A stretch of DNA of 32,000 nucleotides, taken from NCBI RefSeq assembly GCF_000189295.2, contig NC_016803.1, positions 2,640,001 to 2,672,000 on the forward strand, written 5' to 3'. The translations under genes and the position numbers were made by a program. This document shows positions 1-32,000 of this stretch, piece after piece. The notes under the pieces are model-generated. The model was not told where the DNA came from. It made no database searches and saw only the letters and a list, made by a program, of their open reading frames with translations. How positions within the stretch are numbered: the stretch's first letter is position 1; every line of letters starts with the position of its first letter. Source of the stretch: Pseudodesulfovibrio mercurii (GTDB lineage Bacteria > Desulfobacterota > Desulfovibrionia > Desulfovibrionales > Desulfovibrionaceae).

Positions 1-968
1 CGTACATGGTCCCGCGCTGGGCCAAGGCCGCGGGCGAGACCTACGGCCGGGGGCCGGGGCAGACCGCGTTGTCGGACGTGCGCGTGCTCAACGCCATGGC
101 CCGGACCGCGCTCATGGCGGCGGAGAAGATGTCCGATCCGCCGCTGATGGTCCCGGACGACGGCTTTCTCGGGCCGGTCCGTTCCGGTCCGGGCGGGCTG
201 TCCTATTACCGGGCCGGGTCCACGGACCGCATCGAGGCCTTGCCGGTGAACGTGGACCTGCGCGCGGCCGAGGAGATGATGAACGGCCGCCGGGAGTCCA
301 TCGGCCGGATATTCCTGTCCGATCAGCTGGCCCCGGAGGGGCCGGCGGTCACGGCCACGGAGGCGGTCATCCGCCAGGCCGAGAAGATGCGCGTGCTCGG
401 CCCGGTGCTGGGCCGGTTGCAGACCGAGTTCCTCAGCCCGCTGATCCGGCGGGTGTTCCGGGTCATGCTGCGCGGCGGGGCGCTGCCGCCGTTCCCGGAG
501 GGGTTGTCCCCGGACGATCTGGAGGTGCGCTACACCTCGTCCGTGACCCGCGCCCAGAAGCAGTACGAGGCCCAGGGACTGGCCCAGGTCATGGAGTACC
601 TGTCGCCCCTGGTGGGCGGCCGGGACGCCTTCGGGATCATGGACAACTTCGACACGGACCGGGTGGCCCGGCACGTGGCCGAGTTGTTCAACATCCCGTC
701 CGACTACCTCAAGTCCGAGGACCGCGTGGTCGAGGGGCGGACGCAGAAACAGCGGGTCGCGAGCTCGCAGCAGACCGCGTCCACCGTGGCCAACGCGGCG
801 GCCATCGCCAAGACCCTGTCCGAGGCCTACACGGACCGGCCCAGCGCCCTGACCGAGCTGTGGGGGATGCTGACCGGCATGCTCGGGGCCAAGGCCGGGG
901 CGGAGGCCGCGCAGCCCGCTTCCGCGCAAACGGACCCCGCCGCATACGAGGAGGCGCCCCATGCCTGA
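1..968 (+). CDS. Phage portal / head-to-tail connector protein, C-terminal part (5' end outside window)
   Basis: ORF 6-968 stays open to the window edge (codon 3-5 is tac, no upstream stop). Composition is balanced and protein-like. The sequence (LSYYRAG..IEALPVNVDL..; Q/A/S-rich tail) resembles podovirus-type portal C-terminal halves from memory. The next gene's ATG (961) lies within its last codons, as in a phage head module. Confidence 0.55.
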   Translation, partial: YMVPRWAKAAGETYGRGPGQTALSDVRVLNAMARTALMAAEKMSDPPLMVPDDGFLGPVRSGPGGLSYYRAGSTDRIEALPVNVDLRAAEEMMNGRRESIGRIFLSDQLAPEGPAVTATEAVIRQAEKMRVLGPVLGRLQTEFLSPLIRRVFRVMLRGGALPPFPEGLSPDDLEVRYTSSVTRAQKQYEAQGLAQVMEYLSPLVGGRDAFGIMDNFDTDRVARHVAELFNIPSDYLKSEDRVVEGRTQKQRVASSQQTASTVANAAAIAKTLSEAYTDRPSALTELWGMLTGMLGAKAGAEAAQPASAQTDPAAYEEAPHA

Positions 969-1191
969 GACCAGCCCGCTTGAACTGCACCGGGCCTACA
1001 GGCGGCTGTTCGACTCCGCCGACGGGCGCGTGGTCATGGCCGATCTGGAGCGGCGCGGCTGCTTCATGCGGCCGACCTATTCCACGGACCGGGGCAGGAC
1101 CGAATTCAACGAAGGCCGCAGGTCCCTGGTCCTGCACATGAAGCAGATGCTTGAACCCGACAACTTCATCGAAAAGGAGAACAACCGATGA
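961..1191 (+). CDS. Small phage head-module protein, function unknown
   Basis: 76-aa ORF. Its ATG at 961 overlaps the portal stop by 8 nt. Its TGA overlaps the next ATG (ATGATG at 1188). Composition is not R/P/G-biased. Confidence 0.5.
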   Translation: MPETSPLELHRAYRRLFDSADGRVVMADLERRGCFMRPTYSTDRGRTEFNEGRRSLVLHMKQMLEPDNFIEKENNR

Positions 1192-2033
1192 TGACCGACA
1201 AGAATGAAAAGCAGAAGAATTGGCGGATGACCCTGCCCGAGGAGTGGACCGTGCGCCAGACGGGCGAGGATGGGACCGAGACCGAGATCCCCCTGCGCGA
1301 CCATCCGGCGCTGGCCAAGTACGCCACCAAGGACGAGGCCGTGAAGGCCCTGGTCCATGCCCAGCGCATGCTCGGCAAGACCCCGGAGGGGTACGTGCGC
1401 CTGCCCGGCGACCAGGATTCGCCCGAGGACCAGGCCGCCTTCTACGCCGCCCTGGGCAGACCGGAGAAGCCGGACGGTTACGGCCTGCCGGACATGGACC
1501 TGCCCGACGGCTTCGAGCTCCGCGAGGACCTGATCGGCGGCCTGCGCGAGAAGTCCTTCGAGCTGGGGCTGACCCCCCGGCAGGTGGTCGGACTGTACGA
1601 GTGGTTCCTGCCCCTGGTCCTGGACACCCACCACGACATGACGGCCAAGGCGGCCCGGCTGCGCGAGACCGAGCTGGATTCCCTGCGCTCGGTGCACCGG
1701 GGCGACACCCCGTCGCTGCTCGATTCGGCCCTGCGCGCGGCCGAGGCCGTGGGCGGGCGCGAGCTGCTGGCCGCCCTGGACGACACGGGCGCGGGCAACC
1801 GGGCGGCGGTCATCAGCGCCTTCGCCAGGATCGCGCCCCTGGTCCTGGAGAGCGGCCTGCGCGGCTCGGCCCGTGGCTGGGGCGAGGACCTGACCATCGA
1901 GCGGCTGCGCGAGATGATGCAGGACCCGCGCTACAAGGACCCGACCCAGCGCGAGGATTCGTTCGTCAAGAAGGTCAACCAGGGCTTCGAGCTGCTCTAT
2001 CCCGGCGACTACGTGCCCGGCAGCCGCATCTAG
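1188..2033 (+). CDS. Phage scaffolding-like head assembly protein
   Basis: 281-aa acidic protein directly after the portal and the small gene. The motif 'GRPEKPDGYGLPDMDLPDGFEL...ELGLTPRQV' is of the kind I associate with phage scaffold/assembly proteins. Assignment rests on position and memory only. Confidence 0.45.
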   Translation: MMTDKNEKQKNWRMTLPEEWTVRQTGEDGTETEIPLRDHPALAKYATKDEAVKALVHAQRMLGKTPEGYVRLPGDQDSPEDQAAFYAALGRPEKPDGYGLPDMDLPDGFELREDLIGGLREKSFELGLTPRQVVGLYEWFLPLVLDTHHDMTAKAARLRETELDSLRSVHRGDTPSLLDSALRAAEAVGGRELLAALDDTGAGNRAAVISAFARIAPLVLESGLRGSARGWGEDLTIERLREMMQDPRYKDPTQREDSFVKKVNQGFELLYPGDYVPGSRI

Positions 2034-2035
2034 GC

Positions 2036-2158
2036 GGACTGTTGAAAAGGGGCCGTCTGCGTCGTTGCTTCGGATAATCCGCCTCCTCACGTATGAGAAG
2101 AATACGCTGCGGGGCGGATTATCCTCGCGCCTAGCATCCACCCCCTTTTGAACAGTCC
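2036..2158. repeat. Three-tier nested inverted repeat (about 123 bp)
   Basis: Outer arms GGACTGTTGAAAAGGGG (2036-2052) and CCCCTTTTGAACAGTCC (2142-2158), one central mismatch. Middle arms GGATAATCCGCC (2072-2083) and GGCGGATTATCC (2113-2124), perfect 12 bp. Inner arms CGTAT (2090-2094) and ATACG (2102-2106). Confidence 0.75.
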
Positions 2159-2208
2159 ACAAGACGGTGTGAGGGGCCTCACAACCCCTCTTGTCATACC
2201 CTCCTGAA

Positions 2209-2234
2209 GGGCCGGAGGCGAGAGCCTCCGGCCC
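2209..2234. other. GC-rich stem-loop (11-bp stem, GAGA loop)
   Basis: GGGCCGGAGGC-GAGA-GCCTCCGGCCC. No T-run on either side, so it is not a canonical intrinsic terminator. It contains the CCGGAGGC core seen in other intergenic repeats of this window. Confidence 0.6.
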
Positions 2235-2253
2235 GCAATATAAGTAACTGAAT

Positions 2254-3002
2254 ATGAACGACTTGTTGAAATCGGATGCATTGACCTGCATCGACACGGA
2301 CAGGGTCACCGGCCAGCCCCGGCGCAAGTGGATCGAGTACGCCGACGGCGTCGTGGAGCCGGTGCGCAAGGCAGGCAACCTGAACAGGAAATTCCACGGC
2401 AACAAGCGGAGCCTGGACTGGTGGACCGTAGACAAGCCCGTGGACTGGAACCCGCTGGACGAGGGCAGGGACGTCTCCCTGAACCACGACTACGGGCGGG
2501 AGGCCAAACCGCAGGCAAGGCCGGGCGGGCAAACCGTCCCCGCCAGGCCCGGACATGGTGGCGAGGGTCGCCGGAGCCGGGCCAAACGCCGGGCTCCCCG
2601 AGCGGCAAGGCCGAAGAGGCCAATGACGCGGCCGGCACCACCGGAGCCCTCGGCGGCATGGTGCAGTCCAAGGGGCAGCATGGAAGGGGGAAAGTTACCG
2701 GGGGTGATGAAGCGATTAAGCAATTTAAGACAGCTTATGAAGCTGCAAAGCCTGAGAATAAGTCACGAGTTAAAGCTGATTTTCAAGAGAAAATCGGTGC
2801 ATTAAAAGAAGAAGCCAAACAAGCTACGGGAAAAGAGCGGCAAAAACTGCTCAAGCGGGCGCAGCAGTGGCAGGGGGCGTTGAAGATTCTCACCGACGGA
2901 AAGATCCGTCCGAGTGCGCCGTTGATCTTGTTCAATGTCCCCCTTTTCGAGCGGTTGTTGGACAACCACTTCACCGATCCGCGCATTCCGGACAAGACGT
3001 AA
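2254..3002 (+). pseudogene. Frame-disrupted (or recoded) CDS of unknown function
   Basis: Frame-1 ORF 2254-2805 starts protein-like (MNDLLKSDALTCIDTDRVTGQPRRKWIEYADGVV...) and then decays into R/P/A-rich text. The frame-3 ORF ending at 3002 becomes protein-like from about 2577 (PGQTPGSPSGKAEEANDAAG...KQFKTAYEAAKPENK...). A related repeat reads PGGQTVP in frame 1 (2521-2541) and PGQTPGSP in frame 3 (2577-2599), so the shift lies between 2541 and 2577. There is no SD before the ATG at 2254. The 3' part is visibly AT-richer. Confidence 0.4.
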
Positions 3003-3009
3003 GCTGAAC

Positions 3010-3029
3010 GGGCGGCCTTCGTGCCGCCC
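3010..3029. terminator. Stem-loop between convergent stops (possible bidirectional terminator)
   Basis: GGGCGGC-CTTCGT-GCCGCCC, a 7-bp stem between stop 3002 (+) and stop 3036 (-). It is followed by a partly T-rich tract (ctcgctttacgtatttt). Confidence 0.35.
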
Positions 3030-3035
3030 CTCGCT

Positions 3036-3452
3036 TTACGTATTTTCAACGACCAGTTTACCGTCAATCAGAGTGGCTGTGTAGAATTGATCCTTCATGC
3101 GGCGCACGTTTTCCGCGTCTTCCAACGCCTTGAGCCAGCCCGCAAAATTGTTCAGGAGGTCCTTCTCCGCGATGCGTTCTTTGACTCGCGGCGAGATGTC
3201 GGCCGGGACGGCCGAAATGATGATGTAGGGGGAACGCTCCGCCCATCCGCCGCTCGTTTGGGCTTCGCCGAGCATTCGAGAGGAAAGGAAGGGGCCTTTG
3301 CTACGATGTTTGGGGTTACAGGAAAAAGCGATAAAACGGAGTTCCGGGACCCCGGCCCGTTCCAGTGCCGCGTCCAGGTCTCCCCGCTTTATGGGGTAGG
3401 TGTATCCCTTGAGCAGCTTGTCGCGGCCCAGAAATTTGTATTCCAAAGCCAT
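3036..3452 (-). CDS. Hypothetical protein (138 aa), no family recognised
   Basis: ATG at 3452 is preceded by AAGGAAG at a 6-nt spacing. Composition is balanced. The DNA is AT-richer than its surroundings. The gene is convergent with the frame-disrupted ORF. Confidence 0.6.
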   Translation of the reverse strand: MALEYKFLGRDKLLKGYTYPIKRGDLDAALERAGVPELRFIAFSCNPKHRSKGPFLSSRMLGEAQTSGGWAERSPYIIISAVPADISPRVKERIAEKDLLNNFAGWLKALEDAENVRRMKDQFYTATLIDGKLVVENT

Positions 3453-3471
3453 GGCGGCTTCCTTTGTCTAG

Positions 3472-3488
3472 CGAATATATAATATTCG
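3472..3488. promoter_or_regulatory. Perfect palindrome CGAATAT-ATA-ATATTCG upstream of the 138-aa gene
   Basis: 7-bp arms, 20 nt upstream of the ATG at 3452, in an AT-rich divergent control region. Candidate operator or promoter element. Confidence 0.3.
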
Positions 3489-3621
3489 ATTGCGAGAGGC
3501 AAGGGAAGGCCGGGACGGGAGAGGGGGCAGAGGTCGTGCCGTGCCCGTTTATCCCGGGCCGTTGAGTGAATTGAGGATTCCGATGCAGTTCTTGCGTTTT
3601 TTAAACAGAACTTAAGTATTC

Positions 3622-3649
3622 TTGACATCCTGGCCCGTTGCCGTAGAAA
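3622..3649 (+). promoter_or_regulatory. Candidate sigma70-type promoter for the MBOAT gene
   Basis: TTGACA (3622-3627), a 16-nt spacer, then TAGAAA (3644-3649), about 50 nt upstream of the ATG at 3701. Confidence 0.3.
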
Positions 3650-3700
3650 AGGGCGGACAGGCCGGAGCCGTGTCCCGTCAATTCAACCAGTGCCGCACCT

Positions 3701-5188
3701 ATGCTTTTCAATTCACCGGAATTCCTTTTCCTTTTCCTGCCTGCGGCCTGCCTGATCTTCTACTTCGCCCGGCGCGTGTCGCCCACGGCCCAGGTCGTCT
3801 CCATCATCGGGCTGTCGCTCTTCTTCTACGGCTACTGGCGCATCGAGTACCTGCCGGTGCTCCTGTTCAGCCTGGCGACCAACGGGCTGTTCGCCTTCCT
3901 GATCGGCCGCGCCCGGTCCGACGCCATGCGCAAAACCTGGCTCGTCCTCGGCGTGACCGTGGCCCTGTCCGTGCTCGGGTTCTACAAGTACACCCACTTC
4001 CTGATGGAGAACCTGAGCCTCCTGTTCGGGTTCGACTATGCCGGTCGGGCCGGGGAGATACCCATCGGCCTGTCCTTCTACACCTTCACGGCCATCGCCT
4101 TCCTGACCGACATCCACACCCGGCGCATCGAGACCTTCACCTGGCCCGAGTACGGGGCGACCATCACCTACTTCCCCCATCTGGTGGCCGGGCCGATTCT
4201 CTTCCATCACGACACCATCCCGCAGCTGCGCCTGCCGGGCGGCATCCGCCTGACCCCGGAGCGGGTCATGCTCTTCCTCTTCTTCTTTTCCGTGGGGCTG
4301 CTGAAGAAGACCGGGCTGGCCGACAACGTGGCGCACATCTCCGACCCGATCTTCGCCCAGGTGGCGGGCGGCGGCATCCCGAACCCCGGCCAGGCGTGGC
4401 GGGCGGCGCTCGGCTATTCCATGCAGCTCTATTTCGACTTTTCGGGCTATTCGGACATGGCCATCGGCCTGGGCTGCCTGCTCGGCATCCGCGTCCCGGC
4501 CAACTTCTATTCGCCCTACCGGTCCAGGAACATCGCCGAGTTCTGGCAGCGCTGGCACATCTCGCTCGGCTACTTCCTGCGCACCTACCTGTACATCCCG
4601 CTCGGCGGCAACCGCAAAGGGGCCACCCGCACCCTGGTCAACCTGTTCATCGTCTTCTTCCTGTGCGGACTGTGGCACGGCGCGGGCTGGACCTTCGTGG
4701 TCTGGGGGGTTATGCACGGCGCGGCCATGGTCGTGCAGCGCATCTTCTCCTCGCGGGTCCGGCTGCCGGACACCCGGCTGGTCGCGGTCTGCTCCATCCT
4801 GGTCACGTTCGTGTTCGCGGTCTTCGCCTGGGTGGTCTTCCGGGCCGATTCCTTCCATACGGCCTCGGTCATCATGCGGGCCATGGTCGGGGTGTCCGCG
4901 GGCCGGCTCCACAACCTGCCCAACCAGTACGTCGAGCTCTACCTCGGCCTGCTCATGCTCGTGGTCTGGCTCATGCCCAACACCGTGCAGATCATGCGCC
5001 GGTTCGACCCGGCCATCCTGCTCGGCAAGCGCAATGAATATCCCTTTGCCCGGCTGGTGCCCGCCGCCCTGCGCGAGGGCCACGGGTTCGCCTATGCCGC
5101 CGGGGCGTTTTCCGCCCTGGCCCTGGTCACGGGCGCGGTCTTCATGTTCGTCAACGGACAGGTCCGGTACCTGTATTTCGACTTCTGA
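3701..5188 (+). CDS. MBOAT-family membrane-bound O-acyltransferase (AlgI/DltB/PatA-like)
   Basis: Canonical N-terminus MLFNSPEFLFLFLP. Polytopic. Motifs FWQRWHISLG, YIPLGGNRKG and GLWHGAGW, including the conserved MBOAT His. Confidence 0.9.
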   Translation: MLFNSPEFLFLFLPAACLIFYFARRVSPTAQVVSIIGLSLFFYGYWRIEYLPVLLFSLATNGLFAFLIGRARSDAMRKTWLVLGVTVALSVLGFYKYTHFLMENLSLLFGFDYAGRAGEIPIGLSFYTFTAIAFLTDIHTRRIETFTWPEYGATITYFPHLVAGPILFHHDTIPQLRLPGGIRLTPERVMLFLFFFSVGLLKKTGLADNVAHISDPIFAQVAGGGIPNPGQAWRAALGYSMQLYFDFSGYSDMAIGLGCLLGIRVPANFYSPYRSRNIAEFWQRWHISLGYFLRTYLYIPLGGNRKGATRTLVNLFIVFFLCGLWHGAGWTFVVWGVMHGAAMVVQRIFSSRVRLPDTRLVAVCSILVTFVFAVFAWVVFRADSFHTASVIMRAMVGVSAGRLHNLPNQYVELYLGLLMLVVWLMPNTVQIMRRFDPAILLGKRNEYPFARLVPAALREGHGFAYAAGAFSALALVTGAVFMFVNGQVRYLYFDF

Positions 5189-6258
5189 TGACCAGGCGAT
5201 TCTTCATAACCTTCGCCCTGGTGGTCCTGGTCTACGGCGGATTCGCGGCGTTCAACTTCTCGCTCGTCCACCTGGCCGGGGAGACGCGCCCGTACGCGGA
5301 CATCGCCCGCGCCCAGCAGGAGCATCCGGACATCCTCTACGGCCCGCTCTTCAACAACGGGCACGCCGCCTACAAGTATGCGCTCATGGAGGCGCGGCCC
5401 CACGAGGTGGTGGTGGCCGGGTCGTCCCGCGCCCTGCAATTCCGGCAGGCCTTCTTCGCCGCGCCCATGGTCAACTGCGGCCGGATCATGTCCAGCGTGC
5501 GCACCGCGCTCAACTTCTTCGAGTACATGGAGAAACAGCCGCCCAAGACGATCCTGGTCACGGTCGATTTCTGGTGGTTCCGCGAGCCGCTGAACGAGGT
5601 GACCGGGGAGCACGTCTTCACCCTGCCCGATGGCACCGAGCGCAGCCTGGACATGTTCTACATGCCCGCCTGGTACGTGACCCGGGGCAAGATCGGCGTC
5701 GCCGGGGTGCTGGACAACGCCCCCCTGTTCCATGCGCGGTCCGGGCTGATCGGCCTGCGGGCCATCAGCCAGGGGGAGGGGTTCGAGGCCGACGGCGCGC
5801 ACCACGGGCCGCGAGGCACGCAGCGGACCCACGAGGACATGGTCGCCAACGTCAAGACGCGCATCGGGAAGACCGAATTCCGCTACAGCGACCGGCTCCA
5901 GACCGGGGCCCTGGACGCCTTCTTCGGCAAGGTGGCGGAGCTGGAGCGCCTGGGCCACACGGTGGTCGTGGTCTTTCCTCCGATCTCCCCGGCCTTCGAG
6001 GACGAACTGGCGACCAACAAGGGGTACGGATACGTGGCCAAGACCCTGGAGGACGCCGTTCGGCGCGGGGCCGTGGACATGCAGGACCCGGCCCGGCTCG
6101 GCCTGGCCCCGGCCGAGTTCCTGGATTCCCTGCATCCCACCACGCGCGGGGACGCCAGGCTTCTGCTCGAACTGGCCCGCCTGCATCCCGAACTGCGCCG
6201 GGTCCTGGACCTGGGCGCGGTGGAGCGGTTCCTGGCTTCGGGCCGGGAACGGCCGTAG
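5188..6258 (+). CDS. Membrane-anchored DltD/SGNH-like acyl-transfer partner of the MBOAT
   Basis: Its ATG overlaps the MBOAT TGA (TGATG). One N-terminal TM helix. A 'VVAGSSRA' Ser motif resembling DltD GSSE, and a C-terminal 'DSLH' (DxxH) like the SGNH catalytic pair. Confidence 0.65.
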   Translation: MTRRFFITFALVVLVYGGFAAFNFSLVHLAGETRPYADIARAQQEHPDILYGPLFNNGHAAYKYALMEARPHEVVVAGSSRALQFRQAFFAAPMVNCGRIMSSVRTALNFFEYMEKQPPKTILVTVDFWWFREPLNEVTGEHVFTLPDGTERSLDMFYMPAWYVTRGKIGVAGVLDNAPLFHARSGLIGLRAISQGEGFEADGAHHGPRGTQRTHEDMVANVKTRIGKTEFRYSDRLQTGALDAFFGKVAELERLGHTVVVVFPPISPAFEDELATNKGYGYVAKTLEDAVRRGAVDMQDPARLGLAPAEFLDSLHPTTRGDARLLLELARLHPELRRVLDLGAVERFLASGRERP

Positions 6259-6286
6259 GACGCCGGATTCCTTTTCTTTAACTCGC

Positions 6287-6502
6287 TTATTTTCCGTCCG
6301 AAGCGGCGGCCTCGAGGTCGGTCAGCAGGGCGTCGAGGTCCAGCCCGTAGCGGGCGGCCGCGTCGGCCACGGTCTCGAACAGGGCCTTGCAGAGCAGGCA
6401 TTCGCCCGCCTGTTCGTCGCGGGCGCGGAAGACCGGTTCGGTGGCGCGGTACTGATGGACCACGTCCAGGAGGGTCATGTCCGGGGTGATGCGGCGGGTC
6501 AC
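6287..6502 (-). CDS. DUF1858-type (hybrid-cluster-protein-associated) redox disulfide domain protein
   Basis: 71 aa. 'ITPDMTLLDVVHQY...PVF' matches the family N-terminus as I remember it. CxxC present (CLLC). The GTG start overlaps the upstream stop (GTGA). Confidence 0.75.
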   Translation of the reverse strand: MTRRITPDMTLLDVVHQYRATEPVFRARDEQAGECLLCKALFETVADAAARYGLDLDALLTDLEAAASDGK

Positions 6503-7362
6503 GGCAGCTCCTTCATGGCCCGGGCCAGGGCCTGCGGGATGTGCGGGACCAGCTCGCCGATCTGCGAGGCCGGGGTTGGGCGGGCGGCCTCGCCCGCGTA
6601 GCGGTTGGCCTGGGCCGCCACGTGCGCGGCCCTGGGCGCTGACAGTCCGGCCGCCATCAGGGCGCAGGCCATGCCCGTGACCGTGTCGCCCGTGCCGCCC
6701 ATGGCCTCCATGGCCTCCACGGTGGGGCTTGAGACCTCGGCCAGGACCCCGGTGCGGTCCGCGATGCGGTCCACGCGTCCCTTGACCAGCAGGCAGCGGG
6801 CCGCGTTGTCGTTGCGGTAGGCGCGCTCGATGAGCTCGGGCCCCCGGTCCTCGTCCTGGAGGATGAAGCCGCGCGTGTAGAAGGGGTGCGGCGCGGCCTC
6901 GTCGGCCAGGAAGGCCAGCTCCCCGGCGTCGGGCGTGAACAGGGCGTATTCCCCGGCGAAGCCGCTCATCTTGGCCGCGTACATGAACCCGGCGTCCGCC
7001 ACCAGGGCGGGCGGCCCGGCCATGGCCTGGGCGGCCATGAGCACGCGGTTGTGCCAGTCCACGTCGGGCTGGAGGTAGTGGAAGGCCAGGACCGAGCAGG
7101 TCCGCGAGGGCAGGACCTCGGTCAGATGGCGGTACAGCTCGCGGCTGCCCCGGCCGAGCCCCTCGTCGCCCACCAGCAGGGCGTGGGGCGGGGGCGCGCC
7201 GAGAAAGGCGCAGGCCGCATCGGCCGCGGCCAGCAGGGCAGGGGTGCCCCGGTCCGGGGGCAGGGCGCGGCCGTCCACCATGAGCGCGCCGCGCGCAATC
7301 TCCACGGGCGCGTCCAGGACCGGCACGGCCGGGTCCGGGATGGTGCCGACTACGACGAGCAT
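6499..7362 (-). CDS. YjeF_C-like carbohydrate-kinase-fold protein (NAD(P)H-hydrate dehydratase family-like)
   Basis: Real start is the ATG at 7362 (MLVVVGT...). The 121 codons upstream in the ORF track are R/P/G junk overlapping the upstream gene. Motifs TPDAGELAFL, LLVKGRVDRI and GGTGDTVTG parallel YjeF_C TPHxGExxRL, LLKGxxDxI and GGxGDxLxG. Confidence 0.65.
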   Translation of the reverse strand: MLVVVGTIPDPAVPVLDAPVEIARGALMVDGRALPPDRGTPALLAAADAACAFLGAPPPHALLVGDEGLGRGSRELYRHLTEVLPSRTCSVLAFHYLQPDVDWHNRVLMAAQAMAGPPALVADAGFMYAAKMSGFAGEYALFTPDAGELAFLADEAAPHPFYTRGFILQDEDRGPELIERAYRNDNAARCLLVKGRVDRIADRTGVLAEVSSPTVEAMEAMGGTGDTVTGMACALMAAGLSAPRAAHVAAQANRYAGEAARPTPASQIGELVPHIPQALARAMKELP

Positions 7363-7901
7363 AACCGCACCATCTCCTCGTAGGCCAGCTCCAGGGCGTA
7401 GCCGCACAGGGTGTGGCCGATCTCCCTGGGGGCGGGGGCCTCGTCCAGGGTCAGGCCGATGAGCCGGGCCGCGATGTACGGCACGTCCGGGCAGCCGCCG
7501 CCGGAGACGTTGACGATGGCCCGGTTCCGCTTGTCCACGGTCAGCTTCATGTTGGCCGCGCGAACCATGAGATAGTCCCCGAAATCCTTGACCTGGAAGA
7601 GGTCCACCGGGGCGAGCAGGGGGCCGGTCACGGGCACGCTCTCCATGGGCGGAATCCCGGCCTCGGCCAGGACGCGCAGGATGTCGAGCTTCTCCATGAG
7701 CGGAAATTCGACCACCAGGTCGCACCCCCTCTGGATCTCCGGGGGCGGGCCCATGACCCGGATCTCCCGGCCGGACGCCTTGAGGAGCTTCTCGGCCCGG
7801 ATGACCTCGCTGGTGTGCTCGAACACGAGCAGGCCCCGGTCCGCGCGCACCTGGGCGCGCGGAGCCGAAGCCTTTCTTTTGAACAGGTTGCCAAGGGCCA
7901 A
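7350..7901 (-). CDS. DUF3343 (putative Se/S carrier-like) domain fused to an unassigned Cys-containing C-terminal domain
   Basis: N-terminal about 90 aa ('GLLVFEHTSEVIRAEKLLKASGREIRVMGPPPEIQRGCDLVVEF') fits DUF3343. C-terminal about 90 aa (..VSGGGCPDVPY..GHTLCGYA..) is not recognised. The TTG start at 7901 is 2 nt after the upstream stop. An alternative GTG lies at 7850. Confidence 0.6.
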   Translation of the reverse strand: MALGNLFKRKASAPRAQVRADRGLLVFEHTSEVIRAEKLLKASGREIRVMGPPPEIQRGCDLVVEFPLMEKLDILRVLAEAGIPPMESVPVTGPLLAPVDLFQVKDFGDYLMVRAANMKLTVDKRNRAIVNVSGGGCPDVPYIAARLIGLTLDEAPAPREIGHTLCGYALELAYEEMVRLCSS

Positions 7902-7903
7902 GT

Positions 7904-8125
7904 CTAGCCCCCGAGCAGTTTCAGGCGGTACTCGCCGCCCTCCTCGGTGATGGATTCCACCTTCCAGCCCTTGCCCTGGGCGGCACGGGCCACGTTTTCC
8001 TTGGACGCCTCGGTGTCCACCAGGACCTCAAGCTCGCCCGAGCCCATGGCCGCGATCTTGGACAGGGTATCCAGTACCGGCTGGGGGCAGGAAAGGCCCC
8101 GCGCGTCGACTAATTCACTCATCAT
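7904..8125 (-). CDS. TusA/SirA/YedF-like sulfurtransferase-fold protein
   Basis: 73 aa with 'DARGLSCPQPVL' (CPxP active-site motif) and typical size. Starts 6 nt after the yedE stop. The second ATG (8122) has better SD spacing. Confidence 0.85.
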   Translation of the reverse strand: MMSELVDARGLSCPQPVLDTLSKIAAMGSGELEVLVDTEASKENVARAAQGKGWKVESITEEGGEYRLKLLGG

Positions 8126-8131
8126 ATCCCC

Positions 8132-9217
8132 CTAGGCTGCTTTCTTGCGCATGGTCAGGCCGATGAACAGGCAGACCGCTAGGCCGATGAACACGGCGGC
8201 GATGCCGTGCGGGCCAACGCCCTTGGGCGAGCTGGCCAGGCCGAAGTTGTGGGCGAAACCCGCGCCCACGATCATGCCGAGGACGAACACGGCGGCGTCG
8301 CCGTCGCCCTCGCCCGCCATGAACAGCTGCCTGCCGGGGCAGCCGCCGGCCAGGGCGAAGCACAGCCCGGCCAGGACCATGCCCATGAAGTTCCACAGAC
8401 CCTGGGTGTGGGCCACGGGCTGGCCGTCGAAGCCCATGTGGAACTGGCCGAGGACCAGGTTCATCAGGAAGGCGGCCACCAGCAGGGCGATGACGCCCGA
8501 GAGCAGGTGGACCTGCTTGAACAGGATCAGGTCGCGGAAGGCGCCCATGGTGCAGAACCGGCTGCGCTGGGCGATGACGCCCACCACCAGGCCCACGCCG
8601 AGGGAGATGAACAGGGGCGCGTGCATGGCGCCGGGGCCCTTGAGGCTGTAGAAGAGCACCCCGGATTTGTCCGCGTCGGCCACCTGCGGGTAGATGAACA
8701 TGAGCACCAGGAACCCGGCCATGATCAGGGGCATGATCAGCCCCACGGACGAGTAGGTCTTCTGAGCCCGGCCCAGGTTGTACCCCTGGCGGAAGAACAG
8801 GGTGCCGATGCCGATGCCGACGATCAGCCCGGCGATGCCGAACAGGGCGTTCAGGTCGCCGCCGGCCAGCCGCAGGATGGCCCGCCACGGGCAGCCCAGG
8901 AAGACCAGGGCCCCGATCATGGCGAACACGCCGAGCACGAAGCGGACGATGGGCGCGGACCCGGCCCTGGGCCGGAAGTCGCTGCCCATGAAGGCCGCGC
9001 CCAGGGCGCCGAGCACGAAGCCGATGATCTCCGGGCGCATGTACTGGACCACGCCCGCCCGATGCAGCCCCACGGAACCGGCGATGTCGCGCTCGAAACA
9101 GGCCACGCAGATGCCCATGTTCCCGGGGTTGCCCAGGTACTGCAACAGGGCCGCCAGGCAGCCGATGACGAGCCCGACGGAAATGATGCCTTTCCGTGAG
9201 GCGAAAAAGTTGGTCAT
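8132..9217 (-). CDS. yedE: YedE-family selenium/sulfur-compound transport membrane protein
   Basis: Polytopic. Conserved Cys motifs GICVACFERD, RSRFCTMGAFRD and GGCPGRQL. The ATG at 9217 is preceded by AAGGAGGAGG. The longer track ORF (to 9271) lacks an SD. Confidence 0.85.
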   Translation of the reverse strand: MTNFFASRKGIISVGLVIGCLAALLQYLGNPGNMGICVACFERDIAGSVGLHRAGVVQYMRPEIIGFVLGALGAAFMGSDFRPRAGSAPIVRFVLGVFAMIGALVFLGCPWRAILRLAGGDLNALFGIAGLIVGIGIGTLFFRQGYNLGRAQKTYSSVGLIMPLIMAGFLVLMFIYPQVADADKSGVLFYSLKGPGAMHAPLFISLGVGLVVGVIAQRSRFCTMGAFRDLILFKQVHLLSGVIALLVAAFLMNLVLGQFHMGFDGQPVAHTQGLWNFMGMVLAGLCFALAGGCPGRQLFMAGEGDGDAAVFVLGMIVGAGFAHNFGLASSPKGVGPHGIAAVFIGLAVCLFIGLTMRKKAA

Positions 9218-9311
9218 ACCTCCTCCTTGTGTAAAAAGAACCAAACTTCCCCCAATTCTGGTACGAAACATAGAGGAATCCAGCAGGTTGAACCAATCTT
9301 TTTCTATATTT

Positions 9312-9341
9312 GGTATAGGCTTGATCTATAGATATTCTCAA
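9312..9341 (-). promoter_or_regulatory. Candidate promoter of the yedE operon with an embedded palindrome
   Basis: On the minus strand: TTGAGA (9341-9336), an 18-nt spacer, then TATACC (9317-9312). The palindrome ATCTATAGAT (9324-9333) sits in the spacer. AT-rich patch about 90 nt upstream of the ATG at 9217. Confidence 0.25.
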
Positions 9342-9461
9342 TGTGAGGGGGGCAATCCCCGGCCGCCGGTGGGAGTGGGCGCGATGTGCGCGGAACGGTG
9401 GGCGAGCGGGGGCGGGGGAGTGCTGCGGAGGGGCCCGGCGCGGTCGCATCGGGCCCGACCG

Positions 9462-9497
9462 GAGCGTCGGCCCGAGCGTCGGCCCGAGCGTCGGCCG
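9462..9497. repeat. Tandem 12-mer repeat, 3 copies (GAGCGTCGGCCC)
   Basis: Units at 9462-9473, 9474-9485 and 9486-9497 (last base differs). Intergenic, just downstream of the peptidase stop at 9515. Confidence 0.85.
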
Positions 9498-9514
9498 GAT
9501 GCGTGCGCGGCCGG

Positions 9515-10447
9515 CTAGTTCTCGATGTCGGACAGGGTCTGGCGGAAGGTCTCGATCTGCGGGCCGCCCAGGGACACGGCCTTTTGCGCGGCCTGCAGGG
9601 CCTCGTCGCGGCGGCCGAGCTCGTCCAGGACAAAGGCCAGGTTGTTGAAGGCGATGCCGCTGTCCGGCTTGACCTCGGTGGCCCGGCGGAAAGCCTTGGC
9701 CGCGCCCTCGGCATTGCCCAGGGAGTAGCGGGCGTTGCCCAGGCCGATCCAGGCGTCGTGGCTCCGCGGCCAGCGGGCGGCGGCCGCGGCGTAGGCCTCC
9801 TCGGCGGCGGCCCACTGCCTGGCCCGCTCCAGGCCCACGGCCCCGTTCAGCCATTCCGTCTCCTTCGCCGTGACGGGCAGGCGCGACGGCGGCAGCACGA
9901 GCAGTCCCCAGAAGTCCGGGCCCCAGGTGTTCTCGAAGACCCGCCAGGGGGTGCGCCGGTTCCGGGTCAGGCCCGAGTTGAGCAGGATCTCGTCGGCGTC
10001 GCGGTCCAGGCCCACGACCACGGCGTAGTGCCACACCGGGTACCAGGACAGCCCCAGGTTCTGGAGGACCACCACCGGATTGCCCCCGGCGATCTCGGCT
10101 GACAGCCGGTCCGCGCCGTGGATGACGTAGGCCATGCGCCCGTTACGGCGGGCGGCGGTGATCATGTCGGGCTGGATGCTGCCCTTTTGCGACGGGGTGT
10201 AGACCTGCGCGGTCAGGTCGTCGGGCGTGACCGGCAGTCCGCTCCAGGTCATGGCCATGGCCAGGGCGGCCGGGCCGCACTGGTAGTCCTCCTGGGGATA
10301 GAAGGGCACGTCGAGCACGCGGGTCAGGGGAGCGCCCGTGGGCGAGGGCGGCATGACGCCGCCGTAGAGGGAGCAGCCGGTGGTCAGGAAGAGCAACAAG
10401 AGACAGGCGACGGCCATGCGGCCGCCGCCTGAAGGGATGTGCGACAT
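9515..10447 (-). CDS. PA2778-family C39-like cysteine peptidase lipoprotein with C-terminal TPR repeats
   Basis: Lipobox LTTGC. Papain/C39-like 'YQCGPAALAMA' (Cys) and 'WHYAVVVG' (His). C-terminal TPR-like helices (AWIGLGNARYSLGN..AFNNLAFVL). Confidence 0.8.
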   Translation of the reverse strand: MSHIPSGGGRMAVACLLLLFLTTGCSLYGGVMPPSPTGAPLTRVLDVPFYPQEDYQCGPAALAMAMTWSGLPVTPDDLTAQVYTPSQKGSIQPDMITAARRNGRMAYVIHGADRLSAEIAGGNPVVVLQNLGLSWYPVWHYAVVVGLDRDADEILLNSGLTRNRRTPWRVFENTWGPDFWGLLVLPPSRLPVTAKETEWLNGAVGLERARQWAAAEEAYAAAAARWPRSHDAWIGLGNARYSLGNAEGAAKAFRRATEVKPDSGIAFNNLAFVLDELGRRDEALQAAQKAVSLGGPQIETFRQTLSDIEN

Positions 10448-10457
10448 TTCGCTTCCG

Positions 10458-10859
10458 TTACTTGGCCTTCTTCACGAACGGGAAGACGTCCGTGGCTCCG
10501 GCCATGTCCGTGATGAGCAGGACGATGAAGACGAAGAGCGCGGCACCGATGATGATGCCGAAGAAGCTGCCGCCCGCGGGCATGTCGGCCACGTGGTCGG
10601 CGATCTGGTTGATCTCCGAGTCGGACAGGGCGCTGACGCGCTGTTCCACCTCGGACACGGACAGCCCCTTGCTCTCCAGGACCTGACGCACGTCGTCGCG
10701 CTGGAGCTGAGCCAGGACCATGGCGCGGTTCTGCGCGTTGTGGCTGGCGGCCAGGGCGGCCTCTGTGGACACCAGACCCGCGCGAGCCACGGAGACGTTC
10801 AGGGTCAGCAGGGACAACACAACGAAAAGACAGACGAATTTGCTGAACTTATTGTACAT
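10458..10859 (-). CDS. PA2779-family protein (signal peptide, helical region, GG site, C-terminal TM segment)
   Basis: 133 aa. The ATG is preceded by GAGGAGGG. Signal peptide ends ..VARA. 'LSDSEINQIADHVADMPAGG' is followed by a hydrophobic tail. Sits 10 nt upstream of the peptidase gene. Confidence 0.7.
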   Translation of the reverse strand: MYNKFSKFVCLFVVLSLLTLNVSVARAGLVSTEAALAASHNAQNRAMVLAQLQRDDVRQVLESKGLSVSEVEQRVSALSDSEINQIADHVADMPAGGSFFGIIIGAALFVFIVLLITDMAGATDVFPFVKKAK

Positions 10860-10902
10860 GCGGGTTTACCCTCCTCGTTGACCGTATCAGCAACTTGCAT
10901 GG

Positions 10903-10931
10903 TTATACCCAAGGGTGATGCAATTGGCAAA
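10903..10931 (-). promoter_or_regulatory. Candidate sigma70 promoter for the PA2779/PA2778 pair
   Basis: On the minus strand: TTGCCA (10931-10926), a 17-nt spacer, then TATAAC (10908-10903), about 45 nt upstream of the ATG at 10859. Confidence 0.35.
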
Positions 10932-11011
10932 TGAAGGTTTTGTTGAAATTGGCCCCGCCCGACGGCTCGCGCCCCTTGACACCGCCCTGTCCCGTCCTGC
11001 AAGGAACGCCC

Positions 11012-12058
11012 ATGCACAACCTTATCGAGCTGAACAAGACCGACCTCGAAGCCTTCGTGGCCGAGGACCTCAAGGAACCCCGCTACCGGGCCGAACAGAT
11101 CTGGCAGTGGCTGTGGCAGAAGCGCGTGCGCGACGTGGAGGCCATGACCAACCTGTCCCGGCCCCTGCGCGAAAAGCTGGCCGGGATGGCGAACATCGTC
11201 TGGCCGGAGATCGCCCGGGTGGCCGAGAGCCGGGACGGGACCATCAAGTTCCTGCTGAAGCTGGTCGACGGCAAGCTCATCGAGACCGTGCTCATCCCCA
11301 TGCAGGACCGCTACTCCCAGTGCCTGTCCACCCAGGTGGGCTGCGCCATGGCCTGCACCTTCTGCAACACCGGCAAGCTCGGCTTCGAGCGCAACCTGAC
11401 CTACGGCGAGATCATGGGCCAGATCCTGGTGGGCCGCCAATACCTGGCCGACCGGAACATGAACGAGCTCAAGAACCTCGTGTTCATGGGCATGGGCGAG
11501 CCGCTGCTCAACCTGGAGACCCTTGTCAGGGTCCTGACCGACCTGCCGTGCGAGCGCGGCCTGTCCCTGTCCTGGCGGCGGTCCATGGTCTCCACGGTGG
11601 GCTTCCCGGACAAGCTCAAGATCCTGGGCGACCTGGAAATCGCCCTGCCCGCCATCTCCCTGCACGCCCCCACCCAGGAGCTGCGCGCGCGGATCATGCC
11701 CAAGGCCGCCAGGGTCCACCTGGACGACCTCATGGCCGCCCTCAGCGCCTACCCCATGCGTCCGCGCGAGCGGATCACCTTCGAATACCTGCTCCTCAAG
11801 GACGTCAACGACTCCATGGAGCACGCGGACCAGCTGGCCAAACTCATCGACCGCAGGAAGGGCAAGATCAACCTCATCGCGTACAACGCCACCGAGGGCA
11901 TGCCCTACGGCGCGCCGGACCGCGACCGGGTCGAGGCCTTCGAAAAGCGGCTCTGGGACCACGGCCTGACCGCCTTCATCCGCCGCTCCATGGGCGCGGA
12001 CATCAAGGCGGCCTGCGGCCAGCTCAAGGCCGACAGCGTCGGAGAGAATCGGGACTAG
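11012..12058 (+). CDS. rlmN: Radical-SAM 23S rRNA/tRNA adenine-C2 methyltransferase RlmN
   Basis: CxxxCxxC (CAMACTFC), MGMGEPLLN, and a C-terminal 'CGQL'. The ATG at 11012 has AAGGAA 5 nt upstream. The 10931 start in the track has no SD. Confidence 0.92.
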   Translation: MHNLIELNKTDLEAFVAEDLKEPRYRAEQIWQWLWQKRVRDVEAMTNLSRPLREKLAGMANIVWPEIARVAESRDGTIKFLLKLVDGKLIETVLIPMQDRYSQCLSTQVGCAMACTFCNTGKLGFERNLTYGEIMGQILVGRQYLADRNMNELKNLVFMGMGEPLLNLETLVRVLTDLPCERGLSLSWRRSMVSTVGFPDKLKILGDLEIALPAISLHAPTQELRARIMPKAARVHLDDLMAALSAYPMRPRERITFEYLLLKDVNDSMEHADQLAKLIDRRKGKINLIAYNATEGMPYGAPDRDRVEAFEKRLWDHGLTAFIRRSMGADIKAACGQLKADSVGENRD

Positions 12059-12879
12059 CGGTCCAGGCCGTGCTTGCGGCGCAGGGACTGCACCAGCTCG
12101 CGCCGGGTCCGCATGAACTCGTCGAACTCCCGCATGACCAGCGGAAACTTGATGGTGGACAGCCGGTAGAAGCCCGAGGCGTGCGGCAGATCGGGATCAT
12201 AGACCAGCTTGTCCTCGAGCCCCATGGCCGCGAGCAGGTGGCGGGCCACCTCCACATTGGCGTAGACCCCGTCCACCCGGCCCATGAGCCCCTTGCCCAG
12301 CAGTCCTGAGATGGACAGGTTCTCGGACAGCCTGATGGATTTCGGGTCGATGGGCGGTTCGAGCAGCCACGGCTTGAAACCGGCCAGGATGCCCAGGGTG
12401 TGGATGGCCCCCATGCCCTTGCCCAGGTCCCCGGGCCGGACCAGGATGCCGTCCGTGTAGGTGCAGACCGGCTCGGAATAGCGGACGTTCAGCCCCTTGC
12501 GCCGGGACCGGTGCCATGACTCGGAGTCCGGGAACTTCAGGTCCAGGGTGCGGGTCTCCAGGAACTCCTGGTAGAGCCGCTTCACGGGCAGGGCCACGTA
12601 GATCATGACGTAGCCGTACTCGATGGCGAAGGAATCCAGCAGATCCCTGGCGAACCCCTCGTAGTCCCCGTTGCGGAAGGAGCCGTAGGGCGGATAGTCG
12701 ATGCTTTCCACGCCCACGGTCAGCCGGATGGGCTCGGCCGGGGCCGGTGTGGGCCGCAGCAGCGCGACGCAGGCCAGGCAGAGCAGCCCCAGCAGCAGAC
12801 ACCGGGCCAGCGGGCGGCGGCGCGCGGCGGCGTGACTGAAGACGGGACAACGGCGGGGATGTTCGGATTGCTGGGGCAT
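12055..12879 (-). CDS. Periplasmic substrate-binding protein, family 3 (PBP2-type), orphan
   Basis: Real start is the ATG at 12879. Signal peptide present. 'IDYPPYGSF..GDYEGFARDLL' is typical of amino-acid-type SBPs. No adjacent permease or ATPase gene. The rest of the 500-aa track ORF is junk. Confidence 0.7.
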   Translation of the reverse strand: MPQQSEHPRRCPVFSHAAARRRPLARCLLLGLLCLACVALLRPTPAPAEPIRLTVGVESIDYPPYGSFRNGDYEGFARDLLDSFAIEYGYVMIYVALPVKRLYQEFLETRTLDLKFPDSESWHRSRRKGLNVRYSEPVCTYTDGILVRPGDLGKGMGAIHTLGILAGFKPWLLEPPIDPKSIRLSENLSISGLLGKGLMGRVDGVYANVEVARHLLAAMGLEDKLVYDPDLPHASGFYRLSTIKFPLVMREFDEFMRTRRELVQSLRRKHGLDR

Positions 12880-13101
12880 GGTCGTCGGTGATTCCTCGGA
12901 TCGGGCCTCGGGGCCTCGGCACGGGGATAGCGCATATTCCCGAATCCGACAATGGTCGCCTTGAGGGCGGTCCGGGCCGGGCGCCCGCCGGATCGGCGGC
13001 CGGGAAGGCCCGAGATCCGGGGGTTGCCATCCCTCAACTACATATGTATGGGTAGCGCCAGCCGCAGAAACACTGCGGACATCATATATCAGGAGTGCAG
13101 C

Positions 13102-13383
13102 ATGGCAGCCACCGTGGACGAGATCACCATCAACTATTCCGAAGACAACCAGCTCATCGTCAAGGAGCTGGACAAGGTCGTGCTTTCCAAGGGCGCCTGG
13201 ACCACCATCGTGTTCCGCTACCAGGAACTCAACCGCGCCAAGGGCGAATACGGCCCGGACAAGTACACCATCCGCCGCTACCAGAAGGTGGACGGCACCT
13301 ACCGCCCCAAGTCCAAGTTCAACATCTCCTCCCAGGCCCAGGCCAAGAAGATCGTGGACGCCCTGGGCGCCTGGATCGACTAG
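13102..13383 (+). CDS. Small conserved hypothetical protein (93 aa)
   Basis: The ATG at 13102 has AGGAG 6 nt upstream. Lys/Tyr-rich balanced composition. No family recognised. Confidence 0.6.
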   Translation: MAATVDEITINYSEDNQLIVKELDKVVLSKGAWTTIVFRYQELNRAKGEYGPDKYTIRRYQKVDGTYRPKSKFNISSQAQAKKIVDALGAWID

Positions 13384-13399
13384 GCGGCCGGACCGTCCC

Positions 13400-14245
13400 A
13401 TGTTTCTGGGCGCGCACATGTCCATCGCCGGGGGCCTGCACATGGCCTTCGAGCGGATCATGCGGGTGGACGGCACGGCCCTACAGATATTCACCCGCAA
13501 CCAGCGGCAGTGGAAGGTCCCGCCCCTGACCGAGTACGACGCGGAGCTGTTCGCCACGGCCTGGGCCCAGTGGGGCGACTACCCGGTGGCGGCCCACGAC
13601 TCCTACCTGATCAACCTCGCCTCGGACCAGGACGACCTGCTCAAGCGCTCCACCCTGGCCTTCGCCGAGGAACTCCGGCGCATCGAAACCCTGGCCATCC
13701 CCTTTCTCGTGACCCACCCCGGCTCCCACCTGGGCGCGGGCGTGGAGGCGGGCATCGAGCGCTACGCGGCCAACCTGGACCGGGCCATCGAACACTCCCG
13801 CACCGAGCGGGGCCTGATCCTCCTCGAAACCACGGCGGGCCAGGGCACCAACCTCGGCTCCACCTTCGAGGAGCTGGCGGCCATCATCGCCGCCTCGGCC
13901 CACCCGGACCGCCTCGGGGTCTGCTTCGACACCTGCCACGCCTTTGCCGCCGGATACGACATCCGCACCCCGGAAACCTACGCCGCCACCTTCGCCGCCT
14001 TCGACCGGGTCCTCGGCCTCTCCCGCCTGAAGTTCTTCCACGTGAACGACTCCAAGAACGAACTCGGCTCGCACAAGGACCGCCACGAACACATCGGCCA
14101 GGGGACCATCGGCGTGGAAGGGTTCCGCAACCTCATGCGCGACCCGCGCTTCAAGGACGTCCCCAAGACCCTGGAGACCCCCAAGAAGGAGGACCTCCAG
14201 GACGACGTGCGCAACCTGACCCTCTTGCGCGAACTGGCGAAATAG
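13400..14245 (+). CDS. nfo: Deoxyribonuclease IV (endonuclease IV)
   Basis: MFLGAHMSIAGG.., HPGSHLG, CFDTCHAFAAGYD, HVNDSK, DRHEHIGQG: the Nfo metal-ligand motifs. Confidence 0.92.
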   Translation: MFLGAHMSIAGGLHMAFERIMRVDGTALQIFTRNQRQWKVPPLTEYDAELFATAWAQWGDYPVAAHDSYLINLASDQDDLLKRSTLAFAEELRRIETLAIPFLVTHPGSHLGAGVEAGIERYAANLDRAIEHSRTERGLILLETTAGQGTNLGSTFEELAAIIAASAHPDRLGVCFDTCHAFAAGYDIRTPETYAATFAAFDRVLGLSRLKFFHVNDSKNELGSHKDRHEHIGQGTIGVEGFRNLMRDPRFKDVPKTLETPKKEDLQDDVRNLTLLRELAK

Positions 14246-14282
14246 TCTTTCATATCCCGACCACCCGAACCCGAACAACATA

Positions 14283-14416
14283 CCCATCCCCGCCCACCTT
14301 GCGCGAAGCGCACCCAAAAAGTTCAGGAAAGGAAGGGGATGGGGGTCCGGGGGAAGGGGAAGGAAACCCTTTGAAAAGGGCTTTCCTTCCCCTTCCCCCG
14401 GCCGCCGGAGGCCCCC
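14283..14416. repeat. Composite intergenic palindromic repeat unit (copy A)
   Basis: CCCATCCCC (14283-14291) pairs with GGGGATGGG (14335-14343). CCAAAAAGTT lies at 14314-14323. A long hairpin spans 14348-14400 (19 perfect bp, one bulge, 3-5 further bp, TTGAAAA-type loop). GCCGCCGGAGGCCCCC lies at 14401-14416. Same module order as copy B at 23660-23723. Confidence 0.7.
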
Positions 14417-15082
14417 TTGAAACTGGACGCCATCATCTTCGACTTCGACGGCACCCTGGCCGACGTGCCCCTGGATTTCGACTTCATGAAGACCAAGATC
14501 GCCGCCCTCGGCGAGGTCTTCCTGGGCGAACGCCCGGTGCCGGACGGCACGCCCGCCCTGGAATGGCTGGACAAGCTGTCCGCCCTGGTCATGGAACGCG
14601 ACCGGGCCGAGGGCATGGAGTTCCTGTCGCGCGGCAGGCTGGTCATCGCGGCCATGGAACTGGACGCGGCCCGCGACGGCTGCCTGTACGAGTTCACCCG
14701 GCCCGTGCTCGACGACCTCAAGGCGCGCGGCGTGGCCCCCGGCGTCATCTCGCGCAACATCTCGGCCGCCATTAAGAAGGTCTTCCCGGACATCGAGGAC
14801 CACCTCCGGGTCTTCCTGCCCCGCGAGATCGCCCCCCGGCTCAAGCCGGACCCCGCCCACCTGCTCCAGGCCCTGGACGTCCTCGGCGTGCCCCCCGAGC
14901 GCGCCCTCATGGTCGGCGACCACCCCATGGACGTGGAGACCGGCAAGCGCGCCGGAGCCCTGTCCGCGGGCGTGACCACCGGGCGCATCGACGCCCACGG
15001 CTTCGCCCCCCACCGCCCGGACTTCATCGCCACCGACGTGGCCGCGCTCATGGCCGAACTCAAGGACTCCGGGCTGATCTGA
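14417..15082 (+). CDS. HAD-superfamily hydrolase (phosphoglycolate-phosphatase-like)
   Basis: DFDGTL (motif I) lies 8 codons after a TTG start. GGAGG (14407-14411) is 5 nt upstream. 'MVGDHPMDVETG' (motif IV). No in-frame ATG precedes motif I. Confidence 0.85.
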   Translation: MKLDAIIFDFDGTLADVPLDFDFMKTKIAALGEVFLGERPVPDGTPALEWLDKLSALVMERDRAEGMEFLSRGRLVIAAMELDAARDGCLYEFTRPVLDDLKARGVAPGVISRNISAAIKKVFPDIEDHLRVFLPREIAPRLKPDPAHLLQALDVLGVPPERALMVGDHPMDVETGKRAGALSAGVTTGRIDAHGFAPHRPDFIATDVAALMAELKDSGLI

Positions 15083-15164
15083 CCGATCCACATCCGCACT
15101 TCCAAAACCCCGCGCCCCCGTGGTAGAGTCGCCTCGTTGAACCTGCAACAAAGGATGTCTCTCC

Positions 15165-16277
15165 ATGGCTTCAAAGGTCTATTTCTGGAATCTGCGGGCC
15201 TCGTCCAAGGCCCCGTTCGGCAAGAGGATGCGCAGCCTGCTCAAGGCCGCCAAGGCTGATACACTCATCGGCGAAGGCGACCTGGCCGCCGTCAAGCTGC
15301 ACTTCGGCGAAGAGGGCGTGACCGGCTTCCTCCGCCCCCTGTGGGTCAAGCCCATCCTCGACTTCATCGCCAAGGCCGGGGGCAAACCGTTCCTGACCGA
15401 CGCCTCCACCCTGTACGTGGGCCAGCGCGGCGAGGCCGTGTCCCACTCCCTGTGCGCCGCCCGCCACGGCTGGGATCCGCTTGTGCTCGGCGCGCCCGTG
15501 GTCATCGCCGACGGCCTGCGCGGCGAATTCGAGACCGCCGTGCCCGTGGGCGGCAAGCACCTCGAAGAGGTCTACATCGCCGGGGCCATCGCCGAGGCCG
15601 ACTTCCTGGTCTCGGTCAACCATTTCAAGGGCCACGAACTGGCCGGATACGGCGGCGCGCTCAAGAACCTCGGCATGGGCGCGGCCTCCAAGAAAGGCAA
15701 GATGCAACAGCATTTCTCCACCGGCCCGATCATCAACCCGGACAACTGCCAGGCCTGCGAAGCCTGCCTGCGCGCCTGCAAGACCGGCGCCCTCTACATC
15801 GACGAGACCACCGGCAAGATCGCCCTCAACCCGGAAAAATGCGTGGGCTGCGGCGGCTGCTTCGTGGCCTGCCGACACGGCGGCCTCCAGGTCAACTGGG
15901 CGGTCGGCGTCCAGGACTTCCTCGAACGCATGATGGAATACGCCAAGGGCGTCCTGGCCACCAAGACCAAACCCTCCCTGCACGTCAACTTCGTCATGGA
16001 CGTGGTCCCTGACTGCGACTGCGTGGGCTTCACCGACGCCCCCATCTGCCCGGACATCGGCGTGCTCGTCAGCCTCGACCCCGTGGCCGTGGACCAGGCC
16101 TCCATGGACCTCGTAAGCCAGGCCCAGCCCCTCTACCCGAGCCAGCTCCCCTTCGGCGTCACCCCCGGCCAGAACAAGTTCCTCGCCATCCACCAACACG
16201 TCCCCCAGGACTTCGGCCTCGACTACGCCGAACAGATCGGCCTCGGCACCCGAGAATACGAACTCGTCAACATGTAA
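15165..16277 (+). CDS. DUF362 domain protein with an inserted 2x[4Fe-4S] ferredoxin domain
   Basis: 'FLTDASTLY', 'NHFKGHELAGYGGALKNLGMG', and two CxxCxxCxxxC motifs (CQACEACLRAC, CVGCGGCFVAC). Confidence 0.85.
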   Translation: MASKVYFWNLRASSKAPFGKRMRSLLKAAKADTLIGEGDLAAVKLHFGEEGVTGFLRPLWVKPILDFIAKAGGKPFLTDASTLYVGQRGEAVSHSLCAARHGWDPLVLGAPVVIADGLRGEFETAVPVGGKHLEEVYIAGAIAEADFLVSVNHFKGHELAGYGGALKNLGMGAASKKGKMQQHFSTGPIINPDNCQACEACLRACKTGALYIDETTGKIALNPEKCVGCGGCFVACRHGGLQVNWAVGVQDFLERMMEYAKGVLATKTKPSLHVNFVMDVVPDCDCVGFTDAPICPDIGVLVSLDPVAVDQASMDLVSQAQPLYPSQLPFGVTPGQNKFLAIHQHVPQDFGLDYAEQIGLGTREYELVNM

Positions 16278-16282
16278 ACCAA

Positions 16283-16318
16283 CCGGGCCGACGCGGAAAC
16301 GCGTCGGCCCGGCTTTTT
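16283..16318 (+). terminator. Rho-independent terminator after the DUF362 gene
   Basis: 13-bp GC stem CCGGGCCGACGCG / CGCGTCGGCCCGG with a GAAA tetraloop, followed by CTTTTT. Confidence 0.7.
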
Positions 16319-16354
16319 GGAATGCCTCCGGCGGCCCTCCCTCCGGAGGGCCGC
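16319..16354. repeat. GAATGC-CTCCGGCGG module plus 10-bp hairpin
   Basis: GGAATGCCTCCGGCGGCCCTC recurs at 29895-29915, and as a variant at 26048-26078. Hairpin GCGGCCCTCC-CTCC-GGAGGGCCGC spans 16331-16354. Confidence 0.55.
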
Positions 16355-16424
16355 AATGGGGGGAGAATAGTCCCCACTAAGGGGGGAAGACCATCCGTTA
16401 CCGAGATGAAGTCGTCAGCGGCGA

Positions 16425-18293
16425 CTACGCCCCTTTCGCAACGGTCAGTCCCAACTCCGCCAGCTTGGCGGGAGTGGGGATTCCGGTGCGATCCCAACCC
16501 CTGACATCATAATATTCGTCCAGCATCATATCGAGTTCTTCCCGGCTGATGCATTGTCCCTTGGACCCACCGTGGGCCAGGGGCTCGGAGATGAGCCGGT
16601 CGGGGAGATTGTCGTCAGCACGGGTAAATCCCTGCCGGATGTTGAAGAGACGGGCAAGGTTGTTCACCCGTTCTCCGGCCTTCTGCACCTCTTCGGGCGT
16701 ATAGACCAAACCCGTGACCGCTTCCATGAGGTCCGCGGTATTTTGCAAGGCGATGTCCGGCAGAGCCATGTCCAGCAGGAAGCCGCACATGGTGGGCAGG
16801 TCGGTGGTTGCGGTCCGCACGTCCTGGTTCCAGACGGTCAGCTCGCCCTTGCCTTCGCTGGCAAAGCGGTCCACGGCCTTGGGTACCGGAATGCCGAAGA
16901 GCTCCTGGAAGGCGTAGCCGCGGCAGTGGTCCGCCCCGGTGAAGGAGGTGGCGTAATTCAGGCCGTGGGCCTTGGCGCCGCGAACGTCGTAGGCAGGGAG
17001 TTCGAGGCCCTTGACGTGCATGGCGTACTTGCCGGAGTCCTTGCCAATGAGCTTGCCCGCAATGCGGCTGCCGTCGGCCAGCACCTTGCCGAACCCCTGG
17101 CGGTAGGACATCAGGTGCAGCAGCTCCAGCACTGTCTCCTCGTTGCCGAAGGTCAGGTCCAGGCCGCCGGTGTCCTCAAGGGTGATGATCCCCTTCTGGA
17201 ACAGCTCCATGGCGAACCCGATGGTGACGCCCGAAGACATGGTGTCGATGCCCAGCTCGTCGCACAACCGGTCGGCGGCGATGACGAAGTCCGCGCTGTG
17301 GATGCCCACCGTGCTGCCCAGGGAGTACATGGTCTCGAACTCCGGGCCTTCGGACAGGGTCCCGGCGTGCTTGCCGTCGGTAACCACGCGGACCTGGCTG
17401 CAGCCTACCGGACAGCCGTAGCACGGCTGGGACCCGCGGGTCCGTTTGCCGAATGCCTCGGCGCCCAGGTCGTCGGCCAGGGAGACCTCGCCGGTGGTCA
17501 TGTAGTTGTTGGCCGGGAAGATGCCGAGGGCGCTGGTGGCGTCCACGACCATGGATGTGCCCACCTTGGAGAACTGCGGGTAGAGATGTTCGCTCCGCTT
17601 CATGGCCTGGGTCATTCGCGACCGCGCCGCCTTGAACTTTTCCTCGTCCGCGACCTGGACCTTGCCGGTGCCGCGGATGGCGATGGCCTTGAGGTTCTTG
17701 GACCCCATGACCGCGCCCATGCCCTTGCGGCCCGCGGCGCGCAGTTCGTTGATGATGCAGGCCATACGGGAGAGGTTCTCCCCGGCGGGGCCGATGCAGG
17801 CCACGCGGACGTTGTTGTCGTGGAGCTGGTTGCGGATGGTGGTCTGGCAGTCCGAGGTGCTCATGCCCCACAACTGTCCGGCCTTGCGGAACTTCACGCT
17901 GTCGTTGTCGATCCACAGATAGACGGGCTCTTCCGAGCGACCCTCGATGATCAGGACATCATAACCGGCGAACTTCAGCTCCACCGGGAAATGGCCGCCG
18001 GTAAGCGACAGGGCCATGGCCCCGGTCAAGGGCGAAAGCGCACCCACGGCCATGCGGCTGGCACACGGCACCTTGGTGCCGGAAAAAGGTCCCGAGGCGA
18101 GGACGAGCACATTGTCCGGGCCCAGGGGGTCGGTCCCGGCCTTGACGCTGTCGTACACGATCTTGGTTGTAAATCCGGCACCACCGATGTATTCGCGGGC
18201 CAGATCCTGCGGCAGCGGTTCCACCGTCGACGTCTGCTCGGTCAGATTGATCCGCAAAATTCTGCCAGTATATCCACCATTAAACATTTCCAT
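16425..18293 (-). CDS. aor: Aldehyde:ferredoxin oxidoreductase (tungstopterin AOR family)
   Basis: 622 aa. N-terminus 'GGYTGRILRINLT' is typical of the AOR N-domain. Cys motifs are present that I take to be Fe-S ligands. AAGGAGA precedes the ATG. Confidence 0.9.
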   Translation of the reverse strand: MEMFNGGYTGRILRINLTEQTSTVEPLPQDLAREYIGGAGFTTKIVYDSVKAGTDPLGPDNVLVLASGPFSGTKVPCASRMAVGALSPLTGAMALSLTGGHFPVELKFAGYDVLIIEGRSEEPVYLWIDNDSVKFRKAGQLWGMSTSDCQTTIRNQLHDNNVRVACIGPAGENLSRMACIINELRAAGRKGMGAVMGSKNLKAIAIRGTGKVQVADEEKFKAARSRMTQAMKRSEHLYPQFSKVGTSMVVDATSALGIFPANNYMTTGEVSLADDLGAEAFGKRTRGSQPCYGCPVGCSQVRVVTDGKHAGTLSEGPEFETMYSLGSTVGIHSADFVIAADRLCDELGIDTMSSGVTIGFAMELFQKGIITLEDTGGLDLTFGNEETVLELLHLMSYRQGFGKVLADGSRIAGKLIGKDSGKYAMHVKGLELPAYDVRGAKAHGLNYATSFTGADHCRGYAFQELFGIPVPKAVDRFASEGKGELTVWNQDVRTATTDLPTMCGFLLDMALPDIALQNTADLMEAVTGLVYTPEEVQKAGERVNNLARLFNIRQGFTRADDNLPDRLISEPLAHGGSKGQCISREELDMMLDEYYDVRGWDRTGIPTPAKLAELGLTVAKGA

Positions 18294-18339
18294 TCTCCTT
18301 GGTTGAAATGTTTAAGCACCCAAAAAAGCACTCGATATG

Positions 18340-18624
18340 TTACCCGCCACAGACGGGCGAAAAAATAAGCAGTTCGTCTCCCTCCCCCATGACGGTCTCC
18401 ATGCCGTTGAGAAAACGGACGGTCTGGCCGTTGACCATGAGGAGGTAGTTTTCCTTCAGACAGCCAGGGCTGTCGTACATTTCATCGGCAAGCGGCTTGC
18501 CGAACCGATCCAGCAGGATGGCCATGACGTCGCGCACCGTGCTGTGGTCCGGCACGTCCAGGTCGAAACTCCGGGCACCGAGCACGGCCTTGACCGTGGC
18601 AAAGGAGGCTATGACGATACGCAT
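18340..18624 (-). CDS. MoaD/ThiS-family small beta-grasp protein ending in Gly-Gly
   Basis: About 94 aa ending ..FSPVCGG-stop. The ATG at 18624 has GGAGG 7 nt upstream. It overlaps the end of the upstream gene by 16 nt. Confidence 0.8.
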   Translation of the reverse strand: MRIVIASFATVKAVLGARSFDLDVPDHSTVRDVMAILLDRFGKPLADEMYDSPGCLKENYLLMVNGQTVRFLNGMETVMGEGDELLIFSPVCGG

Positions 18625-18992
18625 GGACATGCCTCCTTCCCGCATCGTTGCATGGCGTCGCGGACCAGTTCGTCCGCTACGGCCAGCACATACGCGATCT
18701 CCTCGGGCGTGGCGTCGTCCAGGTGGATGCCGCAGCTCACCGCCACGGTTCCTCCCCAGACCCCGGCCAGGCAACGGGCCGTATCCACGGCCAGCTCCCT
18801 TTCTTGATGACCGGGGAGCGGCAGCACCGATACGCGGATATCGGCACTGCCCAACCCGCCGGGGACAGCCAGAGCCACAGCTCCGATATGCGACCGGTCA
18901 CCGCCGTGCAGGGCCACGCAATAATCGTTGCCCATACGCACGATGGTCATGCGCAGCAAAAACCGTCCGTTGCCCCGCTCCAGTGAAATCAT
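18609..18992 (-). CDS. lpdD: LpdD-like small subunit / prenylated-flavin chaperone of UbiD-type decarboxylases
   Basis: 127 aa from the ATG at 18992, which overlaps the ubiX stop as ATGA. The motif 'ALHGGDRSHIGAVALA' matches my memory of LpdD (GGD/E-x-HIGAV). Position is directly after UbiD and UbiX. Confidence 0.55.
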   Translation of the reverse strand: MISLERGNGRFLLRMTIVRMGNDYCVALHGGDRSHIGAVALAVPGGLGSADIRVSVLPLPGHQERELAVDTARCLAGVWGGTVAVSCGIHLDDATPEEIAYVLAVADELVRDAMQRCGKEACPCVSS

Positions 18993-19591
18993 GCCGCCTC
19001 CTCGCCGTCCGGGACGGTGGCCTGGCCGTTCCACCGCTTCAACCCGCTGTATTCGATGCCGAACTCGTTAAGGATCTTGCCCACCATGTGGCCAGTCATG
19101 TCCGCAACCGTGCAGGGGTGGGTGTAGTAGGTGAGCATGGGGGGCATGATGACGGCCCCGACCTCGGCCAGGATCGACAGATTGCGCAGGTGAATCCGGC
19201 TCAGCGGCGTCTCCCGTGCGACCACCACGAGCTTGCGTCGTTCCTTGAGCGTGACGTCGGCGGCCCGCAGCAGCAGGTTGTCCGAATACCCGCAGGCGAC
19301 TCCGGCCGCGGTCTTCATGCTGCACGGCACGATGACCATGCCCTCGGTGCGGAAGGTGCCGCTGGCGATGGCCGCACCGATGTCCTCGCGGTCGTATGCC
19401 GTCGCGGCAAGCGCCGTGACTCCCGCCTCCGGAAATCCGGTTTCGTGCAGGAGGGTCCGGGCACCGCTCCGGCTCACCACCAGGTGGGCTTCCCAGTCCG
19501 GCAGGCTGCCCAACGCCCGCAACAGCCCCACGGCCAGCGCCGCGCCGCTGGCCCCGCTGACGCCGACCACCAATCGTTTCTTCGCATCCAT
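18989..19591 (-). CDS. ubiX: Flavin prenyltransferase UbiX
   Basis: 'RLVVGVSGASGA', 'VIVPCSMKT.AG.A.GYSDNLL.RAADV.LKERRKLV' are hallmark UbiX/Pad1 motifs. 200 aa. Confidence 0.92.
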   Translation of the reverse strand: MDAKKRLVVGVSGASGAALAVGLLRALGSLPDWEAHLVVSRSGARTLLHETGFPEAGVTALAATAYDREDIGAAIASGTFRTEGMVIVPCSMKTAAGVACGYSDNLLLRAADVTLKERRKLVVVARETPLSRIHLRNLSILAEVGAVIMPPMLTYYTHPCTVADMTGHMVGKILNEFGIEYSGLKRWNGQATVPDGEEAA

Positions 19592-19609
19592 TGGCCTTGG
19601 TCTCCCTGA

Positions 19610-21067
19610 CTACAGGTACGGGGTCGGATCTATTTCCAGGAACTGCGCCCGGCGGAAATGGTCCCTCATGGCCACGGGCACCGTGCAGTCGAAGAGCGTC
19701 TTGCAGGATATCCCTTCGGCGATGATGGACGGGCTCATGTCGGGTCGCTGGGACGGGTCCAGGGGATGGCAGCGCACGCCGGGGATGGTGACGATGTCCA
19801 CATCCCCCTGCATGCGGGTGGTCATGGCCCAGAGCACGTCGTTGGAGTCGAAGGGGTCCACGTCCTCGTCCACCAGGATGATGTTCTTCAGTTCCGGGAA
19901 TGCGGCGAAGGCGACCAGCGCGGCCTGGCGCTGGCGTCCCTCGTCCGACGGCCCCAATTTTTTGAACTGCAGGACGGCGGTGAGCTTGCCCCCGCCGCAG
20001 GAGTGGGCATAGACGTTTTGCAGACGTCCGGGCATGGCCCGCTCCACCATCTGGATGATGCTCGCCTCGGTGGGAATGCCCGCCAGGCTGACGTGCTCCT
20101 CCGAAGGGCCGATGGTGGTCTGCATAATGGGCCGCACCCGATGGGTGACGGCCTTGACCTTGAAGACGGGAACGGCCGGGTTGGCCGGGCCATTGTAACC
20201 GGGGAACTCGGGCATGGCGTGCCCGGTGAGGGTGTGCTGGTCCTCCTGCACCCGCTTGCCGGGCAAGAGCTCGCCCTCGATGACGATTTCGGCATGGGCG
20301 ATGGCCTTGGTCGACACGCTGACCGCGGGACAGAGCTCCACGGCCCGGCCGCGCAGGCCGCCCGCGATGCGCAGTTCGTTGAACCCCAGGGGCGTTGTCG
20401 GCGGCTCGAAACAGGAAGCCAGGTACACGGCGGGGTCCAGGCCGATGTTGACCGTGATGGGCAGGGCCTCGCCCCGCGCCTCGGCCTTTTGCCGGAAATG
20501 ATCGATGTGCCGCCCCGGCACGAAATACATGGATATCTCGTCCGCGGACTGCAGGCATTGGCGGTGGATGGTCACGTCCTGGTCCCCGTTTTCCGGGTCC
20601 TCGGCGTAGACCAGGCCCATGGTGATGTACGGCCCGGCGTCGTCCGGGGTGTTCGTGGGCGCGGGAAGCAGGGTGCGGATGTCGAACCCGGGGTCCGTGG
20701 CCCGGTGTACGACCTCCTGACAGGGGCCGCTCTCGACCGGCACCGGGTCGATAGGATGCCGCAGCGCCTCGTTCATGCGGAAGCCGAGCCGGTCGGGCGG
20801 CGTCCCCAGCAGACACCCGACGCGTTCGCGGCTGCCCACGATGCCGATGGCCACCCGGGAGTCGGGAAAGCCCTTGATGTTGTTGAACACCATGGCCGGG
20901 CCGGTCTTGGTGGGCCGCATGACGGTGCCGCCCCCGCCGATATACCGGTACACTCCTGCAAGCGCGGCCTCCGGAGACACCTCCACATCGGTTTCGTGAT
21001 ACTGCCCTTCCAGGGTTTTCAGGAAGGCGAGTGCCGACCGCAGGTCCGTTATCTCTTCGCAACGCAT
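19610..21067 (-). CDS. UbiD-family prFMN-dependent (de)carboxylase, AroY/LpdC-like (hydroxybenzoate type)
   Basis: 485 aa from the ATG at 21067. AAGGAG lies 11 nt upstream. The GTG at 21079 abuts the SD. Motifs LLPAPTNTPDDAGP, TGHAMPEFPGY and NIILVDEDVDPFDSNDVLWAMTTRMQGD match my recollection of protocatechuate/gallate decarboxylases. Confidence 0.9.
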   Translation of the reverse strand: MRCEEITDLRSALAFLKTLEGQYHETDVEVSPEAALAGVYRYIGGGGTVMRPTKTGPAMVFNNIKGFPDSRVAIGIVGSRERVGCLLGTPPDRLGFRMNEALRHPIDPVPVESGPCQEVVHRATDPGFDIRTLLPAPTNTPDDAGPYITMGLVYAEDPENGDQDVTIHRQCLQSADEISMYFVPGRHIDHFRQKAEARGEALPITVNIGLDPAVYLASCFEPPTTPLGFNELRIAGGLRGRAVELCPAVSVSTKAIAHAEIVIEGELLPGKRVQEDQHTLTGHAMPEFPGYNGPANPAVPVFKVKAVTHRVRPIMQTTIGPSEEHVSLAGIPTEASIIQMVERAMPGRLQNVYAHSCGGGKLTAVLQFKKLGPSDEGRQRQAALVAFAAFPELKNIILVDEDVDPFDSNDVLWAMTTRMQGDVDIVTIPGVRCHPLDPSQRPDMSPSIIAEGISCKTLFDCTVPVAMRDHFRRAQFLEIDPTPYL

Positions 21068-21130
21068 TATTTCTTGCACTCCTTTACTGCTTCATTCCGA
21101 GGCTTCAATCTACGGACTAAATAACGCTTG

Positions 21131-21173
21131 GGTAAAATACCATTTGTCGTATAGGCTCATATCGAAACGATAT
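21131..21173. promoter_or_regulatory. Two dyads in the lysR/ubiD divergent region (candidate LTTR sites)
   Basis: ATATCG-AAA-CGATAT (21159-21173) contains a T-N11-A box. GGTA-AAA-TACC lies at 21131-21141. Centres are about 30 bp apart. Confidence 0.4.
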
Positions 21174-21227
21174 AGGGTGGCTTCCCCTCCGGCAGGCCCG
21201 GCGCGATCCCGAATTTTCACTGGCGGT

Positions 21228-22229
21228 ATGAAAGGAATGAATTTTACTAAGTTGTTATATTTCAAAACGATTGTTGAACAAGGACAGATCAGCCGCGCGG
21301 CCCGGGTCCTGCACATGTCCCAACCCCCGCTCAGCCAGCGTCTCAAGGAATTGGAAGATGAGCTGGGGGTGACGCTCATCGAACGCGCCGGCACCAACTG
21401 GGCCGTCACCAGCGAGGGCAAGGCCCTGTATCAGCGGGCCCTGGACATCCTCGACCTGGTGAATGGCATCCCCGATGAAATCCAGGCTTCCCGGCTCGGG
21501 GTCGAAGGGCTGGTCACCCTCGGTTGCACCACCCTTTCCCTGTCGCTGCTGGCCCAGTTCATCCCGGCCATGAACCGGCTGCACCCCAGGATCGCCATCC
21601 GCCTGCTGGTGGACGACAGCACGGTGTTGAAACACAAGCTTGCGGAGCACGCCATCGACTTTTGCGTGACCATCACGCCGTTTACGGAGACGGGGCTGCA
21701 CATCATCCCCCTGCAACCGACCGAGTCGGTCCTCGTGGTGCCGCCATCCCTGGCCACGCCGTCCTTCACCCGGGCTGCGGCGTCCGGTGTGGAGTTGGAC
21801 ATTAGGGAATTGCACGAAAAGCCGTTGGTGATATTCCGCCGGTTCGACGGCGGGGGCACGTACATGAAGACCATGGACATCCTGCACGAATACAAGGTGA
21901 AGCCGAAAATCATTCTGGACAGCCCGGACGGTCGCATCCTGCTCGACATGCTGGAACAGGGACTGGAAGCCATGGCCCTGGTGCCGGGTAGTGAAATTCC
22001 CGAACGACTCAAGGATACGTTCGTCTTCTGCCGCCTTCCCGACTCCTTTCCGAAAATCATGCCCTGTCTGGCCGTGGTCAAGAACCGGTACCTGCCGCGG
22101 GCATCAAGGACCGTCTGGAAGGAGTTGTGCGCCTTCACCCATCGTCCGGACGTTGTTCCCGGAGCCGAGACGCCAGGGGAGTGCACGCTCTTCCCCTCCG
22201 ATACGAACGTGCCCGCATCCGATCCATAA
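21228..22229 (+). CDS. LysR-family transcriptional regulator
   Basis: HTH 'LLYFKTIVEQGQISRAARVLHMSQPPLSQRLKELEDELGVTLIER'. Start is the ATG at 21228 or 21237; the track start at 21144 is unlikely. Divergent from the UbiD operon. Confidence 0.88.
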   Translation: MKGMNFTKLLYFKTIVEQGQISRAARVLHMSQPPLSQRLKELEDELGVTLIERAGTNWAVTSEGKALYQRALDILDLVNGIPDEIQASRLGVEGLVTLGCTTLSLSLLAQFIPAMNRLHPRIAIRLLVDDSTVLKHKLAEHAIDFCVTITPFTETGLHIIPLQPTESVLVVPPSLATPSFTRAAASGVELDIRELHEKPLVIFRRFDGGGTYMKTMDILHEYKVKPKIILDSPDGRILLDMLEQGLEAMALVPGSEIPERLKDTFVFCRLPDSFPKIMPCLAVVKNRYLPRASRTVWKELCAFTHRPDVVPGAETPGECTLFPSDTNVPASDP

Positions 22230-22250
22230 GGACGCGGACGCGGGCATTTT
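22211..22250 (+). terminator. Possible terminator at the end of lysR
   Basis: GCCCGCATCCG (22211-22221) pairs with CGGACGCGGGC (22235-22245), one mismatch, followed by ATTTT. Confidence 0.35.
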
Positions 22251-22275
22251 AGGGGGTGAAGGCGAAACGTCAAAC

Positions 22276-23385
22276 TCAGCGGCGGATCGGCCAGAATTCG
22301 AAATACTCCGTCATGGCGACAATGACCGGGAAGGTGATGGACAGCAACGCATTGGCCAGCCAGAGTTCCAGGTCGTAGGTGGGCGAGCCCGACGGGAGGG
22401 GAACCCCCGCGAGGAACGGAGCCACCGCCGCATAGACGTAATACATGACAAAGGCATAGACCGCCGACAACAAGGCGAGTGACAGGCCGCGCCGGGGCTG
22501 CCCCATTGAGGCGAACAGGCGGTGCTGCATCAGGCTGTCGGCCAGGAACACTCCGAAGATGAAACAGACGGGAATCTTGACCAGATAGACCACGGTGTCC
22601 ATTCCGAATCCCTTGACGAACAGGTTCCAGCAGGCCAGGCCCAGGCACAGGACGATCAGGGTGGCGACGATCTTGACCACGCCCTCGCTCCGCTTGCCGA
22701 TGAGCTTGGTGACCAGGGTCATCTCCGACAGGGCCAGGACGAGAATCGCGCAGCTTAAGGTCACGAAGAACGAGATGGCGGACCAGGCGTTCACAAGCCC
22801 CTTGGGGTCAAGCGTCTCCACATACACGGGCGCACCGGCCAGGAAGGAGAAATCGAACAGCCACCGGAACAGCGCATAGGCGATGACGTAACAGGCCACC
22901 AGGGTGCCTGCCCCCAGCAACAACGGATTTTTCAGGAACAGCTTCAGCGGCCACCCCTGCATGAGCGGCACCATCCAGAAGGTCACAACAATGCTCAGGA
23001 TGGAATACTGAATGAGCATCGGCGTAGGCGGTCCTACGCTCTTGCCGACCAGGACAAAGGTGGAATAGGCGACAATGGCCGTCCCCACGACGGTGATCAG
23101 CGTCAGCACCAGTCCCTTGGTCGGCTGCGGCAGCGAAACAATGAACGGGGGATAGCTGCAGCGCCACAGCATGGCCACCACTAACTGGACAGGTACGGCG
23201 CACATGAAGACAAATGATCCCCATGTGGAAAGAAATTCATTGCCGAATACATACAGTATCCCAAACGCAATGCACAATATAATGGCAAAGTCTGCAATAC
23301 CCTGCGTAAACAGTTTTAGCGTAACATTATCTGAAATAGCTTGTTCCGCAACAACAACTCCCTGTACTTCCTGTGAATCGGACAC
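22276..23385 (-). CDS. Polytopic integral membrane protein (about 10 TM), family not recognised; putative transporter
   Basis: 369 aa. The GTG start at 23385 has GAGAGAGGG upstream. Hydrophobic segments throughout. The 5' about 200 nt is clearly AT-richer than the rest. Confidence 0.7.
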   Translation of the reverse strand: MSDSQEVQGVVVAEQAISDNVTLKLFTQGIADFAIILCIAFGILYVFGNEFLSTWGSFVFMCAVPVQLVVAMLWRCSYPPFIVSLPQPTKGLVLTLITVVGTAIVAYSTFVLVGKSVGPPTPMLIQYSILSIVVTFWMVPLMQGWPLKLFLKNPLLLGAGTLVACYVIAYALFRWLFDFSFLAGAPVYVETLDPKGLVNAWSAISFFVTLSCAILVLALSEMTLVTKLIGKRSEGVVKIVATLIVLCLGLACWNLFVKGFGMDTVVYLVKIPVCFIFGVFLADSLMQHRLFASMGQPRRGLSLALLSAVYAFVMYYVYAAVAPFLAGVPLPSGSPTYDLELWLANALLSITFPVIVAMTEYFEFWPIRR

Positions 23386-23408
23386 GACTTACCCTCTCTC
23401 ATGTATAC

Positions 23409-23476
23409 TGTGAATAGACACATTTCCAGATTCACAAGCATAGACCAGAATTGCGCAATAAATGAAAATATCATTT
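23409..23476. promoter_or_regulatory. AT-rich control region with two inverted repeats upstream of the membrane-protein gene
   Basis: TGTGAAT-N14-ATTCACA (23409-23436) and AAATGA-AAATA-TCATTT (23460-23476). Confidence 0.25.
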
Positions 23477-23659
23477 GCAAAATAAATTCATATCAAACGG
23501 ATATACGGGGCTGAGAGAAGGCTGAAATGGGTCCAGTTTGTGGACCCACTGGGCTGCCGCCCCGACGCGAACACTTCGGGGCACCGCCTGCCCGCCACCC
23601 GCCAATCCCTCCGCGAACAATCCCCGTCCTCTTGCGTCCGCACCTTCGCCGCAGGCGAC

Positions 23660-23723
23660 ACAAAAAGTTTGGGAGATGCTTAAGAACCTTTTTGAAAGGT
23701 TCTTAAGCCGTCGGAGGCCCCGG
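23660..23723. repeat. Composite intergenic palindromic repeat unit (copy B); hairpin may terminate the MFS gene
   Basis: ACAAAAAGTT lies at 23660-23669. Perfect 14-bp hairpin GCTTAAGAACCTTT / AAAGGTTCTTAAGC spans 23678-23708, followed by CCGTCGGAGGCCCCGG. On the minus strand the hairpin is followed by AACTTTTTG. Confidence 0.6.
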
Positions 23724-23760
23724 CCCGGCGAGGGCCCACCGGAGGCCTTCCCCGCCCCTG

Positions 23761-24963
23761 TCAGGCGGCGGGGTGACGGTGGTTGCGGGGCAGGGCGAGG
23801 GCGACGATGACGGCGAGGAGGGCGAGTGCGCCGCCCAGGATGAAGGGGGCGCGGGGTCCGATGAGGTCCCAGGCGAGACCGGCGGCGAGGTTCCCGGCCA
23901 GGGAGAGGAGGCCGGTGAGCATGAGGAAGAAGCCCATGGCGGTGCCTCGGCGGTCGGCGGGCAGTCCCGAGGCGATGATGGCCTTGCCCACGCCTTCGGT
24001 GAGGCCCATGTACAGGCCGTAGATGGGGAACAGGGCCCAGATGCCGGCGGGTCCGGACAGGGCGAAGCCGAAGTAGGTCAGGGCGTAGAGGGTCCAGCCG
24101 CCGAGCATGAGGCGCCAGCGGCCGATGCGGTCGCTGAGGATGCCCGCGGGGTAGGCGGAGGCGGCGTAGACGAGGTTGAAGAGCACGTAGGCGCCGATGA
24201 CGTGGGTGTCGCTGAAGCCGAGGTCTCGGGTGCGCAGGAGGAGCAGGGCGTCGGTGCTGTTGGCCAGGGAGAAGAGGGAGAGCAGGAGCAGGGCGCGCCA
24301 GTAGGCCGGGGGCAGTCCGCGCAGGGCCTCGCGCAGGGGGAGGCGGGGGGCGGCGGTTGCGGCCGGGGCGGCGTCGGGTTCCTTGAGCCGGAAGGTGAGC
24401 CAGACCGCGACGATGCCGGGCAGTGCGGCCAGGAGGAAGATGGTCCGGTAGTGGCCGGGCAGCAGGGCGAGGAGGCCCATGGACAGGAGCACGCCGACGA
24501 TGGCCCCGGTGGTGTCCATGGCGCGGTGGAAGCCGTAGGCCCGTCCGGCGATGGCGGCCGGGGCGGCGTCGGCGATCATGGCGTCGCGGGCGGTGGTGCG
24601 CAGTCCCTTGCCCGAGCGGTCGATGATGCGCGCGATGAAGACCATGGGCCAGGAGAAGGCCATGGCGAGCAGGGGCTTGGACAGTGCGCCCAGGCCGTAT
24701 CCGGCGCGGACGAAGGGGGTGCGCCGACCGATGCGGTCGCTGTGCCAGCCCGAGGCCCCCTTCATCAGGCAGACCACGGCCTCGGCGGCCCCTTCCATGG
24801 CCCCGAGCACGGTGGCCGGGGCTCCGAGCACGGCGACCAGGAAGAGGGGGACCACGGGGTAGACCATTTCCGAGGCCACATCGGTGAAGAAGCTGACCCA
24901 GCCCAGGGTGATGATGGCGTGGGGGAGCGAGGTGCGTTTGGTTGGAGCGGGTTCGTGTGACAT
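23761..24963 (-). CDS. MFS transporter
   Basis: 400 aa from the ATG at 24963. About 12 TM. 'SDRIGRR' and 'SDRIGRW' loop motifs. It is the only genuine part of the 1625-aa track ORF. Confidence 0.88.
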   Translation of the reverse strand: MSHEPAPTKRTSLPHAIITLGWVSFFTDVASEMVYPVVPLFLVAVLGAPATVLGAMEGAAEAVVCLMKGASGWHSDRIGRRTPFVRAGYGLGALSKPLLAMAFSWPMVFIARIIDRSGKGLRTTARDAMIADAAPAAIAGRAYGFHRAMDTTGAIVGVLLSMGLLALLPGHYRTIFLLAALPGIVAVWLTFRLKEPDAAPAATAAPRLPLREALRGLPPAYWRALLLLSLFSLANSTDALLLLRTRDLGFSDTHVIGAYVLFNLVYAASAYPAGILSDRIGRWRLMLGGWTLYALTYFGFALSGPAGIWALFPIYGLYMGLTEGVGKAIIASGLPADRRGTAMGFFLMLTGLLSLAGNLAAGLAWDLIGPRAPFILGGALALLAVIVALALPRNHRHPAA

Positions 24964-25046
24964 GACGGTATCTTGATCCCGAACCGGGGAGAGTTCAACA
25001 GGCGGATGCGGGAAATTTCCGGTCCGGGGGTGTCGTTTCCGGGCGG

Positions 25047-25952
25047 CTAGGCCAGGACGTCGCGCAGGGCGTCGGTCAGGTCCGGGAATTCGAAGGCGAA
25101 GCCCGCCTTGGTCAGCCGTTCGGGCAGGGCGATCTGTCCGGAGAGGAGGAGCTCGTCGGCCATGCGGCCGAAGAGCAGGCGCAGGGCGAAGGGCGGGACC
25201 GGGGTCTTGTAGGGGCGTTTGAGCACGGTGCCCAGGACGTGGGCGAACTTGCGGAAGTTGACCGGGTGGGGCGAGCAGAGGTTGTAGGGGCCGTCGGCGT
25301 CGGGGTTTTCCATGAGGAAGCGGATGGCCCGGACCTCGTCCCTGAGGTGGATCCAGGAGACGCCCTGCAGGCCGGTGCCGGGGTAGCCGCCAAGGTAGTA
25401 TTTGAAGGGCGTGAGCATGCGCGAAAGCACGCCGCCGTGGCCGAGGACCAGGCCGGTGCGGATGATGCAGCGGCGGGTGCCCTGTTTTTCGAGGGGCGCG
25501 GTGGACGCCTCCCACCTGCGGGCGACGTCGGCCAGGAAGCCGGTGCCGGACTCGGCGTATTCGTTGATCGGGGTGGCCCCGCACGGGCCGTAGTAGCCCA
25601 CGGCCGAGCCCTGGATGAGCACGCCGGGCGCGACGCCCGCCTGTTCCACGGCCTCGAGGATGCGTTGTCCGGCCTGGACCCGGCTCTCCAGGATGCGTTT
25701 CCGGCGTGCGCGGGTCCAGCGACCGGCCGCGATGTTTTCCCCGGCCAGGTTGACGATGGCGGTGTCCGGGCCGAGCACGTTGGGCCAGTCCCCGTTGTCC
25801 CAGGGCATGCCGATGACGCCCCCGTTTTCGAAGGCGGCGGCGACCTTGGCCGGATGGCGCGACAGGATGAGAATCTCCCAGCCGTGTTCCCGCAGTTCCC
25901 GGACCAGTTCCCGGCCGATGAAGCCGGTTCCCCCGGCGATTACAGCACGCAC
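25047..25952 (-). CDS. TIGR01777/YfcH-type NAD-dependent epimerase-like protein (SDR plus DUF1731)
   Basis: 'VIAGGTGFIGREL' Rossmann motif right after the GTG at 25952. C-terminus 'PVPPFALRLLFG..LLLSGQ..PERL..AGF.F.FPDL..AL' is typical of DUF1731. An ATG at 26018 would add 22 atypical residues. Confidence 0.82.
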   Translation of the reverse strand: MRAVIAGGTGFIGRELVRELREHGWEILILSRHPAKVAAAFENGGVIGMPWDNGDWPNVLGPDTAIVNLAGENIAAGRWTRARRKRILESRVQAGQRILEAVEQAGVAPGVLIQGSAVGYYGPCGATPINEYAESGTGFLADVARRWEASTAPLEKQGTRRCIIRTGLVLGHGGVLSRMLTPFKYYLGGYPGTGLQGVSWIHLRDEVRAIRFLMENPDADGPYNLCSPHPVNFRKFAHVLGTVLKRPYKTPVPPFALRLLFGRMADELLLSGQIALPERLTKAGFAFEFPDLTDALRDVLA

Positions 25953-26047
25953 GTTTCTCTCGCTTTGTCGGTAATGATATTCCGCTGTGAAGACAGGGTA
26001 GCACGTGTCGGCGGGCAATGCCAGACATCAAGACATGTTGGACGGTC

Positions 26048-26078
26048 GAATGCGCCGGAGGCGGCCCGGCGGGGCCGG
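26048..26078. repeat. Variant GAATGC-GCCGGAGGC-GGCCC module
   Basis: GAATGCGCCGGAGGCGGCCCGGCGGGGCCGG lies 4 nt from the kinase stop. Related to 16320-16340 and 29895-29915. Confidence 0.4.
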
Positions 26079-26081
26079 GGA

Positions 26082-28271
26082 TCAGGCGTCGTGCAGCTCG
26101 ATGATGAAGACCGTGCCCTTGGGGTGGTTGGAGGCGGCGCGGACCATGCCGCCGTGGTCGGCGATGATGGACCGGACGATGGTCAGGCCCAGGCCGGTGC
26201 CGCCCTTCTTGTCGGTGTAGTAGGGCTCGAACATGCGCGAGGAGTCCTTGGGCAGGCCCGGCCCGTTGTCGGCCACGGAGATGGTCACGGTGCCCGCGTC
26301 CCTGTCGTGGACGGCGGTGATCCGGACCTCGCCGCCGCGGGTGTCCTTGAGGGCTTCGGCCGCGTTGGTGAAGAGGTTGATGAGCACCTTGCGGATGCCC
26401 TCGCGGTCGAAGGGGAACTCGCCGATGTCCGAGGCGGACAGGTTCCATTTGATCCGGCGGTGGGTGTTGGCGAACATGGCCGTGACCTCCTCCAGGAGCG
26501 GGACGAGCAGGTCGGGCTTGGGCTGGACCTCGGGCAGCTTGGCGTAGGCCGAGAACTCGGTGACCATGTTCTGGAGCCGCTCCACCTGGTTGACGATCAG
26601 GCCGGTGCACTCGTCGAAGGTGCCCTCGCCGATGCGGCCGCCGTACTTGCGCTGCAGCCGCTGGGCGGACAGCTTGATGGGCGTGAGCGGGTTCTTGATC
26701 TCGTGGGCGATGCGCCGGGCCACCTCGCGCCAGGCGGCCAGCCGCTGGATCTTCTCCAGCTCGGTGATGTCCTCGAACACGGCCACGTGGCCCGCGTCCC
26801 GGCCGCCCACGTTCTTGAGGGAGACCACGTTGACCAGGACCTTGATGAGCTTGCCGCGCACGGGCAGGTCGATCTGGCGCTGCCAGACCTCGCCGGGCTT
26901 GGTGGACAGCTGGGCCAGGGCCTCCTTGACCATGTCCGCGAAGTCGCCGGACAGGAAGCGGTAGGGGACCTTGCCGATGAGAAATTCGCCGGGGATGCCG
27001 AGGATGCTCTCGGCCGCGGTGTTGACCGTGCCGATGCGCCCTTCGGAGTCCATGGAGATGACTCCCGAGGTGATGTTGTTGAGCACGGCCTCGATGTACT
27101 GGCCGCGCCGCTCCAGCTCCTGGTTCTGCTGGGCCAGCCGCTCGTTGGCCTGCTGCACGGAGTTCTGGCTCTGCTCCAGGTCCTCGGCCATGCGGTTGAA
27201 GGACTGGACCAGGAAGCCGAGCTCGTCGTCTGATCGGTCCTCCAGACGCACGGACAGGTCGCCGCGCCCGATGCGCTCGGTGCCCGCGGCCAGGGCCTGG
27301 ACCGGGGCGGACAGCTCCTTGGCCAGGCGGAAGCCGAACCAGATGGCCCCCAGGATGATGAGCAGGGCCATGACCCCGAGGGTCAGGTACAGGTTCATCT
27401 TCCACGGGTACTTGCGGGTCTTGAGCTTCTTGTATTCGTCCAGGCCGCGCACGATCTGGTCGAGCCGGTGCAGGAGCCCCTGGCCCACGGTCTCGCCGAG
27501 CACCAGGTAGCCGCTGCGCCCCTCGTCCACCGGGGTCACGCCCAGGACCAGGTCCGAGCCGGGCTTGGGGATGATGGTCGTCCAGGAGCGCGGGTCCGCG
27601 CGCAGGGACTGCCAGTCGATCTTCTCCTTGATCTCGGGCCAGGCCTGGCCCCACTGGGCCGTGGCGTGGGTGTTCTGCTCCTTGCCCTCCGGGGTGATGA
27701 CGCCCACCAGGCTGAGGTCGTACTCGTCGAACTTCTTGTTCAGGTACTTGTCCATGGCCTTGCCGCCCCAGGCGAACTTGGAGTCGATGATCTCCTTGAT
27801 CATGACCGCGCCGCGCCGCTCCAGACGGTCCTGGGCCGAGCCGTAGAAGGCCCGCCCCAGCTCCAGGGCCTGCTCCATGGACTCCTCCACCTGGCCCTTG
27901 AACCAGTAGTCCACCGAGGTCTGCACGAACTTCACGGAGACCAGGTAGATGAGCACCGTGGGGATGAGCGACAGCGAGATGAAGGCCAGGACCAGGCGCG
28001 TGCGCAGCTTGGAGCCGAGCACCCTGCGGCGGCGCTCCAGGACCAGGCGCACCGCGTTGCGGGCCACGTAGAAGAGCATGGCCAGCAGGAAGACCACGTT
28101 CAGGATGAGCAGGTTCAGGATGAGATAGTAATCGCCGCTCAGATATTTCAGCTCGGCCCAGGTCAGGCCGGTGATGAGCACGATGAAGATCAGGGCGATG
28201 ATGTACTCGCGCCGATGCCGTCGCTGGTCCCTGCGGCTTGTGGAACTGATGCGGATCGGATCGGGCGTCAC
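26082..28271 (-). CDS. NtrY-like sensor histidine kinase (TM, HAMP, PAS, HisKA, HATPase)
   Basis: H-box 'IAHEIKNPLTPIKLSAQRL', N-box 'LINLFTNAAEAL', 'DNGPGLP', 'GGTGLGLTIV', and HAMP 'ELSAPVQALAAGTERIGRGDLSVRL'. GTG start 9 nt after the upstream stop. Confidence 0.9.
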   Translation of the reverse strand: MTPDPIRISSTSRRDQRRHRREYIIALIFIVLITGLTWAELKYLSGDYYLILNLLILNVVFLLAMLFYVARNAVRLVLERRRRVLGSKLRTRLVLAFISLSLIPTVLIYLVSVKFVQTSVDYWFKGQVEESMEQALELGRAFYGSAQDRLERRGAVMIKEIIDSKFAWGGKAMDKYLNKKFDEYDLSLVGVITPEGKEQNTHATAQWGQAWPEIKEKIDWQSLRADPRSWTTIIPKPGSDLVLGVTPVDEGRSGYLVLGETVGQGLLHRLDQIVRGLDEYKKLKTRKYPWKMNLYLTLGVMALLIILGAIWFGFRLAKELSAPVQALAAGTERIGRGDLSVRLEDRSDDELGFLVQSFNRMAEDLEQSQNSVQQANERLAQQNQELERRGQYIEAVLNNITSGVISMDSEGRIGTVNTAAESILGIPGEFLIGKVPYRFLSGDFADMVKEALAQLSTKPGEVWQRQIDLPVRGKLIKVLVNVVSLKNVGGRDAGHVAVFEDITELEKIQRLAAWREVARRIAHEIKNPLTPIKLSAQRLQRKYGGRIGEGTFDECTGLIVNQVERLQNMVTEFSAYAKLPEVQPKPDLLVPLLEEVTAMFANTHRRIKWNLSASDIGEFPFDREGIRKVLINLFTNAAEALKDTRGGEVRITAVHDRDAGTVTISVADNGPGLPKDSSRMFEPYYTDKKGGTGLGLTIVRSIIADHGGMVRAASNHPKGTVFIIELHDA

Positions 28272-28280
28272 GACAGCCCC

Positions 28281-28868
28281 CTAGAAGGTGAAATCCAGCT
28301 GGAAGGCGTTGTCGGCCCCGGCGTCCCAGGACCAGAAATAGAAGAAGCGCATGACCCCCTCGGGCGCGCCTTCCTCGTTCATGGAGGTGTGCAGGCGCAG
28401 GGAGTACTTTCTGCCCTTGTCGAGCAGGGCCCACGAGCCCAGCGTGGCCTCGATGGTCCCCCAGCCCTCGTCCAGGACCTTGCTTAAGTCCGCGTCGCGC
28501 AGGGGATTCTCCCGGCCCGGCAGGGTCATGACGAACTCCCTGGTCAGCGGGTCGAAGCTCAGGCGGCTCTGGAAACGGACCTCGGTGATCTCGCGGTCCA
28601 GCCAGTAGTCGCGCGGCTCCAGCAGGCTGACCTCGCACTTGAGCACGAGCACGGCCCCGTCCTCCAGCTCGCCCTTCAGGATGGGCTTTTCCTCCACCGC
28701 GACGCCGAACAGCGCGGTCAGCCGCCCGTGCACGTTGGCCAGGGTCGGGGCCATCAGACTCAGGCTCTGCCCCAGGGCTGTTTCCGCCACCAGGAGCACC
28801 GCCAGGAGCACGGCCGGAATGAGGACGGCCGGATGCGTGCCGGCCCGCTTGTCGTCAGGGATGTGCAT
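28281..28868 (-). CDS. DUF4390-like secreted/anchored protein preceding the kinase
   Basis: 195 aa from the ATG at 28868. One N-terminal hydrophobic segment. The family name comes from memory of DUF4390 genes preceding NtrY-type kinases. The remainder of the 536-aa track ORF is junk. Confidence 0.55.
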   Translation of the reverse strand: MHIPDDKRAGTHPAVLIPAVLLAVLLVAETALGQSLSLMAPTLANVHGRLTALFGVAVEEKPILKGELEDGAVLVLKCEVSLLEPRDYWLDREITEVRFQSRLSFDPLTREFVMTLPGRENPLRDADLSKVLDEGWGTIEATLGSWALLDKGRKYSLRLHTSMNEEGAPEGVMRFFYFWSWDAGADNAFQLDFTF

Positions 28869-28982
28869 TGTTCTTGAGGATGTATCAGCACCCGTTTTAA
28901 AGGACAAGTGCGGACCCTTGTCTTTTCCCTGCCCGCCGGGGTATGGCTGGGCACAGGAGTCCACCTCAACAGGAGTTCCCCC

Positions 28983-29867
28983 GTGCAGAAAGAACTGCTC
29001 CTCGCCATCGGCGACGACCGCGCCGCCTCCTACAACCTCCGGTTCCTCAAGGACGTCTTCGACTCGTTCTGCGACCTCAAGCTGACCCTGTTCTACGCCG
29101 CCCCGCGCTCCGCCCTGTGGGACCGCCAGGACGCCGGACTGCCGCCCTCGGAAGACGCCGTCAGCGAGTTTGTGGCCCACAAGAAGGGCAAGGGCCGCAA
29201 GGCCCTGGACGACGCCAAGCGCTGGATCACCGACATCGCCGGGTGCGACGGCGGCAACATCTGCACCAAGGTCGTCCAATCCCGCCTGGGCACCGCCCGG
29301 GAACTCATCTGCGAGGCGCGCGAAGGCCTCTACGACGCCCTCATCCTCGGCCGCAAGGGGTTCACCTGGTTCGAGGAGATCTTCGAAAACTCCGTGTGCC
29401 ACGAACTCCTGTGGCAGGACATCGACTTCCCCATCTGGGTCTGCAAACGCCCCTCGCGCACCCCGCGCCAGAACGTGCTCCTGTGCCTCGACGGCTCGGA
29501 ACCGTCCCTGCGCATGGCCGACCACGTCGGCTACATGCTCGCCGACGAACCGCGCCACTCCTTCATTCTCTTCCACGTGGCCCAGAAAGGGTATGCCGCC
29601 TCCTCCTCGGACCGCATCTTCGGCGAGGCCCTGGCCATCCTCGCCGAACACGGCGTGCCCGACGAACGCATCGAGATCAAGATGGTCACCGGCCGCAACG
29701 CCTTCAAGGCCATCCTCAAGGAGGCCCGCGCCGGGCACTACGCCGCCGTGGCCGTGGGCCGGCGCGGAGAAGGCGCCCAGACCCGAAAGGAAAACCTCTT
29801 CCCCAGCACCGTCTGCGTCAACCTCCTGCGCCAGCTCCAGGAGACCGCCCTGTGGATCAGCAAATAA
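28983..29867 (+). CDS. Tandem universal stress protein (two UspA domains)
   Basis: GTG at 28983 with AGGAG 7 nt upstream. 'LLLAIGDD', 'ALILGRKG', 'VLLCLDGSE' and 'AVAVGRRG' give the two Usp signatures. Confidence 0.82.
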   Translation: MQKELLLAIGDDRAASYNLRFLKDVFDSFCDLKLTLFYAAPRSALWDRQDAGLPPSEDAVSEFVAHKKGKGRKALDDAKRWITDIAGCDGGNICTKVVQSRLGTARELICEAREGLYDALILGRKGFTWFEEIFENSVCHELLWQDIDFPIWVCKRPSRTPRQNVLLCLDGSEPSLRMADHVGYMLADEPRHSFILFHVAQKGYAASSSDRIFGEALAILAEHGVPDERIEIKMVTGRNAFKAILKEARAGHYAAVAVGRRGEGAQTRKENLFPSTVCVNLLRQLQETALWISK

Positions 29868-29894
29868 GGTAGGCGGAGCGGGAAGACGCATGGT

Positions 29895-30236
29895 GAATGC
29901 CTCCGGCGGGCCCTCGCCGGGCGGCGTCTCCGAGCCCCCAGCCGTTGGCGAGTCTTCGAGTCCTACGGATGAGGACAGCGGCGATCGGGCAGGGCGCTGT
30001 CCTGCACCCGCTCAAGGCCGAGGGCCTTGAGAATCCCATCGCCTCGCTGCGCTCGGGGTGCGTGCGGCGGCGGAAGGCTGGCTCGGGACGCCTTCCGCCG
30101 TGCCGGTGTGCGATTTCTTTTTAGAAAGGCAATAACACCCCAGGATGTGGGACTTTTCCCACCATCCCGAAGTGTTCGCGCCGGACGGCCCTCAGAAGCG
30201 CCCTGTTCCCTTCCCCGGCCTTGTCGCCGGGGAAGG
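29895..30236. repeat. Cluster of GC-rich stem-loops and repeat modules in a 383-bp convergent intergenic region
   Basis: GAATGCCTCCGGCGGGCCCTC at 29895-29915. Hairpins at 30011-30031 (9 bp), 30069-30099 (10 bp) and 30209-30236 (11 bp). CCCGAAGTGTTCGCG (30166-30180) is the exact reverse complement of 23566-23580. Confidence 0.6.
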
Positions 30237-30250
30237 TCTCCAGGCACCGC

Positions 30251-31096
30251 CTAGGGTTTGTTGATAACCACCCGGTCCGCCGATTTGCCGAAAAAGTGAT
30301 AGCCGGAACCGCCTTCCCCGAGGACTTCCAGGAGCCGGTCCGGATCGGTGGCCATGACGCCGCCGATGGCGTTGACCCCTCGGGAGAAGAATGCCTCGGG
30401 GAGCATGCTTGCGGTCGGTCCGACCACGATGACGTCGGCGGAGGGCTTGGCCGTGGCCAGCAGGTCCTCCAGCGTGTCGTTGATCAGGGTCGTGCCGGTG
30501 ATGATGAGCAGGTCCGCTTCGGCGACCTTTTCCATTGCGTGCTCCGCCGGGACGAAGTGGTCCATCTCATCGGGCTTGAGGGTCCGGATGTCCTTTTCCA
30601 GAATGGAGAAGTCCCGGTTGCCTTGTTTGAGCATCTTCAGATAGGGGACCAGCGCGCCGACCACCACGGCCTTGCCGCCCTCGGGGTACGCATAGTTGTC
30701 CAGGGGATCGGCATTGTGCCGGATGACGTAGTCGCCCGGAGCCCTGTCCGCCCAGATGGTGTTGGACAGTGCGTTCATGACGGCGATGCCGATGGCCCGT
30801 CTCATGGCGTTGCCGCTGAACATGTGGTCGATGATCTTGGCCGCGGGCGTCCCGGCGAGGTTGCCGGAGTTGGGCATGGCCCGGGCCGAACTGGGACAGC
30901 ACACGGCCTCGGGTATGGTCTTGATCGGCGTGAAGCAGAGCCCGCCCTGGCCGTTGGTCAATTTCACTCCCGTGAAAAAGATGCCGACTACCACCCGCTC
31001 CACCGCGATGTCGTCCAAACGCGGGCCGAGTGCGGCCTTGATGCTCGTTATGGTTTCGGCCAGGATGCCGGTGGTCTTGTTCGATTCAGGTTGCAT
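30251..31096 (-). CDS. DUF4213/DUF364 protein (Rossmann-like, 'putative heavy-metal chelation' family)
   Basis: 281 aa from the ATG at 31096. 'VVVGALVPY..', 'DLLIITGTTLINDTL' and 'VIVVGPTASMLPE' match the family layout as I remember it. Confidence 0.7.
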   Translation of the reverse strand: MQPESNKTTGILAETITSIKAALGPRLDDIAVERVVVGIFFTGVKLTNGQGGLCFTPIKTIPEAVCCPSSARAMPNSGNLAGTPAAKIIDHMFSGNAMRRAIGIAVMNALSNTIWADRAPGDYVIRHNADPLDNYAYPEGGKAVVVGALVPYLKMLKQGNRDFSILEKDIRTLKPDEMDHFVPAEHAMEKVAEADLLIITGTTLINDTLEDLLATAKPSADVIVVGPTASMLPEAFFSRGVNAIGGVMATDPDRLLEVLGEGGSGYHFFGKSADRVVINKP

Positions 31097-31137
31097 GACA
31101 TGCCCTTGTACAGGTTGAGGATTATTCGACTGGACCG

Positions 31138-32000
31138 TCAGCAGCAGGAGCAGCAGGCGGCCGTTTCGCATTCCGGGGCCACGCTTTCCGCCGCCGTCTT
31201 CACGGCGAGGTGCAGGTTCGCGGCGCCGAAGGGGCCGGGGATTTCCCTGGCGGCGACGATGCTGAAGCCGCACTCCTCGATCAGCCCGGTGAACTGTTCG
31301 ATGCGGCACAGCGGGTGGCCGAAGCTCAGGAAGGATTTGTCCATTTCCAGCAGCCCGTTTTGCGGAACGCACCCCGGCGCGCAGAACCAGTGGTTGGAGA
31401 CCAGCAGTCCGCCCGGCCGGAGGGCATTTCTGATTTTATTGAAGAATTCCGGCATGTTTTTTCTGAACTTGTACAGGACGTGCGAGATCAGGACGATGTC
31501 GAACCCCTCGCCGATATCGTCCGTGTCGATGTCGCCGCCTTGGGCCGTCAGCCGTTCGGCCATGCCGTATTCCCGGAGAAAGGCCCTGGTTTCGGACATG
31601 ACGTGCGGCTTGTCGAAGACGACGCCGCCCAGGCCGCCGTTGGCCTGGCACAGGGCGATGGCGTAGAGGCCGTGGCCGCCGCCCAGGTCCAGGACCGTGC
31701 GCGCCCGGGGGAACTGGTCCCAGGCGAGGATTTCCCGGACCACGCCCTGCAACTCTCCGCGCAGGGAGCGCTGTCCCAGGGCGCGGATGAAATCGGTCCG
31801 CGGGGCCTGGTCAAAGGCGTAGGCCTCGGGCTTGTCCTTTTGCAGCTGCGCGGTCAGGTTGCTCCAACGGGAGTTGGCGCCGGTGTCCTCGTTGATCCAG
31901 CCGCCCTGGAACAGGGGACTTTCCCGCACGAGGAAGGCGTCGGCCATCGGGGAGTTGGCGAATTTCTCCGTATCCTCGGTGATCAGCCCCAACTCCCTGA
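31138..32000 (-). CDS. Class I SAM-dependent (O-)methyltransferase with Cys-rich C-terminal tail; 5' end probably outside window
   Basis: 'VLDLGGGHGLYA' (motif I), 'DIVLISHVLY' and 'LRPGGLLV'. C-terminus ..ECETAACCSCC-stop. The frame stays open to the window edge. Confidence 0.8.
   Translation of the reverse strand, partial: RELGLITEDTEKFANSPMADAFLVRESPLFQGGWINEDTGANSRWSNLTAQLQKDKPEAYAFDQAPRTDFIRALGQRSLRGELQGVVREILAWDQFPRARTVLDLGGGHGLYAIALCQANGGLGGVVFDKPHVMSETRAFLREYGMAERLTAQGGDIDTDDIGEGFDIVLISHVLYKFRKNMPEFFNKIRNALRPGGLLVSNHWFCAPGCVPQNGLLEMDKSFLSFGHPLCRIEQFTGLIEECGFSIVAAREIPGPFGAANLHLAVKTAAESVAPECETAACCSCC

Follow-up and report, generated by a model that had tools for sequence, protein, structure and literature searches.

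A YedE operon of Pseudodesulfovibrio mercurii as a putative selenium acquisition module that couples a cysteine carrier protein to a ribokinase-fold protein

In the 32-kb window analysed here (a 32,000-nucleotide stretch of the Pseudodesulfovibrio mercurii genome, taken whole), five minus-strand genes encode a YedE-family protein, a TusA-like protein, a cysteine carrier that we call D, a ribokinase-fold protein that we call K, and a small DUF1858-like CxxC protein; comparative evidence drawn from sequence establishes the identity of each of these parts. We think it rather probable that these genes make up a single operon that acquires selenium and hands it over, an uptake-to-SelD relay in which K would act in an ATP-dependent manner on selenium held by D. 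The specific acquisition of selenium by prokaryotes, and its delivery to selenophosphate synthetase, is still an open question; according to a 2026 review, a specific high-affinity system for selenium transport has not been identified (PMC13188914).

Operon layout and conservation of the D-K pair

The five open reading frames are tightly packed (Table 1). Read directly from the sequence, YedE and TusA lie 6 nt apart and TusA and D 2 nt apart, whereas D overlaps K by 13 nt (ATGCTCGTCGTAG) and K overlaps the DUF1858-like gene by 4 nt (GTGA). Gene order, strand, positions and spacings are all as an earlier note on this DNA had described them, and each of the motifs that it listed (CPQP, TPDAGELAFL, LLVKGRVDRI, GGTGDTVTG and CLLC) is present.

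Table 1. Positions of the operon genes and their leader in the window
Feature	Position	Strand	Description
YedE	8132-9217	(-)	361 aa; ATG start after AGGAGG
TusA-like	7904-8125	(-)	73 aa; PF01206
D (DUF3343 + DUF8182)	7350-7901	(-)	183 aa; PF11823
K, ribokinase-fold	6499-7362	(-)	287 aa; ATG start; PF01256 partial
DUF1858-like	6287-6502	(-)	71 aa; GTG start; CxxC
Intergenic leader, probable promoter region	9218..9514	(-)	sequence reading; putative regulatory role

The intergenic leader probably contains the promoter region of the operon, and we infer a regulatory role for it. It holds an AT-rich stretch (9232-9345, in a genome of 67% GC), the palindrome ATCTATAGAT at 9324-9333, and the blocks CATTGA, TCTAT and GATTGGTTC, which an upstream alignment with three Desulfovibrionaceae relatives found in common as short blocks only; an AGGAGG ribosome-binding site lies directly 5' of the YedE ATG. 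A promoter scan of the leader matched no sigma-70 consensus, and Rfam, tRNA and promoter/terminator scans gave no match in or near the operon. Neighbours in the window include an MBOAT gene, a C39-like/TPR protein, DUF6627, RlmN, AFOR and UbiD/UbiX-like genes, among others.

To place the operon among its relatives, we surveyed the loci behind the best 80 matches of each scan, of which 82, from several phyla, had enough flanking DNA. In close relatives K stands after YedE, TusA and D in 48/48 loci, and with the order repeated in every one of these well-flanked loci the gene arrangement is not a product of chance. A more distant subgroup has D beside K in 34/34 loci, with YedE and TusA each present in 27/34 and the order mostly YedE-D-K-TusA. 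Across the whole survey D adjoins K, with K following D, in 82/82 loci, and K was never seen away from D; YedE and TusA accompany the pair in 75/82 loci, in two gene orders. The view taken in the earlier note, that the gene of the kinase-fold protein belongs integrally to the cluster and is no housekeeping gene, is borne out.

Relatives of K occur in at least 591 species genomes, mostly of sulfur-cycling Desulfobacterota and Nitrospirota, and the two families are alike in size (3808 clusters of D and 4121 of K at 90% identity). D and K are also joined, in the order D-linker-K, in natural fusions from five different clusters (P0122, P0123, P0128, P0129 and P0130). AlphaFold, given natural fusions plus unpaired rows as input, folded the P0129 fusion into one compact unit (pTM 0.89). 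Taken together, this comparative evidence shows D and K to be strictly coupled, and sometimes fused, at the level of gene and protein sequence.

The cysteine proteins and their selenium linkage

YedE scored 490.6 bits against TIGR04112, an equivalog model for a putative selenium transporter (cutoff 200), and stayed below both TsuA models (NF041049, 25.7 bits, cutoff 645; NF052577, 32.2 bits, cutoff 400). Its conserved cysteines across 70 orthologues are C37/C40 (CVAC), C109, C222, C293 and C349, and we assign it to the YedE family of putative selenium transporters. The TusA-like protein exceeded the PF01206 threshold (69.3 bits, threshold 28.6) and carries Cys13, within CPQP, which is invariant in 71 orthologues. 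Against TIGR03527 (YedF) it reached 52 bits, below the cutoff of 110, and matched only profile positions 1-64, the N-terminal domain. By these matches the 73-aa protein is a single-domain TusA/YedF-like sulfur/selenium transferase, not the two-domain, 194-aa long-form YedF.

D had been described in the earlier note as a DUF3343 fusion. Its N-terminal domain is indeed DUF3343/Se_S_carrier (PF11823, 81.6 bits, threshold 25), with Cys60 invariant in 78 orthologues; the fusion partner, which had gone unnoted, is a distinct C-terminal domain, DUF8182 (PF26554, precomputed on all listed homologues), in which Cys137 (SGGGCPDVP) and Cys166 (TLCGY) are invariant in the same number of orthologues. D is, on this reading, a two-domain cysteine carrier protein. 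DUF8182 was rejected as a duplicated DUF3343 or TusA domain (hhalign probability <3%), and it resembles TusA at motif level only (IVNiSGGGCPD vs tVDARGLSCPQ). Translation of 167 loci with TGA read as Sec gave no evidence of selenocysteine forms; in D, the only in-alignment TGA, at position 181, is the stop codon overlapping the K ATG (ATGA). In the window, the TGC codon of D Cys181 overlaps the K start, and the 92% conservation of this cysteine is therefore partly forced.

The fifth protein fell just under two cutoffs, those of DUF1858 in Pfam (27.6 bits, cutoff 32.2) and of TIGR03980 (39.2 bits, cutoff 44.95), and its CxxC (C35, C38) is invariant in 27 orthologues. In a census that used the single window sequence as query, its gene directly follows K in 22/48 close loci and 0/34 distant loci; one locus (L021) has an in-frame K-DUF1858 fusion. 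It is an accessory, optional fifth member of the module. The thiol-disulfide step that the earlier note took to be built in would accordingly be an accessory one, for a share of the close loci. Of the profile searches that it had proposed, those with TIGR04112, PF01206, PF11823 and PF01256 came out above threshold, and that with DUF1858 did not.

Beyond the window, selD (TIGR00476, 360 bits) lies within 3.5 kb downstream of the module in 25 of the 80 loci with enough downstream DNA (11/48 close, 14/32 distant), usually 84-600 nt past it and on the same strand. A LysR_Sec_metab regulator (NF040786) lies upstream in 14/76 loci, 12/31 among the distant ones. Operons of D, K and selD without YedE also exist (L153, L092), and one locus adjoins formate dehydrogenase, FdhE and Tat genes. 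Comparative evidence from these gene neighbourhoods shows the module to be linked to selD and a selenium-associated LysR regulator, which upholds the idea of a dedicated selenium-linked module and disposes of the counter-case, raised with it, of no phylogenetic association with selenium-utilisation or sulfur-relay traits. The window itself holds no selD, no other Sec-machinery gene and no other selenium gene. We counted this against the selenium relay, along with the Methanococcus YedE deletion, which gave no clear selenium-transport phenotype (PMC11097638).

YedE, YedF and DUF3343 have been tied to SelD-dependent selenium use (Lin et al. 2015; PMC5322559), and the same paper cites FdhT/FdhU of Campylobacter. 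The operon shares with this set a TIGR04112 transporter, a TusA-like CPxP protein, a DUF3343 protein with a conserved cysteine, and linkage to selD and LysR_Se. The published candidates comprise only YedE, YedF, DUF3343 and LysR_Se, whereas the carrier of the operon is extended by DUF8182, a second cysteine domain with two more invariant cysteines, and is obligatorily paired, and sometimes fused, with a ribokinase-fold enzyme that is missing from the published model and whose kinase active site is intact. These two additions, the second cysteine domain and the enzyme, occur in at least about 590 species. The optional CxxC protein is a further difference.

K as a ribokinase-fold family

K passed the PF01256 Carb_kinase threshold (39 bits, threshold 27), yet over profile positions 94-224 of 242 only, and its match to the dehydratase model TIGR00196 was limited to residues 120-260 and stayed far below the cutoff (35.3 bits, cutoff 129.85). 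A sequence search of the PDB returned TM0922 as the sole match (E=0.01). With a family profile, ThiM (3dzv, 1.6e-6) ranked ahead of Nnr (5.5e-5), both over the ATP-binding half alone; the ThiM match spans residues 163-265 only, and K scored 20 bits against the NCBIfam ThiM model (cutoff 180). The AlphaFold model of K is confident (pLDDT 94). Foldseek matched it with probability 1.0 to many members of the ribokinase-like superfamily, with TM0922 as best match (E 4e-8, TMq 0.59-0.62) and ThiD, PfkB, PdxK and ThiM scoring about equally. The structure prediction that the earlier note had proposed yielded the ribokinase fold, with best matches among solved structures at a TM-score of about 0.6. By model and motif, K belongs to the ribokinase-like superfamily, with a three-layer alpha/beta fold and a C-terminal GxGD motif that provides the anion hole and catalytic Asp; a small beta-hairpin lid is formed by strands 15-33 of the model.

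The K family comprises 272 clusters at 50% identity among 1.84 billion representatives. Across 26 diverse members its GGTGD catalytic motif does not vary, and DAG (122-124), K193/G194/D197, E218, GGTGD (221-225) and R253 are invariant across the family; D122, K130, D144, E147, H158 and R253 are invariant or nearly so among members that are 30-56% identical. This comparison shows the kinase catalytic motif to be retained in the K sequences. K has no conserved cysteine in the orthologue alignment and so cannot itself carry selenium covalently, a further point that we counted against the relay.

NAD(P)HX dehydratases (the YjeF C-terminal domain, Nnr, B. subtilis YxkO and T. maritima TM0922) share with K the ribokinase-like fold, the GGTGD anion-hole/catalytic motif, the KG..D strand and a PF01256 score above threshold. 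Unlike them, K does not align in its N-terminal (substrate) half, has the modelled lid, and is never free-standing, always lying beside D. The TPHxGE of dehydratases (TPHPGE in TM0922) also aligns with TPDxGE in the K family, where the Asp is invariant or nearly so. ThiM and ThiD are comparable in fold and size, and ThiM gives the best profile-to-PDB match, but K has no thiamine context. The label YjeF_C-like was right as to superfamily and overstated beyond it, with ThiM as close as Nnr. From sequence and model alike, K represents a new compact family of ribokinase-fold, ATP-binding enzymes, and by its sequence matches it is not the ordinary housekeeping NAD(P)HX dehydratase that the earlier note had set against its own reading. 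Databases name K NAD(P)H-hydrate dehydratase or sugar kinase, a systematic mislabelling of thousands of entries. A literature search found no paper linking a K-type kinase to selenium, in agreement with the remark that no role for it in Se/S trafficking had been described.

Proposed role of K and rival readings

Three elements of the path are ones that we infer: in which order selenium is passed on, in what chemical form, and by which reaction K acts. YedE would carry a selenium species over the membrane, the TusA-like protein would take it from YedE onto its CPxP cysteine, and it would then move to the cysteines of D, in DUF3343 and DUF8182. K would dock on D and spend ATP in processing the carrier-bound selenium for delivery to SelD, candidate reactions being phosphorylation of a leaving group, or the driving of release or reduction; some lineages may also use the small CxxC protein to supply or reset a thiol/disulfide. 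That K founds a new enzyme class, performing ATP-dependent chemistry on protein-bound selenium, is a tentative idea at best. Its substrate might be a perselenide or selenenic species on Cys137/Cys166 of DUF8182, and K might turn it into selenophosphate, or into an activated intermediate of selenium that passes directly to SelD. If true, it would supply the specific, energy-driven step that has been missing, by which anaerobes pick nanomolar selenium from a vast excess of sulfur. The D and K pair, or its natural fusions, offers biochemistry a concrete pair to test.

K could instead be a small-molecule kinase of the ThiM/ThiD/PdxK kind, phosphorylating the hydroxyl of a cofactor precursor or organic selenium compound that enters through YedE, with D a mere neighbouring chaperone. 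Hydroxyethylthiazole kinase as nearest PDB profile match, fold matches that include ThiD, PdxK and PfkB sugar kinases, and the want of a cysteine in K are consistent with such a role, as is the Asp of GGTGD, the usual base in hydroxyl phosphorylation. We nevertheless hold it unlikely: the recurrence of D-K fusions, the confidence with which one of them is modelled as a single unit and the 82/82 adjacency argue that K has a protein, not a free metabolite, as its partner, genes that would make such a metabolite do not accompany the module, and D-K-selD operons occur without a transporter. The strict pairing, the fusions, the single-unit model and the lack of a conserved cysteine in K would suit a non-catalytic nucleotide-binding scaffold or gate, whose sensing of ATP/ADP controls the release of selenium from D to SelD. 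This is distinctly unlikely given the full kinase signature (GGTGD with its Asp, KGxxD) and the many polar residues invariant or nearly so at 30-56% identity, a pattern typical of an active enzyme. That K is a genuine, divergent ATP/ADP-dependent NAD(P)HX dehydratase, repairing nicotinamide cofactors damaged in selenium reduction, is most improbable, although the PF01256 score, the best Foldseek match (the Nnr protein TM0922) and the database names all lean that way. The TIGR00196 score stays at 35 bits where the cutoff is 130, alignment is confined to the C-terminal ATP half, ThiM fits equally well or better, TPH reads TPD, the TM-score is modest, and cofactor repair offers no rationale for strict pairing or fusion with a cysteine carrier; the repair role that the earlier note had entertained finds no support here.

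On a further reading the module handles sulfur (thiosulfate or persulfide) rather than selenium, like YeeE/YeeD or the YTD cluster (YeeE-TusA-DsrEFH type II) of sulfate reducers. Its hosts are mostly sulfur-cycling, YedE is a distant relative of TsuA, and some members of the TusA and DUF3343 families are sulfur carriers (PMC5322559); the same transporter-TusA-transferase logic is found in the YTD cluster (PMC13293266). This reading is very unlikely, however, in view of the TIGR04112 score of YedE (490 bits against only 26-32 on the TsuA models), of selD and LysR_Sec_metab as direct neighbours in many loci, and of the absence of DsrE-like genes from the operon. In YeeE/YeeD (TsuA/TsuB), likewise, a cytoplasmic TusA-like protein works with a membrane protein from the superfamily of YedE, but the substrate is thiosulfate and there is no carrier-kinase pair. 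Assignment of the operon to the YTD sulfur-disproportionation/oxidation clusters was rejected, as no DsrE-family match was found in it. Both occur in the same phyla and lead, within one cluster, from a membrane YeeE/YedE protein through TusA to a further cysteine transferase; the YTD cluster uses another YedE orthogroup and lacks both a kinase and a link to selD, and its downstream module is of the DsrEFH type II (sulfur, feeding DsrC/DsrAB), where the operon has D and K (PMC13293266).

Organisation of the YedE operon

Profile searches (Pfam, NCBIfam) confirmed the domain identities that the earlier note had read from the sequence, and five minus-strand ORFs were located where it had placed them, encoding YedE, a TusA-like protein (CPQP), a carrier protein (D), a 287-aa kinase-fold protein (K) and a DUF1858-like protein. 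Reading each junction base by base reproduced the proposed spacing: 6 nt between the YedE and TusA genes, 2 nt between the TusA and D genes, a 13-nt overlap of the D and K genes (ATGCTCGTCGTAG), and a 4-nt overlap (GTGA) of the K and DUF1858-like genes. AGGAGG precedes the YedE ATG at 9217. The NCBIfam search found no model for K and none for D. In orthologue alignments, neither Cys13 of the TusA-like CPQP motif nor the CxxC of the DUF1858-like protein varies.

The operon is limited downstream by a convergent gene and upstream by a 297-nt intergenic region, AT-rich in part, in a window of about 67% GC. An AT-rich island directly upstream of YedE, set in a 67% GC genome, contains a perfect 10-nt palindrome (ATCTATAGAT), with a CTATA...TATAG inverted repeat close by, and short blocks common to Desulfovibrionaceae relatives; the island may function as an operator or promoter. 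At the other end of the intergenic region, just 3' of the stop of a C39-like/TPR gene, a 12-nt unit is repeated three times in tandem (GGCCGACGCTCG on the minus strand). This gene and its DUF6627 neighbour lie on the operon's strand, and their adjacency to the module (the YedE/TusA/D/K gene set) is not kept in other loci. The window opens within a phage portal gene, of which the C-terminal two-thirds are present, followed by two unannotated ORFs; this is probably a prophage end.

Features of the window and their supporting matches
Feature	Position	Strand	Match or remark
Phage head-to-tail connector (portal) protein	3-968	+	PF12236, 234 bits
Two unannotated ORFs	to about 2805		after portal gene
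Convergent gene	5188-6258	+	downstream limit
DUF1858-like	6287-6502	-	DUF1858 27.6 and TIGR03980 39.2 bits, both slightly below cutoffs
K	6499-7362	-	Carb_kinase PF01256, 39 bits
D	7350-7901	-	Se_S_carrier/DUF3343, 81.6 bits
TusA-like	7904-8125	-	PF01206, 69.3 bits
YedE	8132-9217	-	TIGR04112, 490.6 bits (cutoff 200)
AT-rich island	9232-9345
10-nt palindrome	9324-9333		ATCTATAGAT
12-nt tandem repeats	9461-9496		three units
Peptidase C39-like/TPR and DUF6627 proteins	9515-10859	-	upstream of operon

Identity of the kinase-fold protein

K does not qualify as an ordinary NAD(P)HX dehydratase (Nnr), and this re-reading corrects a common mis-annotation. On K, the NCBIfam dehydratase model scores 35 bits, with its cutoff at 130; the NCBIfam ThiM model reaches 20 bits against 180. 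Compared with all PDB chains, the K sequence matched solely TM0922, the Nnr of T. maritima (E=0.01), whose TPHPGE aligns with TPDxGE of the K family in a profile alignment. With a profile built from 26 diverse members of the family, ThiM (1.6e-6) ranked slightly above Nnr (5.5e-5), and both matches were confined to the C-terminal ATP-binding part around GGTGD. An exhaustive HMMER scan recovered just 272 of 1.84 billion cluster representatives at E<=1e-3, which makes the family compact and sets it well apart from canonical Nnr, a very large family. The nearest homologues (86-88% identity) are Pseudodesulfovibrio and Desulfovibrio sp. Fe33 proteins.

AlphaFold produced a confident ribokinase-type model of K (pLDDT 94.2, pTM 0.93), but no solved structure matches it closely, the best TM-scores of 0.55-0.62 being shared among Nnr, ThiD, PfkB-type sugar kinases, PdxK and ThiM. 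After strand one, the model also has a small beta-hairpin unit (strands 15-33). Among members 30-56% identical, the invariant or near-invariant positions are DAG (122-124), K130, P143-D144, E147 and H158-P159, and towards the C-terminus K193-G194, D197, E218, GGTGD (221-225) and N252-R253; judged from sequence, this pattern is that of an active enzyme whose catalytic Asp is of the ribokinase type. The orthologue alignment contains no conserved cysteine in K. One cluster representative, P0196 (419 aa), joins an 80-residue K-family stretch to a [NiFeSe]-hydrogenase large-subunit segment (PF00374); this metagenome gene is probably chimeric or mis-called.

Conservation of the module and its probable link to selenium

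K relatives occur in at least 591 species (one genome per GTDB species), those listed being mainly Desulfobacterota with some Nitrospirota, Omnitrophota and Leptospirales. A second locus set was obtained by a metagenome scan seeded with distant K members; its K relatives share 38-46% identity with the seed, which in turn shares about 30% with the K of the window. The analysis of loci covered the best 80 of each scan. YedE, TusA and D accompany K in all 48 well-flanked loci of close relatives, usually as YedE-TusA-D-K, and the DUF1858-like gene in 22. Across the 34 well-flanked loci of the distant subgroup, usually ordered YedE-D-K-TusA, D is found in 34, YedE and TusA in 27 each and the DUF1858-like gene in none. 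Neighbouring genes vary between loci, so this linkage is more than the inheritance of one large block. In family size D and K are about equal, with 3808 and 4121 clusters, respectively, at 90% identity. The module also varies: some loci have split YedE genes, some have tandem TusA genes, and some have a D-K-selD operon with no transporter close by. On metagenome contigs L114 (3944-4863), L151 (6-897) and L164 (3937-4964), YedE is encoded by two or three adjoining half-size genes beside D-K, resembling the archaeal split YedE of Lin et al. 2015 (PMC5322559).

Several observations bear on whether the module handles selenium or sulfur. YedE scores 490 bits on the selenium-type model versus 26-32 bits on thiosulfate TsuA models. 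At one locus (L166) a divergent LysR gene lies beside the module (271 versus 250 bits on a 'selenium metabolism-associated' model) and selD follows it (TIGR00476, 360 bits; NF002098, 307 versus 299). A census queried with these two proteins located selD downstream, at no more than 3.5 kb, in 11 of 48 close loci and in 14 of 32 distant ones, usually 84-600 nt past the module on the same strand; of 31 distant loci, 12 have a selenium-associated LysR upstream. In a Chloroflexota locus the module adjoins genes for formate dehydrogenase subunits, FdhE and Tat. Within the 32-kb window there is neither selD nor any Sec-machinery gene. Two minimal operons without YedE nearby (L153, 6393-9942; L092, 4842-8408) have a divergent LysR followed by D-K-selD, and show the D-K pair tied to SelD rather than to a transporter.

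The D-K pair and a proposed relay

D consists of DUF3343 and a C-terminal DUF8182 (PF26554, precomputed on all homologues), the latter without detectable homology to DUF3343 or TusA. Three of its cysteines are invariant in 78 orthologues: Cys60 (DUF3343), Cys137 (SGGGCPDVP) and Cys166 (TLCGY). Cys181 is conserved in 92%, but its TGC codon overlaps the ATG of K (7350-7362) and the same position elsewhere is a TGA stop (ATGA overlap); we therefore do not count it as functional, its conservation being at least partly a by-product of gene overlap. Single polypeptides joining D to K through a low-complexity linker form five distinct clusters at 50% identity. The AlphaFold model of one, P0129, has a mean pLDDT of 90.6 and a pTM of 0.89 for a two-module protein, which means that the model positions the D module confidently against K.

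The reading that sequence, predicted structure and gene context support best is a selenium relay in which K would be a D-bound, ATP-using enzyme. Selenium would pass from YedE to the TusA-like cysteine, then to the cysteines of D and on to SelD. Since K keeps a complete kinase site and lacks a cysteine, we infer that D presents K with its substrate; K might phosphorylate a selenium-oxygen or perselenide group to create a leaving group, or drive release.

Rival readings divide over K and over the element handled. As a true NAD(P)HX dehydratase, K would have its PF01256 and TM0922 matches on its side, and its subthreshold score and separate family against it. A small-molecule kinase would suit the fold shared with ThiD, PdxK and ThiM; the fusions and the constant company of D point instead to a partner protein. 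A nucleotide-gated scaffold would fit the placement of D against K, while the conserved catalytic Asp argues for catalysis. A sulfur system would be in keeping with the parallel to YeeE/YeeD thiosulfate uptake and to the YTD cluster of sulfur metabolism, in its current reading YeeE-TusA-DsrEFH type II (PMC13293266); the module is a member of neither, and the YedE scores and selD linkage favour selenium.

The module extends the predicted YedE/YedF/DUF3343 selenium set, tied to SelD-containing genomes by Lin et al. 2015 (PMC5322559), whose text does not mention a kinase. Recent reviews name only YedE, YedF, DUF3343 and LysR_Se as candidates, with no specific selenium transporter established, and no paper in the literature searched links the kinase family of K to selenium. 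D-K offers selenium biochemistry an enzyme-carrier pair that is specific, occurs widely and can be tested. The DUF1858-like CxxC protein is an optional accessory and plausibly acts as a thiol/disulfide partner. At locus L021 (9977-11098), K and a DUF1858-like CxxC domain are fused in frame in a 374-aa protein, which could be real or an assembly frameshift.

Follow-up and report, generated by a model that had tools for sequence, protein, structure and literature searches.

The locus raises the question of why a decarboxylase of the protocatechuate/gallate type and a tungsten-type aldehyde oxidoreductase are encoded in one closely packed string of genes, and whether the two enzymes act one after the other. 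The window analysed here is a stretch of 32,000 nt from Pseudodesulfovibrio mercurii, and the UbiD sequence that heads the string matches the P. mercurii protein at 100% identity. The features of the locus are as follows:

16283..16312, no strand: GC-rich hairpin of 13 bp where the AOR and DUF362 genes converge
16425..18287, minus strand: single-subunit (Class I) aldehyde:ferredoxin oxidoreductase (AOR; AFOR_N and AFOR_C), 620 aa, last gene of the predicted operon
18340..18624, minus strand: ThiS/MoaD-like protein 'WorX' (Pfam ThiS), ending in GG
18609..18992, minus strand: LpdD-family small protein (Pfam PF21758), 127 aa, putative prFMNH2 chaperone
18989..19591, minus strand: UbiX flavin prenyltransferase, which makes prFMNH2 (NCBIfam, Pfam)
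19610..21067, minus strand: AroY/LpdC-type (de)carboxylase of the UbiD family, 485 aa, heading the predicted operon (Pfam, PDB AroY)
21068..21227, no strand: control region between the divergent genes, containing the dyads GGTAAAATACC (21131-21141) and ATATCGAAACGATAT (21159-21173)
21228..22229, plus strand: LysR-type regulator (Pfam HTH_1 and LysR_substrate), divergent from the operon
22276..23385, minus strand: 369-aa membrane protein of a two-repeat family without a name, convergent with LysR and outside the five-gene string

The five minus-strand genes are tightly packed in the order UbiD, UbiX, LpdD-like, ThiS/MoaD-like and AOR, and they are joined by two overlaps and two gaps: 18 nt separate UbiD from UbiX, ubiX ends within the start of the lpdD-like gene, the two sharing ATGA (18992-18989), the lpdD-like gene overlaps the moaD-like gene by 16 nt, and 46 nt lead from the latter to AOR. 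Ribosome-binding sites precede UbiD (AAGGAG, 11 nt 5' of the ATG) and the moaD-like gene (GGAGG, 7 nt ahead of the ATG at 18624). Scanning for terminator-like patterns gives nothing at either internal junction, and the moaD-aor gap, described in the first-pass annotation as free of hairpins, is no more stable when folded than shuffled sequence is (z = -1.3). The only strong hairpin lies past AOR, where it is likely to end the transcripts of both AOR and the adjoining DUF362/2x[4Fe-4S] gene, which is convergent and lies beyond it. When the coordinates are re-derived, all genes and junctions of that annotation prove correct to the base, and the physical tie between the decarboxylase and AOR modules is real; the one exception is the AOR gene, whose end at 16425 stands but whose start is more likely the ATG at 18287 than 18293, in keeping with the NCBI record (620 aa) and an AAGGAG 7 nt upstream. 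We infer that the five genes are transcribed together.

What kind of decarboxylase heads the string? UbiD_N, UbiD and UbiD_C all score above their Pfam gathering cutoffs, and the PDB entries for AroY (5ny5 and 5o3m), the protocatechuate decarboxylase of Enterobacter cloacae / Klebsiella pneumoniae, match over the full length with 686 bits and ~64% identity; the next best PDB relative scores 213 bits and E. coli UbiD ~101. Both TIHR and IEGE, motifs that we take to correspond to catalytic residues of UbiD enzymes, align with those of AroY, a conservation at the level of the alignment. With AroY this close and the ubiquinone and other models far below cutoff, the original AroY/LpdC-type assignment is borne out. 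The clade to which the protein belongs consists of homologues of 61-83% identity, Enterobacter included, and the AOR-bearing UbiDs are not monophyletic inside it (4/200 bootstraps). Hydroxybenzoic acids are candidate substrates only, as the range of the AroY family (protocatechuate, gallate, others) is unreadable from sequence.

Other UbiD clades were considered and rejected: the NCBIfam models for VdcC, UbiD (PRK10922), and the menaquinone and phenylphosphate enzymes all stay far under their cutoffs. A VdcBCD/EcdBCD-type system was set aside as well (VdcC 441 against a cutoff of 650, VdcB 246 against 290); the small protein matches no NCBIfam model, VdcD included, and is not VdcD/EcdD-like.

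The next two genes are likewise what they had been called. UbiX exceeds the NCBIfam cutoffs (NF004685, 237.8 against 188; TIGR00421, 215 against 108.9) and also matches Pfam Flavoprotein, while the LpdD-like protein matches PF21758 with 107 bits (cutoff 27; E = 5e-31) and, over residues 15-113, LpdD in the PDB (8p4w, E = 0.0075). LpdD binds prFMN in its reduced form and helps to activate UbiD (PMC10865409), and by analogy the protein encoded here is a putative prFMNH2 chaperone. Its C-terminal tail, ...CGKEACPCVSS, which overlaps the ribosome-binding site and start of moaD, is missing from the LpdD homologues compared. A UbiD with UbiX and an LpdD-family protein is also the composition of LpdB/C/D, the gallate decarboxylase of Lactiplantibacillus plantarum. 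Unlike AroY and LpdBCD, however, the module in the window is fused to ThiS-AOR, accompanied by a LysR regulator common to aldehyde oxidoreductase loci, and hosted by an obligately anaerobic sulfate reducer.

The ThiS/MoaD-like protein, with a C-terminus of ...VCGG (gene end ...CGG-stop), scores 35.8 against Pfam ThiS (PF02597, cutoff 22.5) and below the cutoffs of the NCBIfam subfamilies SAMP1 (55.2, cutoff 60) and moaD_arch (46, cutoff 49.5). AOR carries both AFOR_N and AFOR_C, matches PfAOR (1aor) with 437 bits, and conserves Thr243, Glu313, Tyr427 and His448 together with Cys288/291/295/494 (PfAOR numbering), the cysteines being presumably the ligands of the [4Fe-4S] cluster. Its list of aldehyde-oxidising catalytic residues is taken from PMC13328260, and in these residues and cysteines, in its one large subunit with both domains and in the ThiS-like gene immediately 5', the enzyme resembles PfAOR-type Class I tungsten-containing oxidoreductases (WORs), whose ThiS-like partner is WorX (PMC13328260). 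No WorS, WorN or WorABC subunit gene occurs in the operon, where only UbiD, UbiX, LpdD and ThiS stand beside AOR. The AOR of Aromatoleum aromaticum similarly has MoaD-like partner genes, aorD and aorE (PMC6365974), and a ThiS gene lies directly 5' of AOR in the window and in the loci L003, L085, L086, L087 and L088, that is, in every close AOR homologue examined. The small protein presumably works in pterin-cofactor maturation for AOR, with tungsten rather than molybdenum the predicted metal and ferredoxin the predicted redox partner.

Every module identity proposed at first pass is supported by significant Pfam, NCBIfam or PDB matches, those of the tungsten-type AOR and its MoaD-like neighbour included. 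The LpdD/MoaD overlap, which had been read as tying the modules together, is physical; because ThiS/MoaD-AOR is a pre-existing (WorX-WorL) unit, it marks a fusion junction and not a functional LpdD-MoaD interaction. The suspicion that no characterised operon combines these modules agrees with the literature searched, which describes none and reports no WOR neighbourhood with a UbiD, UbiX or LpdD module; the joining of AOR to UbiD-UbiX-LpdD sets the window apart from the reported WOR loci.

Drawing on these identities, we propose, with somewhat more belief than doubt, that the operon is a LysR-controlled route from a phenolic aldehyde through the acid to a phenol and CO2. Its role would be catabolic or detoxifying, directed at phenolic (hydroxy- or methoxy-substituted) aromatic aldehydes that are probably plant-derived. 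The Class I tungsten-type AOR, matured via its dedicated ThiS/MoaD-like partner, would oxidise the aldehyde to a hydroxybenzoic acid and reduce ferredoxin; the AroY-type UbiD, using prFMN made by UbiX and handed on by LpdD, would then release the carboxyl group as CO2 and leave catechol, pyrogallol or a related phenol. The net result would be oxidative loss of the formyl group as CO2, and consumption of the acid by decarboxylation would drive the reaction forward. AOR enzymes oxidise aromatic aldehydes, p-hydroxybenzaldehyde included, and thermodynamics weighs heavily against going back from acid to aldehyde, a couple whose E0' is about -0.5 to -0.6 V (PMC6365974). Engineered UbiD and CAR cascades (PMC8988006) likewise combine prFMN-dependent (de)carboxylation with interconversion of aromatic acid and aldehyde by a second enzyme, but they are artificial, driven by ATP/NADPH and run toward the aldehyde, whereas the pairing in the window is natural, is predicted to be ferredoxin-linked and most probably operates the other way, in the exergonic direction.

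For what function is such an operon regulated? The divergent LysR gene and the dyads in the shared region are present as first described: ATATCG-N3-CGATAT at 21159-21173 forms a T-N11-A box and GGTA-N3-TACC at 21131-21141 a second dyad, both of them putative LysR operators. In another contig, L089, a control region with 74% nucleotide identity overall lies upstream of a Mo-aldehyde oxidoreductase operon, and the dyad there is maintained by a symmetric change to ATATCAAAATGATAT. The LysR protein is 80% identical to that of L089 and only 53% to the one beside the UbiD cluster of L001. Because regulator and operator are retained 5' of the MOP aldehyde oxidoreductase in L089, aldehyde oxidation is the common regulated function. 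MOP-type Mo-aldehyde oxidoreductases are aldehyde oxidisers. Among the closest known systems are the MOP-type Mo-aldehyde oxidoreductase loci of Desulfovibrio gigas type; in L089/L090, orthologues of the LysR, the operator and the membrane protein (64%) flank a MOP-type enzyme, whereas in P. mercurii the regulated position is held by the W-type AOR and the decarboxylase module, with no Mo enzyme.

The membrane protein itself, introduced as belonging to no recognisable family, still has no match in Pfam or NCBIfam, and its AF2 model (pLDDT 88) matches no PDB fold; it has relatives (431 representatives) and an internal repeat at 94.8% probability (hhalign). Homologues of at least 52% identity adjoin W-AOR or Mo-MOP genes in all five lineages: the one in L085 (52%) stands directly next to AOR, those of 55-64% identity adjoin MOP-type Mo-aldehyde oxidoreductases (NF045668, over cutoff), and those in L091 and L175 lie upstream of MOP and two Fe-ADHs. 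A 34% homologue is found in a Pseudomonas catechol meta-cleavage operon, adjoining a Phenol_MetA_deg porin. The protein is probably a permease, a candidate for transport of the aromatic substrate or product. The segment from LysR to the membrane protein is foreign in composition (GC 0.57 vs 0.67); the locus is mosaic in make-up, perhaps of recent date.

Among 80 species genomes with close AroY homologues (52 of them with at least 5 kb on both flanks), UbiX adjoins UbiD in 65, an LpdD gene directly follows ubiX in 38, as it does in the window, and UbiD is linked to AOR in none. The linkage recurs only in L003 and L085, two related metagenome contigs of one other lineage, in the order UbiD-UbiX-SDR-ThiS-AOR and at identities of 80-82% for UbiD, 75-76% for AOR and 44-47% for MoaD. 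Since L085 retains a C-terminal LpdD remnant between UbiX and the SDR, LpdD formerly stood there too; its regulator is a sigma-54 activator, and the linkage has outlived both regulator replacement and gene turnover. The inserted SDR (318 bits, cutoff 242, under the NCBIfam coniferyl-alcohol dehydrogenase model) would add a step from aromatic alcohol to aldehyde that feeds the same node. Conservation of the linkage, on which the first-pass annotation had staked its reading, therefore holds for L003 and L085 and fails both in the species genomes and in the nearest relatives, whose UbiD-UbiX-LpdD clusters lack AOR (L001, L005, L006): ThiS-AOR is a known mobile unit and UbiD-UbiX-LpdD a common module, and their fusion is rare. 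The route from aldehyde to acid to decarboxylation suggested there gains independent support from this SDR and from the LysR/membrane-protein cassette at Mo-aldehyde oxidoreductases, its substrate and direction being what we infer. Counting against that route are the AOR-free clusters and genomes just named, the lack of monophyly among AOR-bearing UbiDs, the broad range of AORs and the mosaic composition of the locus.

The two enzymes might instead work in parallel, as a general response to plant or lignin phenolics, with AOR detoxifying assorted aldehydes while AroY separately decarboxylates imported phenolic acids (protocatechuate, gallate), so that neither enzyme mainly uses what the other makes. 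AOR substrate ranges are very broad (PMC6365974), so the substrates of both enzymes could be unrelated; most genomes have UbiD-UbiX-LpdD without AOR, ThiS-AOR elsewhere stands alone with MarR, ADH or CoA-ligase neighbours, and in L004 a 75%-identical UbiD sits amid tannase-like esterases, where the acid would be supplied directly. We nevertheless find this reading unlikely, if worth serious weight: the linkage is kept in two lineages although the genes between and around have turned over, an aromatic alcohol dehydrogenase-like SDR is inserted precisely between both modules, and the single shared regulator and operator elsewhere serve an aldehyde oxidoreductase alone.

Could the juxtaposition be fortuitous, a mobile ThiS-AOR having landed behind lpdD by recombination, to be merely read through with no selected relation? 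L003 and L085 show the same adjacency with proteins 75-82% identical and MoaD just 44-47%, which means long retention, and the membrane-protein partner travels along; this makes chance a distinctly improbable account even though ThiS-AOR is self-contained and occurs in many contexts, the LpdD tail can be read as a junction artefact overlapping the moaD ribosome-binding site, the locus is a compositional mosaic and the linkage is rare (0/80 species genomes). We give hardly any credence to the reverse route, in which UbiD carboxylates catechol or pyrogallol and AOR, powered by low-potential ferredoxin, turns the acid into the aldehyde (in L003/L085 pulled on to the alcohol by the downstream SDR, which could shift the equilibrium). 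Such a route would be nature's equivalent of the engineered UbiD-CAR cascades. UbiD enzymes are reversible, those cascades work in vitro (PMC8988006) and AORs can reduce acids given very low-potential donors (PMC6365974). Against this, both steps are endergonic physiologically, the acid/aldehyde E0' lying near -0.5 to -0.6 V, benzoate reduction is detectable solely with Ti(III) citrate at pH 5 (PMC6365974), the P. mercurii locus has no aldehyde consumer, and in other loci the LysR and the membrane protein accompany MOP-type Mo-aldehyde oxidoreductases.

On the serial route from aldehyde to phenol that we favour, the cell would gain two electrons of low potential, with which to reduce sulfate or make H2. 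The locus would then be a rare natural case in which a tungsten-type aldehyde oxidase and a protocatechuate/gallate-type decarboxylase are coupled, within a single regulated string of genes in a sulfate reducer.

The string of five minus-strand genes that encodes UbiD, UbiX, an LpdD-like protein, a ThiS/MoaD-like protein (WorX) and a tungsten-type aldehyde:ferredoxin oxidoreductase (AOR) is made of ordinary members of known families: an AroY/LpdC-type UbiD, UbiX, LpdD, WorX/ThiS, a Class I tungsten oxidoreductase (WOR) and a LysR-type regulator (LTTR). What is new is that both modules are fused under one putative promoter, that the fusion recurs with an aromatic alcohol dehydrogenase-like gene, and that it is tied to an unnamed membrane-protein family and to a LysR/operator cassette common to Mo-aldehyde oxidoreductase loci. 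On re-checking coordinates and junctions, we find that the structural statements of the first-pass annotation are all borne out, with a refinement at the start of AOR. UbiD and AOR are 100% identical to NCBI proteins of P. mercurii (strain ND132 lineage). The features that we refer to below are:

19610-21067, minus strand: UbiD, separated from UbiX by an 18-nt gap
18989-19591, minus strand: UbiX, whose end shares ATGA with the start of the LpdD-like gene
18609-18992, minus strand: LpdD-like gene, sharing 16 nt with the MoaD-like gene
18340-18624, minus strand: MoaD-like gene, with a Gly-Gly end, GGAGG 7 nt before its ATG and a 46-nt gap to AOR
16283-16312: 13-bp, GC-rich hairpin, the first strong one and placed after AOR, separating the convergent AOR and DUF362 genes
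21228-22229, plus strand: LysR, divergent from the string
22276-23385, minus strand: 369-aa membrane-protein gene, convergent with LysR

The AOR gene and its end stand as first annotated, while the start moves from 18293 to 18287, which is the better choice because it gives a protein of 620 aa, as in the NCBI record, and has AAGGAG 7 nt upstream. A pattern scan found no terminator-like sites in the junctions of the string. The moaD-aor spacer gave no pattern match for a terminator or attenuator, and its folding is close to that of shuffled sequence (z = -1.3). Overlapping the stop codon of moaD is a 7-bp hairpin at 18342-18358 (minus strand), followed by UUUUUU after a further 14 nt or so; it is not a canonical terminator, and there may be partial attenuation ahead of aor, the hairpin fold being not significant at this z. 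The hairpin at 16283-16312 could terminate both the AOR and the DUF362 transcripts. The DUF362 protein itself (15165-16277, plus strand, convergent to AOR) carries a pair of [4Fe-4S] motifs and matches Lar_N weakly. In a comparison locus, L011, a homologue of 43% identity is found some 9 kb away from UbiD. Since the membrane-protein gene is convergent with LysR, it forms a separate transcription unit. Between LysR and UbiD lies a shared region of 160 nt with two dyads, ATATCG-N3-CGATAT at 21159-21173, which is a T-N11-A box, and GGTA-N3-TACC at 21131-21141. Across the whole window, Rfam returned no Moco/Tuco riboswitch or other RNA at gathering score, and no tRNA genes were found as a sign of an island or integration site. 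An ORF of 143 aa at 12952-13383 (plus strand) looks coding by its composition (GC3 0.89) and matches nothing in Pfam.

The decarboxylase module is as the first-pass annotation had read it. UbiD contains all three Pfam UbiD domains and aligns over its full length to the solved AroY (protocatechuate decarboxylase) of Enterobacter and Klebsiella with 686 bits and roughly 64% identity, the next PDB relative scoring 213 bits, and it falls far below every cutoff of the NCBIfam VdcC, ubiquinone-UbiD, menaquinone and phenylphosphate carboxylase models; it is on these two grounds that we assign it to the AroY/LpdC type. UbiX passes two curated UbiX models, and the small protein that follows it matches the LpdD family (PF21758) at 5e-31, with a weak match to the solved LpdD (E = 0.0075). 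LpdD binds prFMNH2 as a chaperone and aids UbiD activation (PMC10865409). A VdcBCD-type assignment is excluded by the NCBIfam cutoffs and by the absence of a VdcD-type subunit, given that the small protein has no NCBIfam match.

The oxidoreductase module was likewise correctly recognized. The MoaD-like protein, 94 aa long with the C-terminal Gly-Gly present, is ThiS/MoaD-like above the Pfam cutoff and scores slightly under the SAMP1 and archaeal-MoaD cutoffs. AOR combines the AFOR_N and AFOR_C domains, and its match to P. furiosus AOR reaches 437 bits; it retains Thr243, Glu313, Tyr427 and His448 along with the four cluster cysteines. It stands without genes for a small subunit, a FAD subunit or bifurcation. 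The four catalytic residues are those listed in PMC13328260, in whose scheme the enzyme falls into Class I of the WORs and the ThiS-like partner is a 'WorX'. The Aromatoleum AOR has MoaD-like aorD/aorE genes (PMC6365974), comparable to the WorX-like gene here.

How far is the linkage of these modules conserved? Here the expectation of the first-pass annotation holds in part: the linkage is absent from the species genomes surveyed and recurs in one other lineage. We surveyed UbiD neighbourhoods in 80 species-level genomes (UbiD 61-83% identical; 52 loci with at least 5 kb on each flank), and found UbiX adjacent in 65 of the 80, LpdD in 38 and LysR in 13; AOR or MoaD occurs within 10 kb of UbiD in none of them. 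UbiD-UbiX-LpdD is thus a common unit. The closest AOR-less clusters, L001, L005 and L006 from Pseudodesulfovibrio/Desulfovibrionaceae (79-83% identical), read LysR, UbiD-(DUF554)-UbiX-LpdD and then unrelated genes. In L001 a DUF554 membrane-protein gene (11532-12245) sits between ubiD and ubiX, and the gaps in L005 and L006 are large enough for one; P. mercurii, with its 18-nt gap, has none. A further locus, L004 (10001-11898), carries a 75%-identical UbiD with LpdD and no adjacent UbiX. Its neighbours, tannase/feruloyl-esterase-like genes together with MFS transporter, nitroreductase and flavin reductase genes, make a tannin/gallate context likely and illustrate how one UbiD clade can be coupled to different upstream steps.

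Seen from the other side, the nearest further AOR relatives (66-69%, on Desulfobacteraceae-type contigs) all have ThiS directly upstream and adjoin MarR, Zn-ADH or CoA-ligase genes, never UbiD: ThiS-AOR is an independent unit. A functional interaction of LpdD with MoaD, at which the overlap might hint, is rejected, as ThiS-AOR exists without UbiD or LpdD and the LpdD tail resembles a junction product. This tail, CGKEACPCVSS, is unique to P. mercurii; the DNA that encodes it also holds the ribosome-binding site and the start of moaD, and so it reads as a signature of the junction.

Outside the window, we find the fusion in just two contigs, L003 and L085, both from ENA metagenomes; they count as one additional lineage because they are 88-90% identical in nucleotides. 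Their order is UbiD-UbiX-SDR-ThiS-AOR, with identities to the window of 80-82% for UbiD, 67-71% for UbiX, 44-47% for MoaD and 75-76% for AOR. In L085 the C-terminal third of lpdD persists between ubiX and the SDR gene (8600-8750; VVSVSCSIHLDKITEEEINDVLRGTNSLVAEAI), from which we conclude that LpdD once stood there and later decayed; L003 lacks the fragment, and the lineage apparently runs an AroY-type UbiD without an adjacent LpdD. A word-index search of 5.8 billion proteins with AOR placed this lineage alone (P0122, an AOR homologue, 76%) between the query and a plateau at 69%, which again makes the arrangement rare. A clade of the six Desulfovibrionaceae sequences is supported by 193/200 bootstraps in the UbiD tree, whose inner branches are star-like; the AOR-bearing members, looked at for a sign of a single origin, do not group (4/200). 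One old fusion with two losses, or repeated fusion or transfer, are both possible. As had been supposed, no paper in the literature searched describes a UbiD and AOR operon, and none there names DND132_2395-2400.

The regulatory side of the locus has a different set of relatives. The LysR is 80% identical to that of L089, a Mo-aldehyde oxidoreductase locus, and 53% to the one beside the L001 UbiD cluster. Window positions 21091-23234 share 74% nucleotide identity with L089 over the membrane gene, lysR and nearly the entire control region (the segments concerned are window 21068-23500 and L089:10152-12291). The dyad GGGTAAAATACCATTTGTCGTATAGG is identical in both, and the second is kept through a symmetric change, ATATCGAAACGATAT in the window versus ATATCAAAATGATAT in L089, where the promoter stands before a Moco-biosynthesis gene and a MOP-type (molybdenum) aldehyde oxidoreductase. 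From this conservation we infer one regulatory/transport cassette with two uses: it serves the UbiD to AOR string in P. mercurii and a Mo-aldehyde oxidoreductase elsewhere. Its GC content is 0.57 versus 0.67 in the flanks (GC3 0.76-0.77 versus 0.90-0.95), close to the 0.58 of L089; this foreign, L089-like composition makes the locus a mosaic and suggests lateral acquisition of the cassette.

The membrane protein, DND132_2401, matches no Pfam or NCBIfam model and has 26 relatives by word-index search and 431 representatives by exhaustive HMMER. The alignment of the 26 favours the 369-aa start, as the first TM helix and an invariant Trp55 lie upstream of the NCBI start, and the 309-aa NCBI call would lose this Trp. 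Its confident AlphaFold (AF2) model (pLDDT 88, pTM 0.86) has 11 long helices and found no meaningful Foldseek match in the PDB (best E = 0.09, TM < 0.3). By hhalign its halves are homologous to each other (94.8%, E = 5e-8), and they repeat an invariant QPxK/RG motif, an architecture that looks like the build of a secondary transporter. In every lineage at least 52% identical a pterin aldehyde oxidoreductase lies next to it: so in the window itself, directly beside AOR in L085 (52%), with a MOP passing the NF045668 equivalog in L089/L090 (64%), and with such a MOP followed by two Fe-ADHs in L091 and L175 (55%). A 34% homologue lies inside a Pseudomonas catechol meta-cleavage operon, beside a Phenol_MetA_deg porin. 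Around remoter homologues from soil the genes are varied (esterases, LysR, NmrA, cupins, HpaB, aldehyde dehydrogenase), and a census of 134 ORFs near 35-54% homologues is equally heterogeneous and weakly informative. The unnamed family, steadily tied to aldehyde oxidoreductases, is a candidate transporter.

The contexts of the SDR, the membrane protein and the regulator point to an aromatic aldehyde node. We lean, with moderate confidence, towards a LysR-induced route from phenolic aldehyde through hydroxybenzoate to phenol. AOR would oxidise the aldehyde to the hydroxybenzoate and reduce ferredoxin, WorX acting in its cofactor maturation; the AroY-type UbiD, loaded by UbiX and LpdD, would decarboxylate the acid, giving catechol, pyrogallol or a related phenol; and the membrane protein would handle uptake or export. 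Certain strains of Desulfovibrio oxidise benzaldehydes with ring substituents to the acids. The proposed direction from aldehyde to acid follows from thermodynamics, the acid/aldehyde couples lying near -0.5 to -0.6 V. Even when Ti(III) was supplied at pH 5, benzoate reduction by AOR could hardly be detected (PMC6365974). In the SDR variant, the L085 SDR passes the NCBIfam coniferyl-alcohol dehydrogenase model (318 bits, cutoff 242), so that such strings would encode alcohol to aldehyde, aldehyde to acid and acid to phenol activities together; arylsulfotransferase, sulfatase-like and Phenol_MetA_deg genes lie nearby in L085.

Other readings are less probable. Parallel detoxification functions that share one regulator are a credible if unlikely account of the same layout. 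That the modules merely adjoin and are read through, their relation not being under selection, seems to us improbable. Very improbable is a natural ferredoxin-driven reductive carboxylation cluster, its orphan two-repeat membrane protein perhaps founding a new aromatic aldehyde/phenol permease family: the UbiD could add CO2 to catechol or pyrogallol, AOR could turn the acid straight into the aldehyde, and in L003/L085 the SDR would take this on to the alcohol, making it, if true, the first natural analogue of engineered UbiD-CAR (carboxylic acid reductase) C-H carboxylation cascades. The reverse carboxylation-reduction route in general, for which those cascades offer an analogy, is energetically unfavourable and likewise very improbable.

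On the phenolic aldehyde route, then, the chemistry is already known, the arrangement is rare and the proposed functional role rests on genomic context. Five of the 92 clades of tungsten oxidoreductases, no more, have a defined physiological role (PMC13328260); the context gives one WOR clade a concrete, testable one, aromatic aldehyde oxidation feeding an AroY-type decarboxylase. For biocatalytic C1 chemistry the locus is of interest in that it points to a prFMN (de)carboxylase and an acid/aldehyde redox enzyme being paired in nature. If confirmed, a sulfate reducer that does not degrade the ring would draw electrons from lignin- or tannin-derived phenolic aldehydes and release catechol-type products, with a bearing on sediment carbon turnover and on the ecology of this Hg-methylating model strain.
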